Positions 1-64,000 of a stretch of 64,000 bases of DNA are shown here, piece after piece. The notes beneath the pieces are model-generated. The model was not told the DNA's origin. It saw only the letters and a list, made by a program, of their open reading frames with translations, and did no database searches. The DNA is taken from assembly GCA_009929265.1 (NCBI GenBank), contig SAAU01000003.1, positions 17,531-81,530 on the forward strand. The letters run 5' to 3'. How positions within the stretch are numbered: position 1 is the stretch's first letter; every line of letters begins with the position of its first letter. This DNA comes from Alphaproteobacteria bacterium (GTDB lineage: Bacteria > Pseudomonadota > Alphaproteobacteria > CASFRQ01 > SAAU01). Both the position numbers and the translations under genes were made by a program.

Positions 1-1293
1 AATTCAATGGGTAAGCTTACTTTAAATATGTTGTTATCATTTGCTCAATTTGAACGAGAAGTATCCTCTGAGAGAGTTCGTGATAAAATCCAAGCATCTA
101 AAAAGAAAGGGTTGTGGACAGGAGGTAACTTATATCTGGGGTATGATGTTAAAAATAAGCAATTAATAGCAAATAAGGAAGAAGTTGGAATTGTTAATGA
201 TTTGTTTAAGCAATATCTTGAAGTTAAATCCATAAGTAAGCTAAAAGAATACACAGATACTCATAATATTAAAAGTAAGCAATGGATAACAGCAAAAGGT
301 ATAGCGCGTGGAGGACACAGTTTATCAAAATCTATGCTTGTAAGAATCTTAAGAAATAAGATTTATATTGGTAAGATAACTAATAAAAAGGCAGAAGCTA
401 TTTATCCCGGCAAGCATAAAGCAATAATTAATCGAGAATTGTTTGATGAAGTGCAAAATCTTTTAACTGAGCAATGTAATAGAAAAAACAATACTTATTT
501 TAAAGATGCCTATTTACTAACTGGGAAGATTATAAATAGTGAGGGAGAGAAGTTTACTAATCAAAAATCATCAAAACATGCAATTAAAAAATATAGATAT
601 TATAAACAAAAAGGATTGTATCTTCCTGCTGGAGATATTGAAAAAATCACATTTAATGTTATTCAAAGTTTTTTAAATACAGATTTAGAGTTGATAGGGA
701 AAGATAAGTCATTAGACTTTAAATTAATTAACTGGGATATATTAGGACAGTATGAAAAATCAGATTTAACAAAAGAGATTATAGACAAAATAATTTATAC
801 AGAAAACAAACTAACTTATTTTATTAATATAGAAAATACTTCTTATCTAAATAAATTTAAAACAGAGAATTATTACAACAGTAAAGCCCAATCTATAAGC
901 AAAGATATCTATTTAAGCACAGATGCAAAGCGCTTAATTTTAGAGAAAGAGATTTATATAAACAACAGAATCTCAACTAACAGATATGAGGCTTGTGGTA
1001 AGAAAATTTTAACCAAGTCAGAAAATTCTAACTATTTAATTAAGGCTATAAGCTATGCTTATAGATATAAGAAGATGTATGAAGAAGGATTAACTATCAA
1101 AGAAATAAGAGTAAAAGAACATACAAGCATTAGAAATGTTTATAGATATGTAAATTTGGCGTATTTATCCCCTAATATAATAGGGAATATACTTGATAGT
1201 CATGTGCCAGAGAGTGTTGATCTACAAACCTTATTCAAAATATCTACAGAGTTAGACTTTATAAAACAAGAAAAGTTATTTTATCAAGCCTAA
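1..1293 (+). CDS. Large serine recombinase (resolvase/invertase-type catalytic domain followed by recombinase domain), 5'-truncated at the window edge; the listed Met is an artefact
   Basis: The translation opens with ...LTLNMLLSFAQFEREVSSERVRDKIQASKKKGLWTGGNLYLGYD, the typical end of a serine-recombinase catalytic domain, and continues into a long recombinase-type domain. The ORF runs to the first base of the window, so the N-terminus is missing. The region is very AT-rich. Confidence 0.65.
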   Translation, partial: NSMGKLTLNMLLSFAQFEREVSSERVRDKIQASKKKGLWTGGNLYLGYDVKNKQLIANKEEVGIVNDLFKQYLEVKSISKLKEYTDTHNIKSKQWITAKGIARGGHSLSKSMLVRILRNKIYIGKITNKKAEAIYPGKHKAIINRELFDEVQNLLTEQCNRKNNTYFKDAYLLTGKIINSEGEKFTNQKSSKHAIKKYRYYKQKGLYLPAGDIEKITFNVIQSFLNTDLELIGKDKSLDFKLINWDILGQYEKSDLTKEIIDKIIYTENKLTYFINIENTSYLNKFKTENYYNSKAQSISKDIYLSTDAKRLILEKEIYINNRISTNRYEACGKKILTKSENSNYLIKAISYAYRYKKMYEEGLTIKEIRVKEHTSIRNVYRYVNLAYLSPNIIGNILDSHVPESVDLQTLFKISTELDFIKQEKLFYQA

Positions 1294-1467
1294 TTTGTTT
1301 ATTTTTTTCTTTACGTTCTGATCTTATTTTAGAAACCATATAAAACATCTAATTAAATTTTAATATCCTTTAGATAAGTCTTTTTATTCATCAAACATTT
1401 GAATAGCTATTATAAATTGTTGTGAAAGTGAATCTCCGGAAAATGACTTAAGATATTAATTCGTTTT

Positions 1468-1674
1468 CTAATTTAACAAATATAGGCTCATATTTAATAC
1501 TGATGCGAATGATATCCATATCAGATAAGGGATGAGAAGATAGGTAATTTTCCGATCAATATGATAAGTAATATGCATAAAACAAATCAATGTAGTAATT
1601 AATAGAAGAAGAACTCCAAACGCTATTAATAAGAAATGCAACTCAAAAAATACATACGACCAAAGTGCATTCAA
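1468..1674 (-). CDS. Hypothetical small hydrophobic protein (68 aa), two predicted TM helices
   Basis: ORF in the AT-rich spacer between the recombinase and tRNA-Ser. The translation is highly hydrophobic. There is no clear RBS, so this is weak. Confidence 0.15.
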   Translation of the reverse strand: MNALWSYVFFELHFLLIAFGVLLLLITTLICFMHITYHIDRKITYLLIPYLIWISFASVLNMSLYLLN

Positions 1675-1930
1675 GATTAAATGTATGCCTAATATAATAA
1701 AAGGGAGACGCTTAACTCAAATATATTTGGAGCGGTAAGGTATAATTTTTAAGTATATCCTTTTCTTTAATAGGTAGTGACTATGCTAAAATGGGCATTG
1801 TATAGAAATTGGTGGAATTTTGGTTTTTAAGAGCTTGCCGCAGTCAAGGGTCGTTATTTCACCTGCTATATGGCGCGGAGCCGCGCCGAAAACAACAAAA
1901 AACACTTTAAAATCAACAGGTTGATGTTAA

Positions 1931-2020
1931 TGGCGGATAGGGAGAGATTCGAACTCCCGGAGGGTATCACCCCTCAACGGTTTTCAAGACCGCCGCATTA
2001 AACCGCTCTGCCACCTATCC
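1931..2020 (-). tRNA. tRNA-Ser (anticodon TGA), class II with long variable arm
   Basis: The reverse complement reads GGATAGGTGGCAGAGCGG...GGTCTTGAAAACC...GGGAGTTCGAATCTCTCCCTATCCGCCA. It has a 7-bp acceptor stem, an anticodon loop CTTGAAA, a long variable arm, a GTTCGAATC T-loop and an encoded CCA. It is 90 nt long. Confidence 0.85.
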
Positions 2021-2097
2021 TTTTGAACGATAGGGTATTATTTATAAAAATTTCAAAGAAAAGTCAAGCTCTTTTTAACAAAAAACCCATTTATTTT

Positions 2098-3603
2098 TTA
2101 GGAAAGAAACAGAGTCATTAAATACGCGTCATAATATTTGTTTCCAATACGAATAGTCTTTTTCAAAAGCCCTTCATACACAAACCCAAAGCGTTTAAAA
2201 ATCTCTAAAGCCCGCTTATTTCTTGTGTTCACATAAACTTGAACCCGTTTAATGCCATTTTTCTTTGCAAAAAGAATCGCCTCCATCAAAAGATATGTCC
2301 CGATAGAGCGCCCCCAATAGGCTTTTAACACAGAAAGGCTAAGCTCTGCATTATGTTGAACTCGTTTTTTTACTGGACGCCTTAAGGAGCAAATTCCAAC
2401 AATTTTCCCCTTCACAACGGCTTTGAGGAATACCCCCTCCTCTGGCGTGATTGTGTCGTATAAAGAGGCCAAATATTTCGTATCCACTAGCCATTCTAGG
2501 GATTGAGAAGCCAAAAACTTTGTTTCATTTGTCACTTGTTGAAGGTAAAACTTAACTTCCTGCGCATCCTTAGAAACAAGAGGCGAAATCTTAACGTCTT
2601 CTTTTCTTAGTTTCCCGCGCAACCTACGCATATCTTTTTTAATATAAAGAGCAAAACTTTTAACCGCTTTTCTTGCATCTAATCCAAAATAAAATCCCAT
2701 AATATACAAGAATAAAAACCTATCTAATTTTGGCAAGAACAGCTTTTTGCGTATCCGAGTGACAGTCTTTTCAAAAAGAGAGGTAATCGGCTTTTTGGGA
2801 CGTAAACTTGCATAATAAATATAGTTATACCCCGCCTCCAATAAGCGTTTTAAGATGACTTTTTCTTCTTCACTATTCATAGGAATTGATTCGAAAAAAT
2901 TATATCTGGCAAAAAATCCATCATAAAGAACTTGACGGTAATCTTTACTTAACAAAACCTCATCTGGAATAAAGGGCACAAAAAAAGTCGGCTCTTTCAT
3001 TAAAACCATAGATTTTGAAGCAGCAGCAATTTTCAACATAAAGGCCACATCGTGTGTGAAAAGCCCCTCTTCAAAATAGCTGCTTTTTTCTAAAATAGAC
3101 TTTTTAAACAACACGCAAAGTCCTGTTAAATCCTTACGCGTTAAGACTGTTGAAAGCGGATTATCGGTTAGAAAATATTTCTTTTGAACTTTCATCTTTT
3201 TGCCCAAAAGCTCCTCTGGAATAAGGCCAGAGCGTTTTGGCTTTCCGCGGACAATATCGGCCTTTGATTCATACATCGTCTTTTGCATTTGATAAATGGC
3301 ATTTTGGGGGAGAATATCATCCCCATCCATCACAAAAAGAACTTGGCCTTTTGCCATTTCTAAAGCTTGATTTAAACGAATAGAGGGACCTAATTTTTCC
3401 TTGTTTAAGACAATCTTAACATCCCGCATTTGAAGCGCGGTTGTTTTTTGCTTAATGACCTCAACAGACTTATCGGTTGAGGCGTCATCGATAAAGATAT
3501 ATTCGGCGTTATAGACTTCTTCTTGATCAAAAAGAGACTGTATCACAAAAGGGAGAACTTTTTCCTTATTATAAACTGTTAAAATAAAGCTGATATCTTT
3601 CAT
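2098..3603 (-). CDS. Bifunctional glycosyltransferase family 2 (N-terminal) fused to a GNAT N-acetyltransferase (C-terminal)
   Basis: The N-terminus reads ISFILTVYNKEKVLPFVIQSLFDQ...YIFIDDASTDKS...FVMDGDD, which is a GT2 DxD fold. The C-terminal ~150 aa read VVKGKIVGICSLRR...LSVLKAYWGRSIGTYLLMEAILFAKKNGIKRVQVYVNTRNKRALEIFKRFGF, a GNAT acetyl-CoA-binding core. A GAGGTG RBS precedes the ATG at 3603. Confidence 0.6.
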   Translation of the reverse strand: MKDISFILTVYNKEKVLPFVIQSLFDQEEVYNAEYIFIDDASTDKSVEVIKQKTTALQMRDVKIVLNKEKLGPSIRLNQALEMAKGQVLFVMDGDDILPQNAIYQMQKTMYESKADIVRGKPKRSGLIPEELLGKKMKVQKKYFLTDNPLSTVLTRKDLTGLCVLFKKSILEKSSYFEEGLFTHDVAFMLKIAAASKSMVLMKEPTFFVPFIPDEVLLSKDYRQVLYDGFFARYNFFESIPMNSEEEKVILKRLLEAGYNYIYYASLRPKKPITSLFEKTVTRIRKKLFLPKLDRFLFLYIMGFYFGLDARKAVKSFALYIKKDMRRLRGKLRKEDVKISPLVSKDAQEVKFYLQQVTNETKFLASQSLEWLVDTKYLASLYDTITPEEGVFLKAVVKGKIVGICSLRRPVKKRVQHNAELSLSVLKAYWGRSIGTYLLMEAILFAKKNGIKRVQVYVNTRNKRALEIFKRFGFVYEGLLKKTIRIGNKYYDAYLMTLFLS

Positions 3604-3626
3604 TTCTCACCTCTTTGTGTAAGGGT

Positions 3627-4484
3627 TTATTTTTTCAAACGAACCGTTAATAGGTCTATAATTCTCCCCAGAGTTTTATTCAAATCTTTTCTTTTAACAA
3701 TCATATCAACCATTCCATGATCATGCAAGTATTCTGCTGTTTGGAAATCATCAGGCAATTTTTCCCGAATGGTTTGAGCAATCACACGTGCCCCTGCAAA
3801 GCCAATGATTGCCCCTGGTTCAGAGAGTGTAATATCCCCAAGCATTGCAAAAGAAGCCGTGACTCCTCCTGTTGTTGGATGTGTTAAAAGCACTAAATAC
3901 GGCAGACCTTTTTCCTTTAATTTTTGAACGGCCATTGTGGTTCTTGCCATTTGCATTAAGGACAAAATCCCCTCTTGCATTCTTGCCCCACCAGAAGCGG
4001 GCACAATAATCAAAGAAGCCTCTTGCAAAAGCGCCAAATCCACTGCGGAAATTAAAGCTTCCCCAACGGCGCGCCCCATAGAGCCCCCCATAAAGCCAAA
4101 ATTAAAAACGGCAACGACAACCCTATGTGAATTGATACGTCCATGAGCTACCAAAATAGCATCTTCTTGATTTGTTTTCGCACGAGAAGCTTTTAACCTA
4201 TCTGCATATTTTTTCAAATCCGAAAAATGAAGCGGATCATCTGCCACTTGAGGAACAGAAACCAATGTATATTCCCCATTGTCAAAAAGCAAAGAGAGTC
4301 TTTTTTCTGGCGTAATCTTAAAATGATAGCCACATTCAGGACAAACCCTTAAATTTTTATCCAATTCTTTAACAAAAATAATCTTCTCGCAAGAAGGACA
4401 TTTTTCCCATAAATTATCAGGAATCTCCTTTTGAGACATCATATTTTTAATTTTTGGACGGACATAATTCGTTAACCAGTTCAT
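3627..4484 (-). CDS. accD: Acetyl-CoA carboxylase carboxyltransferase subunit beta
   Basis: An N-terminal Zn-ribbon (CPSCEKIIF...CPECGYHF) is followed by a carboxyltransferase domain (GGSMG, GGARMQEG motifs). 285 aa. Confidence 0.9.
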   Translation of the reverse strand: MNWLTNYVRPKIKNMMSQKEIPDNLWEKCPSCEKIIFVKELDKNLRVCPECGYHFKITPEKRLSLLFDNGEYTLVSVPQVADDPLHFSDLKKYADRLKASRAKTNQEDAILVAHGRINSHRVVVAVFNFGFMGGSMGRAVGEALISAVDLALLQEASLIIVPASGGARMQEGILSLMQMARTTMAVQKLKEKGLPYLVLLTHPTTGGVTASFAMLGDITLSEPGAIIGFAGARVIAQTIREKLPDDFQTAEYLHDHGMVDMIVKRKDLNKTLGRIIDLLTVRLKK

Positions 4485-4735
4485 TTTTTCATCCTACACA
4501 TTGTCTTTTTTAATAAACGGATTCTTCGTTTTTGATGGAGCACTTCAAGATACATAAAAAAGCCCCCCAATATGAAGAAAATTCCCGCAACAGAGAGCAC
4601 CAAAAAATAAACAGGCATTTCCACATGATACGCAGAAAAGAACAGTTGCACAGGAACATAAGTCCTATTATACGAAATAAAAGAAGCTAAGAGTAAAATA
4701 ATACACGAAAAAAAAGCAAAACGAATAAATCGCAT
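4481..4735 (-). CDS. LapA-like (DUF1049) small inner-membrane protein
   Basis: 84 aa with two TM helices and a basic C-terminal tail. It lies immediately downstream of ihfB with a 4-nt start/stop overlap with accD. This ihfB-DUF1049 arrangement is common in alphaproteobacteria. Confidence 0.4.
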   Translation of the reverse strand: MRFIRFAFFSCIILLLASFISYNRTYVPVQLFFSAYHVEMPVYFLVLSVAGIFFILGGFFMYLEVLHQKRRIRLLKKTMCRMKK

Positions 4736-4745
4736 TTAATATCAC

Positions 4746-5024
4746 CTATTTGTTAATAGATTCCTTCAAAAGCTTTCCAGACTTAAAAAATGGAACCTTT
4801 TTCTTCATCACACGAACAAATTCTCCTGTCCGAGGATTTCTTCCCCCGCGAGCGGCTCTTTCACGAACAGAGAAAACACCAAAGCCACGAAGTTCAACTC
4901 TATCGCCTTCAGCTAAAGCCTTCGAAATCTCATCAAAAAAAGTAAGAACAATTTTTTCAGCATCTACAGCCTTTAATGTTGGGTGTTTTTTCAAAATAAG
5001 TGAAACAAGTTCAGAACGAGTCAT
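4746..5024 (-). CDS. ihfB: Integration host factor subunit beta (HU/IHF family); start chosen at MTRSELV
   Basis: [26 protein letters not shown]...[45 protein letters not shown] matches the IHF-beta pattern RGFG...GRNP.TGE...VPFFK.GK. Confidence 0.7.
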
Positions 5025-5293
5025 TTTTTCTTTTCTCCATAATAAAAAATAAAAGTTAAGCAAATAAAATTATCCGCGATTTGAGCTAAGAATGTCATAA
5101 TTGACCTAAATTGTAAAGTAAATTTTAAGCCTCAAAAGTAAACTTTCAAAAAAAGTTCATTAAATAAAAAATTTAGTCTAAAAATCTGGACAAATCCTTG
5201 CTTTTAAAAAAATCCTTTTGAAAGAGCCTTGTATTTTTTTTTATTTTGTGTTAGATGAGGAGAAAAGAAGTTATCTTTAAGAGAGGTTTTTTT

Positions 5294-5584
5294 ATGAAAA
5301 AATTTATTCTAGCTAGTTGTTTATTTCTTTTAAGTGGGTGCATTCAAGTGACCCCTATTGCAAATACAACAAACGTCACGGATGTTGATTTTTCAAATGT
5401 TGAACAGTTCAAAACAGGAGAAGATTGCACCTATTTCTTGCTAGGTCTTATTGGGCCTTTTGGCGACATTCAACTGACAGAAGCTGTTCGTAAAGCACGT
5501 ATTTCAAAAGTAAAAGTGGTGGATAAAAGCTTTTCTTATTATGTTTTATTTTCCCGTTCTTGTTTACATGTTTATGGGGAATAA
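5294..5584 (+). CDS. Small lipoprotein of unknown function (lipobox LLSGC)
   Basis: MKKFILASCLFLLSGC is a signal peptide with a lipobox. An AGAGG RBS sits upstream. About 96 aa. Confidence 0.4.
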   Translation: MKKFILASCLFLLSGCIQVTPIANTTNVTDVDFSNVEQFKTGEDCTYFLLGLIGPFGDIQLTEAVRKARISKVKVVDKSFSYYVLFSRSCLHVYGE

Positions 5585-5594
5585 ATCCATTTAT

Positions 5595-5630
5595 GAAAAA
5601 GGGAACCTGCTATAGGGATCCCCTTTTTTA
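5595..5630 (+). terminator. Putative rho-independent terminator after the lipoprotein gene
   Basis: An aaaaaggga...tcccctttttt stem flanks a long loop and is followed by a T-run. Confidence 0.25.
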
Positions 5631-5669
5631 TTTAATTTTCACAAAAAGGCTTTAAGGAAACTTATTCAA

Positions 5670-6890
5670 ATGAGCAAAAAAGGAATTCTTTTTATATTTT
5701 TTTGTTTTTTCTTTTATAGTTTTTCAGCCTTTTGTGTTCAAAAAGACTCTTTAGTTGCGGATGTCTCAAGTGGATATATTTTAACGGCCGAAAACGCCGA
5801 TGACATCATTTATCCAGCGTCCTTAACAAAACTGATGACGCTTTATCTCACTTTTTCCGCTTTAGACAAAGGCCTTATCAAATGGGAAGATACGCTTTAC
5901 ATCTCAAAAAAAGCCATCGCCCAACCCAAATCCAAAATCTATATTGATACCAAACGCCCTTTAACTGTTCGGGAAGCTGTCATGGCCTTGATTGTAAAAT
6001 CGGCCAACGATGTTGCGGTCGTTTTGGCAGAAAACCTTGCCCCAACAGAGCACGACTTTTCGATTTTAATGACGAAAACAGCCCATAGATTAGGGATGCA
6101 AAACACTGTTTTTATGAATGCCTCTGGCCTTTATAATCGCAAGCAAATCTCAAACGCAAAAGATATGGCAATTTTGGCGTTGGCTCTTTTAAATCATTTT
6201 CCGCAATACTACCCTTTATTCAAAACGAAATTCACAAAAGTTCAGGGTAAAGTCTATGGCAATCACAATAACATTATTCATTATTACAAAGGGTCAGAAG
6301 GCCTTAAAACAGGCTATCTTTACGCCTGTGGCTATCATGTGATTAGCACGTGCACACGAGGGAAAAACCATCTCGTTGCCTTAAGCCTTGGGCAAAACTC
6401 TGTTAAAGCACGTGATAAAAGTGTTGTCCATCTTCTAAACGCAGGATTTAAAGAAATTAAAACGCTTAAGCACTCGAATAAAGAAAATCCCAACAATCCT
6501 TTTGAGAAAAAAGCCCTTCTAAAAAAGCCTCCTTTAGACGATATTCTTCACGAAATGAAAACGGCCTATGCAGAAAAACACCCGAATCCGTCAAAGGTTT
6601 TCTTGCCAACGAAAAAGCCTCACATCCCTGTCTATGCCACGTCAAAGGAAGAAAATACTTATTGGCAAGCTCAAGCAGGGGCCTATTCGTCTCTCTTCAC
6701 CGCTCTTAAAAAAGCCAAAGACATTGAGACTCTTCTTGGTGGGTTTGGAAGTGTTCAAATCTTACCTTTTAAGGATATTTATCGCGTCCGTGTCTTTGAC
6801 CTAGAAAATCGAAAAAAAGCTGTTGAAGTATGTAGACTTTTGGAAAAAAATGCATTACCTTGTTTTGTAGTTGCCCCGTCAAAGGATTAA
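5670..6890 (+). CDS. D-alanyl-D-alanine carboxypeptidase (PBP5/6 class, S11 peptidase) with C-terminal SPOR domain
   Basis: Signal peptide, then the SxxK active site (ASLTKLMT), the SAND motif (KSANDVAVV) and KTG (LKTGY). The C-terminal ~80 aa read YWQAQAGAYSS...YRVRVFDL, which is SPOR-like. Confidence 0.8.
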   Translation: MSKKGILFIFFCFFFYSFSAFCVQKDSLVADVSSGYILTAENADDIIYPASLTKLMTLYLTFSALDKGLIKWEDTLYISKKAIAQPKSKIYIDTKRPLTVREAVMALIVKSANDVAVVLAENLAPTEHDFSILMTKTAHRLGMQNTVFMNASGLYNRKQISNAKDMAILALALLNHFPQYYPLFKTKFTKVQGKVYGNHNNIIHYYKGSEGLKTGYLYACGYHVISTCTRGKNHLVALSLGQNSVKARDKSVVHLLNAGFKEIKTLKHSNKENPNNPFEKKALLKKPPLDDILHEMKTAYAEKHPNPSKVFLPTKKPHIPVYATSKEENTYWQAQAGAYSSLFTALKKAKDIETLLGGFGSVQILPFKDIYRVRVFDLENRKKAVEVCRLLEKNALPCFVVAPSKD

Positions 6891-6924
6891 CTCTTTGACT
6901 TATTGATTCTTGAAGGAACCCTAA

Positions 6925-7662
6925 ATGAAAACAAGATATGTCTTTGCCTTTCTTCCTCTTTTTTTAAGTGCCTGCTCTACCCCTTCTGAAATGAAAGAGC
7001 TTAAAGTTTCCGATAAAACTGTTTACTTGGATGCCTTAACCCTGATTGATAAAGGCGAGTATACAAAAGCTGTTTCGGCCTTTGATTCTTTGGAAAGAAA
7101 TTATCCTTACTCTTCTTGGGCAAAAAAAGGTCAACTTATGGCCTCCTATCTTCTTTATCGGAAGGGAAAATATGCTGATGCCCTGCTTGTCTTAGATAGA
7201 TTTATTGCCCTTCACCCTGGGGATAAAGACGCCCCTTATACCTACTTTTTAAAGGGAATGTGCTTTTATGAACAAGTCGTTGATGTTGAACGGGATCAAG
7301 AGTTTTCAAAAGAGGCTTTCAAAACTTTTAATGAGCTTCTTTTACGATTCCCAACCTCCCCTTATGCTAAAAAAGCACAAGAACTTCTTTCCATCAGTCT
7401 AGATCAACTCGCGGGCAAAGAAATGGAAATTGGCAGGTTTTATCTAAAGGACGGTAATATTTCGGCTGCAATTTCCCGCTTTCAAACGGTTCTTCAAAGA
7501 TACGGCAAAACGCCTTATGTAGAAGAGGCCCTCTATCGTCTTGTCGAAAGTTATCATATTTTAGGATTAAAAAGCCAAGAAAAAGCTCTTTTAATTACGC
7601 TTCAAAAGTCATATAAAGATTCTAAATGGACGGCAAAAGCCACCGCTTTGTTAGGAAAATAA
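6925..7662 (+). CDS. bamD: Outer membrane protein assembly factor BamD (TPR lipoprotein, YfiO/ComL family)
   Basis: Lipobox LFLSAC, TPR-like repeats, 245 aa. The conserved order bamD-recN-ligA supports the call. Confidence 0.65.
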   Translation: MKTRYVFAFLPLFLSACSTPSEMKELKVSDKTVYLDALTLIDKGEYTKAVSAFDSLERNYPYSSWAKKGQLMASYLLYRKGKYADALLVLDRFIALHPGDKDAPYTYFLKGMCFYEQVVDVERDQEFSKEAFKTFNELLLRFPTSPYAKKAQELLSISLDQLAGKEMEIGRFYLKDGNISAAISRFQTVLQRYGKTPYVEEALYRLVESYHILGLKSQEKALLITLQKSYKDSKWTAKATALLGK

Positions 7663-7666
7663 AGCT

Positions 7667-11414
<3,748 letters not shown>

Positions 11415-11472
11415 AATAAAACCCGTTAAAATATGCTTTAAGTTTTTACAAGGGGTTAAAAAGGGAAACGAC

Positions 11473-14400
11473 ATGGAAAACAAAAACGAAAATCTTTTAG
11501 ATAAAACGCCTTCTGAGGATACAGAAAATCAAGATTCTCTTACGGATGAACTTCTTAAAGAAGAAGACATTATCGATTTGGGAAATGAAAAATCCCTCAA
11601 AGAAGATGAAATTGATGAATCTTCCATTTTTGATGTTTCTCTTTTGAATAAAGAAGAAGAGCAAAAGAAAAAATCTGAAGATGATTTTGAATACGACACC
11701 GACCTTCTTGAAGACACCCCTATTGTCAAAGATGAAATGCCGCTTCCTTCTTTAAATGAACCCCTTGATCCCTCTATTGAAGAAGAAACTCCTATTTCAG
11801 AGGAAATCCCTACCGATGAAGATCTTTCTAAAGAAGAAACACCTACTGACGAAGAAACTGCTGAGGATGAAACCCCTGTTGAGGAGGATGAAGTTTCTGA
11901 AAAAACACCTGTTGAGAAGGAAGCACCAGCTGAGGATGAAGCCCCTGTTGACGAAGAACCTTCTGTCGATAATGAAGCCCCAGCTGAGGATGAAACACCT
12001 GAAGAAGACATTTCTTTAGATGAAGAAAGCATTTTGGAAGTCCCTTCCTCAAAAGGACCTATTGGTCCTCCACGCGCACATTCATTTGAAAAAAAGGACG
12101 TTGAAGGAGAAGAAAACCCTTCCGATATTTTAGAGGGGGCCCCTTTACAAGATGAGGAGGAAAAAGAAGAGGTTATCTCTGTTCCTAAAAACGAAGTTTA
12201 TGAAGTTGTCACGCCTTCCATTTTAAACACAGGAACGAAAAACGGCAAAAATACAAAAAGAAGACGGGTTGTTATTCAAACGACTTGTCCTGTTCAAAAT
12301 AAAGCTCCTCTTTTAGCTCAATTTTCAAGAACTTTTAAGTGGTATCTTCTCTTCCCTTTAGCAGGTCTTGGAATTATTTTTCTTGTTGGCGCTTTGGTTC
12401 TATACCTTTCAACGCCGCATTTTGTAAACAACTTTATGAAACGACAACTTCCAAATATTAGCTATACATTGGATTCGCACAGCTATAGCATGTTGGTCTT
12501 TAAAAATATTTCAGATAAATCTAAGGTCTTAAAAGCCGATAAAATTATCGTTTCTTATAATCTGTTTGATATTTTCTCAAGACGGGTGCAATCCATTGAA
12601 ATTAAAAATATTTCCGTTCCTATTAGCGGGATTTCTAAAGATTATTCCATTTACGCAGGAGAACTGCCAAAAATCTTGAAATCTCTTACAGATAAAGAAA
12701 AGGGCCTTTCTATCAGCTCTATTACGTTCTCTTCTTCAAAAGGGCTTCTTTCTTTAGAAGGAACAGATATTCCTTTCTCTTTTTCTGCAACAGGACAAAT
12801 GAAAGGCATCCCTCAATTCCACATTCCCTTTAGCTTTAAGGAAAAAAATGTGGATGTAAAAGACGGATTTTTAACCTTAACGCAACTTTCAGATAAAACA
12901 AATTTGGATTTCAAGATAAAAGGAGGAAATGTTGTTTTAAATAAAAAACCTTATAATTTCTCTGGCACAGTTCAAATGGAAATTGCGCCAAATGCTTTAA
13001 TTAAAACAGTGACATTCAACTTCAAAACAGAAGATGATTTCTTGTTAAAAGCCACTCTTTACCCCACATTAGAAGGGGAAAAAGTTTATAATTTTGAGGC
13101 TTCTTTAAAAGGGAGTTATTACGAAAAAAAATTCTTTAAGACAAAAATGCCTTTTGCTTTAACGGCCTCTTTAAAGAACATTTCTTTTTCGGAAAATCTA
13201 GATAAAATTTATTCTAATTCATCTTTGTTAATTTCTGGAGAAAACCTTGAATATAAAAATATGTTCGCTAAAAAAGCACAACTTCTCTTGAATGGACTTT
13301 TCCTTTGTGAAAAAAAGAAAGATTGTTTTTACACATTAAGTCAGGAACATGTTTCAAAAATTGGGTTAACAGAAATTTTTGTTAAAACAAAAGATGCCAT
13401 TCTTCGGACACGCTCTTCTTTTGTTTCTGAGATTGAACCTGCAAAAGATGGGAAACCCCTCTTTGCCTCTAATGGAAAAAATTTGGCCTTAAACGGGGTA
13501 TTAAAATCAATTGCCTTAAAAGGAGAAGCCCTTAGCTTTTCAGAAAAAGACGCCTTTGATTCTCTTATTCGCGGCTTATCTTTTAACTTAATTGCCGAAG
13601 ATAACTTTGTTCTTTCCTCTTCAGATTTTAATTTTGCCAATGCGCAAATTTCAATTATGAATGGACAATTTAATCTTTCCTCTAAAGGAAAAGAAAAAAC
13701 CTTGATGTTCAACGCGCCAAAAATAGAACTTGCCGATAAATCTGTTTTGAAAGACCCGTTTTCCCTTTCTTTCTCAACGAATACGAAAAGAAATGTTCTA
13801 TTTTCTGCTCAAACCCCTTATGTTCAAATGCAAGGCAATGGCGTCATTCGAAAAGATTACAGATCTGCTTTGTTGAACTTTAAGACCAACTCTATCACTT
13901 TTGAAAAAAACCTTGAACCTGTCCTTATTTCTCCTGAATTTGATTTTCTTAAAAAAGGAGTTTCTGGTCGCGTTTATGGCACAGGAACGGTCTTAGCAAC
14001 TTCAAGAAAAATCTTCCCTAAAAAACTTTCTTTGATTGTTGATTCTGGTTTGAATTTTTCCTTTGAAAATTGGAACTTTAAACAGCTTAAGGGGAATTTT
14101 GATTTCTTACATTTGTCCCCTTTGACAACCTCCAACGAACAAAAAGCTTTTATTGGACAAATTAACTATGATCCTTTTACCTTTAGTAATATCCAAATGA
14201 ATTATGAAGTTGATGGAAAAAATGGGTTGATTAAACTTAAAGACCTCTCTCTTAATTTAAAAGGGTATCCAACTTTCTTGAAAGAAGGAAATATCTCTTA
14301 CCAATTCGTAGGGGCCCCTCTTGTTTTGAAATTTAAATCTGTAGAAGAACGTCTGATGGAATATTTCAATACAGAAGAAAGAAAATTAAAAGCCTCTGAA

Positions 14401-14694
14401 TTGAACGCAGATTTCTCTTTCCAAATCAAAAATGATGTCCTTTCTTTATTGAAGATTGAACTTTATTCGGCTCAAAAGATTTCTCTTTCCTTAACGGGAA
14501 AAAAGCCTTCTCTCTTAAACGTTTCTGATTTTGAATTTTTGAAAGATGTCAAATTCAAACAAGTTGAACTTAGACCTCTTGCCGATAAAAAAAGCTTTTT
14601 AATGAGCTTTCCGGAAAAGAAAGACATCAACGGACGCATCATTTCAATCAAGCTTCCACTTAAGCTTTTGAATGACTTCTTTAGGGCAAAATAG
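11473..14694 (+). CDS. Large membrane-anchored protein: acidic Glu/Asp/Pro/Thr tandem-repeat N-terminus (~280 aa), single TM helix, ~770-aa beta-rich periplasmic domain (AsmA/TamB-like by inference)
   Basis: Start chosen at MENKNEN after a GGGAAAC RBS. The ORF-track start at 11404 overlaps the ligA stop. Repeats of the form EETP..EE / AEDE(A/T)PV.EE are followed by WYLLFPLAGLGIIFLVGALVLYL (TM) and then a long hydrophilic beta-rich region. Confidence 0.4.
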   Translation: MENKNENLLDKTPSEDTENQDSLTDELLKEEDIIDLGNEKSLKEDEIDESSIFDVSLLNKEEEQKKKSEDDFEYDTDLLEDTPIVKDEMPLPSLNEPLDPSIEEETPISEEIPTDEDLSKEETPTDEETAEDETPVEEDEVSEKTPVEKEAPAEDEAPVDEEPSVDNEAPAEDETPEEDISLDEESILEVPSSKGPIGPPRAHSFEKKDVEGEENPSDILEGAPLQDEEEKEEVISVPKNEVYEVVTPSILNTGTKNGKNTKRRRVVIQTTCPVQNKAPLLAQFSRTFKWYLLFPLAGLGIIFLVGALVLYLSTPHFVNNFMKRQLPNISYTLDSHSYSMLVFKNISDKSKVLKADKIIVSYNLFDIFSRRVQSIEIKNISVPISGISKDYSIYAGELPKILKSLTDKEKGLSISSITFSSSKGLLSLEGTDIPFSFSATGQMKGIPQFHIPFSFKEKNVDVKDGFLTLTQLSDKTNLDFKIKGGNVVLNKKPYNFSGTVQMEIAPNALIKTVTFNFKTEDDFLLKATLYPTLEGEKVYNFEASLKGSYYEKKFFKTKMPFALTASLKNISFSENLDKIYSNSSLLISGENLEYKNMFAKKAQLLLNGLFLCEKKKDCFYTLSQEHVSKIGLTEIFVKTKDAILRTRSSFVSEIEPAKDGKPLFASNGKNLALNGVLKSIALKGEALSFSEKDAFDSLIRGLSFNLIAEDNFVLSSSDFNFANAQISIMNGQFNLSSKGKEKTLMFNAPKIELADKSVLKDPFSLSFSTNTKRNVLFSAQTPYVQMQGNGVIRKDYRSALLNFKTNSITFEKNLEPVLISPEFDFLKKGVSGRVYGTGTVLATSRKIFPKKLSLIVDSGLNFSFENWNFKQLKGNFDFLHLSPLTTSNEQKAFIGQINYDPFTFSNIQMNYEVDGKNGLIKLKDLSLNLKGYPTFLKEGNISYQFVGAPLVLKFKSVEERLMEYFNTEERKLKASELNADFSFQIKNDVLSLLKIELYSAQKISLSLTGKKPSLLNVSDFEFLKDVKFKQVELRPLADKKSFLMSFPEKKDINGRIISIKLPLKLLNDFFRAK
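11790..12010 (+). repeat. Imperfect in-frame tandem DNA repeats (unit about 54-66 nt, core gctgaggatgaa(a/g)cccctgttga) encoding the acidic repeat region
   Basis: Near-identical cores occur at about 11860, 11928 and 11981, with related gaagaaac(t/a)cct units upstream. Confidence 0.5.
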
Positions 14695-14718
14695 TTTTTT
14701 ATAAAAGGAATATCGCGG

Positions 14719-16329
14719 ATGATATTAAAGGAATTAACCCCCTCTCAAGCAAAAGGATTTGAACTGGTTTATCCTCTTTTTGTTCAAGGAACTTTTATCG
14801 AAAATGGACGCCCATTAACCGAAGGAGATATGTTTCTTTTGAAAGAAGCTGGCATTACATCCATCTTGGCGGTTAAATCTGAAAAAGATGAGCTTTCCCA
14901 GAATATGGCGTGCGAAATTTTGGCCAATGAAATTATTGGATTAAACACTTATTGGACCCCTCCATTAAATGGATTATTAAAAATATACGCAGCAGATAAA
15001 GGAATTTTAAATGTCTCCAGAAAACGGCTTGAACGCTTTAATGAAAAAAATGAGACTTTAATTTTAACCACAAAAACACCTTTTCAAATGGTTGAAAAAG
15101 ATGAACTTATCGCAACGCTTTACATTTCCCCTCCCTACCTTTCAAAGCAAAGTATCGAATCTTATATCTTGAAACTTTCAGGATTGAGCTCTCTCATCAA
15201 AATCAATCCGTTAAAGGAAAAAACTTTTTCTTTTTTAAGAACAACTTTTTCCAGTTTTTCGGAAGAAAAGCAGAAAAATTTTGTAAAAATAATTGAAAAG
15301 AAAATCTCCTCTTATAAAGGAAGCCTCTCTCATTTTGAAATTTGTTCACATACGATAGACGAAGTAGAACGTCAGTTGGAATTTTTGCTTGATGATACGC
15401 CTGATTCATATTTGTTTATTTCGGGGGCTTTTCCAAGCATTCATCAAAACGATGTTATTCCTCAAGCCCTTCATAATAAAGGGGCAGATATTGAAACCTT
15501 TAATATTCCGATTTATCCGGGGTTTCATTTGGTTAAGGCCTCTTTTGGAAGCAAGCAAATCTATATTCTTCCTGAGGATATTGAAAAAAGCGAACAAAAC
15601 TCATTCGACTTTCTTTTACGTATGATAAGTTCTGAAATTCCAATAGATGAATCTTTTCTTAGAGGACTCTGTGTAGGGGGACTATTAGAAAAATCTATCA
15701 ATACGAATCAAACTCTAAAAAGAACACATAGAACGGTAAAAACAACAACGAATATCGGTGTGTTAATCTTAGCTGGAGGGCTTTCTAAGAGATCTCTAAA
15801 AGGCAATAAACTTCTTCTGCGACATCAAGGAAAAAGCCTTATCCAAAGAACGGTTCAAAATGCGATAAAATCCAAAGCTTCTCTTGTTTTAACCGTCACG
15901 GGCTTTGAAGCAGGTTTAATTGAAAAAGAGCTTGCTTCGCTTGACACACGGTGCATTTTCAACCCAAATTTTGAAGAAGGCGTTTCCCGTTCTATTTCTT
16001 TGGCAAATAACTTTTTTCCAAAAGAAATTGATGGGGTTCTTATTCTTCCAGGCGATATGCCCTGTTTTGATGAAAAGGCGATAAATACACTTATTGAGGC
16101 TTTTGAATCTGACAAAATCATCATTCCAACTGAAGGAGGATTAAGACATAATCCTGTCCTTTGGTCTCGACTCTTCTTGAAAAATAGCCTTCTTTTAAAC
16201 GAATTTCCTTCTATTAAGCAAATCTTTCCAACTTTAGAAAAGAATATTAAAGAAATTGAAATGAAAAAAGAAGATATTTTCTTTGATTTGAATACGCTTG
16301 GGGATTTTGATAAATTTTTAGAAAAATAA
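14719..16329 (+). CDS. Two-domain protein: C-terminal MobA-like NTP-transferase (nucleotidyltransferase) fused to a ~330-aa N-terminal domain (possibly molybdopterin-binding/MoeA-like)
   Basis: The C-terminal ~200 aa read GVLILAGGLSKRSLKGNKLLL...ILPGDMPCF, typical of the MobA/MocA family. The N-terminal domain has no motif I can name with certainty. Confidence 0.4.
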   Translation: MILKELTPSQAKGFELVYPLFVQGTFIENGRPLTEGDMFLLKEAGITSILAVKSEKDELSQNMACEILANEIIGLNTYWTPPLNGLLKIYAADKGILNVSRKRLERFNEKNETLILTTKTPFQMVEKDELIATLYISPPYLSKQSIESYILKLSGLSSLIKINPLKEKTFSFLRTTFSSFSEEKQKNFVKIIEKKISSYKGSLSHFEICSHTIDEVERQLEFLLDDTPDSYLFISGAFPSIHQNDVIPQALHNKGADIETFNIPIYPGFHLVKASFGSKQIYILPEDIEKSEQNSFDFLLRMISSEIPIDESFLRGLCVGGLLEKSINTNQTLKRTHRTVKTTTNIGVLILAGGLSKRSLKGNKLLLRHQGKSLIQRTVQNAIKSKASLVLTVTGFEAGLIEKELASLDTRCIFNPNFEEGVSRSISLANNFFPKEIDGVLILPGDMPCFDEKAINTLIEAFESDKIIIPTEGGLRHNPVLWSRLFLKNSLLLNEFPSIKQIFPTLEKNIKEIEMKKEDIFFDLNTLGDFDKFLEK

Positions 16330-16414
16330 TCGTTTTTTTTCAAAAAAAGCATTGAATCTTTTATACGTTTTCCTATAATAGAAACGTTAGTTAAAATTTA
16401 TGGGGGATTTTATT

Positions 16415-16627
16415 ATGACTAAGAAAAAAACTGAAGAAGAAATCAGGGTTGCTGCCTATTACATTTGGGAAAAGAAAGGCTGCCCAGATAATTCTGACTT
16501 TGATAACTGGATTGAAGCTTTAGATAAAGGGCTTTGTGATTGCGGCGAAGAATGCACATGCAAAGAATCTGTTAAAGCAAAGACCCTTACAAAGGCTCCT
16601 AAAAAAGTTAAAAAAGCCAAAAAATAA
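16415..16627 (+). CDS. DUF2934-family small protein with a Cys cluster (CDCGEECTC) and lysine-rich tail
   Basis: [36 protein letters not shown] matches the DUF2934 signature common in alphaproteobacteria. A GGGGGA RBS precedes the ATG at 16415. Confidence 0.5.
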
Positions 16628-16708
16628 CTTATATACAACTTAAAAAAGTCTTCTTTGATTTCTAAAGGAGATTTTTTTATTTTGAAATAAGGTTTTACAA
16701 AAAAACAC

Positions 16709-16737
16709 TTGAAAACATTTCAAAATGGTGTATATAT
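16709..16737 (+). promoter_or_regulatory. Putative sigma70-type promoter upstream of rpsF-rpsR-rplI
   Basis: TTGAAA, a 16-17 nt spacer, then TATATA, about 100 nt upstream of rpsF. Confidence 0.3.
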
Positions 16738-16837
16738 AGGACTTCCGAACTCCTTGCTAGGAACGGACTAGCTATATTTTAGGCTGCTTTTTATGGTAAA
16801 GGGCAGTTGTTAAAATGAGAATCCATAAGGGGAAAAC

Positions 16838-17206
16838 ATGTCTTTTTATGAAACTACATTTATAGCACGTCAAGACTTAACTCCTAATTCTGTCGAAGAA
16901 TTGGCTGATAAATATACAGCTCTTCTCTCCGAATTGAATGGGAAAGTCACAAAACGTGAAAACTGGGGACTTAGAGTCCTTGCTTACAAAATCAATAAAA
17001 ACCGTAAAGGGTATTATATGTTTATGAATATTGATGCTCCAGCGGATGCCATCAAAGAAATGGAACGTCAAATGCGTTTTGACGAAAACATTTTAAGAAC
17101 ATTAACTCTTAAAGTTGATACTTTAGAAGAAGGTCCTTCTGCGATGCTTGTTCCTAAGGGAAGAAGATCTCAGAGACAATTCGAAGATAATGGAAGCGAG
17201 GAATAA
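16838..17206 (+). CDS. rpsF: 30S ribosomal protein S6
   Basis: [14 protein letters not shown]...[25 protein letters not shown], with an AAGGGGAAA RBS. Confidence 0.9.
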
Positions 17207-17207
17207 A

Positions 17208-17429
17208 ATGGAAAAAACATATCGTTCTTACAAATCTTGCCCGTTTTCAGGCAAAGATGCTCCAAAAATCGATTATAAAGATATCAAATTATTACAACGC
17301 TTCATTTCAGAAAGAGGAAAAATGCTTCCAAGTCGCATAACTTTTGTTTGCGCAAAGAAACAAAGAGAGTTGGCAAAAGCCATTAAACGCGCTCGTTTCT
17401 TAGCACTTCTTCCTTATGTTGCAGATTAA
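17208..17429 (+). CDS. rpsR: 30S ribosomal protein S18
   Basis: [70 protein letters not shown]. The start lies 2 nt after the rpsF stop. Confidence 0.9.
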
Positions 17430-17441
17430 GAGGAGAATGTT

Positions 17442-18014
17442 ATGAAAGTTATTTTATTAGAACGTATCGAGAAACTAGGAAAAACAGGCGATGTCGTTGA
17501 AGTTAAAAACGGCTATGCACGTAATTTCTTACTTTCCCAAAAGAAAGCTTTGCGTTCCAACAAAGAAAATATGGCTTTATTTGAAGCCCAAAAGAAAGAA
17601 ATTGAAGCAAGAAATGCTGAAACATTAAAAGATGCTCAGGAAATGGCGAAAAAAATGGAAGGAATTTCTTTAATTCTTATCCGTCAAGCCTCAGAACAAG
17701 GGCAACTTTACGGATCTGTCACAGGTCGCGATATTGTTTCTGAATTGAAAGATAAAGGCTACAGCGTTTCACGTTCTCAAGTCGACTTAACACGTCCTAT
17801 CAAGGATATTGGGGTCTTCTCAGTGAAAATGATTTTATACCCAGACGTCTATCAAGATATTGAAATCACGATTGCACGTTCTGAAGCAGACGCTAAAAAA
17901 GTTTTAAACGCTCATAAAAAAGCGCTTGAAACAAAAGCCGACGAACAAGAAGTTAAAGAAGAAGTTAAAGAACTTCCTACAGAAGAATCTAAAGAGGAAT
18001 CTAAAGAAGCTTAA
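17442..18014 (+). CDS. rplI: 50S ribosomal protein L9 with acidic C-terminal extension
   Basis: MKVILLERIEKLGKTGDVVEVKNGYARNFLL. An AGGAGA RBS sits upstream. Confidence 0.85.
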   Translation: MKVILLERIEKLGKTGDVVEVKNGYARNFLLSQKKALRSNKENMALFEAQKKEIEARNAETLKDAQEMAKKMEGISLILIRQASEQGQLYGSVTGRDIVSELKDKGYSVSRSQVDLTRPIKDIGVFSVKMILYPDVYQDIEITIARSEADAKKVLNAHKKALETKADEQEVKEEVKELPTEESKEESKEA

Positions 18015-18035
18015 CTTTCTTTACAAAATTAAAAA

Positions 18036-18068
18036 AGAGGAGGATTTATTCCCCCTCTTTTTTTTATA
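18036..18068 (+). terminator. Rho-independent terminator after rplI
   Basis: Hairpin agaggagg-atttatt-ccccctct followed by T9. Confidence 0.55.
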
Positions 18069-18162
18069 AAAGAACACATCAAATAGTTTAAAAAATAAAT
18101 TGACTTTCTTTTTTTACAAGCATATATTTATGTCGTTGAAGTTTCAAAAAAAAGGATTAAAA

Positions 18163-18624
18163 ATGTCATACATTAAAAACACATTGTCAAAAGACGAAGA
18201 AATAAAGGAAGTAATTAAACTTCATTGGTCTAACTACATTATTACAGGATTTCTAACTTTTCTAGCTTTTTCATCTATTCTTATGTATTTTTTTGACAAA
18301 GAAATACAAAAAGACCCTAGTGGAAAAGTTGGCATATTTTTCATAATCATTTGGGCCTTATATGATTTTTTAAAATTATACAGAACGGAAATGGTTGTTA
18401 CAAACAAAAGAATTATCTGCAAAAAAGGAATTCTTAGTACTCGAACAGAAGAACTAAAAACAAAACAAATAGAATCTATTGAAATAAAACAATCTATTTT
18501 AGGACATCTTTTTGGATACGCAACCCTTTGGTTCTCTGGAACAGGGACATCAAAAGTAAAATTTGAATCCATTGAAAATCCATGGGCTATTAAAAGTCGA
18601 ATCGAATCTGTCATCGAAAATTAA
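18163..18624 (+). CDS. Membrane protein with bacterial PH domain (YdbS/YdbT-like)
   Basis: Two N-terminal TM helices are followed by ...VVTNKRIICKKGILSTRTEELKTKQIESIEI, which looks like a bPH_2-type domain. An AAAGGA RBS precedes the ATG at 18163. Confidence 0.45.
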   Translation: MSYIKNTLSKDEEIKEVIKLHWSNYIITGFLTFLAFSSILMYFFDKEIQKDPSGKVGIFFIIIWALYDFLKLYRTEMVVTNKRIICKKGILSTRTEELKTKQIESIEIKQSILGHLFGYATLWFSGTGTSKVKFESIENPWAIKSRIESVIEN

Positions 18625-18632
18625 GGAAACAG

Positions 18633-18660
18633 CGGTATATTTTTTATACCGCCTTTTTTT
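18633..18660. terminator. Bidirectional rho-independent terminator between convergent genes
   Basis: gcggtata-tttt-tataccgc is a perfect 8-bp stem, flanked by a T-run on the plus strand and an A/T-run on the minus strand. Confidence 0.55.
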
Positions 18661-18692
18661 AATTTTAACTTATTTTCATTCTATTTTAATGT

Positions 18693-19487
18693 TTATTTTT
18701 TTGAAAAAATCAGGCAGCGCACAATGCCACCATAATCTTTTCTTTGTCCTTCAAAACAAAGATTTTCTTTCGTCATTAAGGCTTTAACCTCCTCTTCTTG
18801 ATCTTGTCCAATTTCAAGAAAAATGCGCCCGTTTTCTTTCAACAATAGCGGAAGAAATTTACTCAGCTGACGATAACATTCTAAACCGTCTTCCCCGCCA
18901 TCTAAAGCTAACAGAGGGTCAAACCCTTTCACCTGTTCATCAAGGGTTTCAATATCCTCTCTTTTGATATAGGGCGGATTAGAAACAATCACATCAAATC
19001 CTTCTGGAAAAAGCTTAAGACATAGGGCGACAAAGGCCTCTTCTTGCCAACTGGCCTTCAAAAAGGACGAGTTCTTAAAAAGACAAGCATTTTCCGTTGC
19101 GATATGAAGAGCTTTTTCTGAGACATCCACTCCAAGGCCTTTGGCGTTCTTATATTCACTTAAAAGACTTAAAAGCAAACAACCACTGCCCGTTCCTAAA
19201 TCCAAAATAGAGGAAGAGGCGGCTTTATCTGGAAAAGATTTAAGAACTTCTTCAATTAAAACTTCGCTATCGGCTCTTGGATCCAAAACATCTTTTGACA
19301 CGTTTAATAAAAGCGACCAAAACCCTCTTTGCCCTAAGATTTTTGATAAAGGTTCCCCTGCCCGTCTTCGATTTAAAACCTTAAGCGGCGAAACTTTTTC
19401 TTGTTCTAAAATAAGACGTGCTTCGAGAAAAGGATTTTCAACAAAGGGAATTAAAGAAAGTTCTTTTATTAAATCTTTTCGTATCAT
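18693..19487 (-). CDS. prmC: Release-factor glutamine N5-methyltransferase
   Basis: SAM motif ([13 protein letters not shown]) and the NPPY catalytic motif (VSNPPYIK). There is a 4-nt overlap with prfA. Confidence 0.8.
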
Positions 19488-20560
19488 CCGTTATTAAACG
19501 CCAAAAGTTTATCCATTTGATCTTGATGAATCAAGGCTTCCACAACTTCATCCAAAGCACTTCCATTCATCACATCTTCAATTTTGTAAAGCGTTAGATT
19601 GATTCTGTGATCCGTCACACGACCTTGTGGAAAGTTATAGGTTCTAATTCGCTCAGATCTATCGCCAGAGCCCACTTGAGAACGGCGTGCATCAGATCTT
19701 TCTTTATCTTTTTCTTGGCGTTCCTTATCATAAAGACGAGACCTTAAAATCGACATAGCCCTATCCTTATTTTTGAACTGAGAACGTTCATCTTGGCATT
19801 CTACAACCAACCCTGTCGGCAAATGGGTAATCCGAATAGCAGAATCTGTCTTGTTAACGTGCTGTCCGCCGGCGCCAGAGGAACGATAGGTATCAATCCT
19901 TAAATCCTTATCATTGATTTGAACATCCACCTCTTCGGCCTCTGGAAGGACAGCAACTGTCGCGGCCGATGTATGGACTCTACCCGAAGATTCCGTCGCA
20001 GGCACCCGTTGAACACGGTGAACCCCTGTTTCAAACTTTAATCTTGAGAAAACATTGGTGCCAGAGATTTTGGCAACAGCCTCTTTATAGCCGCCAATGC
20101 CAATTTCATTTGTGTTGACCACTTCAAAAGACCATCCTTTAACGGCAGCATAATGTTCATACATTCTAAATAAATCATATGCAAAAAGGGCAGCTTCATC
20201 CCCACCTGTTCCCGCACGAACTTCCAAAATCGCATTTTTTTCATCCGCCTCATCTTTGGGGAGAAGAAAAAACATCATTTTTTCTTCTAAGGCTTCATTT
20301 TTTTCTTTTAGAGCATAAAAATCATCTTCTGCCATTTTGCGAAGTTCTGCATCAAGAGAAGTATCTTCCTTCATTTCCTTGGCATCGTTCATTTCTTTTT
20401 GTAAAGAAAACCACTCTTTTCCAACGGAAACAATATCCTCCAACCCCGCCAATTCCTTAGAGAATTTCACGAAATCAGATCCATCCGTTGCTGTTGAAAG
20501 CAAAGCCGTTAATTCCTCATAACGCGTCATTAACGTCGTTAACTTTTCTGAAAAATTCAT
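19484..20560 (-). CDS. prfA: Peptide chain release factor 1
   Basis: GGQ motif ([23 protein letters not shown]) and PxT-type decoding region. 358 aa. Confidence 0.92.
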
Positions 20561-20562
20561 AT

Positions 20563-21627
20563 TTATTCAACCTTTAATCTATCTTTTAAACTTTCTGGAG
20601 ATAAAAATACCCCACTATAAACAGCCCCTCTTTTTCCTAGAGGAGGATATTTTTTCCCATCAATAAAAATATCTAAGCCGCCTGCATTTCCTGTTTTTAG
20701 GAAATACTCTCCTTCTTTTGGAACGTAATAGCTATCCCCTTTTTTAAGGACCAAGGACAAAACAATCGTATCTTCTTGCGTAATTTCAACCCAAGAATCT
20801 TCCGTTGCAATCAACCAAATAGCAGCAGATTCCTTTGTTGTTCCATATGTACGGGAAGAGGGCTTTTCTTCCAAATCTTTCCGTAAAGACGCCACGTATT
20901 TCTTTTGAACTTTTTCCCCTTTTTGAAGCACTTCTTCTTTTGAGATATCTGGAACAAGAGGCGCCGGCTTAACTTCCTCTTTATCTTTCATAATTTCTGC
21001 GGGGACCTTCTCAGGGGTAAGATCTAATGGCTTTGGCGTTAAAACAAAATGCCAAAAAATATACACAAAGAAAAGTAAGAAAAAAGCCATTAACAAAACA
21101 CTTTTCGTCGGAAAAACAAATTGTTTTCTAATAACAGGAGGAAACATATCATTTTCTTTTTTCTTTAAGGTTGCCGTTTTTTGGCACAGACGCAAAACAA
21201 GTTCATCTGAATCTAACCTTAAGAAAGAAGCATACGTCCTTAAAAACCCATAGACATAGGTGACCGCAGGAAAAATCTTATAATTTTCATCCTCTAAAGC
21301 CTCTAAATATCTTAAACGAATACACAAACTGTCAGATATTTCTTCTAAAGAAATCCCCTTTTTCAAACGGGCTTCTTTTAGGATAATTCCTATCGGTTTT
21401 TCTTCAATTATTTCTTCTTTTTCAACCTCTTCACCTTCTGTTAAGCGGTCAATTTCTTTTTCTTCTTCTTTCATCTCACTTTTCTCAGTTTTTGAATAAA
21501 CCTTCTCTTTTTGGGAAGATTTTTTCTTAGATTTCTCCTCTTTTTTTGAAGACAAATCCTGTTTAACTTCTTCTACAATCTCGCTTTCCAAAGGGTCAAA
21601 TAAATCTTGTTTTTTCCGTATCATCAT
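20563..21627 (-). CDS. RodZ-like protein: HTH (XRE) domain - TM helix - DUF4115 C-terminal domain, with K/E-rich N-terminus
   Basis: [33 protein letters not shown] is an [20 protein letters not shown] is a TM helix. The domain order matches RodZ. Confidence 0.5.
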
Positions 21628-21632
21628 TTTTC

Positions 21633-22355
21633 CTATTGAATAATTCTAAGAAAGGGCCTTAACCATTCAAAATTGAGAGTCAATATAAAAAGAACAATTA
21701 GGGCTGAAATGGCTAAAGATGGCCCATAAGGACCTGATTTCTCTTTCGTAAATAAAGTAAAAATCATAAAAACAACACAAGATAAAAGCAAGGTAAGATT
21801 TAATCCTACAAATCCAAGCCAGGCCCCTAAAGCGGCCAACATTTTGACGTCTCCCCCGCCAAAGCCGCCTTTAATCAAAGGATAAATTAAAAAGACCGCA
21901 ACGGTTGGCAAGAAATAACCAAATAAAGCCCCTAACACGCTTGTTTCAGGAGAAATACCCTCCCCAAAAACAGAATAAGCAAACCCAAAAATTAAAAGGG
22001 GCATTGTGAGCACATCTGGCAAAAGCATCAATTTTGCATCAACAAGCGCCAAAAGTAAGGAAAGAAAAATCATAATTTTAATAAAGATTTGAGAAGTTTC
22101 AGAAAAATACAAATCTGTCATTCCATAAAGGCTCATCAAAATCAATCCAAAAAGAACACAACTTCCAAGTAATTTCATCCAAAGGTTTTTAAATTGCATT
22201 TTATAGGCTAAAGTCAGCCCTTTTGAAAAACGTGGGCGATGAAATAAGCTTGCCAAAGCCGTTCCTGCGTCTGCGGGCATAAATTTACCAAATCGACTCG
22301 CCATAAGAGGTAAAAGAAATCCTAGAGTAAAGCCGGTAAAGAGAGTTAAATACAT
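21633..22355 (-). CDS. Type IV prepilin peptidase (A24 family, CpaA/TadV-like)
   Basis: Polytopic membrane protein carrying GGGDVKMLAALGAWLG, the second catalytic-Asp motif of A24 peptidases. Confidence 0.6.
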   Translation of the reverse strand: MYLTLFTGFTLGFLLPLMASRFGKFMPADAGTALASLFHRPRFSKGLTLAYKMQFKNLWMKLLGSCVLFGLILMSLYGMTDLYFSETSQIFIKIMIFLSLLLALVDAKLMLLPDVLTMPLLIFGFAYSVFGEGISPETSVLGALFGYFLPTVAVFLIYPLIKGGFGGGDVKMLAALGAWLGFVGLNLTLLLSCVVFMIFTLFTKEKSGPYGPSLAISALIVLFILTLNFEWLRPFLRIIQ

Positions 22356-22418
22356 CTTAAAATCCTATTGTTAAACAACGCTTCGTTTATAAATAAAAAA
22401 GGAGGAACCCTCCCCTTT

Positions 22419-22769
22419 TTATTCTGCACTATCCAAAACATCCATAGCAGCAGTTGTCAAATCCCCAATCACAGGAAGTTTTGTGACCCGACGAACGGGG
22501 ACAACATATTCACGGACAATGTCTTCATCTCTTAGCTCTACGACCAAAACATCCTTTATGTTCATAAAGGCCTCTCTGACTTGCGGATGAATATAATCCA
22601 AAATAACGGTTTGATCGACACTTCTATAAAGCAAAGCATGTTCCTGACCATCGTATAAAATTTTAGGGCGTTCAGATCCCCCCATTCTGGCTTTAATGGC
22701 GATCAATAGCTGCCCTTCTGCGTTCTTAAGAATATTATACTTATTTTCAACTTCGACCATCGTATTCAT
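22419..22769 (-). CDS. Hypothetical protein (116 aa); possibly a PilZ-like domain
   Basis: No strong motif. It lies next to the prepilin peptidase. Confidence 0.25.
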   Translation of the reverse strand: MNTMVEVENKYNILKNAEGQLLIAIKARMGGSERPKILYDGQEHALLYRSVDQTVILDYIHPQVREAFMNIKDVLVVELRDEDIVREYVVPVRRVTKLPVIGDLTTAAMDVLDSAE

Positions 22770-22934
22770 CTAAAACATCCTTTTCTAAAAGAGGGACTTT
22801 AACATTTTAAAAGGTTTGATATTTTACCTTGCTCATAAAAAGCTTGTTATTTTTCCTATTTTTTCTATACTCTACAAAAAATTGAAGCTGTTTTCAACAA
22901 TGATTTTAAAAAAAATACAAAAGGCAACAAAAAA

Positions 22935-23597
22935 ATGAAAGAAATTACCTACCCTTTTATAAATTTAGCAAATGTTAAAGGTGTTTTAATCGACTTAGAC
23001 AATACGATTTATGACTTTGAGACCCCTCATCAAAAAGCTATCTTAGCAAGCTATCATTTTTTTAAAAAAATTATTTCATTTGAAGAATTTAAAGAAAAAT
23101 ACAGCTTTATCTTACACGAAAACATAAAAGGCGGACTTCCTTGCCAACACAGCCGCTATCATATTTTTCGCCAAATAGCCGAAGAAAAAAACCTCCCCTA
23201 TCCTTGGCTTATGGCAGAAAAAGTAAATCTTGCGTTTTGGAATGTTTTTATTAAAAATATGAAAGTAGATAAAAACGCCCTCGCCTTTTTAAAAGAAACT
23301 AAAAAGAAAAATATTCCCGTTTGTCTTGTGACGGATCTTTTGGCCTCTATCCAAACCCGAAAACTTAAAAGATTGGGTATTGCGTTTTATATCGACTTTA
23401 TGGTTTCAAACGACGAAGTTTATTGCGATAAACCCGATAAAAGAATGTTTGAAGCTGCATTAAAAAAGCTTCATCTTTCGGCTCAAGATGTGATTATGAT
23501 TGGCGACAATCCTAAAAGAGATATTTTAGGGGCTGATAGAATGGGAATTAAATCCTATTTAGTCACTTTTAAAGAAGGTAAAAATAAATTCCTTTAA
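22935..23597 (+). CDS. HAD-superfamily hydrolase
   Basis: Motif I DxD (LIDLDNTIYDF) and a C-terminal IMIGDNPKRDILGA motif (motif IV). 220 aa. Confidence 0.6.
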   Translation: MKEITYPFINLANVKGVLIDLDNTIYDFETPHQKAILASYHFFKKIISFEEFKEKYSFILHENIKGGLPCQHSRYHIFRQIAEEKNLPYPWLMAEKVNLAFWNVFIKNMKVDKNALAFLKETKKKNIPVCLVTDLLASIQTRKLKRLGIAFYIDFMVSNDEVYCDKPDKRMFEAALKKLHLSAQDVIMIGDNPKRDILGADRMGIKSYLVTFKEGKNKFL

Positions 23598-23777
23598 GCC
23601 TCAATACGTTCTTTCCTTGAACCTGTTTCCTAAAATGAATCTTTTTTGTAAAAATTCAAAAAAAGACTTGTGCTCAGATTTAAAAAATGCTACAAAAATT
23701 GGGTAAAAAAATATCCTTAAGAAACGGTTTTAAGGATGTTTCAATTTAAATTAACAAATGATAAAGGATACGCATCC

Positions 23778-26447
23778 ATGACAAAATGGGTTTACACATT
23801 TGGAGACGGAAAAGCCGAAGGCAGTGCTGATATGCGTAACCTACTCGGCGGTAAAGGGGCAAACCTTGCCGAAATGAGTAGCATCGGAATTCCAGTTCCT
23901 CCAGGATTTACAATCACAACAGATGTTTGTACTTACTATTATGACAACAACCATTCTTATCCAGAAGAGTTAAAAGAAAATGTTTTAACCGCTTTAAAAG
24001 AAGTTGAATCAACTCTTGGACGGAAATTTGGGGATGAAGAAAATCCTCTTCTTTTCTCCGTTCGTTCTGGGGCTCGTATTTCTATGCCAGGGATGATGGA
24101 CACCATCTTAAACCTTGGTTTAAACGATAAAACAGTTGAAGGATTGGCTAAAATTTCTGGCAATGCAAAATTTGCTTATGACAGCTATCGTCGTTTCCTT
24201 CAAATGTATGCTGACGTTGTTCTTGGGGTTCATGGTTCTCTCTTTGAAAATGTTTTGGAAAAAGTCAAAGAAGAAAACAACTATGAATTTGACAACCAAA
24301 TGACAGTTGAACAACTTAAAGACGTCATTGGACAATACAAAGCTATTTGTGAAAAAGAAGGCAAACCTGTTCCACAAGACCCATACGAACAATTATGGGG
24401 TGGCATTGGCGCTGTATTCTCTTCATGGATGGTTGATCGGGCTATCTACTACAGAAAGATGAATAACATCTCTGAAAAATGGGGAACAGCCGTTAACGTT
24501 CAAGCTATGGTTTTCGGAAACTCTGGTGACAATTCTGCAACAGGCGTTTGCTTCACACGTGACCCTGCAACTGGGGAAAACCTTTTCTATGGTGAATACC
24601 TTAAGAATGCTCAAGGGGAAGATGTTGTTGCAGGTATCAGAACACCACAACCTATGAACAAAATTGTTAAAGAACGCCGTGGCGTTAATCTTCCATGTAT
24701 GGAAGAAGAATTTCCAGAAGTTTATGCTGAATTAGACGCTATCCGTTCCAAACTTGAAGATCACTATAAAGATATGCAAGATATGGAATTCACAATCCAA
24801 GACGGAAAATTGTGGATGCTTCAAACAAGAACAGGGAAAAGAACTGGGACAGCTGCTTTAAGAATCGCAGTTGAAATGGTTGAAGAAGGTCTTATCGACA
24901 AAGAAACAGCCATTATGCGTTTAGACGGGGCTGCTTTAGATCAACTTTTACACCCTATGCTTGATAAGAAAGCTGAAAAGCAAGTTTTGGCAGAAGGGCT
25001 TCCTGCTTCACCAGGGGCTGCAGTTGGGGAAATTGTTTTCTCTGCTGAAGATGCTGAAAAAGCAAAAGACGCTGGGAAAAAAGTTATTCTTGTTCGTCAA
25101 GAAACAAGTCCTGAAGATATTACAGGGATGCACGTTTCTGAAGGTATCTTAACAGCAAGAGGCGGGATGACATCTCACGCTGCTGTTGTGGCTCGAGGAA
25201 TGGGAAAACCTTGTGTTTCTGGTGTTTCTGCTTTACGCGTCGATGCCGCAAACAAAATGCTTAAAATCGGTGACGTTATCTTGAAAGAAGGCGATATGCT
25301 TTCTTTAGATGGAACAACGGGCGAAGTTATTAAAGGCGCTGTTGCTTTAGTTCAACCTGAAATGACAGGAAACTTTGGTAAATTTATGGGTTGGGTTGAT
25401 AAAATCCGCTCTTTAGGTGTTCGCACAAACGCAGAAACACCATTGGATGCTCAAACAGCTCGTGACTTTGGGGCAGAAGGTATCGGTCTTGCCAGAACAG
25501 AACATATGTTCTTTGATGCAAAACGGATTATCCACATGCGTCAAATGATTTTATCAACAAACGAAGCTGATAGACGCGCCGCATTAGAAAAACTTCTTCC
25601 TTACCAAAAGCAAGATTTCATTGATCTTTTCACTATTATGAAAGGTCTTCCTGTGACGGTTCGTTTACTCGATCCTCCTTTACATGAATTCTTACCTAAT
25701 AAGGCAGAAGAACAAGCTGAAGTTGCTTTAGCTCTTGGAATTGATGTTGAAACTGTTAAATCAAGAACAGCACAACTTCACGAAGCTAACCCAATGCTCG
25801 GTCACCGCGGATGCCGTTTGGGAATTACATACCCAGAAATCAACGAAATGCAAGCTCAAGCTATTTTAGAAGCCGCTTTAGAAGTTTCTGAAAAAGAAGG
25901 CATTGAAGTCGTTCCAGATATTATGATTCCACTTGTTGGATCTAAAAAGGAACTCGACCTTGCAAAAGCTTCCGTTGAAAAAATGGCAAAAGAAGTTTCC
26001 GCAAAATACGGTAAAGAAGCAAAATACAACATCGGGACAATGATTGAATTACCTCGCGCTTGTGTCATGTCAGGTGAAATCGCCAAAACTGCTGAATTCT
26101 TTAGTTTTGGAACAAACGATTTAACACAAACAACACTTGGGATGAGCCGTGACGATGCAGGATCTTTCCTTCCAGAATATGCTAAGAAAGGCATTTATGA
26201 AAGAGATCCATTTGCAAGTCTTGACCAAGAAGGGGTTGGGTCTTTAATTAAACTTGCTGTAAAACAAGGGAAAGAAACAAGACCAGACATTCACCTTGGA
26301 ATTTGTGGAGAACATGGTGGAGATCCAAGAACAGTTGAATTCTGTCATAACGTTGGATTAACTTATGTTTCATGCTCACCATACCGTGTGCCAATCGCAA
26401 GATTAGCCGCAGCTCAAGCTGAAATTAAAAATCCAAGAAAGAAATAA
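23778..26447 (+). CDS. ppdK: Pyruvate, phosphate dikinase
   Basis: MTKWVYTFGDGKAEGSADMRNLLGGKGANLAEM, the phospho-histidine region (GGMTSHAAVVARGMGKPCV) and a C-terminal PEP-utilising TIM barrel. Start chosen at 23778 after an AAAGGA RBS. Confidence 0.9.
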   Translation: MTKWVYTFGDGKAEGSADMRNLLGGKGANLAEMSSIGIPVPPGFTITTDVCTYYYDNNHSYPEELKENVLTALKEVESTLGRKFGDEENPLLFSVRSGARISMPGMMDTILNLGLNDKTVEGLAKISGNAKFAYDSYRRFLQMYADVVLGVHGSLFENVLEKVKEENNYEFDNQMTVEQLKDVIGQYKAICEKEGKPVPQDPYEQLWGGIGAVFSSWMVDRAIYYRKMNNISEKWGTAVNVQAMVFGNSGDNSATGVCFTRDPATGENLFYGEYLKNAQGEDVVAGIRTPQPMNKIVKERRGVNLPCMEEEFPEVYAELDAIRSKLEDHYKDMQDMEFTIQDGKLWMLQTRTGKRTGTAALRIAVEMVEEGLIDKETAIMRLDGAALDQLLHPMLDKKAEKQVLAEGLPASPGAAVGEIVFSAEDAEKAKDAGKKVILVRQETSPEDITGMHVSEGILTARGGMTSHAAVVARGMGKPCVSGVSALRVDAANKMLKIGDVILKEGDMLSLDGTTGEVIKGAVALVQPEMTGNFGKFMGWVDKIRSLGVRTNAETPLDAQTARDFGAEGIGLARTEHMFFDAKRIIHMRQMILSTNEADRRAALEKLLPYQKQDFIDLFTIMKGLPVTVRLLDPPLHEFLPNKAEEQAEVALALGIDVETVKSRTAQLHEANPMLGHRGCRLGITYPEINEMQAQAILEAALEVSEKEGIEVVPDIMIPLVGSKKELDLAKASVEKMAKEVSAKYGKEAKYNIGTMIELPRACVMSGEIAKTAEFFSFGTNDLTQTTLGMSRDDAGSFLPEYAKKGIYERDPFASLDQEGVGSLIKLAVKQGKETRPDIHLGICGEHGGDPRTVEFCHNVGLTYVSCSPYRVPIARLAAAQAEIKNPRKK

Positions 26448-26472
26448 TCTTTTTTAGATTTTTCAAAAAAAA

Positions 26473-26504
26473 GCCTTCTCATTATTGAGGAGGCTTTTTA
26501 TTTT
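26473..26504 (+). terminator. Rho-independent terminator after ppdK
   Basis: gccttctc-attatt-gaggaggc (one G·U pair) followed by a T-run. Confidence 0.6.
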
Positions 26505-26650
26505 GATGCCTTACTCTCTTCATCATTGATAAAAAAGAAGTTGCAATTTCAAAAAGAGTTAGGTATACTTCTTATATAAAAAAATAAATGCCACAGTGTT
26601 TCTTAAAAACACTGGGTCTTTTTTTTACTTTTAAAAGAAAGGATAGAAAA

Positions 26651-27127
26651 ATGGAAACTAAAGTTCCTATGACAAAAGAAGGGCACCAAAAACTTCAAAA
26701 GGAATTAACAAAGTTAAAGCTGGAAGATAGACATGAAGTCATTGCCGCTATTGAAGAAGCACGCTCTCATGGGGATTTATCCGAGAATGCAGAATATCAT
26801 GCTGCACGCGAAAAACAAAGCTTTATAGAGGGTCGTATTTTGGAACTTGAAGCCGCTTTAAGTCGGGCTCAAGTTATTGATGCGTCAAAATTTTCCGGAG
26901 AAAAAGTCCTCTTTGGTGCAAAAGTTGAAGTTTGTGACGAAGAAACAGGAGATTCAGCTATTTACCAAATTGTTGGCCAATACGAAGCGGACCTTGAACA
27001 GGGAAAAATCTCCCTCACTTCCCCTCTTGCAAAAGCGTTAATTGGAAAAGAAATCGGCGACTCTGTTGAATTTGTTTCTCCTCGAGGAAAAAGAAATTAC
27101 GAAATTTTAGACGTTCAATTTTCATAA
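26651..27127 (+). CDS. greA: Transcription elongation factor GreA
   Basis: METKVPMTKEGHQKLQKELTKLK...HGDLSENAEYHAAREKQ. An AAAGGA RBS sits upstream. 158 aa. Confidence 0.9.
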   Translation: METKVPMTKEGHQKLQKELTKLKLEDRHEVIAAIEEARSHGDLSENAEYHAAREKQSFIEGRILELEAALSRAQVIDASKFSGEKVLFGAKVEVCDEETGDSAIYQIVGQYEADLEQGKISLTSPLAKALIGKEIGDSVEFVSPRGKRNYEILDVQFS

Positions 27128-27151
27128 TCTTCAAAAACCTTTTTTAAAAAA

Positions 27152-27176
27152 GCCTTTTTTTAAAGGCTTTTTTTTA
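27152..27176 (+). terminator. Rho-independent terminator after greA
   Basis: gccttt-tttt-aaaggc perfect stem followed by T8. Confidence 0.7.
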
Positions 27177-27345
27177 TGTCCTAAAAGAGAATCTTCCTAA
27201 AATTCCATTTTTTTGCAAAAAGAGGCCTTCTTTTTGAATTTATATTCATTTTTTATGAAAATAACTCTTTACTTTTCTAACTTTCTATTATAAGTATAAC
27301 AATAAATATTTATATTCGACCAAGAAGAATTTGGAACTATTTAGG

Positions 27346-27555
27346 ATGTATGAAACTAAAACCTCCCCTGTCCTTTTTAAGAAAAAACAAGCCAATGTTG
27401 TCTATAAGGAATTTGAAGAGCTTATAAAGGATTTAGATAAGCTGGGGTTTAAAGAAGCCTGCTGTCTCGTTTCGGCGGCACAGGAATCTTTTGAGGAAAA
27501 AGTTTTTACCCATATCAAAAAAGAAGATACTCTCAAGAAAACAAATTTTGGTTAA
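27346..27555 (+). CDS. Hypothetical small protein (~69 aa)
   Basis: ORF with a weak RBS. The ORF track uses a TTG at 27331. A terminator follows it. Confidence 0.2.
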   Translation: MYETKTSPVLFKKKQANVVYKEFEELIKDLDKLGFKEACCLVSAAQESFEEKVFTHIKKEDTLKKTNFG

Positions 27556-27566
27556 AATTAAAAAAA

Positions 27567-27596
27567 CTCCCTCTTTTATAGGAGGGAGCTTTTCTT
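27567..27596. terminator. Bidirectional terminator between convergent genes
   Basis: ctccctc-ttttata-gagggag perfect 7-bp stem followed by a T-rich tract. Confidence 0.55.
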
Positions 27597-27610
27597 AAAA
27601 ATGTGCAGTT

Positions 27611-28476
27611 TTAGAAAGGCATTGAAACCTTAATTCCATAGCTGCTGGCATTCTTTACGCCACCATATAATGCGGTCATTTCTTTCATATGGCTAGAGAA
27701 TTTATGATATTCTGCATACGGCGTTAAATAGATTTTTTTATCAAAGACTGGATACGTAATCCCGACATGGAATGTATCAACAGCATTTGTCGCTTTGAAA
27801 GTTGAAGTGTATCTATAAGCGACTTTTCCTTTTGCGCCTCTAATCCAACCTAAATCAAGAGAAACATACGGGTTCATTTGATATTGGGCGTCAATTCCAT
27901 AATACCACCCTGTCATTCTTCTTGTATTTGTGGAACCGGAATCTCTAAAGTCAAACATGTAAATATATTTTGTAAAGGCAACCATTGTCCAATCGCCTTC
28001 TTTAAATCCAACGGCAATTTTTCCATCAACGGAATCAAAAGATTCTGAATATTCCCCTTCGGAAAGTTCAAACCCATAGTTGGCTTCGGCGGCCATCATG
28101 GCTTTACCCATTTTTGAAACATATTTTACCCCAACGGAAGGAGAACTGGCAAGTTTCCCTGTGACCATTGAATGATATGAAGATCGTCCTTCTTCATCGT
28201 TAATTTTAAGAACAACAGAAAAATCATCTGTCACCCCATAGCTTCCTGAAAAGAAGACAGGGTTTGCTGTTTCAAAATAGGTGTTTTCGCCTGTCCCATC
28301 TTGATATCTCATCCAAGCAGTTTCAAAAGTCACAAGTCCTTTGCCCTTTTTCGGAGCATAGAACGGGTTTGTTGGGTTCATTTCATCTGGGGTCATATTA
28401 CTATAGTAGCCAGGGGCAGCCATAGCCATAGTTGAAGCGGTCATCAAAAAAAGTGTTGAAAGTAAAAGCTTTTTCA
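27611..28476 (-). CDS. Outer-membrane beta-barrel protein (porin-like), signal peptide MKKLLLSTLFLMTASTMAMA, C-terminal Phe
   Basis: Start chosen at the internal Met with an AGGAGA RBS. The sequence shows an alternating amphipathic beta-strand pattern and ends ...YGIKVSMPF, a typical OMP C-terminus. Confidence 0.55.
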
Positions 28477-28858
28477 TCGTTATTCTCCTTTGAAAAAATA
28501 AAACTAAAAAGTCTCCATATCGGGTATGGATGGATTTAGTATAAAAGAGATGATTCGAAAAACAAGTAAAATAATATAACAAAAAACAACCCTTTATAGA
28601 ACAAAGAGAAACAAAGAAAAACATAACCTTTTGTTTTTATAAGATAAAAAAATATCTCTCCGTTTTCTCTTTACTTTTAAAAAAGAAGCAACACGTTTTA
28701 GTTTATTAGCGTCCAAAAAGAACTCTTTTTTCTTTTCATTCCCCGACTCAAAATCTTAAAAAAAATTTTCATTTATTTTTAGATTATTCTGCAAAAAAAT
28801 CATTTTTTTACTTGCAATCTTTTTTAAAAATGTGTAAAAGAAACCTGTTTCAAAGGTG

Positions 28859-28935
28859 GGGCGTGTAGCTCAGGTGGTTAGAGCGTTACGTTGACATCGT
28901 AGAGGTCAGAGGTTCGAGTCCTCTTACGCCCACCA
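28859..28935 (+). tRNA. tRNA-Val (anticodon GAC)
   Basis: GGGCGTGTAGCTCAGGTGGTTAGAGCGTTACGTTGACATCGTAGAGGTCAGAGGTTCGAGTCCTCTTACGCCCACCA folds as a cloverleaf with anticodon loop TTGACAT. Confidence 0.9.
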
Positions 28936-28948
28936 TAAAACTCCAAAA

Positions 28949-28985
28949 TGAAAGCCTGCATTTTATATGCGGTCTTTTTTTTGTC
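28949..28985 (+). terminator. Putative terminator after tRNA-Val
   Basis: cctgcat-tttat-atgcgg stem followed by tcttttttttt. Confidence 0.4.
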
Positions 28986-29004
28986 CTTAATTTAAGGAAA
29001 TTTT

Positions 29005-29871
29005 TTATCTACTCTTTTGCGTAAATTGTTTTGTTTTATACATTGGAAGATACGTCTTTCTTTGATTTTTCTTTTTATCTTTTGCCATTAAATAAATATC
29101 CTTAAAGCTATTTATTTTGTTAAATATTTTAGAAATCTTATCTTTGTTTTTCAAAGCTTTTTCTTTATCAAAAATCACTCTTAGTTCATACCTTCCCAAG
29201 CTTCTATCATAATAGAGCATCGCATTTTTACCCTCTTCAAAAAAGGAACAAAAATCAAAAAGATAATCTATTTTTTTGGAAATTCTTTCTTCCTGATGAA
29301 AAGGCAATTTCGTGTGATGAATAACCTTTTCAAGCCTGGCATAGGCTAAAATTTCATCAGAGGGAATATGTTTTCCTTTTAGAATTTCTGGATAATACTC
29401 ATTGGAATCAAAACAGGATAATTTTTCTTCTATGTTTTTTGATAAATAAGCCCTCTCCATACTTTCTTTTAATTTCAAATAATCAGAAACTTTTATCGCA
29501 CTTCGATGATATTCTTTTAGATTATTCGTATCCCGACAGAAAGCATTATACATTTTTTCTTCAGCATCTATTTCTATCACCACAAAATCTTGTCGTTTTG
29601 GCATTCGTTCAAAAGGAGTCACAAAGACATTTTCCTCTCGATTAAAAGGAGATCCTGGAACTTGAAACGGAAAATGTTTTTCAAAAAATTCTCCCCCAAA
29701 GTCATTCTTAAAGCTAAAATACCTATCGGTATAACTTTCTAAACGTCCTTCTTTAATCAAAACTGAAACGGATTTTAGCCCTTCTTTTAAAATACGCTCA
29801 ATTGAAGCCCTTGCTTTTCTGCCATGGATATGCCCCAGCTCATGAAAAGCATAAATCTTATTCTTATTCAT
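29005..29871 (-). CDS. Hypothetical protein (288 aa) with N-terminal HExxH motif (AFHELGHIHG)
   Basis: I recognise no family. HELGH at residues 10-14 could be a zincin-type metal site. The gene is AT-rich and sits next to tRNA-Val. Confidence 0.35.
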   Translation of the reverse strand: MNKNKIYAFHELGHIHGRKARASIERILKEGLKSVSVLIKEGRLESYTDRYFSFKNDFGGEFFEKHFPFQVPGSPFNREENVFVTPFERMPKRQDFVVIEIDAEEKMYNAFCRDTNNLKEYHRSAIKVSDYLKLKESMERAYLSKNIEEKLSCFDSNEYYPEILKGKHIPSDEILAYARLEKVIHHTKLPFHQEERISKKIDYLFDFCSFFEEGKNAMLYYDRSLGRYELRVIFDKEKALKNKDKISKIFNKINSFKDIYLMAKDKKKNQRKTYLPMYKTKQFTQKSR

Positions 29872-30060
29872 AGTTTTCCCTATTTAATTTGTATAGAATC
29901 TAAACTCCCCTGTTTAAATCTTTGGGAATTTATCAAAAAATTAAAATTAAATCAAATGTTTTTAAAAAATAAAAAAAGACTACTTCCCCTTTTTTGAATT
30001 TCTGTTAGAATAAAAGGCACGTTATTTATAGACAATTTTTAGATAAGGAAAGGATTAAAA

Positions 30061-31293
30061 ATGTCTGAAGATCTTCCAATTTATTCTCCTTTCAAAGGAG
30101 TCCTCCCCTCCCCTCAATATGCAAAAGAAGTTATCGCTCCGCCTTATGACGTCCTTTCTTCAAAAGAGGCTTTTGAGAAAGCTCACCTTAATCCGAAAAG
30201 CTTTTTGCATGTATCCAAGGCAGAAATTGATTTATCAGAGGGAATTGATGTTTACTCTGATTCTGTTTATCAAAAAGCAAAAGAAAATTTTAACCGTCTT
30301 TTGATGGAGGGGGTTTTATCCCGCTCTTCTAAGGATTCTTATTATATTTATCAGCTTCAAATGGGCGATCACGTTCAAACAGGGTTGGTCGTTGGGGCCA
30401 GTGTCAAAGCCTATAACGAAAATAGAATCAGACGGCACGAATTTACCCGTCAAGCCAAAGAAGATGATAGAGTTCATCAAATTGAAGCTGTGAATGCCCA
30501 AACGGGCCCTGCCCTTTTAATCAATAAAGAAATTCCAGAAGTTCGTGAGCTTTTGAAAAAAGAGACCGAATCGCGTCCTCCATTTTTCAGCGAATCTGCT
30601 GATTATGGCGTTTTTCATCGGCTTTGGGTTATTGACGATGAAGAAAAAGTAGCCTTCATCACACAAAAATTTCAAGAACAAAATTGCGCCTATATTGCAG
30701 ACGGACATCATAGATCTGCCGCTGCTTCACGGGTTGCTGCCGAAAAAGGCGGAGACGGACATAACGCTTGGGATAGCTTCTTGGCTGTGGCCTTCTTTGC
30801 AAAAGATATGAAAATCTTGGAATACAACCGCGTCATTAAGGATTTAAATGGCTTAACAAAAGACGAATTTTTAGAAGCCTTAAATAAAAGCTATACAATT
30901 CATGAAAGTCCTGTTCCTTATCAACCTAAGGAAAAAGGACGCTTTGGGATGTATTTGGACGGGGCGTGGTATGAACTCATTTATAAAAACCCTCTTCAAA
31001 ATGATGTGATTAAGGATTTGGATGTTAGCATTTTATCCGATACCGTTTTAACCCCCATCTTGGAAATTTTAGATTTGAGAAAATCCGAAAGAATCGACTT
31101 TGTTGGTGGAATTAGAGGACTGCCAGAGCTTGAAAAACGCGTCAATAGTAAAGAAATGCGCGCTGCCTTTTCTCTTTATCCTACTTCGGTTCAAGAGTTA
31201 ATGAAAGTGGCTGACAATAAAAAAATTATGCCGCCAAAATCCACTTGGTTTGAACCTAAATTGGCGGACGGGGTTGTCTCAAAGCTTATTTAA
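30061..31293 (+). CDS. DUF1015-family protein
   Basis: The N-terminus PFKGVLPSPQYAKEVIAPPYDVLSSKEA matches the DUF1015 signature. 410 aa. Confidence 0.55.
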   Translation: MSEDLPIYSPFKGVLPSPQYAKEVIAPPYDVLSSKEAFEKAHLNPKSFLHVSKAEIDLSEGIDVYSDSVYQKAKENFNRLLMEGVLSRSSKDSYYIYQLQMGDHVQTGLVVGASVKAYNENRIRRHEFTRQAKEDDRVHQIEAVNAQTGPALLINKEIPEVRELLKKETESRPPFFSESADYGVFHRLWVIDDEEKVAFITQKFQEQNCAYIADGHHRSAAASRVAAEKGGDGHNAWDSFLAVAFFAKDMKILEYNRVIKDLNGLTKDEFLEALNKSYTIHESPVPYQPKEKGRFGMYLDGAWYELIYKNPLQNDVIKDLDVSILSDTVLTPILEILDLRKSERIDFVGGIRGLPELEKRVNSKEMRAAFSLYPTSVQELMKVADNKKIMPPKSTWFEPKLADGVVSKLI

Positions 31294-31343
31294 AACAAAA
31301 CTCCTCTTCCTACAATTTAACGGGAAGAGGAGATTTTTTAAGA

Positions 31344-31550
31344 CTAATAATGAGGGGGCGGTGTTTCTTCACTTTGCTTTTTGATTTGACTGTCTTTCAA
31401 AAGTGTTTGGATAATGGATTTATGTTCCAAAAGCAATTTTTGAAGGAGAAGACTTTGGCGGATAACCTCTTGATTCAAATCCTCTAATTTTTTTTCTTGA
31501 GACATAACCATAATTTCTAGGTCCTCAAAGCGTTCTTCGGTTGTTTTCAT
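31344..31550 (-). CDS. SlyX-like small coiled-coil protein
   Basis: 68 aa, MKTTEERFEDLEIMVMSQEKKLEDLNQEV..., SlyX-like pattern. Confidence 0.45.
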   Translation of the reverse strand: MKTTEERFEDLEIMVMSQEKKLEDLNQEVIRQSLLLQKLLLEHKSIIQTLLKDSQIKKQSEETPPPHY

Positions 31551-31620
31551 AAAAAATCCCTTTCATTTTTCTGCATTCTACTTTATTTTGATAAAAATGC
31601 AATACAAGAAGGAACGATAA

Positions 31621-32040
31621 ATGGAATTTAAAAAACAAAATGATACTTACTTTATCCGCCTTGAAAAAGGGGAAGAAATTGTTGAAACCTTAAAAACCTT
31701 TGTTGAAAAAGAGAACATTTCAGCAGGCAGTCTTGAAGGCATTGGCGCTTTATCAGAAGTGACTTTAGGCGTTTTTTACCCTGCAACAAAAGAATATAAA
31801 GAACGTAAAATGACGGGTATCTTTGAAATTACAAGCCTTTTGGGAAACATCTCCCGAAAAGACGGGGCGCCTTACCTCCATCTTCACATCACCGTTGCTG
31901 ATGAAAAAAATCAAGTCTTTGGCGGGCATCTTGTTTCTGCTAAAATCAGCGCAACAGGAGAAATATTGGCCAGATCTGTTGAGACGAAAATCTCTCGCAA
32001 AATGAGTAATGAAATTGGCCTCAACCTTTTTGAATTTTAA
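31621..32040 (+). CDS. PPC-domain (DUF296) DNA-binding protein
   Basis: FIRLEKGEEIVETLKTFVEKENISAGSLEGIGALSEVTLGVFYP...HLHITVA matches the PPC/DUF296 pattern. Confidence 0.5.
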   Translation: MEFKKQNDTYFIRLEKGEEIVETLKTFVEKENISAGSLEGIGALSEVTLGVFYPATKEYKERKMTGIFEITSLLGNISRKDGAPYLHLHITVADEKNQVFGGHLVSAKISATGEILARSVETKISRKMSNEIGLNLFEF

Positions 32041-32059
32041 TAAACCGAAAGAAAAACAT

Positions 32060-33541
32060 ATGCTCTCCTCTCTTCTACATCAAAAGAAAATCCAATTTCT
32101 CTTTGCCTTTCTTTTAGGGGCTTTGAGTGTTCTGGCGTTTCCTCCATTTTCCTATCTTTTTGTTTTATTTGTGAGTATTCCAGGGTTTCTTTTTCTTTTA
32201 GATATGCAAGAAAACAAAAAAGGGGGCTTTTGGGTTGCTTCTTTTTTCGGGTTTTCTCATTTTATCTTTTCCCTTTCATGGATTAGCAACGCGTTGAAGA
32301 TAAGTCCACAATTTGAACCTTTAATTCCAATGGCCCTTATTGCCCCTGCTCTTTTCGGATTTTATGTAGGACTTTCTGGCTTTTTTGCCTGTTTTACCCC
32401 CAAAGGTTTTAAAAGGACACTTGTTTTTGCAATTTTTTGGGGATTTATGGAATGGATACGATCTTTCTTTCTAACTGGATTTTCATGGAATCTTCTTTCC
32501 AGTGTTTGGGTTGAATTTTTACCTATGCTTCAGACGTTAAGCCTTATAGGACCTTATCTTTTGAGCTCTTTGACGCTTCTTTTCTTTGCCCTTCCCCTCT
32601 TTCTTTATAAGAAAAAAGACTATAAAATTTCACTCGGGCTTCTTTTTATCTTTTTAATTTTAAGTCTTTTTGGCTTTGAAAGAATAGCCCCCAATAAGTC
32701 TGTTTTGGGCATTAAGTTAAGGCTTGTTCAACCTAATATTGCCCAAACCGATAAATGGAATAAATCTATTCGTGAAGAAAACTTTATGAAGCAAATAAAG
32801 CTGACCCGAAAAGATATGCCAAAGGATGTCACACATGTTATCTGGCCGGAAGCTTCTATGGATTACTATATGGAAACCCCTCTTTTTCAGGAATTTGTGA
32901 TTACCGCTCTTAACCAAGGACAACGCTTGATTTCAGGCGCCGTTCGTTTAATCGACAGGAAAAAATTAACTGTCGCAAATAGCATTTTAGTCATCAATGA
33001 TTTGGGCTATATTGAAAATGTTTATGATAAACACCATTTGGTTCCTTTTGGCGAATACATCCCCTTAAAAGACTTTCTGCCCTTTCAAAAAATCGTTCAA
33101 AGCCAAGGTGAATTTCAAAAAGGAAATGGCAAAAAGACCTTCTTTCTTCCCAACACACCTCCCGTTGGATTTTCTGTTTGTTATGAAATTATCTTTCCTT
33201 TAGAAGTTATTTCTGCCCCGCGTCCCAAATGGATTTTAAATGTTGCTAATGACGCCTGGTATGGACTTTCAGCAGGGCCTTATCAACATCTAGCCTCTGC
33301 CCAAATGCGCGCGGCGGAAGAAGGCCTCCCCGTTATTCGCGATACAAACTCTGGTATTAGTGCTGTCATCTCTCCTTTTGGAGAAATTCTAAAACAACTC
33401 CCTCTTGGCTCTCAAGGCGTTTTAGACACAACTCTCCCCATGGAAATTCACTCAACTCTTTACAGTAAAACCGGAAATATTCCTCTTTTTTTGGTTGCTT
33501 TTGGAGTTCTTTTATTTCTTTTTTTCAAAAAGAGAGAGTGA
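32060..33541 (+). CDS. lnt: Apolipoprotein N-acyltransferase
   Basis: Multiple N-terminal TM helices followed by a CN-hydrolase domain (VIWPEASMDY...; catalytic Cys region FSVCYEIIFP). Start chosen at 32060. The ORF track gives a start at 32009, which overlaps the upstream gene. Confidence 0.85.
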   Translation: MLSSLLHQKKIQFLFAFLLGALSVLAFPPFSYLFVLFVSIPGFLFLLDMQENKKGGFWVASFFGFSHFIFSLSWISNALKISPQFEPLIPMALIAPALFGFYVGLSGFFACFTPKGFKRTLVFAIFWGFMEWIRSFFLTGFSWNLLSSVWVEFLPMLQTLSLIGPYLLSSLTLLFFALPLFLYKKKDYKISLGLLFIFLILSLFGFERIAPNKSVLGIKLRLVQPNIAQTDKWNKSIREENFMKQIKLTRKDMPKDVTHVIWPEASMDYYMETPLFQEFVITALNQGQRLISGAVRLIDRKKLTVANSILVINDLGYIENVYDKHHLVPFGEYIPLKDFLPFQKIVQSQGEFQKGNGKKTFFLPNTPPVGFSVCYEIIFPLEVISAPRPKWILNVANDAWYGLSAGPYQHLASAQMRAAEEGLPVIRDTNSGISAVISPFGEILKQLPLGSQGVLDTTLPMEIHSTLYSKTGNIPLFLVAFGVLLFLFFKKRE

Positions 33542-33608
33542 TTTTTTGATTGACAGAACTTGAAGTTATGCTATTCTCTAATACAGGTTGAATTTTAAGG
33601 AATATAAA

Positions 33609-34082
33609 ATGGATAAGAAATTTTCTATGCGCGGAAGAACCGCGGACGGCTCTCCAAATCCGATTGACGTTCATGTCGGAATGAAATTAAAAAGCCGTCG
33701 AATCTTATTGGGGTTAAGTCAAGAAAAGCTTGGACAAGCTTTAGGATTGACTTTTCAACAAATACAAAAATACGAAAAAGGTTTAAATCGTATTGGGGCC
33801 AGTCGGCTTTATGATATTGCAAATGTTTTAAACATCTCTATTCAATACTTTTTCGAAGATATTTCTGAAGAAGTTGGAAAACTTAGTCCGCGAAACATTA
33901 CTGACGCGGAAGTGCCTTATGCCCTTGAAGAACAAACAAAAATGTTTAAGGGAAATCTTTTTAATAAGAAAGAAACTTTAGAGCTTCTTCGCGCCTATTA
34001 TTCTATTGAAAACAGAACGATTGCTCAAAAAGTCTTAAATCTTGTTAAGTCTTTAAGTGCGAATCCAGAAGAAGATGCTTAA
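33609..34082 (+). CDS. XRE-family helix-turn-helix transcriptional regulator
   Basis: VGMKLKSRRILLGLSQEKLGQALGLTFQQIQKYEKGLNRI is an HTH_XRE. An AAGGA RBS precedes the ATG at 33609. Confidence 0.6.
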   Translation: MDKKFSMRGRTADGSPNPIDVHVGMKLKSRRILLGLSQEKLGQALGLTFQQIQKYEKGLNRIGASRLYDIANVLNISIQYFFEDISEEVGKLSPRNITDAEVPYALEEQTKMFKGNLFNKKETLELLRAYYSIENRTIAQKVLNLVKSLSANPEEDA

Positions 34083-34102
34083 GAAACCCATTTAAAGAAA
34101 AT

Positions 34103-34131
34103 GCCTTTTGATTTTTCAAAAGGCTTTTTTT
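34103..34131. terminator. Bidirectional rho-independent terminator between convergent genes
   Basis: gcctttt-gatttttc-aaaaggc perfect 7-bp stem followed by T7. Confidence 0.6.
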
Positions 34132-34151
34132 ATGGGTAAAATTTAGAAGAA

Positions 34152-35132
34152 TCAATAGAAAGAAGGGCTATAAAAAACACCCTTATCTTTATAAAGCTTG
34201 TTGATTCCCCTTTTAATTTGAAAGGGACTTGCTATCGTTCTTTGATAAAGCTCAGCATAATTTCCATGCTTTAAGATTTCCTTAAAGAAGATCCGTTTGG
34301 AAAGCCCTAACGAAGTTGCCACATTGTCTGTTTCTCCTAAAAAAGACATCAATTCAATATCTTTTTGAGATTGAAAATCAAATATGTTTTGGCTTGTTAT
34401 TCCCTTTTCTTCTGCAAAAAACAAAGCCGAAATCAACGCATTGATTAAATATTTTGCATTTTTATCTTCCTGTCTGATAACAGGGGCAAAGGAAACACGT
34501 CCAATCGAATCAGGAAATACAGCCACATTTTTTAGAGTCCCTAATTTTTCGGATTTTAAGGCAATTTCGTAATTGGCATATAAAGAGCATTGCTTGGCCT
34601 TTAAAAGAGCCTCTGCCGCTTTAACCCCAGGCACTGGAATGATTTTAAGATCCAGATTTTTGGCTTTATTTACTCTATCTACAGCCATTAAAACAGGGAA
34701 GATTTGATAAACACAAACAGATTCTCTTTTAAAATCTTCCAAACTTTTTTTATTCGCATCAAAAAAAGTCAAAAACTTAATATCGGAAAAAAAGTAAGGC
34801 ATTAAAGACTCTGTTTCATACAGAGATTCTTTTTTAAGGCTTTTCGAGCTCATCCCTAAAAGGACATCAACTTCTTTATTTCTTAAAAGCTCGAACCTGT
34901 TTTTTCCTTCAATATCAACCAGTTTTACAGAAGCTTCCTCCCCTAAAATACTTTCAGAAATCATCTGACAAAGCTCTAATTCCATCCCTTTGTCGGGAAG
35001 CGAAGCCATTGTTTTGCTTTCAAAATCAACCCCACAAGAAAGGCTGCCTTTATTTTGAATATCTGAGATAAAATCGGCTCGAGCTGAAAAAGCACACAGT
35101 AAACCTAGGAAAAGAACAAAATATTTTTTCAT
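34152..35132 (-). CDS. ABC-transporter substrate-binding protein, family 3 (polar amino acid type)
   Basis: Signal peptide followed by an SBP_bac_3-like periplasmic domain. 326 aa. Confidence 0.55.
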   Translation of the reverse strand: MKKYFVLFLGLLCAFSARADFISDIQNKGSLSCGVDFESKTMASLPDKGMELELCQMISESILGEEASVKLVDIEGKNRFELLRNKEVDVLLGMSSKSLKKESLYETESLMPYFFSDIKFLTFFDANKKSLEDFKRESVCVYQIFPVLMAVDRVNKAKNLDLKIIPVPGVKAAEALLKAKQCSLYANYEIALKSEKLGTLKNVAVFPDSIGRVSFAPVIRQEDKNAKYLINALISALFFAEEKGITSQNIFDFQSQKDIELMSFLGETDNVATSLGLSKRIFFKEILKHGNYAELYQRTIASPFQIKRGINKLYKDKGVFYSPSFY

Positions 35133-35271
35133 AAAAACTCCTTAAACATCTTGTTTCAAGAATGCGAATTTTTATTATTTTTGTCAATGAAATATTTGTT
35201 TTTTTGTTTGCTTTGTTTTTTATTCTTCATTATACTTTTCTTACCATATATATAAAAACAAGGAGCGTTTC

Positions 35272-36261
35272 ATGCCAAAAATTTCAGTTATTATTCCGCT
35301 TTACAATGCAAAAAATTATTTAAGAGCTTGCCTAGATTCTGTTCAAAACCAAACCTTCACGGACTTTGAATGCCTTTGTGTTAATGATGGATCAAAGGAT
35401 GAAACCCCTCAAATTGTTGAAGAATATGTCAAGAAAGACCCGCGTTTCCGCCTCATTACAAAGGTGAATGCAGGCTGTTCTATGGCTAGAAATACAGGAA
35501 TTGATGAAGCTAAAGCTCCTTACATTTGTTTTTTAGATCAAGATGATATGTATCACCCTCAAGCTTTAGAACTTCTTTACCATTTAATTGAAAAAGAAAA
35601 TGCAGATGTGGCTTCTTTCAAATACAAATCTGTCCCTGACGAATTTGTCATGCCAAAAGATTTAGAAATGAAAGATGTTAAAACTGTTCCTTATAAAGTC
35701 ATTACAGATCCGTATCACTACTTTATGGCGGATCAAAAAGGGCACGGATCCCAAGTTGAAATTTGGGTGCGTATTTATAAAAGGGAATCTGTAAAAGGCC
35801 TTTATTTTCCAAAAGACATTCAACCTACAGAAGATACAATCTATTCTTTACGTGTGATGAATCGCATTAAGAAGTTTGTTTTAACGCAAGAAGAATATTT
35901 ATTCTATCGCATTTCAAAAACATCCATTATGCAACAAGGCACAACGAATAAATATATCTTGCGTCATACGATGGCCGGTCAAGTTTTACATGATGATTTT
36001 GTGGCCTCTCACATTTTATCTGAAGAAGACGAAAAAGTGATGCGGAAATATATTGCAAGAATGCTTTATAAAACCTGCATCTCACAACCTTTGCGCCGCC
36101 GTAAAACGGACAAGAAAGAAGGCTTTATGTATTCTTACAGCCTCTTAAAACCGCTTTTGGATAAGAGGGTTTTCTCGCCTTGCTTATTAAAAAGACGTCA
36201 CGCAATATGTATCTATTTCTTTATGAAAAAATGCTTTAGATTAGCACATCTTTTCGTCTAA
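35272..36261 (+). CDS. Glycosyltransferase family 2
   Basis: ISVIIPLYNAKNYLRACLDSVQNQTFTDFECLCVNDGSKDET...FLDQDDM is a GT2 (DxD) fold. Confidence 0.7.
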   Translation: MPKISVIIPLYNAKNYLRACLDSVQNQTFTDFECLCVNDGSKDETPQIVEEYVKKDPRFRLITKVNAGCSMARNTGIDEAKAPYICFLDQDDMYHPQALELLYHLIEKENADVASFKYKSVPDEFVMPKDLEMKDVKTVPYKVITDPYHYFMADQKGHGSQVEIWVRIYKRESVKGLYFPKDIQPTEDTIYSLRVMNRIKKFVLTQEEYLFYRISKTSIMQQGTTNKYILRHTMAGQVLHDDFVASHILSEEDEKVMRKYIARMLYKTCISQPLRRRKTDKKEGFMYSYSLLKPLLDKRVFSPCLLKRRHAICIYFFMKKCFRLAHLFV

Positions 36262-36285
36262 ACGGATAACTTTACTTCTAAAAAA

Positions 36286-36317
36286 AGCTTCCCTATTTAT
36301 GATAAGGAAGCTTTTTT
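36286..36317. terminator. Bidirectional terminator between the GT2 gene and rfbB
   Basis: agcttcc-loop-ggaagct perfect stem with T-runs on both strands. Confidence 0.55.
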
Positions 36318-36331
36318 CGTGTCAAAAATAC

Positions 36332-37348
36332 TTATCTTTGGTTTTCTAAATACCATTCAACGGTTTTCAAAATCCCTGTGTCAAAGTTTTCATCTGCCTT
36401 CCAATGAAGAAGGGTTGAAATCTTTGTCGCATCAATCGCATAACGCATATCGTGCCCTGGGCGATCCGGCACAAAAGTCATCAACTCGGAATGCTTTTTC
36501 CCATTTTTGCGTGGAGACTTCTCATCCAAAATCTGGCAAATAGCGCTTACAATTTCTAAGTTATTCCGTTCGTTATGACCGCCGACATTATAGGTCTCAC
36601 CTGCTTTTCCTGTATGAAAAACCAAATCAATCGCCTTACAATGATCCAAAACATAAAGCCAATCCCTCACATTTTTCCCATTGCCATAGATAGGAATATT
36701 TTCTTCTTTCAAGCATTTTTCAATCACTTTTGGAATTAGCTTTTCTGGATGTTGCTTTGGCCCATAGTTATTGGAGCAATTTGAAATTGTCGTATCCATG
36801 CCATAGGTTTTAAAATACGCATGAACAATCATATCAGAAGAGGCTTTACTTGCCGAATAAGGAGAACTTGGCGCAAAAGGCGTTTCTTCTGTGAAAAAGC
36901 CTGTTTGGCCTAATGCCCCATAAACTTCATCTGTAGAGATATGATGAAAACGACACCCTTCATACCCTTTTTTATACTCATGAGGCCCCTGCATCCAATG
37001 CAAACGCGCTGCATCTAAGAGATTAAACGTTCCTCCGATATTCGTATCGATAAACGCCTTGGGCCCTGTGATAGAATTATCGACATGAGATTCGGCTGCA
37101 AAATGAATAACCCCTCTAAAATCATACTTTTCAAAAAGAGAGTTAAGTAAAGCTCTATCGCAAATATCTCCTTGAACAAAAGTATAATTCTCTCTATTTT
37201 CACATTCTTTTAAGTTTTCCAAATTTCCCGCATAAGTCAACTTATCCAAATTAACGATATGATAGGTTGGATATTTTTCAGTAAAATACGGCAAGAAGTT
37301 GGAGCCAATAAAGCCCGCCCCACCTGTCACAAGAATAGATTTCTTCAT
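36332..37348 (-). CDS. rfbB: dTDP-glucose 4,6-dehydratase
   Basis: MKKSILVTGGAGFIGSNF (Rossmann fold) and the YSASKASSD catalytic motif. Confidence 0.92.
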   Translation of the reverse strand: MKKSILVTGGAGFIGSNFLPYFTEKYPTYHIVNLDKLTYAGNLENLKECENRENYTFVQGDICDRALLNSLFEKYDFRGVIHFAAESHVDNSITGPKAFIDTNIGGTFNLLDAARLHWMQGPHEYKKGYEGCRFHHISTDEVYGALGQTGFFTEETPFAPSSPYSASKASSDMIVHAYFKTYGMDTTISNCSNNYGPKQHPEKLIPKVIEKCLKEENIPIYGNGKNVRDWLYVLDHCKAIDLVFHTGKAGETYNVGGHNERNNLEIVSAICQILDEKSPRKNGKKHSELMTFVPDRPGHDMRYAIDATKISTLLHWKADENFDTGILKTVEWYLENQR

Positions 37349-37351
37349 ATC

Positions 37352-38191
37352 TTATTCTCCTTTTTCTTCTAACAAAGTAATACATTTTTCAAGAGACTCT
37401 CTCCAATATGGAATCTCCACTTGATACGCCTCTTTTATGGCTCTTTTATTCAAAACACTAAAGCAAGGACGCGTCGCCTTTGTCTTATATTCAAAACTTT
37501 CAATCGGCAGCACATGGCAAGAAATCCCGCTTAAGCGCATAATTTCTGTGGCAAAATCATACCAAGAGCACACCCCTTCATTGGAATAGTTAAAGATCTT
37601 CTTTTCCCCTTCTTTGATTTGAGGCAAGATCTTATAAATCGCCCTTGCTAAATCCAAAGCAAAAGTTGGGGAGCCTACTTGATCAAAAATCACGGTTAGC
37701 GTTTCTCTCTCTTTTCCAAGGCGTCTCATTGTTTTGACAAAGTTATTCCCATAAGGCGAATATAGCCAACTTGTCCTTAAAATCAGAACTGTTTTAGCTT
37801 CTTTTAAAAGCAAATCTTCACATTCGGCTTTTGTTTTTCCATAAACTGAAAGAGGACATTTTTCATCCCCTTCTTTACACGGCGTGGACTTTAACCCACC
37901 AAAGACATAATCTGTTGAAATTTGAACAAGCTTTGCGCCTGTTTTTGCCAAATTTAAAGGCCCTAAAACATTAACTTTATAAGCCCTTTCTTCGTCATCT
38001 TCGGCTTTATCAACCGCTGTATAGGCCGCACAGTTGATAATTTCCGTCACTTGGTTAGATTTTACAAAGTCTGCTACCTCTTTTTCATCTGTGATGTCAA
38101 GCTCTTCCACATCTGTAAAAAGGGCATCAGGATAAAGCTCTTTTAATGTTTGTCCTAATTGACCTTTAGAACCTGTAACTAGAAGCATCAT
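37352..38191 (-). CDS. rfbD: dTDP-4-dehydrorhamnose reductase
   Basis: MMLLVTGSKGQLGQ...YSPYGKTK, RmlD-like. It follows rfbC with an overlap. Confidence 0.85.
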   Translation of the reverse strand: MMLLVTGSKGQLGQTLKELYPDALFTDVEELDITDEKEVADFVKSNQVTEIINCAAYTAVDKAEDDEERAYKVNVLGPLNLAKTGAKLVQISTDYVFGGLKSTPCKEGDEKCPLSVYGKTKAECEDLLLKEAKTVLILRTSWLYSPYGNNFVKTMRRLGKERETLTVIFDQVGSPTFALDLARAIYKILPQIKEGEKKIFNYSNEGVCSWYDFATEIMRLSGISCHVLPIESFEYKTKATRPCFSVLNKRAIKEAYQVEIPYWRESLEKCITLLEEKGE

Positions 38192-38717
38192 TTATCCCTT
38201 TCCATAATTTATCTTTATCAGAAATAATCCATTTATCTTCTGGAACTTTCCAATCAATACCTAAATCTTTATCGGCAAAATAAACCCCGCCTTCACTTTC
38301 CTTATTGTAGAAATTATCGCATTTATAAGTAAACACGGCCTGTTCACTTAATACAGAAAAGCCATGCGCAAATCCTCTTGGAACATAAAGCTGATAATTA
38401 TTTTCCTCAGAAAGCTCTTCTGCAACATATTGGCCAAAAGTAGGTGAATTTTTCCTTAAATCCACAATAACATCTAACACTTTTCCTTTTAAGACTCGAA
38501 TAAGTTTTGATTGGGCAAATTCGCCTTTTTGAAAATGAAGCCCCCGAACAACCCCATAAGAGGAAGAGGAAATATTATCTTGAACAAATTCGTCTTTAAT
38601 GCCAACTTTTTCAAACTCTTTTTTGGAATAGGATTCGAAAAAGAACCCTCTTGAATCTTTATAAATCGTTGGTTTAATCAGGAAAACACCTTTAATTTCT
38701 TTTTCTTCAAATATCAT
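38166..38717 (-). CDS. rfbC: dTDP-4-dehydrorhamnose 3,5-epimerase
   Basis: Cupin RmlC motifs: RGLHFQ, PRGFAHGF. Confidence 0.9.
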   Translation of the reverse strand: MIFEEKEIKGVFLIKPTIYKDSRGFFFESYSKKEFEKVGIKDEFVQDNISSSSYGVVRGLHFQKGEFAQSKLIRVLKGKVLDVIVDLRKNSPTFGQYVAEELSEENNYQLYVPRGFAHGFSVLSEQAVFTYKCDNFYNKESEGGVYFADKDLGIDWKVPEDKWIISDKDKLWKGINDASSYRF

Positions 38718-38719
38718 TT

Positions 38720-39595
38720 TTAGTCCTCTAATAAGAGATTTTTTAAGTATTGTTTGTATTCAATATCGGCTTTTATTTCATCTATTAACCCTTGAAGCTC
38801 CTCTTTAGTGATAAAGCCGCAACGATACGCAATTTCCTCAAGACAAGCCACCTTTAAGCCTTGCCGTTTTTCAAAGATTTGAACAAATTGCCCCGCATCC
38901 ATCAAGCTTTCCGGCGTTCCCGCATCCAACCAAGCATTTCCACGCTTCATTTGAACAACCTTCATCCGGCCTTCTTTTAGGAACATATTACTAATGTCTG
39001 TAATCTCAAGCTCCCCTCTTTTAGAAGGCGTTAATTTTTTAGCTTTCTCCACCACATCTTTGGGATAGAAGTAAAGCCCAACAGAGACATAATTTGACTT
39101 TGGATTTTCAGGCTTTTCTTCAATGGAAAGCACATTGTCGTCTTTGTCAAACTCAATCACGCCAAAATGCTTTGGATTAGATACATGATAGGCAAAAATG
39201 GTCGACACTTTCCCTTCGTTCTTATAAACCTCTTCCTTAAAGTGGTTAAATTGCCCGCCCATATAGAAAATATTATCCCCTAAGATAAGGCAAACATCTT
39301 CGTCAATAAAATCATCGGCGATAATAAAAGCCTCTGCAATTCCTTTAGGTTGATTTTGAATTCTATATTCAAGGTGAAGCCCCAATTTATGCCCATCGCC
39401 TAAAAGACGTTGGATATAAGGGGTATCTTCAGGGGTTGAAATAATCACAATATCACGAATGCCAAAAAGCATAAGAGTCGAAAGCGGATAGTAAATCATT
39501 GGCTTATTGTAAACAGGTAAAATATTTTTACTGACGGCTTTTGTTAAAGGATAAAGGCGAGAGCCTGTCCCTCCTGCAAGTAAGATTCCTTTCAT
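38720..39595 (-). CDS. rfbA: Glucose-1-phosphate thymidylyltransferase
   Basis: MKGILLAGGTGSRLYPLT. Start chosen at the Met after an AGGAGA RBS. The ORF-track start upstream runs into the IS. Confidence 0.92.
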   Translation of the reverse strand: MKGILLAGGTGSRLYPLTKAVSKNILPVYNKPMIYYPLSTLMLFGIRDIVIISTPEDTPYIQRLLGDGHKLGLHLEYRIQNQPKGIAEAFIIADDFIDEDVCLILGDNIFYMGGQFNHFKEEVYKNEGKVSTIFAYHVSNPKHFGVIEFDKDDNVLSIEEKPENPKSNYVSVGLYFYPKDVVEKAKKLTPSKRGELEITDISNMFLKEGRMKVVQMKRGNAWLDAGTPESLMDAGQFVQIFEKRQGLKVACLEEIAYRCGFITKEELQGLIDEIKADIEYKQYLKNLLLED

Positions 39596-39677
39596 AGAAA
39601 TTCTCCTAAAATATTTCTTAACGTATTTAATCTTTAGCATACAAAAAATGGAAGGAAAAGGATTTTTATAAAAAAAA

Positions 39678-40389
39678 GGCTCTTGACTAGCACTTTTTGT
39701 ATTTGTTGAACAATTTTGTAAGGATTTTTTGTAAATCCTTATCCCTATTATTATACCTAAACTCACATTCTTTCAAGTGATAAATGAAAGCTTCATCTTT
39801 AAGTCCATTGAATTTCGTAAGTCTGCGCTTAGCAAAGCTCCAAAAAGCTTCGATACCGTTAACATGGCTCTTACCCCGTGCGAACTCATTATGGCTATGG
39901 AACACGCGATAGTGGTCATACCCGTTCAAAACTAAGCCATCATAGGCCTTCCAGCCATCCGTATGTATAGTCGAACCTTCCAATATTTTGCCTTGAATAA
40001 TAGGCAAAAGTTCTTCCCTAGAACAATTCGGTACGATATTCACAAACACCTGCCCATTCCTTTTTAAAAGCCCAAAAACAGGTGTTTTACCAGCCGCTCC
40101 ACGTCCTCGTTTGCCACGCACCCGTCGAGCACCAAAATAGCTTTCATCAAGTTCAAATATTCCAAAATCACGGGAATTTTCTTCAAAGCTTTGGCGTAAA
40201 ATTATATCACGAAAATGATTGTAGTAGAGATTGATAGTATTGCGATTCAAGTTCAAAATTTTGCTTGCGGAAGACGCTGTAATATCTTCACAAAAATATA
40301 AAATAATACGACCTATTTTATAACTACTTAATCTACTGAATTTTATCATTATTTATCTTAACTGCCTTCTTTTTGCTAGTCAAGAGCCA
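39678..40389 (-). mobile_element. Complete IS1595-family insertion sequence (~712 bp) with 15-bp perfect terminal inverted repeats and an 8-bp A-tract target-site duplication
   Basis: The left end ggctcttgactagca (39678-39692) is the exact reverse complement of tgctagtcaagagcc (40375-40389). It is flanked by aaaaaaaa on the left and aaaaaaaa(a) on the right. A single transposase ORF lies inside. Confidence 0.7.
39687..40349 (-). CDS. IS1595-family (ISXO2-like DDE) transposase, 220 aa, apparently lacking the N-terminal Zn-ribbon seen in longer family members
   Basis: ASSASKILNLNRNTINLYYNHFRD...FELDESYFGARRVRGKRGRGAAGKTPVFGLLKRNGQV...GSTIHTDGWKAYDGL...HSHNEFARGKSHVNGIEAFWSFAKRRL matches the characteristic DDE_Tnp_IS1595 pattern. 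Confidence 0.7.
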   Translation of the reverse strand: MIKFSRLSSYKIGRIILYFCEDITASSASKILNLNRNTINLYYNHFRDIILRQSFEENSRDFGIFELDESYFGARRVRGKRGRGAAGKTPVFGLLKRNGQVFVNIVPNCSREELLPIIQGKILEGSTIHTDGWKAYDGLVLNGYDHYRVFHSHNEFARGKSHVNGIEAFWSFAKRRLTKFNGLKDEAFIYHLKECEFRYNNRDKDLQKILTKLFNKYKKC

Positions 40390-40467
40390 AAAAAAAATAT
40401 TTAAGAAAACTAAAAAATTTCTTGCTTTTTGAAAAAAGATGCGTTATAAATTTCCTCGTTTTAGGAC

Positions 40468-40543
<76 letters not shown>

Positions 40544-40668
40544 TAAAACAAAAGATGGATAGAAATACCCATCTTTTTTTATGCCTAATTTCCTGGCAAC
40601 TTCCTCAACTATAAATTTATATATATTTTTTTATAAAAACTATATCTATCGTTATAATCTTATTACAA

Positions 40669-41619
40669 TTATTTGTTTTTTAACATAATTTTAAATAATT
40701 TTTGATTTTCCCAATTTTCAGGAAACCCCATATCTTTATAGTTAATTTTATCTTCTGATAGCTCTTTATATTTATCAATTAAATTTTTTATTAATGTACA
40801 AAATTTACTTTTTGGATCAATAACCAAAAGATATAAAGATATAATATAAAAAATTGGATATAACCTATCTGTCCTTCCAAACTTAACACTAAAACAACTT
40901 AAAGAAGTATTGTATAAAGCTATATTCTTTGGTTTAATTGAAATTTTTTTATCGTATAATCTTGAATAATGCGCACAAATATTTCTGATATAGGATAATA
41001 CATGTAAAGAATTTTGAAAAAATTTACTATTCATTTCAAATGCCATTGCGATTCTTTTTTTATCCTCTTTTTTAAGATAGCTAAAGATATGAGAAATTTG
41101 ACCAAATGCTAAAAATTGATCTACCATCCAAAAAGGCAGCCCTTTATTTGAATATTTATTATGAAAATCTTTTAAAATCTTGTTTTTCTTATTAGAACTT
41201 TTCTCCAATTCTTCCTTAATTATGGCAATGGGATCATTAAAATTTTCTTTTTTACATTGATAATTACCAAAATCCATATACCAATAAGGACCAACTGTAT
41301 TACACATATAATAAGAAATATGCGTACTGATAGAAATTTCAATTTTTTCTAGAGCGTCTAGAATTAAAGACCTAAGTTTTGAATCGAAACGATAAAAATT
41401 TATAACTTCTTCAAATGAAATATTCTCTTTGAATAAATTCTTTTCTGTTGACTTATCCTGATACTTGAACCAATATCCTGATAACCTATAATACCCAATA
41501 TGAAATAAACATCTTCTTGCATATTCTTTGTCTTTAATCTTCATATTTCGAGATTCAAGTAAAGAAACCTGTTCTTCTATCGTTAATGCAGGTTTGTTAA
41601 AATTTATTTTATTATCCAT
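40669..41619 (-). CDS. Abi_2-family (AbiD/AbiD1/AbiF-like) abortive-infection protein
   Basis: 316 aa. The conserved C-terminal motif LSYIRNICAHYSRLYDKK matches Y..RN..AH..RLW/Y of Abi_2, and the N-terminus GYYRLSGYWFKYQ is also family-typical. The gene sits in an extremely AT-rich islet directly 3' of tRNA-Lys. Confidence 0.6.
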   Translation of the reverse strand: MDNKINFNKPALTIEEQVSLLESRNMKIKDKEYARRCLFHIGYYRLSGYWFKYQDKSTEKNLFKENISFEEVINFYRFDSKLRSLILDALEKIEISISTHISYYMCNTVGPYWYMDFGNYQCKKENFNDPIAIIKEELEKSSNKKNKILKDFHNKYSNKGLPFWMVDQFLAFGQISHIFSYLKKEDKKRIAMAFEMNSKFFQNSLHVLSYIRNICAHYSRLYDKKISIKPKNIALYNTSLSCFSVKFGRTDRLYPIFYIISLYLLVIDPKSKFCTLIKNLIDKYKELSEDKINYKDMGFPENWENQKLFKIMLKNK

Positions 41620-41946
41620 GAAAATTTCTCTAGATAAAATTAAACCCCTCCATGGCTTTCACATCATCAATCTCTAAGATTGAGCTAAGTGGGAGGGGTG
41701 CGTTAGATATATTTATATTATACTTTTGTAAAAAAGTCAATTACTTTTTTACAAAAGTGTTAAACAACTCAAAAAGAAAGGTCTTAAAAATTTAATAAAA
41801 AACTTTTTAAGTTTATTTATACGTTTTTTAATTTCAACCCCTCTCTTAGTTTTTATATAAAAATTGAAATTGTAAAAAAACATTCACTTTACTTTTTTCG
41901 AATCTTCTATATTATTTTATGGTAGAAGAGGAGAACAGGTAAAAAA

Positions 41947-43344
41947 ATGAAAACATTAAAAGAAATTTTACTTTCTGGTAAAAAAGTCTTTCCCTTAATT
42001 GAAGGGGGAAAAGGCATTAACGCAACAGACGGCATCAGTTGCGGAGCTTGGGCTCGGGAAAATTGTGTAGGGACTTTTTCCGCTGTAAGTCCTGATTTTT
42101 ATGATGAAAAAGGAAATGTCCTTGGGTATCATTTTGAAAAAAAGAATCGGAAAGAAAGACATTTAGAGCTTATTGAAATGGTTGTCAAAGGGGCTGTTGC
42201 TCAAGCAAAAAAAGCTTACGAAACATCCAAAGGAAAAGGCGCTATTCATATGAATATGCTTTGGGGAATTGCCGATTCTCACGTTATTATTGAACGCATT
42301 TTACAGAAAGTTCATACCTTGATTGACGGAGTTGTGTGTGGGGCTGGAATGCCTTTTCAACTTGGCGAAATTGCAACAAAGTATCAAACTTACTACTACC
42401 CTATCGTCTCTTGTTCAAGGACATTTCAAATCCTATGGAAAAGGTCTTTTAAGAATTACGTCGAATATTTAGGAGGCGTTGTTTATGAGGATCCTTGGCT
42501 TGCAGGTGGGCATAATGGTCTAACAAATGCGGAAGATCCGAATATTCCTGAGAATCCTTATGAACGTGTAAAAGCGCTTCGTGAATTTATGAACTCTGTA
42601 GGACTTCAAGAAACGCCTATTATTTTGGCAGGGGGAATCTGGTCTTTGGAAGAGTTTCAAAACTATATCGACAACAAAGATCTTGGTAAAATTGCTTTCC
42701 AATTTGGAACGCGCCCTTTAATTACAAAGGAAAGCCCTGTGAGTGAAATATGGAAAAAGGCTTTGCTAAAGGTCAAACAATCCGACATTATCTCACAGAG
42801 ATTTTCACCAACTGGGTTTTATTCCTCTGCAATTAAGAATCTGTTTTTAAAAAGACTTATTGAAAGAACGCATGGGGAAATTCCTTATAAAGCTGAAAAA
42901 GATGACATTTTTACAAAAGAACTTCAAACCTCCAAAACACAATGTGTTTATGTAAAGCCTGAAGATTTTAAAAAGGCAGAGCAGCAACTTAAAAAAGGCC
43001 TGACAAACATTGTAAAAACACCTGACGGGACGGTTGTCTTTATTTCTGATAAAAATTGGAATGAAATTAAAGAAGATCGAAAAAATTGCTCTGGATGTTT
43101 AGGGTATTGTGCTTTTTCCGGCTGGTGTGCAAGTAAGGAAAACAACAGCACAGGAAAAATTCCAGATCCTAGAAAATACTGCATTCAAAAAACGCTTTAT
43201 TCCATTGGGCATGGGGGAAGCATTAAAGAAAATCTTTTGTTCGCAGGAAGCGTTGCCTATAAGTTTGCAAGCGATATCCTTTATAAAGCAGGAAAAATTC
43301 CTTCAACAAAAGAGCTTATTGAGACCCTTAAATCTGGAAAATAA
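41947..43344 (+). CDS. Nitronate monooxygenase / FabK-like FMN-dependent oxidoreductase family protein with C-terminal Cys cluster
   Basis: The TIM-barrel motifs VVCGAGMPFQ and ILAGGIWSLEEF are typical of the NMO/2-nitropropane dioxygenase family. The C-terminus reads CSGCLGYCAFSGWC. 465 aa. Confidence 0.45.
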   Translation: MKTLKEILLSGKKVFPLIEGGKGINATDGISCGAWARENCVGTFSAVSPDFYDEKGNVLGYHFEKKNRKERHLELIEMVVKGAVAQAKKAYETSKGKGAIHMNMLWGIADSHVIIERILQKVHTLIDGVVCGAGMPFQLGEIATKYQTYYYPIVSCSRTFQILWKRSFKNYVEYLGGVVYEDPWLAGGHNGLTNAEDPNIPENPYERVKALREFMNSVGLQETPIILAGGIWSLEEFQNYIDNKDLGKIAFQFGTRPLITKESPVSEIWKKALLKVKQSDIISQRFSPTGFYSSAIKNLFLKRLIERTHGEIPYKAEKDDIFTKELQTSKTQCVYVKPEDFKKAEQQLKKGLTNIVKTPDGTVVFISDKNWNEIKEDRKNCSGCLGYCAFSGWCASKENNSTGKIPDPRKYCIQKTLYSIGHGGSIKENLLFAGSVAYKFASDILYKAGKIPSTKELIETLKSGK

Positions 43345-43534
43345 AAATCGGTTTCTTCCTTGAAAGGAGATTTTGTGTTTACCGCACAAGTCTCCTTTTT
43401 TGTTTATCTATTCTTTGTCTGACTTTTAAAACCATATATTAAAGGTTTTTAGCTTATCTTTTTATTTAAAATTTGAAAAACCTGAAAAACAAGCTATACT
43501 TTATATTCAAAAAACAGACAAGAAAGTCAAAAAA

Positions 43535-45772
43535 ATGGCAAAAAAATTCCCTTCTATGCAAGAAATTATTGAATACATCAATTCCTCAGAAGAAGGGGTA
43601 AAGAAAAAGGATATCTCCCGAAAATTCAAAATAAAAGGCGAACAAGACCGCATCCGTCTTAAAGAAAGCCTCAATTCCCTTAAAGAATCAAATAAAATTG
43701 AAAAAGAAAAAGGAAGGTTTGTCTCTGACAGTGGCAAACAAAGTGTTGAAATTGAAGTCACGGGAAAAGATTCTGAAGGCAATTTCATTGCGCGTTTATT
43801 TCATCAAGAAGAAGATCTTTTTCAAATCATCATCCCTCATGAAGAGGTTATTCAAAAAAATCTTAAAATTGGCGATTTTGCAAGGGCAAAGCTAACCTCT
43901 TTATCGTCCCGCATTTCTGAAGCTAAAATCATTCGAAAATTGGCAGAGTCTTCTACCCAAATGGTGGGTGTTTTCTTAGATGGAAAGGTCCAAAGCGTTG
44001 ATAGGCGCTTTAAGGAAGAGCTTGCTTTGCCTGACTTTAATAAATACGGCCTTAAAAATAAAGATGTGGTTTTGGTGCGCGTTCTTAACATTTCAAAAAA
44101 CAAACATCAAGCCGAATTGATAAAGAAAATTGGCTCTGAAACGGATGCTTTTTCGGCCACCTTGCTTTCGATTTATGCGCATTCACTCCCCCTTTTCTTT
44201 CACGAGGAAAGTCTAAAACAGACTGAACATTTAACCGAACATCCTTTGGGAAAACGCGCAGACTTACGTGATTTACCCTTTGTGACAGTGGATGATAAAG
44301 AAGCCAAGGATTTTGATGACGCGGTTTATGCTGAACCCTTTGAAGGGGGATTTAAGGCTTTTGTTGCCATTGCGGATGTCAGCTCCTATATCTTACCTGA
44401 AACACCGCTGGATAATGAGGCTTTAGAACGGGGCAACTCTGTTTATTTCCCTGATAGAGTGCTTCCGATGTTTCCTGAGAAAATATCAAACGAGCTATGC
44501 TCTTTGCGTCCAAATGAGGATAAATCTGTCTTAGTTGCGGAAATTATTTTAGATAAAAATGGAAATAAAAAATCCCACAGCTTTAAACAAGCCCTTATCC
44601 GCTCTAAAGCGCGCCTGACCTATGATGAAGTTGAAGCCTTCTTTTGCCAAAAGCAAGAGCTCCCTTTGGCATTAAAAGACACTATCCCTACCCTTCATGA
44701 AGTTTATCTTGCCTTGACAAAAGCACGGGACAAACGAGGCGTCTTAAATCTTGAAATTCCAGAACCTATCATTAAACTGAATGACAAAGGGGAAATTAAA
44801 GAAATTGTCGAAAGAAAGCGTTATCAAAGCCATAAGATGATTGAAGAGCTGATGATTCTTGCCAATGTTGCCGCCGCAGAGGAGCTTGAATCGGCCAAGC
44901 TTCCAACTATGTATCGGGTGCACGAATCTCCCTCAAAAGAAAAGTTTGATGCTTTTTTAGAGACAATTCAAGCTATGAATTTATCTTTTAAAGCCTCTCA
45001 TCCTTTAGAGCCAAAAGATTTTACGAATTTTTTAAAGCAAAATGAAACATCCACCTTTGTGTTAAATGAGCTTGTTTTACGCTCTCAATCTCAAGCAAGA
45101 TACAGTTCTGAAAACCTAGGACACTTTGGGCTTAACCTTAAAAAATATGCGCATTTTACTTCCCCGATTCGACGCTATGCCGATGTTTTGGTTCATCGCG
45201 CTTTAAGGAAAAAAATGGGCTTAAAGGAAGGCATTTTGCCGCCAGAAAATGAATTTGAAAGAATCGCTGAACATATTTCACAAGCTGAACGCAATGCAAT
45301 GATGGCCGAACGAGAAGCAGATGAACGTTATATCGCTTATGATTTCAAGGACAAGATTGGACAAGTCTTTGACGCTTTAATTGCCAGTGTCACTGAGTTT
45401 GGCCTTTTCGTTCGAGTTGGAAAAATCCAAGCAGAAGGATTTCTCCCGCTCCGTCTTTTAGGGCGCGATTACTTTGAATACGATAAATCAAAAAATATTC
45501 TTGTTAATACAAGGACAAAGGAGACTTTTTCTTTGGGAGATAAAATCTCTGTCATCTTAAAAGAATGCTCCCCCTTGACTGGAGGGTTGCTTTTTATCAA
45601 AGCCCCAAAAGGAAGCGCTTTTAAAAAGACTTTTACAAAATCAAAAGATAAAAAAAATAAAACCTCTTTTGAAAAAGGGAAGCCCTTTTCATCAAAAGGA
45701 AAACGAAAAAGAACTTCTTTAACAGAAAAGAAAAAGCCTCAAAAAGGAAAGACTCACCCTAAAAAAGCTTAA
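43535..45772 (+). CDS. rnr: Ribonuclease R with lysine-rich C-terminal tail
   Basis: N-terminal HTH/cold-shock region, RNB catalytic domain (FVTVDDKEAKDFDDAVYAE), S1 domain, and a basic K-rich tail. Confidence 0.9.
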   Translation: MAKKFPSMQEIIEYINSSEEGVKKKDISRKFKIKGEQDRIRLKESLNSLKESNKIEKEKGRFVSDSGKQSVEIEVTGKDSEGNFIARLFHQEEDLFQIIIPHEEVIQKNLKIGDFARAKLTSLSSRISEAKIIRKLAESSTQMVGVFLDGKVQSVDRRFKEELALPDFNKYGLKNKDVVLVRVLNISKNKHQAELIKKIGSETDAFSATLLSIYAHSLPLFFHEESLKQTEHLTEHPLGKRADLRDLPFVTVDDKEAKDFDDAVYAEPFEGGFKAFVAIADVSSYILPETPLDNEALERGNSVYFPDRVLPMFPEKISNELCSLRPNEDKSVLVAEIILDKNGNKKSHSFKQALIRSKARLTYDEVEAFFCQKQELPLALKDTIPTLHEVYLALTKARDKRGVLNLEIPEPIIKLNDKGEIKEIVERKRYQSHKMIEELMILANVAAAEELESAKLPTMYRVHESPSKEKFDAFLETIQAMNLSFKASHPLEPKDFTNFLKQNETSTFVLNELVLRSQSQARYSSENLGHFGLNLKKYAHFTSPIRRYADVLVHRALRKKMGLKEGILPPENEFERIAEHISQAERNAMMAEREADERYIAYDFKDKIGQVFDALIASVTEFGLFVRVGKIQAEGFLPLRLLGRDYFEYDKSKNILVNTRTKETFSLGDKISVILKECSPLTGGLLFIKAPKGSAFKKTFTKSKDKKNKTSFEKGKPFSSKGKRKRTSLTEKKKPQKGKTHPKKA

Positions 45773-45795
45773 AAAAGTTAACTTTTCATAAAAAA

Positions 45796-45826
45796 AGGAA
45801 AGATTCAAAACCTTTCCTTTTCTTTT
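45796..45826. terminator. Bidirectional terminator between rnr and the convergent lipoprotein gene
   Basis: aggaaag-attcaaaac-ctttcct stem followed by a T-rich tract. Confidence 0.45.
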
Positions 45827-45844
45827 GCTCTTTTTATAAAAGAA

Positions 45845-46816
45845 CTACCCTTTTTGGTTTTGGTTTTGCATCAAAACACTAAAAAGCGTTTTTCCTCGAA
45901 CCAATGTCTTTGATAAGCGATTAGCTCCTGAAATATCTTGAACAGAAATATAGGGACGCATCGGACGAATAAAATCAGACAAAACGTTTAAGACCTGTTC
46001 ATTATACGGCGTATTTAAAATATCCCAGTCTTCCGTAAAGGGTTTATAGGAATCTTCTTGAAGTTGGGTTTTAAACTCCCCTGCCCGTGTTTTGATAATT
46101 CCTTGTTTTTCGGCATTCTCTTCGCTTAATCCGTCAAGCAAAAACCCCCTATAATTAGCCCGATAGCGCAATTCATAATTTGAAAAATCTTCAAAAGAAG
46201 CCCCTAATTCATCAAATTGAAAATAGGTAAACTCTGTGGGATGTTTATAAAAAAGTTCCCGCACAATTTCTAACGTATCAACTTTTTTCTTCGCCCGCTC
46301 TAGCTTATCGAAATTTTCAATCGTTTGATCGTCATAAACAGGATATCCTTCATCAACGAATTTATCTTTATAAATTTCAACTTCTCTCAAGCCTCTTGCA
46401 AGAAGGATAGGAAAGCGTTCTTCTTGATTTTGCCAAGCAATATTATCTGCCAAAGAGATTACGAAATGACCCTCTTCAAACCCGGACGTCATTTGACTGG
46501 CACCTGCCAAATAGCGGACACGAATCTGTGTATTTGTTGTTGCATTCATAATCAGCTCTTGCCCTGGAATCGTTTCGGCTAACCTATCAATGGCATGATA
46601 AATACTCTCTTTATCTGCATAGACCGTTTCAATAGAGACAGCATTTTTCAACAACAAAATTTTGACATCTAAGTCAGTTGTATTTGAATTATTTTCTTCT
46701 GGAGGATTATTTTCCATATAAATATTTAAAATATCATATTCACAACCTGTTAAAAATAAAACAGACCCCAAAGTTAAAAGGGAAAACCCCATCATCAATT
46801 TCTTTTTAAGTTTCAT
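45845..46816 (-). CDS. Hypothetical lipoprotein (323 aa; lipobox LFLTGC)
   Basis: Signal peptide plus lipobox. I recognise no family. Confidence 0.4.
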   Translation of the reverse strand: MKLKKKLMMGFSLLTLGSVLFLTGCEYDILNIYMENNPPEENNSNTTDLDVKILLLKNAVSIETVYADKESIYHAIDRLAETIPGQELIMNATTNTQIRVRYLAGASQMTSGFEEGHFVISLADNIAWQNQEERFPILLARGLREVEIYKDKFVDEGYPVYDDQTIENFDKLERAKKKVDTLEIVRELFYKHPTEFTYFQFDELGASFEDFSNYELRYRANYRGFLLDGLSEENAEKQGIIKTRAGEFKTQLQEDSYKPFTEDWDILNTPYNEQVLNVLSDFIRPMRPYISVQDISGANRLSKTLVRGKTLFSVLMQNQNQKG

Positions 46817-46993
46817 TTTCTTCTCCCATAAAGAAATAATTTATCAATAGGTTATCCCCTTTTTTTATTTTTGTCAATTTTTGTTTTATAAAAAGAATTA
46901 AACATCCAATTTTATAAAAAATAATTTTCACATAAAAAAATGTGTGGATTATTTTTAAATTTTAATATATATTGTGATGCTTATGGAGGGAGT

Positions 46994-47812
46994 ATGAAAG
47001 AGTTTATTTATTGTCCAGAGGATTGTCCTTTTTTAAAGGAAGAGAAGAATTTAAAAAGCAAAAAACTTCCCTACTTCTGTGGACTTTTTGGCTTTTACTT
47101 AGCCACACATGAAGAGAATATCTTAAGATGTGAAGAATGTATCGGATTTCAAAAAGATGTCAGTAAAAGTGATATGGAGGATAGCAGAAATAGCGATCCA
47201 GAAAAAGAAGATATTGAAAAATCTTTAAGGCAAAAAGGACTGGGCTATATTAGTAGTTCAAACGATTTTTCTATTCATAAACAAAACACAAAGTGGGGAT
47301 TTTCGCGTCTTCCTCTAAATTGGCAAAAACGTTTCGTCTCTGTTGCACAGAAAATGGGCGAAATGGATGGGGTTCCCAAAGGGGTACCTTTAAGATCTGT
47401 TGAAGCCCCTAAAATATTACTTTCCAGCCTTTCTAAAAAAAGAATCACCCGAACCGCTCTTCCAAAAGACGCCCAAGAATTTAGTGATTTACTTACATCA
47501 AAGGCAGAGCAATTTCCGAACCTTTTGGATAAGAAAGCACAAATCCTTTTAACGAATCTCTTTCAGGTTTTAGATTCTAGTGAGAAATCAATTTTACAAA
47601 ATATTATTAAACAACCTGCGCTCTTAAAAAGCTTTATGAAAACCTTTAATTCTATGCCTAAAAAAGAAACTTTATTAAAGGATTTAAGAAGAGAGCTTGA
47701 GGAAATCGAAAAAAAGAGAGAAGACGAACTTTTCCAAGAACAGCAACAGCAAAAAGAGACATCTCTTCTTAATCAAAAATTGCGCCAAAATCAAAATATA
47801 CGGATAAGTTAG
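46994..47812 (+). CDS. Hypothetical protein with N-terminal Cys-rich (CPEDC...C...CEEC) zinc-ribbon-like region and C-terminal coiled coil
   Basis: Start chosen at MKEFIYCPEDCPF after a GGAGGGA RBS. A Q/E/K-rich coiled coil lies at the C-terminus. Confidence 0.35.
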   Translation: MKEFIYCPEDCPFLKEEKNLKSKKLPYFCGLFGFYLATHEENILRCEECIGFQKDVSKSDMEDSRNSDPEKEDIEKSLRQKGLGYISSSNDFSIHKQNTKWGFSRLPLNWQKRFVSVAQKMGEMDGVPKGVPLRSVEAPKILLSSLSKKRITRTALPKDAQEFSDLLTSKAEQFPNLLDKKAQILLTNLFQVLDSSEKSILQNIIKQPALLKSFMKTFNSMPKKETLLKDLRRELEEIEKKREDELFQEQQQQKETSLLNQKLRQNQNIRIS

Positions 47813-47855
47813 CCTTTTTTTAAGACTTTTTATACCTACGACTTTTTTGAAAATT

Positions 47856-48359
47856 TTATTTTTTTGAAGCTTCAAGATACTCTGTCAAAATCTTCAAAGC
47901 CTCTTTTCCCGTCACATTTGTTTCTTCAAAAGACAACAAAACCGGCGGAAATCCAAGAAAAATATTCACCTTAAAAAGCCCTCTTAAAACGGGGTTTTTA
48001 ATATGCTTTGCGCTTTTTGAAACATCTTTTAGCTTAATTTCAATAAAATTATGGTGTGCGACAGGATGTAATTCAATTTTCTCAATTTCATCCCATTCCA
48101 ATTTTGGAATAGAAAGAATGGAATAGGCATCAAAAAAGCCCTCTTTTGTTAAGCGGAATACTTTTTTATCGGAAAAAATCTCAATCCCGTAAAAGAACGC
48201 AAAGGCGAAAAGCAAAAACGTCACATACTTGAGAAAATAAAAAGCATGAGGCAAAATATCAATGGAAAGGAACAGTAATCCCACCAAAAACATTAAAAAG
48301 AAAAGTGAAAATTTAAAAAACATTTTCCTTTTATTATAACAAATTGTAATTTCTTTCAT
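47856..48359 (-). CDS. Hypothetical membrane protein (2 TM helices + soluble PH-like C-terminal domain)
   Basis: An AGGGGAGA RBS sits upstream. Hydrophobic N-terminus. I recognise no family. Confidence 0.35.
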   Translation of the reverse strand: MKEITICYNKRKMFFKFSLFFLMFLVGLLFLSIDILPHAFYFLKYVTFLLFAFAFFYGIEIFSDKKVFRLTKEGFFDAYSILSIPKLEWDEIEKIELHPVAHHNFIEIKLKDVSKSAKHIKNPVLRGLFKVNIFLGFPPVLLSFEETNVTGKEALKILTEYLEASKK

Positions 48360-48424
48360 TTGACATCTCCCCTTTTATTTTTTTAAGGATACCCCCAAAT
48401 GTAAAAAAATCAAAGTAAAATATT

Positions 48425-49681
48425 TTAAGCCTCTTTTGTGCGACAAACACTTAAAACTGGAAGCTTTTCTTGCATTTCTTTTGATACAGGAAGCAAAATC
48501 TTTTGATCAGGCCGCCCACAAGAAATTTCTTCCAAGGGTTTTCCGTTTCTTTCTTCAAAAAATTCTTTAACTTGATAGGAAATCGGGGCAAAGGCGGAAG
48601 GCGAAATAAATTCCAAGGCCATCCCTGTTTTAATCTTATGACGAATGGTTAAAATCATTTCCCCTTTTGACGTATATCCCACCACTTGGCCTGCCGCCCT
48701 AAAGGATGAAGTTGAAGCGGTTGCATCATAGTTTTGGGACTCTGGCCCTGCATTTCCTGTTAAAAATCCTGTTGTATAGCCCCTATTTTGAAGAGTCTCA
48801 AGCTCTTTCATAAATGGGCGATAATCAAACTTTTCCGGATTTTCAAAATAAGCATCAATCGCATGACGATAGGCATGAGCCGTCATCGCAACATAATGTT
48901 CGGATTTATTTCTTCCTTCAATCTTAAAAGAATCCATCCCCACTTCTAAAATATCTTTAAGAAGTGGCATCGCGCATAAATCCCTTGAGTTCATTAAATA
49001 GCTTCCATGATCGTCTTCGTCTAGTTCAAAAAATTCATCAGGCCGCGTTTCTTCTTGCAAGAACATTTTATATTTCCAACGACAAGAGTGGGCGCATTTT
49101 CCTTGATTAGCGCTTCTTCCCGTTAAGAAATTTGAAATCAAACAGCGTCCAGAATAGCTCATACACATAGCGCCATGAATGAACATTTCAAGCCGTAAAT
49201 CAGGGCAATTTTTTCGAATTTCGGCAATCTCTGAAAGCGGCACTTCCCGCCCCAAAACACACAAAGACGCCCCTTTTTTCTGCCAAGCCCTTGCCGTCAA
49301 CCAAGAACAGACATTGGCCTGCGTTGACACATGTAAAGGAAGGGATGGAATTTGCTCTTTCACATAATCAAAAACACCCGGATCGGCAATAATCACGCCA
49401 TCGGGTTTAAGGTGTTTTAACCGTTCCACAAATCCTTTTAAGGTTTCAATATCCCGATTGTGTGTAAAAAGGTTAAGCGTTAAATATATTTTTTTACCCA
49501 AATTATGTAAAAACTCAATTCCCTCTTCCATATCTTCCAAAGAAATGGACGTCCGTGCCCGCAAAGAAACAGCAGGAACCCCTGCATAAATGGCATCGGC
49601 TCCATAAAGGGCGGCCGTTTTTAGGCGCGCCAAAGATCCGGCTGGAAGAAGTAATTCTGGTTTTTTAATATTCTTTATCAT
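48425..49681 (-). CDS. Peptidase U32 family protein (YegQ/RlhA-like)
   Basis: ELLLPAGSLARLKTAALYGADAIYAGVPAVSLRART is a typical U32 N-terminus. 418 aa. Confidence 0.8.
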   Translation of the reverse strand: MIKNIKKPELLLPAGSLARLKTAALYGADAIYAGVPAVSLRARTSISLEDMEEGIEFLHNLGKKIYLTLNLFTHNRDIETLKGFVERLKHLKPDGVIIADPGVFDYVKEQIPSLPLHVSTQANVCSWLTARAWQKKGASLCVLGREVPLSEIAEIRKNCPDLRLEMFIHGAMCMSYSGRCLISNFLTGRSANQGKCAHSCRWKYKMFLQEETRPDEFFELDEDDHGSYLMNSRDLCAMPLLKDILEVGMDSFKIEGRNKSEHYVAMTAHAYRHAIDAYFENPEKFDYRPFMKELETLQNRGYTTGFLTGNAGPESQNYDATASTSSFRAAGQVVGYTSKGEMILTIRHKIKTGMALEFISPSAFAPISYQVKEFFEERNGKPLEEISCGRPDQKILLPVSKEMQEKLPVLSVCRTKEA

Positions 49682-49707
49682 TTTTAACTCTTATCCTTAT
49701 AACAAAA

Positions 49708-50925
49708 CTATTGATACCTTAAAGCATCGATTGGGTTAAGCTTCATGGCTTTATAAGCAGGAAATAATCCTGACAAAATTCCAACCGTTATGGCAACAGA
49801 AGCTGAAACAACGATGGTCCACACCGAAATAGGAACCGTTGCGCTGTAGATTATACCCACAATTTGAGAAAGAGCAATCCCTAAAAACAAGCCTGTTAAA
49901 CTTCCCAAGCAAGAAATGAAGGTTGCCTCGGTTAAAAACTGCAAAACAATCCATTTGTTGGAGGCCCCTAACGCCTTTCGCGTCCCAATTTCACGCGTTC
50001 TTTCGGTCACAGAAACCAGCATCATATTCATAATCCCAATACTTCCGACCAAAAGCGAGATAGAGGCAATCACCGAAAGCAAAATTGTCAAAGCTTTTCC
50101 AATGGATCTGATTTTGTTCATAATTTCGGTTAAATCTCTGGCCGAAAAATCATCTGTTTGCCCCGTTTTTAGATTATGGCGTGCCCGTAATTTATAGATA
50201 ACCCGTTGTTGGACAATCTTCACATTTTCTTCTTTATCTATCTTTATAAAGGAGACATCGACTGTTTTTGGATGACGAGAGCCTTTTAATTTTTGACGCG
50301 CCGTTGTCACAGGGACCAAAGTCACGTTATCTTCATCATCCCCCGTCATGGATTGGCCTTTTTCTTTTAACGTTCCCACCACCCGAAAAGGAATATTTTT
50401 AATCCTGATATATTTTCCAATCGGATTTGAAAAACCGAATAACTCTTTGGCCACCGTTTGGCCTATCACAATCACATTTCTGGCCGATTTAATGTCACGA
50501 TCGGAAAACATAGCCCCTTTATCAATTTCCCAATTTCGAACGATTAAATAGTCCTCTGTTGTGCCAGCTATTCTTGAATACCAGTTATTGGAGCCATAAA
50601 CCATTTGCCCACTTGTCCCGATAATGCCCACAACAGAAATAACGTTTTTAATTTTCTTTAAAGATTCAATATCACTTAACGTGACTGTAGGCCTTGAATG
50701 CGCCGTCCGAATCCCAGAACTTTCCCCTGTCCCTGGGACCAAAATCAAAAGATTTCCACCCATAGAATCAAAGGACTTATTGATATAAATTTGAATAGCT
50801 TGTCCGACTGACACCATAATCACAACCGCACACACCCCGATAATAACCCCCAAGGTTGTTAAGAAGGTTCTCATCTTATCCGACATAATAGAAAGCCAGG
50901 CTTCCTTAAAAATAAGTTTAATCAT
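49708..50925 (-). CDS. ABC transporter permease, MacB/FtsX family
   Basis: N-terminal TM helix, large periplasmic domain, C-terminal FtsX 3-TM bundle. 405 aa. Confidence 0.8.
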   Translation of the reverse strand: MIKLIFKEAWLSIMSDKMRTFLTTLGVIIGVCAVVIMVSVGQAIQIYINKSFDSMGGNLLILVPGTGESSGIRTAHSRPTVTLSDIESLKKIKNVISVVGIIGTSGQMVYGSNNWYSRIAGTTEDYLIVRNWEIDKGAMFSDRDIKSARNVIVIGQTVAKELFGFSNPIGKYIRIKNIPFRVVGTLKEKGQSMTGDDEDNVTLVPVTTARQKLKGSRHPKTVDVSFIKIDKEENVKIVQQRVIYKLRARHNLKTGQTDDFSARDLTEIMNKIRSIGKALTILLSVIASISLLVGSIGIMNMMLVSVTERTREIGTRKALGASNKWIVLQFLTEATFISCLGSLTGLFLGIALSQIVGIIYSATVPISVWTIVVSASVAITVGILSGLFPAYKAMKLNPIDALRYQ

Positions 50926-50940
50926 TTTTTATCCCTTGAG

Positions 50941-51660
50941 TTAATCCTCTTTATAGCCTTTAACCGACCCATCATAGAATTTTTGACCGTCTTGAATCCG
51001 GATAAGACGCTTGGCGTATTTGGCAATATCAGGCTCGTGCGTAATTAAGATAATCGTCATTCCTTTTTCATTCAGCTCTTTGAATAACGTCATAATTTCA
51101 TGACTTGTCTTTGTATCAAGGTTTCCGGTTGGTTCATCTGCAAAAACAATTTCTGGAGTGTTAATCATTGCGCGTGCAATGGCGACCCGCTGTTGCATTC
51201 CCCCTGAAAGCTGATTTGGAAAATATTTTTCATAGCCCCTTAAGTTGACCTTTTTTAAATATTCATCTGCCAAAAGATAACTTTCTTTAGAACTTTTCCC
51301 AGAATAAATAAGGGGGATGACAACATTATCCTCCACCGTCCGGCGCATCATCAGATTAAATCCTTGGAAAACAAAGCCGATTTTCCTGTTGCGAATAAAG
51401 GCGAGCTCATTTTCATTCATCTGACTTGTTTCAACGCCATCCAGAAGATATTCCCCTTTCGTGGGTTTATCCAAACAGCCCAAAATATTCATTAACGTTG
51501 ATTTTCCAGAACCAGACGGCCCCATAATGGCCAAAAATTCCCCTTTTGAAACAGAAAAGTTGATGTCCTTTAAAACCTTCTGCTCTAGGCCTTCTCCCAT
51601 AAAATAGGATTTATCGATGTGCCTTAGCTCCAAAACTTTTTTTTCAAACGGTTTATTCAT
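50941..51660 (-). CDS. ABC transporter ATP-binding protein (MacB/LolD type)
   Basis: Walker A (GPSGSGKST), ABC signature ([14 protein letters not shown]), Walker B ([12 protein letters not shown]). Confidence 0.9.
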
Positions 51661-51672
51661 TTGATTTTCCTT

Positions 51673-52782
51673 TTATTTCTTTCGAGAGATATATTCAGAA
51701 ATAATTTTTATTTTCTCATCTAAAGGCGTTAAAATTTCCGTGTAATCCATATCAGAAAGCCCTTTTTTAATCACAACAGGCTCAATTTTATCTTCTTTAA
51801 GGAGGTAAACAATCGTCTCAGAGGCTGACAAATCCTTTTTTATCTTCTCTGTTAAAAAGCCTTCTAAACCCTTTGGCAGCTTAAACTGAAGGACCATATT
51901 TTCAATTCGAAGAACATTTTCCCTTTTATCTGTTTGAATTTTCACAAAAGCTGTCATCCCAGGAAGAAGTTTTTTTCCCTTATTTTCAAAACGAACAACC
52001 ACCGTATACATAATGACATTTTCTTCCTCTGTCGGATTGAGGCGGATCTGATAAACCTCTCCTTTAAAAACCTCATTTGGATAAGCATCTACCGTAAAGG
52101 AAGCCGTCATCCCCTTTTTCAAAAGCCCAATATCGGCCTCTGAAATATTGGCCTCAATTTGCATTTTGCTTAAATCCTCTGCCACCGTGAAAAGCGTTGG
52201 GGTTTGATAGCTTGCCGCCACCGTTTGCCCACTATCTACATCTTTGGAGATAATTGTTCCAGAAACAGGAGATACAATTCGCGTATAGCCCAAATTTCGT
52301 TTCGCTTTAGCATAATTAGCTTCCGCTGTTTCTAAATCAGAAGACGCCGTTTCTAAATCTATTTCAGCCTCTTCAAACTCCGACTTTGAAATCAGATTTT
52401 CTTTATAAAGATCCTCAATTCTTTTGTAATTAAGCTTACTGATTTTAAGTTTTGCCTTTGAAAGGGTGAGTAAAGCTTCTTTTTCTTTCATTTCCTCGTT
52501 TAAAAGGGATCTATCCAAATCGGCCAAAATCTGTCCTTTTTTAACCTCTTCATTATAATCTACATAGACCTTTTCAACAATTCCAGACACCTGCGTCCCC
52601 ACACTAACAACGTTAATTGGTTGAATTTGACCGGATCCTGTAATGGAATGAACGACATCCCCTTTTGAAAGAGAAGTTAAAATAAAATTATTCTTCTCCA
52701 ATCCTTTGGGTGAAGTCATTTTCCAAGCAGCAAAAAGGGAAACAAGGATTAAGCCTATGACAATACTATATCTTTTTTTCAT
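51673..52782 (-). CDS. Efflux periplasmic adaptor (HlyD/MacA family)
   Basis: Signal anchor, coiled-coil hairpin, and beta-barrel/lipoyl domains. 369 aa. 4-nt overlap with the tolC-like gene. Confidence 0.8.
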   Translation of the reverse strand: MKKRYSIVIGLILVSLFAAWKMTSPKGLEKNNFILTSLSKGDVVHSITGSGQIQPINVVSVGTQVSGIVEKVYVDYNEEVKKGQILADLDRSLLNEEMKEKEALLTLSKAKLKISKLNYKRIEDLYKENLISKSEFEEAEIDLETASSDLETAEANYAKAKRNLGYTRIVSPVSGTIISKDVDSGQTVAASYQTPTLFTVAEDLSKMQIEANISEADIGLLKKGMTASFTVDAYPNEVFKGEVYQIRLNPTEEENVIMYTVVVRFENKGKKLLPGMTAFVKIQTDKRENVLRIENMVLQFKLPKGLEGFLTEKIKKDLSASETIVYLLKEDKIEPVVIKKGLSDMDYTEILTPLDEKIKIISEYISRKK

Positions 52783-54149
52783 TTCTTTTCTCCAACGGCT
52801 TTTAATAAATTAAATTTTGCAACCAAGGCCTCAAATCTGGCTGAGGCATAATCTGTTCGGCTTTGACTTAATATTGCCAAGGCATCGAGCCATGTTGACA
52901 TATCTTCTTTCCCAACTTCATAAGAACGTTTGGCAAGTTTTTCGCTTTCTTTCGCCCCTTGAAGGACTTTTTCAAGCTGAGCATAGCGCTTTAATTTGTT
53001 TTGATAGTCATAAAAAGCATCTGACACTTCTTTTTCAATCGTATCTTTTAAGGCCTCTATTTTGGCTTCCCCTTGACGGTAAGAATGCGTCGCCTTTTGC
53101 TCACGATACGTCTGATTAAACCCTGTAAATAAAGGAACAGAAAGGGTAAGCATCGCTTTCCCATCATAGGTGTTTTTATCCACATCAAAATCGCGCCCCG
53201 TATTCATAGAGGCCTCTAGTGAAATTTCGGGATAGCTTTCCCGTTGAATGGAAGAAATTTCATTTTTCAAAGCTCTTTTTTGATATTCTAAAGCTTTAAG
53301 ATCCGGCCTATTTTGGGTAGCTGTCTTTAAAAACGCCCCTAAAGAAGGGAGTTTTTCTTGCAAAATCTTGTTTGATGAAACGGTATCAAAGCTTAATGAA
53401 ATATCCTTATTTACAGGCATATGGAGTAAACTTAAAAGTGTTGCTTTAATCACTTTTAAATCTTTTTTAGCATCATTCGTCTTAATTTCGGCTTGCGCAA
53501 GGGATGTTTCTGATTGCAACTTATCTAATTTTTTAACAAGGCCTAGTTTATAACGCTTTGAAACGATATTATAGGCAACCCGATAGGCCTCCTCCGACAT
53601 TTCAGCACTTTTGACAACATCTTCGGCTGACAAATACGCGTAATATCCCTCAATCACATCATACACCAAATCTTGAACATTTTTTTGATAGGAAAAATCG
53701 GAAGCCGTCATTTCATTTTCCGCTTTTTCATAACGCATAGAGCGTCCCCCAAAATCATAAAGCAAATAAGAAAGCGCTACTCCAGCTGTGCTTGATGGTG
53801 AATACTCTCTTTTTTCCTGCTCAATTTTACTTACCTTTGCTGTGCTTGAAGCCGACAGAGAAACCGTTGGTAAATATTCAGATTGGGCTACCCCAAAGAG
53901 AGCAGATTGGCTTTTTGCCGTCAAATACGTTTGACGTAAAGCCGGATTTTGGCAAAGAGCAATCTCCAAAGCCTCCTCCAAAGACAGAGTCTTTTTTGAA
54001 AGTAAAGTTTGACAAGATTTTGGATATAAATTTTTATCTATTTTGGAATAAACATGAAACGGATCCAATTCCCCACCTTGTGCCGAAAAAGAAATCATAG
54101 TTCCCCACAAAAAACAGAAAAAATAAGTCCTTTTAAAATAAAAACGCAT
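52779..54149 (-). CDS. TolC-family outer-membrane efflux protein
   Basis: Signal peptide and two repeated alpha/beta halves typical of OEP/TolC. 456 aa. Confidence 0.75.
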   Translation of the reverse strand: MRFYFKRTYFFCFLWGTMISFSAQGGELDPFHVYSKIDKNLYPKSCQTLLSKKTLSLEEALEIALCQNPALRQTYLTAKSQSALFGVAQSEYLPTVSLSASSTAKVSKIEQEKREYSPSSTAGVALSYLLYDFGGRSMRYEKAENEMTASDFSYQKNVQDLVYDVIEGYYAYLSAEDVVKSAEMSEEAYRVAYNIVSKRYKLGLVKKLDKLQSETSLAQAEIKTNDAKKDLKVIKATLLSLLHMPVNKDISLSFDTVSSNKILQEKLPSLGAFLKTATQNRPDLKALEYQKRALKNEISSIQRESYPEISLEASMNTGRDFDVDKNTYDGKAMLTLSVPLFTGFNQTYREQKATHSYRQGEAKIEALKDTIEKEVSDAFYDYQNKLKRYAQLEKVLQGAKESEKLAKRSYEVGKEDMSTWLDALAILSQSRTDYASARFEALVAKFNLLKAVGEKK

Positions 54150-54341
54150 CTTTTATCCCTTTATTTAATTTTTGTTTGAGTATACTCAATTTTTCCCCTT
54201 GAAGCAAAAAAATTATAAACTCCTTTAAAAAACAAAACGATTTTATTCAAAAAAAGTTCATTTTTTTCGCTTTTGTTTTTCTTGAACTTGATAAAAATTC
54301 TGATATGCTAAGAGAAATTTTAATTTTTTAAGGACGATAAA

Positions 54342-56513
54342 ATGAATTCTTTTATACGATTGTCTTTGCGGTTTTTCTTTTTTCTTTTCAGAATTACATC
54401 AAAAGAAAGCGCTCATCTTCCAGCCCTAAAACCTGTTGTTTATATCAGTAATCATACAAGCTCCCTCGACATTCTTTATCTTTACGCCTTTTTACCTAAA
54501 GATCCTATTTTCTTCCTTTCAAAGGAAATGGAAAAGCGGAAAAAATTTCTCCGTTTTTTCAAGATTAAAAACACCTATTCTTTTGAACCGTTGAATCCAA
54601 CTTGCGCAAAAGATGCAATTTCTTTTATTGAACAAGGTAAATCGCTTGTCATTTTTATTGAAAATAGACTTTCTGTGACAGGACATTTAATGAAATGCTA
54701 TGAAACGGCTGGAATTATCGCCGATAAATCCAATGCGCCTTTGGTTCCTGTCTTTATTCAAAATGCCGAATTTTCTATCTTTGCTGACACAAAGGGAAAT
54801 AAACCTGTCCACCTTTTTCCAAAGATAACAATTCATATCGATGCCCCTGTTGCGTTTCATATTGATGACGACAAACGTAAAAATCGGGAACATATTGTGG
54901 CTCGTCTTTCAAAGATTATGGCAAACACTATTTTTGAAGGAATTTTTAATCCTCATGAAACTTTGTTTTGCCACCTTCAAAAAACAGCCTCTTTATATAA
55001 GAAGGCAAAAGAGCTTAAATATAATGTGTTAGAGGATGCTTCGAGAAAGTTTTTAAATTATCCTCGACTTATTTGTAAAATTTTTATTTTTGGAAAACTT
55101 TTTTCTGCCTTAACAAAGCCCCAAGAAGCTATCGGAATTCTTTTACCAAATTCCTTAATGAACGTTATCAGCTTTTTTGGTCTTTCTGCCTATGGACGAG
55201 TGCCTGCCATGCTTAATCCCACAATGGGTAAAGCTAGCTTGCTTTCTGTTTGTAAAACAGCTTCTCTTCAAAAAATCATCACGTCAAGGGAATTTATCGA
55301 AACCCTCAAGGCAAGCGATTTGATTGAAGCGTTTTTAGACAAAGGGATGCAAGTTATTTATTTAGAAACTCTTGCCCAAGACATTACTTTAAAAGAAAAA
55401 CTTATTGCAAAGCTTAAATCCCTTGTCTCTTATACGCCGTTCAAATCTTATGCTCAAAAACGGGGGTGTATCCTTTTTACATCTGGATCTGAAGGCTCGC
55501 CTAAAGCCGTTGTTCTCAGCCAAAGCAATATGCTTGCAAATGCGCTTCAACACGCCTCCTTTGAACGCTATTCTTCTTTAGATGTTTTCTTTAATGCCCT
55601 TCCTATGTTTCATAGTTTTGGGCTCGTCACAGGAACACTTAGCCCTCTTTTGAATGGTAGCCGCTTATTTTTATACTCTTCCCCGCTTCATTATCGAATT
55701 ATTCCAGAACTTATCTACCAAATCGGCGCTACGGTTATGTATTCAACAGATACGTTCTTAAAAGGATATGCAAGAAACGCCAACATTGCCGATTTTCAAA
55801 CCATACGCACCCTTTTAGGGGGCGCGGAAGCCGTCAAGCAAGATACGCGACTAATTTATAGTGAAAAATTTGGCATTTCCCTTCAAGAAGGCTATGGGGC
55901 AACAGAATGCGCTCCAATTTTAACAATTAACACCTCCAACCTTAGAAAGGCCGGTTCTATCGGACAAATTATCCCGGGAATTGACTATAAAATCAAACCT
56001 TTAGAAGGGTTCCAAGAAGGCGGACTTTTGGAAGTTAAAGGTCCTAATATTATGATGGGTTATCTTTATTCTAAAAATACAAAAGAATTGGTGGCTCCTG
56101 AAAATGGGTGGTATTCAACAGGAGATGTCGTCAAAGAAGACGAGGAAGGCTTTATTTTTATTTTAGATAGAGTTAAACGCTTTGCAAAAATTGCAGGGGA
56201 AATGGTTTCCTTAACAGCGGTTGAAAAACTGGCCTATTCTGTTGGATTAAAAACAGATGGTATTTTTGAATATGGCGCTGTCTGTGTCCCTCACCCGACA
56301 AAAGGGGAACAAATTGTCTTAGTGACAAATAATAGAGATCTTACTCAAAAAGACCTCCTTACTTTTTCTAAAAAGAAAGGCATCACAGAACTCTACGTTC
56401 CAAAGACTATTCTTTATAAAGAAGCTCTACCTGTTCTTCCAACAGGGAAAAGGGACAATAAAACTCTTAAAAACCTTGTTCTTCAAGAACTTCATTTAGA
56501 AGAAGATATTTAA
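54342..56513 (+). CDS. aas: Bifunctional 2-acylglycerophosphoethanolamine acyltransferase / acyl-ACP synthetase
   Basis: N-terminal PlsC-type acyltransferase (NHTSSLD, an HX4D-like motif) fused to an AMP-binding domain (FTSGSEGSPKAV...GYGATE). 723 aa. Confidence 0.8.
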   Translation: MNSFIRLSLRFFFFLFRITSKESAHLPALKPVVYISNHTSSLDILYLYAFLPKDPIFFLSKEMEKRKKFLRFFKIKNTYSFEPLNPTCAKDAISFIEQGKSLVIFIENRLSVTGHLMKCYETAGIIADKSNAPLVPVFIQNAEFSIFADTKGNKPVHLFPKITIHIDAPVAFHIDDDKRKNREHIVARLSKIMANTIFEGIFNPHETLFCHLQKTASLYKKAKELKYNVLEDASRKFLNYPRLICKIFIFGKLFSALTKPQEAIGILLPNSLMNVISFFGLSAYGRVPAMLNPTMGKASLLSVCKTASLQKIITSREFIETLKASDLIEAFLDKGMQVIYLETLAQDITLKEKLIAKLKSLVSYTPFKSYAQKRGCILFTSGSEGSPKAVVLSQSNMLANALQHASFERYSSLDVFFNALPMFHSFGLVTGTLSPLLNGSRLFLYSSPLHYRIIPELIYQIGATVMYSTDTFLKGYARNANIADFQTIRTLLGGAEAVKQDTRLIYSEKFGISLQEGYGATECAPILTINTSNLRKAGSIGQIIPGIDYKIKPLEGFQEGGLLEVKGPNIMMGYLYSKNTKELVAPENGWYSTGDVVKEDEEGFIFILDRVKRFAKIAGEMVSLTAVEKLAYSVGLKTDGIFEYGAVCVPHPTKGEQIVLVTNNRDLTQKDLLTFSKKKGITELYVPKTILYKEALPVLPTGKRDNKTLKNLVLQELHLEEDI

Positions 56514-56678
56514 TATATACTTTATAGCTAATTCATAAAAAGAAGAAGATTTAACCCCCTCTTCTTTTTTTATATAATCAACAAAAAATTCCTTAAGAAA
56601 AAGCTTGTATTCAAAAAGAATATATTTTACTGTAATTTTAGTTTAGATTTTTATGTCAACCTCTAGAGAGAGTAAAAA

Positions 56679-59600
56679 ATGAAAATACGTTCTATTTTTC
56701 TAAATTCAATTTCTTTTATTGCTTTAACTTTTACGGGGAACGCTTTTGCTGAAGCTCTTCCAGGGGATTGCTCCTCTGGCAGTTGTGCTCCTGTGGCAGG
56801 CACTTATGAAATTGATAATGCAACCGCTCCTGTTGCAGGATCCCTAACCATCAATCCAGGTGTTAGTATTTCTTACCAAAGAGATGCTGTCGGATTTGGA
56901 ATTACAGGCAACCTTATTATCAATGGAGATGGCACTTCTGGACAAGGAAGCTTTCTTTTAGAAGGAACCAGCACAGCCATGGAAACGGTGTTTGTAGGTG
57001 GAGACATTGAAGTAAATGGCGGGGATCTTCGATCTATTCCTCAGGTTCCAACCTCGACAAGTCTTTATGGCGCTCAAATTGCCGAATTTGGTGTCGAAAC
57101 AAATGGAAGTTTTACAATTAAAGACAATATCTCAACAGGTTCAACGGTCACTTTCTCTGGATCCAGTTTTAGAATTAAAAATGATTCACCGACCGCATCA
57201 AGTTTTATTATGGAAAATGGCACGTTATTAGTTGAAAAAGGAACCGCTCCAGAAGGGTCGCGAGCTGCTTTTGTAATGGAAGAAAATTCAACAGGATCTT
57301 TTGAAATCCAAAACGGGACAGCAACTTTTGAAGATGCTATTGTTTCAAGACTTTCTAGTGGAAATATGGTTATCGGAGAAGATTTAGGAGATGATGAAGA
57401 TCCTTTCCTTGCTTCTAATCAACCTGTTGTTAATTTAACGCGGTCAAACTTCTCTCTTGAAGGGGCAACGGGCGATATTCATGTCAAGAAAGGGGCTCTT
57501 ACTTTAACAGGGTCTGTGATGTCAACCTCTTCTACAAACACATCGACATCAAACATAACTTTTGAAAATGCTATCCTGTCGATGAATCAAAATAGTAATC
57601 TTATCGCAGCCTCCTCAAATACAGGCAATATGACTTTTACAAATACGCATATTGAAATGGGGATTGGGGATACGGCAGATGCTTCTATTATTCAACAAGT
57701 CGGAAAAGGAAACCTTAGTTTTACAGACGGTTATAAAAATGGAGACTCCTCCTCTCTTATTTTAGAAGGCAGAACTTCTTTTAGTTTGAATAACGCTTCT
57801 CAAGGAACTTATTCTTTAACCGTTGACGATGCTTCTTTGAAAGATTTAGCTTCTATTGAAAATAACGGACTTGGGGCTACAACCCTTTCAAATATTAAAC
57901 TTACAGGGGGCGCTTCTATTGAACATAACAATGACGCTACTTTCACTCTTACAAACGGAAGTTTTATGGATACAGCGTCTCTTACTATCGGAATTGGTGG
58001 CGCAACAAATGCAACATTGGGCGCTGAAGTCGGCGAATTGTTAAGCTTTAGTGATCAAACCTCTATCACTTTTTCCTCAGAGGGAATTTTAACCTTATCG
58101 GGAGGCACAATTTCCTTAGGAACAGACGCGGCTCCTGAAGATGAGAAAATGACCGTTCTTTTAAGACATGCAGCCACTTCTGCTCTCACAATTGATGGGG
58201 CTGATACGGTTGTTAATTTAGGGCTCATTGATTTACAATATACAGATGATGCTGAGGCCAGTGCTTTTAACTTTGATTTAAAAGCCGGAACAATGAACCT
58301 TATCAATTACACAACGTTAACGACAAATTCCTTAACGGTTGATGATTTCACAATCAATGGGGACTTTACATTAGATCTTCAAGGAATAACCGCTTTTAAC
58401 GGAACGTTAACTGCTTCTGGAATGTCCTTAACAATTCCTGATGATCCTTCTAACATCGCATTTGGGGCAACTTCCCATGTTGTTTTGAAAAACTTAACTA
58501 TTTCAAATTCCTATGATGGAATTCACGACTTAACAGTTGGCAGCACCTTAAATCTTGGGGAAAATATCTTAACGTTAAATGATTTAACACTTTCTAATGC
58601 TGCAACAATCAATTTATATCTTCCAAATACAGCAACAGATACAAATGGAGATGTTGTTGCCGATTATGGGCGTATCAATGCAAACTCCATCACTGTCGGC
58701 ACAAGCAGTGAAGACAGAGTGACGGTCAACTTAACCGTTCAAGAATGGATGTATTTCAAGCAAGACGGAACGACCTTTAAATTCATTGGCACAACAGATG
58801 CTTTAGATACTTCTCAATTTAATCTTGTTAACAACAGATATGAATTTGAAGCTGTGACATGTGCTGATGGAAACGGGCTCTGTTATATTGCAAGATACTC
58901 AACAGATGGCGCGGATGCGACAGAATCTATGGGTGGTGATGAAGAACAAGTTGCCATTGCAGGGGCTTTCCTTGATGGACGTCCGTTTGACAGTTCTGCT
59001 GAAATCTTCCCTGTTGCCGATGCCTTAAATGAGCTTTCTCAATCAACAGACGCAACTGAGCAAGCAACATATCTTAAATTGCTTTCTTTAGTTGGCCCTG
59101 AAAAAGAAGGACTTGAAAGACAAACTGCCATTACATCAAACAATATGGTTCTTCAAACGATTTCAAATCGTTTTGGAAATCCAACATTCCACGTTTACAG
59201 CGGCGGGATGAACAGTGGCGATAATTTCTTTAATTCTGGCTTCTGGGTTCAAACTTTGTATAACAGAACAAAGAAGATTGATGAAAGCGACACTTTGAAA
59301 GATGGTTACGAAGGAAAAAGCATCGGAGGCGCTATGGGGTTAGATGCTCAACTCTTTGATTCTATGATGGTTGGGTTTGGGTATTCTTACACATCCTCAT
59401 CTATCGACAATTCAGATAAAACGAGAGAAATTGACATCAAAAACAACAGCGCTTTTGTTTATGCCAAATATCAACCCAATAACTTCTATGTCAACCTCAT
59501 CGGAACCTATAGCACTGGGGAAAATGAGATGCATCAGACAATGACAGTTGGCACAACTTCTTTAACAGAACTTGATGTTAAGAGCACCTATGATACAAAA

Positions 59601-60050
59601 TCATACTCTGGACAAGTTATGTTTGGCTATGAAACAGACATCATCACACCAAGCATTGGGGCTCGCTACTTTAAGATTACACAAGACGCTTACACGGATG
59701 CTATTGGACAAGAATTTGGCGAAACATCTTCTGACTTTGCAACAGCCATTGCGGAATTAAGCTATGCTTCTACTTTCGAATTTTCAAGAAGAGCTCACTT
59801 CTCAACGGCCTTAAAAGTTGGTGGAACTTACGATGTTAAAACATCAAAAGGGGAAACCGTTGTTTCTTTACCAAATGGGAATACCTACACCGTTGAAGGC
59901 AAAGAATTGGATAGAGCAGCCGCAACAGCTGGGGCTTCCATTACCTTTGAAATCGACGGAAATGCAGAAATTGAGTTAAGCTACGATTACGAAAAACGGA
60001 AAAACTATCAATCCGAAACAGGATCCGTTAAAGCAAAACTTTATTTCTAA
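56679..60050 (+). CDS. Autotransporter (type V secretion): signal peptide, ~800-aa Ser/Thr/Asn/Gly-rich beta-helical passenger, C-terminal ~280-aa beta-barrel translocator
   Basis: MKIRSIFLNSISFIALTFTGNAFA is a signal peptide. The passenger is repetitive. The C-terminus GFWVQTLYNRTK...ends ...VKAKLYF, a terminal aromatic typical of autotransporter beta-domains. Confidence 0.7.
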   Translation: MKIRSIFLNSISFIALTFTGNAFAEALPGDCSSGSCAPVAGTYEIDNATAPVAGSLTINPGVSISYQRDAVGFGITGNLIINGDGTSGQGSFLLEGTSTAMETVFVGGDIEVNGGDLRSIPQVPTSTSLYGAQIAEFGVETNGSFTIKDNISTGSTVTFSGSSFRIKNDSPTASSFIMENGTLLVEKGTAPEGSRAAFVMEENSTGSFEIQNGTATFEDAIVSRLSSGNMVIGEDLGDDEDPFLASNQPVVNLTRSNFSLEGATGDIHVKKGALTLTGSVMSTSSTNTSTSNITFENAILSMNQNSNLIAASSNTGNMTFTNTHIEMGIGDTADASIIQQVGKGNLSFTDGYKNGDSSSLILEGRTSFSLNNASQGTYSLTVDDASLKDLASIENNGLGATTLSNIKLTGGASIEHNNDATFTLTNGSFMDTASLTIGIGGATNATLGAEVGELLSFSDQTSITFSSEGILTLSGGTISLGTDAAPEDEKMTVLLRHAATSALTIDGADTVVNLGLIDLQYTDDAEASAFNFDLKAGTMNLINYTTLTTNSLTVDDFTINGDFTLDLQGITAFNGTLTASGMSLTIPDDPSNIAFGATSHVVLKNLTISNSYDGIHDLTVGSTLNLGENILTLNDLTLSNAATINLYLPNTATDTNGDVVADYGRINANSITVGTSSEDRVTVNLTVQEWMYFKQDGTTFKFIGTTDALDTSQFNLVNNRYEFEAVTCADGNGLCYIARYSTDGADATESMGGDEEQVAIAGAFLDGRPFDSSAEIFPVADALNELSQSTDATEQATYLKLLSLVGPEKEGLERQTAITSNNMVLQTISNRFGNPTFHVYSGGMNSGDNFFNSGFWVQTLYNRTKKIDESDTLKDGYEGKSIGGAMGLDAQLFDSMMVGFGYSYTSSSIDNSDKTREIDIKNNSAFVYAKYQPNNFYVNLIGTYSTGENEMHQTMTVGTTSLTELDVKSTYDTKSYSGQVMFGYETDIITPSIGARYFKITQDAYTDAIGQEFGETSSDFATAIAELSYASTFEFSRRAHFSTALKVGGTYDVKTSKGETVVSLPNGNTYTVEGKELDRAAATAGASITFEIDGNAEIELSYDYEKRKNYQSETGSVKAKLYF

Positions 60051-60128
60051 GCTTTAAACAAAACCCTTTCTTTTCCATTAAAGAGAGGGTTTTTTCTATC
60101 TAAATCTTATTTCTAAAGGAGAATATAC

Positions 60129-60491
60129 ATGGCAAACACATATAAAAAAGGCGATAACGACATACGGCCTTGGGGAACTTGGGAAGTTTTAGAATCTGGA
60201 GATGAATTTATCGTCAAAAAAATTGTTGTCAATCCACATCAAAAACTTTCACTTCAAAAGCATAATTACAGAAGTGAACATTGGATTATTGCACAAGGAA
60301 CAGGACACGTCACTATTGGGGATAAAACCTTTGACGCCCCACAAGACACAGCCCTTTATATCCCCGTTCAAGCCATTCATCGTATGGAAAACCAAACAGA
60401 GGATATCGTTATCTTTATCGAGGTTCAAACAGGAAAAACATTAGACGAGAACGACATCATTCGACTAGAGGATTCCTATGGTCGGAAATAG
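60129..60491 (+). CDS. Cupin-domain protein (mannose-6-phosphate isomerase-like cupin)
   Basis: RPWGTWEVL...KIVVNPHQKLSLQKHNYRSEHWIIAQGTGHVTIGD has cupin motifs 1 and 2. Confidence 0.55.
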   Translation: MANTYKKGDNDIRPWGTWEVLESGDEFIVKKIVVNPHQKLSLQKHNYRSEHWIIAQGTGHVTIGDKTFDAPQDTALYIPVQAIHRMENQTEDIVIFIEVQTGKTLDENDIIRLEDSYGRK

Positions 60492-60548
60492 ATAAATCCT
60501 TTTCCATCCTTAAAAAAAGAGCTTCTCAAATAAATGAAAAGCTTTTTT

Positions 60549-61022
60549 TTATAACTTTATATCGTTTAACTTATCTAAGGTTTCTTCAAAGGAAACAGGC
60601 GATTTTAGAATATTCTCTTCTGCTTGCTCAAATGTTTTTTCAAGAAATTCTGTCTTTATATTTTTATCCTCTTGTTTTTTCATTTGAGAGAGGCGATTTT
60701 GCATCTTTTTTTCTAGCTTTTCTTTTGTTTTTTTAAGAGACTCTTTATAATCTTCTTCTAAAGATTCAATTTCGGCTTCCGCCTCCTCTTTCATCTTTTT
60801 AAACTCTTTCTTTTTGGTTTTCACTTTATAATGATAGTGATGTAATAAATCATCTGCTTTATCTCTTAAAGTAAGACTTTCATTGATATTTTCTTCGATT
60901 TCTAAAGATTTGGACTTTGCATAAGCTTTGAATTTTTTGAAGGCAAACGGGCCAAAAACAACCAAAACAAAAGAAAAACTTAAGATTTCACCCCACTCCA
61001 AATTCATCAAAAATTCTTTCAT
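60549..61022 (-). CDS. atpF: ATP synthase F0 subunit b
   Basis: N-terminal TM helix plus a long charged helix. It is the last gene of the atpI-B-E-F'-F cluster. Confidence 0.65.
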   Translation of the reverse strand: MKEFLMNLEWGEILSFSFVLVVFGPFAFKKFKAYAKSKSLEIEENINESLTLRDKADDLLHHYHYKVKTKKKEFKKMKEEAEAEIESLEEDYKESLKKTKEKLEKKMQNRLSQMKKQEDKNIKTEFLEKTFEQAEENILKSPVSFEETLDKLNDIKL

Positions 61023-61459
61023 TTTTTATTCCCCATCATTTTAATCGAAATCCTCAAAGCTAACTTTTTTGATTTTTGAGAGAGCAGTGTTCTTTTTTCT
61101 TCACTTTGAAGGTGATATTCTTTTTCTGCTCGTTCAATTTTATTTGAAAATTCCAAATTCAATTTAGCTTCTTCTTTAGAAAATTTTTCCTCAATTTTCC
61201 TATGGACTTTAGAAACAATCTCTTTGGTTTCTTGCTCTACTTTATTAACCTCAAGCGCATAACTTTTCATAATTTTTTCGGTTTTTAAATTTATCTTTTT
61301 GGCGTCTTCCACATAGAAATTCAAAAGATCATTGCGTTTTGAAATTCCCTCTTCAATACGAGGAATCACATATTTCTTTACAAAAAGAAATACGGTGGAA
61401 AAACACAGAAGAACCCAAAAAATTTGGCTTGAGAACCAATAAAGTTCAAATTGAGGCAT
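61019..61459 (-). CDS. atpF2: ATP synthase F0 subunit b'
   Basis: Second b-type subunit, typical of alphaproteobacterial F0 operons. 4-nt overlap with atpF. Confidence 0.6.
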   Translation of the reverse strand: MPQFELYWFSSQIFWVLLCFSTVFLFVKKYVIPRIEEGISKRNDLLNFYVEDAKKINLKTEKIMKSYALEVNKVEQETKEIVSKVHRKIEEKFSKEEAKLNLEFSNKIERAEKEYHLQSEEKRTLLSQKSKKLALRISIKMMGNKK

Positions 61460-61471
61460 CTTTTTTCCTTT

Positions 61472-61717
61472 TTAAGAATAAAGAATAACGATAGCCAAAC
61501 CCAAAGCGTAAAGGGCAATAGCTTCGGTAATGGCCACTCCCCCCCAAGCAAAAAGGCTGACATCTTTTTTAACTGAAGGATTGCGACTGACAACAGAAAT
61601 AACCGTCACCCAAATTTGGGAGACCCCTTTTGCAACAGCCAACATCACCAACGAACAAATTGCCGCCGAAAGAAACTTAGCAACTTGAACAAAAACTTCC
61701 ATTGATTGTGGTTCCAT
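61472..61717 (-). CDS. atpE: ATP synthase F0 subunit c
   Basis: Two TM hairpin with GxGxGxG-like packing (AICSLVMLAVAKG) and a conserved Glu (VAITEAIAL). Confidence 0.8.
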   Translation of the reverse strand: MEPQSMEVFVQVAKFLSAAICSLVMLAVAKGVSQIWVTVISVVSRNPSVKKDVSLFAWGGVAITEAIALYALGLAIVILYS

Positions 61718-61735
61718 ATTTTTCTCCTTAAAATT

Positions 61736-62458
61736 TTATTGATTTTCCAAACTTTCGCCTAAATAAATGCAAGAGAGCACTGTGTAAATATAGGCCTGTA
61801 AAAAGCTAATTCCCATTTCAAAAACGATTAAAACCCCCGAGAAGGCAAGAGGAATAATCCCTTCAATCCCTAAAATAACAATAAACCCAGTCAAAAGCCC
61901 AATCATAATGTGCCCAACAATCATATTCATAACAAGACGAATAGTTAAACTAAACGGCTTTGCCAAAAAAGAAATCATTTCTATAGGAATAATTAACGGG
62001 GCAATTAAAAACGGCACTCCCTCGGGCAAAAAAGAGCGAAACCAAGAAAATCCTTTCTTTTTTAAGCCTAAAATAGTGCTGTAAATCAAACCCAAAAGCG
62101 ATAGCGCCCCAATCGTTGATAAATGAGCGGTCCAGCCAAATGAATAAGGAAGCAAACTTAAAAAATTTCCAACAAAAATAAAAAGAAAAAGACTCATGGA
62201 AAATGGAATAAACTTTTTGCCTTCTGTTCCAATTGTATCTTGGATAATTTTGTCAATAAAAGCGTAAATCATCTCAGATAAAACCTGTGCTGAATGCGGA
62301 ATAACCGAGCGTTTTTGTGTAAGCAAAAAAAGACTTAAACAAATCACAAAAACAGCCATAAGCATAGATAAAGATGAATTTGTAAGTGAAAAATCCACTC
62401 CAAAAAGGGAAAAAGGAATAAGCGGGGTGACCTGAAATTGGCTTAAAGGATTATTCAT
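61736..62458 (-). CDS. atpB: ATP synthase F0 subunit a
   Basis: Polytopic protein with the conserved Arg region (LTIRLVMNMIVGH). Confidence 0.85.
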   Translation of the reverse strand: MNNPLSQFQVTPLIPFSLFGVDFSLTNSSLSMLMAVFVICLSLFLLTQKRSVIPHSAQVLSEMIYAFIDKIIQDTIGTEGKKFIPFSMSLFLFIFVGNFLSLLPYSFGWTAHLSTIGALSLLGLIYSTILGLKKKGFSWFRSFLPEGVPFLIAPLIIPIEMISFLAKPFSLTIRLVMNMIVGHIMIGLLTGFIVILGIEGIIPLAFSGVLIVFEMGISFLQAYIYTVLSCIYLGESLENQ

Positions 62459-62759
62459 CTTCTTTGTCCTCTAATTCCTGCCTTTTTTCCAAGGATTGGA
62501 TATACTTAAACACAGTCCACAAAGAAGTTAAAAAGCCTAAAAACAGAAATGTTGTTGTAAAAGTCGGCTTTGATCTAAAAATTTCATCTAAAAAAAGGCC
62601 TACCCCCCAACAAACAAGGGTAATTCCAGCAAAATCAGAAAGAATACGAACAGAAATACCGACCCCTTCTAAAGAAGATGTTTTTTTCACATCTTCTTTT
62701 TTTATTTTTTTCTCAAAGGAGGCTATTTTTTCACCTAAATCTTGGTATTCTTCGTCCAT
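62451..62759 (-). CDS. atpI: ATP synthase protein I (AtpI/AtpZ-like)
   Basis: Small 2-TM protein immediately upstream of atpB. Confidence 0.5.
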   Translation of the reverse strand: MDEEYQDLGEKIASFEKKIKKEDVKKTSSLEGVGISVRILSDFAGITLVCWGVGLFLDEIFRSKPTFTTTFLFLGFLTSLWTVFKYIQSLEKRQELEDKEDE

Positions 62760-62777
62760 TTTTCTCCCCTTTTTAGA

Positions 62778-63509
62778 CTATCTATCCTTAAATAATGTAT
62801 TGATTTTCTTGAAAAGTTTGTTCTTATCCGCCCCAATAACTTTACGAGTTTCATCCCCTTTTATAAGAACAAAACTTGGAGTGCTCATTACATCATATTT
62901 CTCAATCATTTCATCTCTTTTTGAAATTAAAGTTCTTAAAGTTTTTTGATTTGAAAGACATTTTTTAACATCTTCCTTGGAAAGCCCCTCTAAAGAAGCA
63001 TAACCCATCACAATTTTTTGAGCATCTTTTTGGAACGCCCAATTTTCTTGGTTAGAATAAAGAACGTTGATAAAATCAAAATATCTGCTTGGCGCAACAC
63101 AATGGGAAATCATGGCGCCTGCCAAAGCACGTCTATCAAAAGGCATGTCTACATACGTTAATTGAACTAAACCTTTATCAATATATTCTTTTTTTAATTC
63201 AGGAAGAATTTTTGTATAAAAAACAGCACAATGAGAGCACGTTAAGGAAGAGAACACATACATTTTCAAAGGAGCTTTATCATCGCCCATCACCCCAAGT
63301 TCTTTTACCTCAGTTGGTTTTTCAACAGATTTTTGTTCCTTTTCTTCCGCCTTTTCTTCTATTTTTTGAGAAGGCGTTGTTTCTTTGGCCGCCACAACTT
63401 GTTCCACGGGGGCCTTATCTGCCGTTTTTTGGATTAAAGCTTCATCTGCTTGTGCAGAGGCAACAGAAAAAAGTCCAACTAAAGCAACTGTTGTCAATAG
63501 GTATTTCAT
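62778..63509 (-). CDS. DsbA-family thiol:disulfide oxidoreductase
   Basis: Signal peptide and a thioredoxin fold with the CxxC active site (TCSHCAVF). Confidence 0.7.
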   Translation of the reverse strand: MKYLLTTVALVGLFSVASAQADEALIQKTADKAPVEQVVAAKETTPSQKIEEKAEEKEQKSVEKPTEVKELGVMGDDKAPLKMYVFSSLTCSHCAVFYTKILPELKKEYIDKGLVQLTYVDMPFDRRALAGAMISHCVAPSRYFDFINVLYSNQENWAFQKDAQKIVMGYASLEGLSKEDVKKCLSNQKTLRTLISKRDEMIEKYDVMSTPSFVLIKGDETRKVIGADKNKLFKKINTLFKDR

Positions 63510-63589
63510 TAAATTATCTCCTTTATAAAGATATAAATCGTATCAAACTTTCTTGGAGTTTAAATTTTTTTATTTTTAAGTGCAAGTCT

Positions 63590-63985
63590 TTATTTCGATT
63601 TTTTGCTTAAAATAGACTTTCCTAGCTTTTCAAGAAGGGCTTTCAGCTCTTTGTCTTCTACTTCTTTGACCGCATTTTCAATAAAGCCCATTTCTTGATC
63701 TGAAATTTCGTGAAGAGGCGTTTCCTTTTTATTAGAAAGTGGCTCTTTTTTAAAACGGGCCCCACTTGACTGAGAAATTCGAACCCCTTTTACCGCTTTA
63801 TAGCCAAAAATCCGATTGATTTTTTGAACAACTTGCTCTTTTCTGTATTCAAAAAGAAGCGCATATGAGCCATTTTTTGCCGTGACAAGCAGCGTTCCAT
63901 CGGTTTGTTTTCCTTTTGGATAAGAGATTCTGTCAGGATGAACCCCTATTGATAAATCAGATCCAACGATATCCTCCCAATTCAA
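63590..63985 (-). CDS. DUF721-like protein; the N-terminus may extend beyond the window end
   Basis: The pattern TLLVTAKNGSYALLFEYRKEQVVQKINRIFGY resembles DUF721, but I am not confident of the assignment. Confidence 0.35.
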   Translation of the reverse strand: MNWEDIVGSDLSIGVHPDRISYPKGKQTDGTLLVTAKNGSYALLFEYRKEQVVQKINRIFGYKAVKGVRISQSSGARFKKEPLSNKKETPLHEISDQEMGFIENAVKEVEDKELKALLEKLGKSILSKKSK

Positions 63986-64000
63986 GATAACATCGCTTGA

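Follow-up and report, generated by a model that had tools for sequence, protein, structure and literature searches.

We find that the first 1,930 nucleotides of the window, that is, of the whole 64,000-nucleotide stretch of alphaproteobacterial DNA that was analysed (from contig SAAU01000003.1 of assembly GCA_009929265.1), very probably constitute the right end (attR side) of an integrated element, one of a family of small islands of phage origin in Alphaproteobacteria. Comparison with related genomes shows site-specific recombination to have placed the element at the very 3' end of tRNA-Ser(TGA). Seen here from its right end alone, it is more likely a satellite-like island than a full prophage. 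The features of this border are:

1..1293, plus strand: large serine recombinase gene, codons 120-549 and stop (Pfam, 430/430 identity, PHROG, AlphaFold model)
1294..1776, no strand: variable 'cargo slot', mostly non-coding and AT-rich here (comparison with relatives and with L001, a second copy of the element)
1468..1674, minus strand: C-terminal half of TspO/MBR, 68 codons, a truncated cargo pseudogene (Pfam TspO_MBR)
1777..1930, no strand: conserved non-coding right arm, the P arm of attR (L001 identity and alignment of 17 relatives)
1931..1937, no strand: recombination core TGGCGG(A), with the putative crossover inside (L001, the empty site L002, the relative L028 and tandem-array junctions)
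1931..2020, minus strand: tRNA-Ser(TGA), intact; B' half of the attachment site (ARAGORN, Rfam)

The open frame that runs on the plus strand across 1-1293 comprises 430 codons, all of which are identical (430/430) to residues 120-549 of NCB49446.1 (P0123), a 549-aa protein annotated as 'recombinase family protein'. A preliminary description of this DNA, made from its letters, had placed the C-terminal ~430 aa of a large serine recombinase in the first 1.3 kb, which this match bears out; its term 'truncated' has to be dropped, since the source genome has the whole gene and only the window edge interrupts it. Within the window, Pfam recovers the Recombinase domain PF07508 at fragment residues 60-157 (E 1.2e-13) and only the last 37 profile positions of the Resolvase domain PF00239 (E 3.9e-5). 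The tRNA-Ser(TGA) occupies 1931-2020 on the minus strand, and its 3' (CCA) end lies, as had been described, just after the spacer, at 1931 (ARAGORN; Rfam tRNA, 56.2 bits); its acceptor stem is self-complementary when read from the sequence. The gap from the recombinase stop to the tRNA (1294-1930) amounts to 637 bp at 29.5% GC, which agrees with the AT-rich spacer of ~640 bp in the earlier account, but it is not featureless, as it holds a TspO fragment and a conserved block. The sharp drop in GC content also stands, with 28.2% over 1-1930 against 36.2% in the remainder of the window, a fall of ~3 sd relative to segments of the same size (sd 2.6 points, minimum 27.2%). Two further low-GC patches within the window adjoin tRNA-Val and tRNA-Lys, and the drop at 1-1930 is not unique.

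Evidence for the insertion comes from two closely related sequences. In the genome GCA_028706035.1 (L002), which is 98% identical over 12.6 kb, no recombinase is present at tRNA-Ser(TGA), and the order is tRNA-Ser(TGA), its own terminator, tRNA-Arg(TCT) and cysS. Homology between the window and this empty site breaks at 1927-1930, at the tRNA 3' end, past which the host terminator sequence reads ...CCCCGAAAATATCGGGACTTTCCTTAC; the tRNA itself reads the same in both when compared by eye. Comparison with related genomes, then, reveals that the recombinase is not conserved at this position. Such a presence/absence polymorphism with a precise junction is the mark of an integrated mobile element, and on comparative evidence the integration took place between short att sites sharing few bases. 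The second sequence, L001, a short contig that was put together from publicly available reads, holds a ~99%-identical copy of the element adjoining tRNA-Ser(CGA) instead of tRNA-Ser(TGA). Here, the recombinase differs from that of the window by 2 amino acids, identity with the window ends at 1937, 7 nt into the tRNA (TGGCGGA), and each of the two tRNA-Ser genes retains its own matching acceptor stem. The location of this copy at a different tRNA-Ser gene points to recent mobility of the element. Exact-pattern scans for the right arm plus core (JGI metagenomes and IMG/VR) and for the host left flank (JGI metagenomes) each returned 0 matches.

The same arrangement recurs across a wider family in other Alphaproteobacteria. 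Relatives whose recombinases are 44-58% identical likewise adjoin tRNA 3' ends, mostly those of tRNA-Ser: in 19 of 27 from species-representative genomes, the recombinase stop is followed at 0.3-2.4 kb by a minus-strand tRNA-Ser, and the conserved arm runs directly into the tRNA 3' end in 17 of these 19. In L013 and L015 a short insert, itself beginning TGGCGGA, lies between the arm and the tRNA. The junction as such is seen in more than 20 unrelated genomes. A scan of IMG/VR with a single protein detected no close relative; a scan with an alignment did find relatives. The members of the family mapped end to end measure 9.2, 12.55, 12.7 and 14.8 kb. L028, with attL at 3478 and attR at 12645, is the 9.2-kb element; the 12.55-kb L009 has another element's right arm in front of it; and three elements lie in tandem in IMGVR_UViG_3300029904_000303.

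Within the tRNA, the TGGCGG(A) core covers the CCA end and the discriminator base together with the first 2-3 base pairs of the acceptor stem. In L028, TGGCGG is the one repeat that attL and attR share, and the tandem array has it at each of its three junctions. Instead of the long repeated tRNA segment foreseen in the preliminary description, the mapped relatives repeat 6-8 bp only (TGGCGG), which is what one expects of a serine recombinase. The crossover would fall inside TGGCGG(A), leaving the tRNA whole and exchanging only the terminator downstream of it for DNA of the element. In an inverted-repeat reading, one reconstructed attP, CAGAATAC-N10-GTATTCTG, centres on the GG of TGGCGGA, and the attB of L002 centres 1-2 bases from the attP centre; the inverted repeats are too imprecise to fix the central dinucleotide. 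We infer that integration was carried out by the 549-aa large serine recombinase, the gene for which stops 637 bp short of the junction. The tRNA acceptor/T-arm DNA might act as the dominant recognition half-site, which would explain both the near-identical copies at different tRNA-Ser genes and the tandem stacking of new elements at the tRNA-proximal junction. This dominance stays putative because the tandem arrays are equally explained by integration into attL.

The catalytic domain of the protein, followed after the E-helix by the PF07508 domain, makes it a large serine recombinase. In the full P0123 the N-terminal resolvase-type catalytic domain is present (PDB TP901-1 catalytic domain, E 4.9e-21), the catalytic residues R11, S13 and D86-R87 are invariant across 20 homologues, and the PHROG integrase family phrog_95 matches with E 3.7e-91. 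The best matches of its AlphaFold model are full-length serine integrases (E 1e-14 to 1e-16), with which it aligns over ~600 columns; the matched structures of whole length include 9dxf, 9iu2, 9tep and 4kis. The model displays a helix at 121-154 (the long E-helix), then a mixed alpha/beta domain at 165-282, beta-hairpins at 296-328 with helices after them, and an extra C-terminal helix-turn-helix-like bundle at 458-548. The Pfam zinc-ribbon model has no match in the protein, and the 20 homologues share no invariant or near-invariant cysteine past residue 107; because of these two features DNA recognition by this family may differ from known models. The nearest named recombinases are gp31 of the Wolbachia phage WO (AB036666.1; 32% identity over the full length) and that of the Acidithiobacillus phage AcaML1 (41% identity across the N-terminal 63%, with the likeness stopping at residue 346). 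In JGI annotation several homologues bear the name 'DNA invertase Pin-like site-specific DNA recombinase'.

The interval from the recombinase stop to the conserved arm varies between 0.2 and 2.4 kb in the relatives, where it houses unrelated genes (Fic and Hypoth_Ymh, for instance) that mostly lie on the minus strand; even in the ~99%-identical L001 it differs from the window across 1542-1712. We suggest that the stretch between recombinase and junction is a slot into which cargo is swapped, and that it here holds a dead TspO fragment: the Pfam TspO_MBR match at 1468-1674 (minus strand, E 1.2e-15) covers profile positions 80-145 of 145. A full-length TspO gene, whether intact or frameshifted, was considered and rejected, as no convincing N-terminal half is found in any frame and the conserved arm fills that space. 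The idea that the family carries TspO regularly was also rejected: of the loci compared at that stage, L001 alone gave a significant tblastn match, and this for the last 25 codons only.

To the right of this variable part, window positions 1713-1937 are 100% identical to L001, and the block 1777-1930 aligns with its counterpart in 17 relatives, including those that target tRNA-Gln, Pro or Phe. This right arm displays the motifs GTGACT-N18-TATAGAA (1777-1807) and GAGCTTGCCGCAGTCAAGG (1831-1849), followed by a GC hairpin (1872-1887) and an AT hairpin (1912-1925); it is a diverged version of the family block, with only a weak hairpin after the tRNA. The conserved arm would supply a replacement hairpin after the tRNA, and a reading of its motifs suggests that it also carries a promoter for the cargo gene; a consensus promoter/terminator scan flagged neither of the putative promoter motifs. 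Two further candidates for the arm were rejected, namely a structured RNA, for which RNAalifold on both strands recovered covariation in the terminator hairpin only (-7.7 and -13.9 kcal/mol), and a 48-codon ORF, which crosses the terminator hairpin and is closed in the window's version. In the Rfam search the tRNA alone reached its gathering score, with no further family doing so.

Upstream of coordinate 1 the element continues, as had been anticipated, rather than giving way to ordinary core genes. NCB49441-49445, whose accessions run consecutively just before NCB49446.1 on the same 159-kb contig, are HNH, ImmA/IrrE, XRE, hypothetical and DUF2924 proteins; their gene order is deduced from these accessions and from L001, the upstream proteins of which are identical to NCB49441-49445 and which runs on into a ParB-N/DNA methyltransferase gene. 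The recombinase is probably co-transcribed with the overlapping DUF2924 gene. Among the relatives, the ParB-methyltransferase is present in all those surveyed (12/12) and the terminase large subunit in 11 of the 12; DUF5681 accompanies the terminase large subunit in relatives, and among their defence cargo are a retron-type reverse transcriptase (PADLOC RT_VI, E 1e-74) as well as IetA-like and DpdB-like proteins. Upstream of the window there would thus lie an ImmA/XRE switch and probably also a ParB-methylase, DUF5681 and terminase module, a combination of switch and terminase that suggests a satellite, which would be induced, excised and packaged with phage help.

It might be argued that we are instead seeing the border of a complete temperate tailed phage akin to phage WO or AcaML1, with capsid and tail genes further upstream. 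The closest named recombinases come from precisely these two phages, a DUF2924 gene immediately ahead of the recombinase has also been noted for phage WO (PMC10299305), the relatives possess a terminase large subunit and an ImmA/XRE module, and only 3.1 kb is known upstream of the recombinase in the source copy. Nevertheless, we regard this as rather unlikely. The end-to-end lengths of the mapped relatives, from 9.2 to 14.8 kb, speak against it, and the 25 commonest PHROG families (93 proteins, 12 loci) include none for portal, capsid or tail. Such genes are also missing from the complete 12.55-kb L009, the one complete relative with all its genes scanned, as is any second recombinase, including a tyrosine integrase. 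Of the 10 proteins scanned in L009, seven are without a PHROG match at E 1e-5; the other three match as a DNA methyltransferase, as the terminase large subunit and as the small protein next to it (DUF5681 in relatives). Moreover, the terminase is directly followed by DUF2924 and the recombinase in several loci, leaving no room there for a head module. We favor a satellite-like island over a prophage because the complete relatives span 9-15 kb without virion structural genes; of the 'prophage or genomic island' proposed earlier, the island, or satellite, is the better fit.

A fixed and decaying remnant, that is, an old insertion that has lost its mobility, appears improbable: while the TspO pseudogene fragment and the diverged right arm with its weak hairpin would suit such an origin, the recombinase ORF is intact with all catalytic residues kept, the 98%-identical relative lacks the element, and a copy with 2 amino-acid differences resides at a different tRNA-Ser gene. 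Least probable by far is that a host invertase or resolvase happens to have a tRNA as its neighbour, the low GC content being unrelated. The JGI name of several homologues would be in line with it, but it is already contradicted by the existence of the empty site, with a presence/absence polymorphism exactly at the tRNA end, and it sits poorly with the 549-aa length, the Recombinase domain, the serine-integrase fold and the recurrence of the junction in unrelated genomes. The empty site, the second insertion and the upstream genes together uphold the original proposal that a recombinase abutting a tRNA 3' end here signifies the border of an integrated element.

Among known systems, phage WO and the proposed Symbioviridae (Wolbachia, Holospora and aquatic MAGs) have in common with the present family the recombinase family and the DUF2924-recombinase pair, likewise in Alphaproteobacteria. 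WO recombinase types have been tied to particular chromosomal integration loci, in a report from the main text of which the word 'tRNA' is absent (PMC9203015). Whereas WO prophages possess head, baseplate, tail and lysis modules, the present family resides at tRNA 3' ends, and its mapped members span 9-15 kb and have no recognisable structural genes; the head, baseplate and tail modules that, along with the recombinase and a PAAR gene, define the Symbioviridae were not found in the relatives. AcaML1 is reported to be integrated at 'srrA' with 10-bp direct repeats (PMC3826726). Its recombinase is 41% identical in the catalytic and recombinase domains but differs in the C-terminal DNA-recognition part. 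If the 'srrA' of the AcaML1 report is, as we assume, the tmRNA gene ssrA, the likeness extends to a tRNA-like 3' end as target and a short repeat, although AcaML1 is a 59-kb prophage.

Classical large serine integrases use protein-coding or intergenic target sites and contain a zinc-ribbon domain with four cysteines. With phiC31, Bxb1, Listeria A118/LI and TP901-1 the present recombinase shares the catalytic domain, the long E-helix and the recombinase domain, and with the classical enzymes also the short junction repeat and directional integration; it is unlike them in that a zinc-ribbon is undetected, no conserved cysteine occurs in the region, and there is the extra C-terminal bundle at 458-548. 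Islander-class islands with tyrosine integrases (e.g. phage mv4 at a tRNA-Ser 3' end) likewise target the tRNA 3' end, preserve the gene and accumulate as cargo-rich islands. In contrast to these, in which the tRNA fragment of attP is repeated at the far end, the present family has a 6-8 bp repeat and an unrelated enzyme family: neither a displaced tRNA fragment of tens of bases in the mapped relatives nor a tyrosine integrase in L009 is found. PICI-like satellites resemble the family in their 9-15 kb size, XRE and ImmA switch, packaging genes without a virion module, site-specific integration and defence cargo. Taken from the relatives and the upstream XRE/ImmA genes, the family would display a PICI-like make-up (about 10-15 kb, integrase, switch, packaging genes and no virion genes). 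Classical PICIs carry the terminase small subunit only; the present elements differ in carrying the large subunit and in having a serine-type rather than a tyrosine-type integrase. For the family, the analysis identified neither a helper phage nor a replication module or capsid-remodelling gene.

Finally, tRNA genes are classic landing sites of genomic islands, for which tyrosine integrases are given the credit. The junctions, placed to the base, along with the empty site, the insertion at a second isoacceptor gene, the more than 20 relatives and the tandem arrays indicate, at the level of sequence comparison, that a lineage of serine recombinases targets tRNA 3' ends with a 6-8 bp core. We tentatively posit, as a proposal somewhat short of probable, that a cysteine-less recombinase clade, invariably paired with a DUF2924 protein, reads the tRNA acceptor/T-arm as its dominant half-site and crosses over in the ...GCCA end, with targets that are mostly tRNA-Ser and subclades directed to Gln, Pro, Phe and Leu. 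If true, terminase-carrying and defence-loaded satellites would insert without damage to the tRNA, hop between isoacceptor genes and stack in tandem, thereby forming a serine-recombinase counterpart to the tRNA islands of tyrosine integrases. Serine integrases are favored in genome engineering for their short sites and independence from host factors, and with a near-universal, highly conserved tRNA sequence as target, many bacteria could have suitable landing sites already in place. The small, terminase-carrying and defence-rich elements may, in turn, be phage satellites of a kind that is yet to be described, found in Alphaproteobacteria.

The left edge of the window, read inwards from coordinate 1, holds the following features:

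1-1293, plus strand: C-terminal part of a large serine recombinase
1468-1674, minus strand: TspO/MBR, C-terminal half only (E 1.2e-15, profile positions 80-145 of 145)
1777-1930: conserved non-coding block, the right arm of the element, which aligns with the equivalent block in 17 relatives
1931-2020, minus strand: tRNA-Ser(TGA), on which ARAGORN and Rfam agree

The preliminary description had seen here the last ~430 aa of a large serine recombinase cut by the window edge, an AT-rich spacer of ~640 bp with a drop in GC, and the 3' (CCA) end of a minus-strand tRNA-Ser, and these observations are borne out. The recombinase segment is a single open frame of 430 codons, whose product begins with the final 37 positions of the Resolvase catalytic domain and continues into the Pfam Recombinase domain (PF07508, E 1.2e-13). 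A protein search recovered a 549-aa protein 100% identical over this fragment, and an exact cluster look-up gave as its twin NCB49446.1 ('MAG: recombinase family protein [Alphaproteobacteria bacterium]'), encoded on a 159,214-bp contig together with the AccD (NCB49449.1) and GT2-GNAT protein (NCB49448.1) of the window. The fragment corresponds to residues 120-549, and the gene is whole in the source genome; the catalytic serine motif lies within the 119 residues missing from the window, and R11, S13 and D86-R87 are invariant (20 homologues). The AlphaFold model (mean pLDDT 80.7) has as its top structural matches full-length serine integrases, namely 9dxf, 9dxd, Bxb1, phiC31 and Listeria LI (E 1e-10 to 1e-16).

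The CCA end of the tRNA points toward the recombinase gene across a gap of 637 bp with 29.5% GC, and positions 1-1930 as a whole have 28.2% GC versus 36.2% in the remaining window (sd 2.6 points across same-size windows). A relative, GCA_028706035.1, encodes an AccD identical to that of the window and matches it at 98% identity across 12.6 kb, with the alignment ending at window position 1927. There the order is tRNA-Ser(TGA), a strong terminator hairpin (-19.4 kcal/mol, z -4.1), tRNA-Arg(TCT), a small ORF and cysS, with no recombinase at this tRNA-Ser(TGA)-cysS locus. The sequence at the break is GTTAA/TGGCGGATAGG in the window and CTTAC/TGGCGGATAGG in the relative. The two are the occupied and empty states of one locus. 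Between tRNA-Arg(TCT) and cysS the relative also has an AT-rich patch (12850-13450, 28-30% GC) with an 84-aa ORF lacking a Pfam match.

Low-GC patches occur next to other tRNAs of the window. The tRNA-Lys(CTT) gene (40468-40543, plus strand) lies in one such patch (25-29% over about 40001-42250), between two minus-strand genes: one for an IS1595/ISXO2-type transposase (39687-40349; Pfam E 1.8e-30) and one of the Abi_2 abortive-infection type (40669-41619; E 2.2e-51). The interval 39687-41619 may be a second small island beside a tRNA 3' end. Another patch (29.6%; 28501-30000) follows tRNA-Val(GAC) (28859-28935) and contains a 288-aa ORF (29005-29871, minus strand) without a Pfam match. Elsewhere, eleven imperfect repeat copies spaced by 15 or 18 nt (11767-12026) are GAA/GAT-rich with CCT/ACT codons, and therefore appear to encode an acidic low-complexity stretch within a protein.

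A near-identical second copy of the element is present on a 5.75-kb contig, L001, assembled from the public run SRR33312807. Only 2 residues distinguish its recombinase from that of the window, and the DNA matches at ~99% identity over window positions 1-1541 and at 100% over 1713-1937, with an unrelated stretch in between (1542-1712). The identity stops 7 bases inside the tRNA, which in L001 is tRNA-Ser(CGA) with an unrelated distal flank. The acceptor stem of each tRNA pairs with its own 5' strand, and TGGCGGA takes in the CCA end together with the discriminator base and the first three base pairs of the stem. Since identity ends 7 bases in and each tRNA keeps a matching stem, the exchange point, as judged from these two copies, must lie within TGGCGGA. 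The two copies indicate that the element has moved recently and is not bound to a single tRNA-Ser gene.

L001 also offers an indirect view of the genes upstream of coordinate 1. In this contig the end of a DUF2924 gene overlaps the recombinase gene. Further upstream lies a 75-aa ORF, and beyond it, on the opposite strand, come genes for an XRE-type repressor, an ImmA/IrrE-type metalloprotease and an HNH protein, followed by the beginning of a ParB-N/DNA methyltransferase gene. The DUF2924, 75-aa ORF, XRE, ImmA/IrrE and HNH products are identical to NCB49445, 49444, 49443, 49442 and 49441, respectively, all from the 159-kb contig that carries the window's recombinase. These are mobile-element rather than core genes, and together with the empty site they uphold the earlier reading of an island border. 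Outside the window, a second recombinase of the family (P0021, EOM53_01725; 49% identical) is encoded on a 187,713-bp contig; its locus-tag prefix suggests that it belongs to the same metagenome-assembled genome, in which case there are probably at least two such elements there.

A scan using one genome per species yielded 28 relatives (49-65% identity), mostly from gut and rumen Alphaproteobacteria MAGs, and 27 of their loci were scanned for tRNAs. In 19 of the 27, a tRNA-Ser gene (CGA or GGA) lies on the minus strand within 0.3-2.4 kb after the recombinase, and in 17 of these 19 the conserved arm runs directly into the tRNA 3' end, always as arm/TGGCGG; in two IMG/VR relatives it likewise meets tRNA-Ser(TGA). 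In the remaining two loci, L013 and L015, a short insert separates arm and tRNA. That of L015 (12249-12432, 0.19 kb) begins with a 19-nt copy of the tRNA 3' end, and that of L013 (12473-14078, 1.6 kb) with an 8-nt copy and carries a Fic-domain gene, which suggests repeated insertion at one spot. Members of the same recombinase clade lie beside the 3' ends of tRNA-Gln, Pro, Phe and Leu (loci L003, L020, L036 and L050); the clade has therefore switched tRNA targets. In L036 the right-arm block occurs twice (7083-7300 and 12625-12842); the second copy abuts the 3' end of a gene that we read as tRNA-Phe(GAA), and the first lies against a degraded, tRNA-Phe-like remnant. Between them are a methylase, a DUF87 ATPase and NurA but no recombinase, and the interval resembles a cargo cassette delimited by two copies of the arm.

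Beside DUF2924 and the recombinase, the relatives carry a ParB-N/methyltransferase (12 of 12 loci), a terminase large subunit (11 of 12), a DUF5681 protein and, often, XRE and ImmA; portal, capsid and tail families are absent from the 25 most frequent PHROG families of these 12 loci. Both ends are visible in locus L028: the left at 3478 (host terminator/TGGCGGT/GTAGTAAAC...) and the right at 12645 (right arm/TGGCGGA/tRNA), giving an element of 9.2 kb in which TGGCGG is the sole repeat between the ends. In locus L009, the same left-arm sequence follows the right arm of another element at position 56, and the complete 12.55-kb element lies in tandem with its neighbor. It encodes DpdB/DndB-like, Dam-type methylase, EEP nuclease, XRE, terminase, DUF5681-like, ParB-methylase, DUF2924 and recombinase proteins and a Hypoth_Ymh cargo gene, with no second recombinase found. 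Contig IMGVR_UViG_3300029904_000303 has three recombinase genes in the same orientation and junctions at 6302, 21088 and 33753, all reading .../TGGCGGA/..., the last being tRNA-Ser(TGA) itself. Its two inner units (14.8 and 12.7 kb) encode a reverse transcriptase of the retron type (PADLOC RT_VI, E 1e-74), as well as an Hsp70-like protein accompanied by an IetA-like ATPase.

In the spacer, no N-terminal half of TspO survives, so 1468-1674 is a dead cargo gene. The equivalent interval in relatives measures 0.2-2.4 kb and contains unrelated genes, mostly on the minus strand, and it differs even between the window and L001; the region between recombinase and arm behaves as a variable cargo slot. 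The arm itself is kept also beside tRNA-Gln, Pro or Phe, and carries the motif GCTTACCATAGTCA 85-86 nt ahead of TGGCGG in 20/20 junction-bearing copies of the gut and rumen group. Within it, compensatory changes are confined to the junction-adjacent hairpin, which on the tRNA strand is a terminator directly after the tRNA; the window's version is a weaker, AT hairpin. By eye we read candidate face-to-face promoter-like boxes in the block, which a consensus scan did not flag. The right arm (1777-1930; loci L003-L041) apparently surpasses the recombinase in conservation and keeps a constant distance to the junction; it may serve as a promoter/operator, as a packaging site or as a set of accessory binding sites.

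Taken together, these comparisons show site-specific insertion at the tRNA 3' end with a shared core of 6-8 bp, which preserves the tRNA and replaces its terminator, with copies at different tRNA-Ser genes and elements stacking in tandem. The serine recombinase is probably the integrase, because it is the sole recombinase in the complete L009 element and always adjoins the junction. The tRNA half of attB likely holds most of the specificity, since on the other side each site has a terminator of its own. Tandem arrays would be expected from integration into attR, and attL integration would look identical. We propose DUF2924 as a putative co-factor for targeting or directionality because the genes overlap and their partnership is invariable. 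The element is more likely a satellite-like island, which would be induced via ImmA/XRE and packaged via its own terminase, than a full prophage.

Among named enzymes, phage WO gp31 (32% identical) and the AcaML1 recombinase (41% across the N-terminal two-thirds) come closest. The 'srrA' site of AcaML1 is presumably the tmRNA gene ssrA. AcaML1 is reported at 'srrA' with 10-bp repeats (PMC3826726), and the DUF2924-recombinase pair is reported for phage WO (PMC10299305); the word 'tRNA' is absent from the main text of a WO genomics paper (PMC9203015). Our literature search found no account of a family of serine recombinases that targets tRNA 3' ends, and large island databases may hold uncommented cases. 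Taken as one locus, this is an ordinary island border; its interest lies in the combination of enzyme and target, and in the family behind the locus.

Follow-up and report, generated by a model that had tools for sequence, protein, structure and literature searches.

Locus Organization

The locus lies in a 64-kb window, this being the whole stretch of DNA that was analysed, and comprises a tRNA-Lys gene, an AT-rich variable cassette and an insertion sequence (Table 1). The sequence comes from the MAG of an uncultured alphaproteobacterium with low GC content. The tRNA-Lys gene, all 76 nt of which are the same in the related locus L001 and which is also present in the relative L226, forms the left side of a variable slot whose right neighbor is an NMO-family gene. 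The cassette between them contains a gene designated here as abi, the RNA associated with abi, and a putative promoter. The terminator-like hairpin that separates the tRNA from abi has T runs flanking it on both strands; it is located outside the cassette, within conserved flank, and its sequence is common to the relatives L226, L227, and L228.

Table 1. Coordinates of features at the tRNA-Lys/abi locus (window positions).
Feature	Position	Strand	Basis
IS terminal inverted repeats, perfect, 15 nt	39678-39692 and 40374-40388		
IS1595-family transposase gene, other side of tRNA			PF12762, E 1.8e-30
tRNA-Lys(CTT), conserved left anchor of variable slot	40468-40543	+	ARAGORN; Rfam tRNA, 67.7 bits
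Terminator-like hairpin, tRNA/abi interval	40550-40577		Terminator scan, 12-bp stem
Variable cassette, 1231 bp, GC 0.238	40605-41835		blastn breakpoints vs L226/L227/L228; boundary sequences; GC values
abi CDS, 316 aa, AbiD/AbiF-family (Abi_2) predicted HEPN RNase toxin	40669-41619	-	Pfam, PADLOC, PDB, fold
U-rich tail after P1 (UUAAUUUUAUCU), weak Shine-Dalgarno-like AGAGAAA, then ATG	41620-41643	-	Sequence
abiF-type structured RNA, putative antitoxin	41644-41699	-	MFE fold, model R1, homologues, covariation
Putative sigma-70 promoter	41712-41740	-	-35 TTGACT 41740-41735, 17-nt spacer, -10 TATAAA 41717-41712; read from sequence
Perfect 16-bp AT-rich hairpin over -35 box	41721-41759	-	Fold; inverted repeat I6

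The original prediction, made from the letters of the sequence, described a stretch downstream of the tRNA that is far more AT-rich than its surroundings, and this description is accurate: GC content is 0.242 across 40544-41946 compared with 0.360 in the whole window. The abi coding sequence itself (GC 0.242, GC3 0.189) has the lowest GC content of the 39 window ORFs that reach 200 aa (mean 0.367, sd 0.036), approximately 3.5 sd below their mean.

The Abi Protein

The minus-strand ORF in which an Abi_2 hallmark had been recognized is intact and carries HIGYYRLSGYWF and LSYIRNICAHYSRLYD. Its product matches the Pfam Abi_2 profile PF07751 over positions 2-184 of 184, scoring 175.2 bits (gathering threshold 25.6; E 2e-51), and the PADLOC AbiD model PDLC02344 aligns residues 8-306 with profile positions 4-274 of 277 (E 2.4e-72). 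A sequence match to PbAbiF (PDB 8VZ6_A; E 3.4e-42) pairs residues 1-309 with residues 1-299 of the chain, so that the protein is full length relative to 8VZ6. The AF2 model, which represents a monomer, has a pLDDT of 93.9 and a pTM of 0.91, and was aligned by Foldseek to 8VZ6_A with an E-value of 3.4e-18, TM-scores of 0.82/0.87, and an rmsd of 2.9 Å. By these profile and structural matches, the protein, which GenBank labels a hypothetical protein (NCB49487.1), is assigned to the Abi_2 (AbiD/AbiF) family.

The HEPN R-phi-x3-H (R-x4-H) motif takes the form RNICAH, with R212 and H217 as the motif residues. R212, N213, and H217 are invariant across 32 homologues, and all family-invariant residues are retained in the abi protein. 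R212 and H217 align with R210 and H215 of PbAbiF, the double mutant of which has been reported to be inactive (PMC12373285). This catalytic pair is intact in the abi protein, a putative RNase toxin.

The Upstream RNA

The inverted repeat cccctcc/ggagggg that had been noted upstream of abi is present at 41645-41651 and 41692-41698 (plus-strand coordinates). In the MFE structure of the minus-strand RNA, a G/C-rich outer helix, P1 (ACCCCUCC/GGAGGGGU), is accompanied by a 3-bp helix, P2 (CAC/GUG), an inserted hairpin, P3 (CAAUCU-UAG-AGAUUG), and an A-rich 3' bulge of 8 nt (AAAGCCAU). A 161-nt stretch that includes the inverted repeat and a second hairpin has a fold z-score of -5.6, with none of 200 shuffles as good, and the 70-nt RNA alone has a z-score of -3.0 (1 of 200 shuffles). 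The layout of the short segment between P1 and the abi start codon is terminator- or attenuator-like, and homologous loci have U-rich tails at the same place. Both elements are identical in L001 (57 of 57 positions in the RNA, 24 of 24 in the tail, and 81 of 81 in RNA plus leader); the non-coding DNA beside them is 92-94% identical to L001. Two ORFs of 44 and 47 aa upstream of abi were considered as partners and set aside, as their region differs from L001 by 14 mismatches and 2 gap positions.

The arrangement of P1, P2, bulge, and U-rich tail is found directly 5' of the ATG in most of 179 homologue loci. P1 displays compensatory changes, being CCCCUCC/GGAGGGG in the window, CCCCUUC/GAAGGGG in L002, CCCUCUC/GAGAGGG in L130, and CCCCCUC/GAGGGGG in L134. 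The sequence of P3 varies among homologues with its pairing kept, and the loop sequences CACYUAG...GAYGUGAAA are conserved where the proteins are 41-46% identical. A covariance model, R1, built without the window sequence, has its best match in the 64 kb at 41701-41637 (24.3 bits, E 2.4e-4), its two other window matches being plain terminator-like hairpins. In 100 loci, R1 gives 54 matches at E < 0.1, a threshold laxer than the Rfam gathering score; 52 of them are on the gene strand and nearly all end just 5' of the ORF. Because the MAFFT alignments A3 and A4 misalign the 3' strands of P1 between loci with bulges of unequal length, A4 served as a rough seed only and the model-based realignment A5 was used for covariation. 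All 10 modelled pairs of the two helices show double changes, with 62 double-change cells observed, compared with 13.6 for shuffles and 10-15 for slid controls, in an alignment whose fitting to R1 biases pairing upward.

The Rfam abiF family RF03085 gave no match at E <= 10 in either the 1.8 kb or the 101 nt searched around the RNA, where the Rfam matches near the hairpin are noise from miRNA and snoRNA models. Since RF03085 does not match it, the window RNA is classed as a divergent abiF variant beyond the reach of that family model; the grounds for a putative equivalence with AbiFr are its architecture, its position, and the R1 model. By analogy, the RNA most likely restrains the abi toxin. 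The original prediction of a single gene thus gives way to a protein-plus-RNA module, the inverted repeat being part of an abiF-type RNA that is conserved and accompanies abi from locus to locus. Of the two roles that had been offered for this repeat, that of a regulatory element was right in direction; that of an att remnant does not agree with a covarying RNA and the lack of any att repeat. The window holds one copy of the RNA. A second copy suspected near 41830-41843 (repeat AAWTTMAACCCCTC) was rejected, as R1 is blank there and the site is the right cassette boundary, common to the DUF6119 alleles described below.

Putative Promoter and Adjacent Elements

The putative promoter would start transcription approximately 5 nt before P1. 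Its position relative to the RNA is fixed, TTGAC[AT] being found 34-35 nt 5' of P1 in 9 of 9 non-redundant close homologue loci. A stricter promoter scan omitted it, the -10 hexamer being without the final T. Both this imperfect -10 hexamer and the weak Shine-Dalgarno sequence count against the module proposed below. The hairpin that overlaps the -35 box does not keep its outer pairs in L001.

Cassette Polymorphism, the IS Element, and the tRNA End

The relatives that proved informative about the presence or absence of abi were drawn from the 90% cluster of the NMO-family protein. L001 carries abi. In L226, L227, and L228 the flanks match the window at 94-98% identity (98% in L226), and the cassette is replaced at the same breakpoints by DUF6119/TIGR04141 genes; the left end of L228 matches the window as far as 40661. 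Two DUF6119 variants, 28% identical to each other, occupy the slot. Since genomes with near-identical flanks carry another gene in the same slot, horizontal turnover is supported, and the cassette is an exchangeable cargo beside tRNA-Lys. When genome contigs were scanned with the NMO-family protein, 46 loci with 45-63% identity were recovered, and the 8 kb around them contained no Abi, RNase R, or rfbA; synteny is lost at this level of identity, making these 46 loci uninformative as a presence/absence test.

The acquisition of abi had been proposed from its placement at a tRNA 3' end, its anomalous composition, and the adjacent IS; horizontal exchange is upheld by the alternative cargo of the relatives and not by these clues. 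An IS does lie across the tRNA from abi and belongs to the IS1595 family. It is absent from both L001, which has abi, and L226, which has other cargo, and it is bounded by an 8-bp A-tract target duplication of its own; for these reasons it is an insertion separate from the cassette and not a sign of its acquisition. The element is present once in the window, a 220-aa ORF at 22935 that was considered as a second copy being a HAD hydrolase. The direct repeat of the tRNA-Lys 3' end that would be expected of an integrated island did not rise above chance: no 24-mer match was found with up to 3 mismatches, and the best match, 8 of 9 nt, was equalled or bettered in 43% of shuffles and 49% of other window segments. 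The cassette contains neither an integrase ORF nor replication genes.

Comparison With Known Systems

AbiD/F systems have been described as protein-plus-RNA type III toxin-antitoxin modules (PMC12373285; PMC12737573; PMC13064643), and the window system is an ordinary new member of this family. The structural reference is PbAbiF-AbiFr, a Prevotellaceae AbiF with its ncRNA (PDB 8VZ6; Zilberzwige-Tal et al., 2025, as cited in PMC12737573 and PMC12373285). The abi protein resembles PbAbiF in end-to-end homology (approximately 30% identity) and predicted fold, and the loci share an aligned HEPN motif and a cis-encoded RNA directly upstream with the P1/P2/3'-bulge layout. The RNAs differ in that P2 is CAC/GUG in the window compared with CGCU/AGCG in PbAbiF-type RNAs, and that the window RNA has an inserted hairpin of 15 nt in its loop and an 8-nt bulge; the RNAs used in this comparison come from the loci nearest to PbAbiF (proteins approximately 43% identical, Bacteroidota-type promoters) and not from the RNA chain of 8VZ6. 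Like RF03085, the window RNA has a G/C-rich outer helix and a 3-bp inner helix directly upstream of an Abi_2 gene, and a 3' bulge within the range of 5-8 nt (CAAAUC in RF03085, AAAAUC in L002); the 37-nt RF03085 model does not detect it.

In the Clostridioides difficile AbiF-RCd22 system of the phi027/phiC2 prophage, the toxin is likewise an Abi_2 protein. The phiC2 AbiF-like ORF is 29% identical to the abi protein over 93% of its length (E 8e-24), and is itself reported as 99.9% identical to the C. difficile AbiF that was tested (PMC12373285). There a single promoter serves leader RNA and toxin gene, and a terminator-like element precedes the ORF (PMC12373285), a layout similar to the putative one of the window. 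RCd22 has two RF03085 motifs and a separate terminator, whereas the window has one divergent motif, of which P1 with its U-tract is the sole terminator-like element; the C. difficile system sits in a prophage lysis module and the window system in a chromosomal slot adjoining a tRNA gene. The plasmid-borne lactococcal AbiD, AbiD1, and AbiF, classed in review as protein-plus-upstream-RNA systems (PMC13064643), share the Pfam family and the PADLOC AbiD model with the window protein, although their hosts differ from the alphaproteobacterial one. The nearest lactococcal sequence seen, at 27% identity, is an ORF of phage TP712.

The likeness to ToxIN and AbiQ is one of design, in which an RNase toxin is checked by a cis-encoded RNA and a terminator-like element sets the ratio of RNA to toxin, as may be the case in the window by analogy; the toxin fold of these systems is unrelated and is not HEPN. 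Antitoxins of the classical type III systems consist of tandem repeats. The ToxIN/AbiQ antitoxin is such an array, processed by the toxin, whereas that of the window would be a single hairpin motif.

A Probable Two-Part Module and Its Alternatives

We consider it probable that the cassette is a self-contained two-part AbiF-type module, type III toxin-antitoxin-like, in a recombination-prone slot; it would be of a known kind, with an RNA variant missed by RF03085. A single promoter (TTGACT/TATAAA) would give rise to a transcript in which the initial ~60 nt form the abiF-type RNA (P1, P2, P3, and the A-rich 3' bulge), followed by the U-rich tract and the abi ORF, which would encode a HEPN ribonuclease with R212 and H217 as catalytic residues. 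If the RNA behaves like its counterparts in PbAbiF/AbiFr and C. difficile AbiF/RCd22, it would limit read-through into the toxin gene and would also bind the toxin dimer and block its active site. Phage infection would upset this balance, and the freed RNase would arrest the cell and abort the infection. Besides the imperfect promoter and ribosome-binding sequences, points that speak against this reading are the missing RF03085 match, the upward bias of the covariation alignment, and the single RNA copy, where RCd22 has two motifs and classical antitoxins have repeats.

It is unlikely that abi acts as a single-protein Abi whose upstream hairpin is only a cis regulator, by attenuation or translational control, rather than a toxin-binding antitoxin. 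P1 followed by a U-rich tract does resemble an intrinsic terminator, as do the two other window matches of R1, the sequence around the ATG can form a weak hairpin, and RCd22 is reported to act also via premature termination (PMC12373285); a plain terminator, however, needs no conserved P2, A-rich 3' bulge, or loop sequences held between such divergent proteins, and the RNA is protein-bound in the solved homologue (8VZ6). A role in addiction or stabilization with no part in phage defence is improbable. It draws on the C. difficile AbiF, for which attempts to show activity against phage were unsuccessful and a function in maintenance was put forward (PMC12373285), but a chromosomal cassette without integrase or replication genes offers no mobile element to stabilize, unrelated cargoes swap in the slot as they do in defence hotspots, and lactococcal AbiD, AbiD1, and AbiF confer phage resistance (PMC13064643).

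That abi is a decaying, non-functional foreign gene is very improbable, even though its AT content is extreme, its annotation is that of a hypothetical protein, and its pN/pS relative to L001 (0.21) exceeds that of neighboring genes (0.04-0.05): this ratio is well below 1, the full-length ORF keeps every family-invariant residue, and RNA and leader are perfectly conserved in L001. The adjacency of the tRNA, the anomalous composition, and the nearby IS would also suit an island that an integrase had inserted at the tRNA-Lys 3' end, now reduced to a remnant in which the inverted repeat is the att scar, or a cargo mobilized by the IS. Such an origin is scarcely credible in view of the chance-level tRNA match, the missing integrase, the independent history of the IS, and the covariation of the supposed scar.

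Implications of the Slot and of the RNA

The three-allele polymorphism points to a defence hotspot in this lineage of uncultured, low-GC alphaproteobacteria and nominates DUF6119/TIGR04141 for testing. We offer as a tentative suggestion, less likely than not, that the tRNA-Lys/NMO slot is such a hotspot, driven by homologous recombination, with AbiF-RNA and the two DUF6119/TIGR04141 genes as interchangeable alleles and, separately, that P3 contributes to sensing or specificity instead of being neutral. DUF6119/TIGR04141 would then be a candidate single-gene anti-phage system. For DUF6119, neither a search of PDB sequences nor a Pfam scan at lenient settings gave anything useful; this family, described as 'sporadically distributed', is without a PADLOC model, and functional literature on it was not found in the library searched.

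Read from its sequence alone, the locus would be taken for a one-gene Abi, and the upstream RNA changes how the module is annotated, cloned, and tested; the abi ORF expressed without its leader would be expected to be toxic. RF03085 at its gathering score recovers the RNA in 3 of the 20 Abi_2 loci searched; with R1, a slightly broader model, it is recovered 5' of about half of the loci searched, and the hairpin-inserted RNA subclass falls within the same abiF architecture.

The abi Gene and Its Product

All of the features that the original prediction had listed at the locus are present (see table), and the compositional anomaly that it claimed is genuine. GC content is 0.19-0.27 across 40600-41950, against 0.33-0.43 in most flanking windows, and 0.242 for 40544-41946; among the 39 ORFs of 200 aa or longer (mean GC 0.367, sd 0.036), the abi coding sequence has both the lowest GC (0.242) and the lowest GC3 (0.189). 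The identical protein has a GenBank entry derived from an Alphaproteobacteria MAG (NCB49487.1), where it is named "hypothetical protein EOM53_02260".

Features at and around the abi locus (window coordinates unless another contig is named)
Feature	Position	Strand	Details
tRNA-Lys(CTT)	40468-40543	+	ARAGORN
abi ORF	40669-41619	-	316 aa, intact; holds GYYRLSGYWF and LSYIRNICAHYSRLYD
abiF-type RNA	41699-41644	-	gene's strand; fold
P1			outer helix of the RNA, ACCCCUCC/GGAGGGGU
P2			3-bp helix contiguous with P1, CAC/GUG
P3			hairpin inserted in the RNA loop, CAAUCU-UAG-AGAUUG
3′ bulge			8 nt, AAAGCCAU
AT-rich hairpin	41721-41759	-	perfect, 16 bp, ACUUUUGUAAAAAAGU...ACUUUUUUACAAAAGU
IS1595-family element	39678-40388		711 bp; other side of the tRNA from abi; transposase PF12762, E 1.8e-30
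Terminal inverted repeats of the IS	39678-39692, 40374-40388		15 nt, perfect
DUF6119/TIGR04141 gene	L226:4238-5926, L227:365-2053, L228:243-2060	+	sister genomes
Serine recombinase ORF	7-1293	+	GC 0.276
tRNA-Ser(TGA)	1931-2020	-	
ORF	29005-29871	-	GC 0.304
ORF	45845-46816	-	
ORF	46940-47812	+	

Both of the protein-level tests proposed for the Abi_2 assignment gave clear results, with Pfam Abi_2 (PF07751) matching at 175 bits over the entire profile and PADLOC AbiD at E 2.4e-72. One solved structure is matched by the protein, chain A of 8VZ6 ("PbAbiF dimer bound to ncRNA"; E 3.4e-42), with residues 1-309 aligned to residues 1-299 of the chain. The AlphaFold2 model (mean pLDDT 93.9; input of 32 homologues) superposes on this chain in Foldseek with TM 0.82/0.87 and an rmsd of 2.9 Å, and no other PDB entry was returned under E = 1. 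Residues R212, N213, A216, H217, and R220 are invariant in the 32-sequence alignment; R212 and H217 align with R210 and H215 of PbAbiF, the double mutant of which is reported to be inactive (PMC12373285). An AbiF-like ORF of phiC2 shares 29% identity with the protein over 93% of the latter's length and is itself 99.9% identical to the experimentally tested C. difficile AbiF (PMC12373285).

A Structured RNA Upstream of abi

The inverted repeat 5′ of abi, originally proposed as a regulatory element or an att remnant, is real, as the stretch containing it out-folds shuffled sequences (z = -5.6), with a value of z = -3.0 for the RNA by itself. The repeat represents an abiF-type RNA, followed 3′ of P1 by a U-rich tail, with the abi ATG 24 nt past P1. 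In all nine of the non-redundant close loci, the window included, P1 is preceded at 34-35 nt by a TTGAC[AT] box, a distance consistent with a 17-nt spacer, a -10 element TATAAA (41717-41712), and a start about 5 nt 5′ of P1. The abi transcript would then begin with the RNA, and the G/C-rich P1 with its U-rich tract would be attenuator-like. The perfect AT-rich hairpin at 41721-41759 overlaps the putative -35 box; its outer pairs are lost in L001, a relative carrying abi (ACAAAAGU to AAGGAAGU), and it could be an operator, an insulating element, or a chance occurrence in AT-rich DNA. In a 161-nt fold, the Shine-Dalgarno/ATG region (41595-41640, minus strand) pairs as a weak AT-rich hairpin, recalling the translational control reported for lactococcal abiD1 in a title cited in PMC13064643.

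In each of the closest homologue loci fetched (proteins 41-46% identical), the P1/P2/bulge/U-tail arrangement and its position are identical to those of the window. P1 carries compensatory changes (CCCCUUC/GAAGGGG in L002, CCCUCUC/GAGAGGG in L130, and CCCCCUC/GAGGGGG in L134), P3 retains its pairing with a different sequence from locus to locus, and the joining sequences CACYUAG...GAYGUGAAA are conserved. P2 is CGCU/AGCG in a second RNA subclass (L131, L137, L141, L142, and L146). A simple descriptor scan of 179 Abi_2 loci drawn from metagenomes and viral contigs found P1/P2/bulge/U-tail 5′ of the ATG in most of them.

As an intended independent test, a covariance model (R1) was built from 17 homologue RNAs with the window and L001 excluded. 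In the 64-kb window it scores best at 41701-41637 (minus strand), a full-length match of 24.3 bits and E 2.4e-4. The remaining two matches, both weak, at 60061-60097 (+; E 0.026) and 27559-27592 (-; E 0.11), resemble terminators, each a simple G/C stem and U-tract with P2 deleted, and are probably ordinary intrinsic terminators. Over 100 homologue loci, R1 gave 54 matches at E < 0.1, of which 52 share the orientation of the gene and nearly all stop immediately 5′ of the ORF. In the R1-based alignment, both-side changes occur in 10 of the 10 modeled pairs, in 62 cells as against 13.6 in shuffles and 10-15 with slid partners, and 89.5% of cells are paired as against 33-51% when slid; these counts lean toward structure because the alignment had been fitted to R1, a concern reduced by the slid controls and by leaving the window out of the seed.

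The Rfam abiF model (RF03085, 37 nt) has the same outline as the window RNA, CCCGCC-A-AGC-loop-GCU-CAAAUC-GGCGGG; it found no match in the window and, at gathering score, detected 3 of the 20 loci searched. A variant missed by the curated model is a modest addition to the original prediction. The homologues closest to PbAbiF (L051, L055, L071, L077, L102, L111, and L151) share a tight RNA class, GCUUACCC-CGCU-UCCCGUAAGAAC-AGCG-CGCUCA-GGGUAAGC, about 110 nt 5′ of each abi ORF and preceded by TnnTTTG-type, Bacteroidota-like -7 boxes; none of L051, L055, and L071, all in the searched set, was reported by RF03085.

The literature now treats AbiD/AbiF systems as type III toxin-antitoxin modules of two components, in which a cis-encoded ncRNA binds the HEPN RNase toxin and neutralizes it by occluding the active site (PMC12373285, PMC12737573, PMC13064643; PbAbiF/AbiFr and the lactococcal systems are reviewed in the latter two). 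The C. difficile RCd22 RNA additionally causes premature termination ahead of the toxin gene (PMC12373285). The window module fits these systems and differs only in its RNA variant. It is an ordinary new representative of a class already known, in which an RNA antitoxin is paired with an AbiF-type HEPN toxin, and homologues suggest that the protein is toxic and binds its RNA and that the module acts in phage defense.

Conservation and Selection

L001 is 93-95% identical to the window. The RNA and leader are identical at 81 of 81 positions, while the promoter and upstream DNA adjoining the RNA show 92-93% identity and the abi coding sequence 95.5%. The common ancestor of the two already carried abi: values of pS are 0.13 for abi and 0.19-0.29 for its neighbors. 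Selection on abi is purifying but relaxed (pN/pS 0.21, against 0.04-0.05 in the neighbors). In L001, RNase R (L001:1865-4089) is split into ORF calls of 605 and 141 aa and aligns to the window with 19 gap positions; this frameshift is either genuine or, at ~3x coverage, an assembly error.

Exchange of the Cassette

The other acquisition clues of the original prediction fared less well than composition, leaving its observations intact and its interpretation upheld only in part. The IS1595-family element, encoding a 220-aa transposase, has its own 8-bp A-tract target duplication, is single copy in the window, and is missing both from L226 and from the abi-bearing L001; it is irrelevant to the acquisition. 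The clue from the tRNA 3′ end, as an att site, was not borne out, with no repeat of the tRNA-Lys 3′ end above chance and no integrase in the cassette. The IS separates the start of rfbA from the promoter region of tRNA-Lys, and its insertion makes the rfbA frame seem to reach a GTG at 39766; the true start is probably near 39598 (MKGILLAGG).

Decisive evidence came from sister contigs found via the 90% cluster of the neighboring NMO-family protein. L226 (GCA_028706035.1), L227, and L228 share their flanks with the window at 94-98% nucleotide identity, including rfbBDCA, tRNA-Lys, the NMO gene, RNase R, and onward, as far as the contigs reach. In place of 40605-41835, all three carry ~1.9 kb with an opposite-strand gene for a DUF6119/TIGR04141 "sporadically distributed" protein of 562-605 aa, the variants of L226/L227 and L228 being only ~28% identical. 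All three cargoes are AT-rich (GC 0.23-0.25 versus 0.37 in the flanks). The left breakpoint lies ~61 nt beyond the tRNA, with a further 57 nt common to L228 and the window, and the right at 41835/41836, where every allele resumes with AACCCCTCTCTTAG. The RNA and promoter lie inside these limits, which fits a module travelling as a unit, and homologous recombination via the conserved flanks would be the likeliest route of exchange. For DUF6119/TIGR04141, PADLOC gave no match, a sequence search of the PDB found no relative, and the library searched contained no functional studies; by its location alone it is a candidate defense gene. The well-defined three-allele hotspot, with the nomination of this possible defense cargo, is likewise a modest advance.

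Mobility of the Family and Other Features of the Window

Homologues of abi were found in 380 records of plasmids and 56 of phages, and a scan of viral contigs confirmed 171 relatives of the protein. Integrases adjoin close homologues in L130, L134, and L137; in L134, Csm6-like and WYL genes are close by too, and the L141 homologue lies among phage-type genes, e.g., for T7 gp13/gp14-like proteins.

Elsewhere in the window, Pfam returned no match for three 288-323-aa ORFs (the last three of the table), one of which is also low in GC. A second low-GC ORF, which may be cut by the left edge of the window, codes for a large serine recombinase, with a Pfam Recombinase match (E 1e-13) and the end of a Resolvase domain. 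The ORF lies ~640 nt from tRNA-Ser and so may belong to another integrated element.
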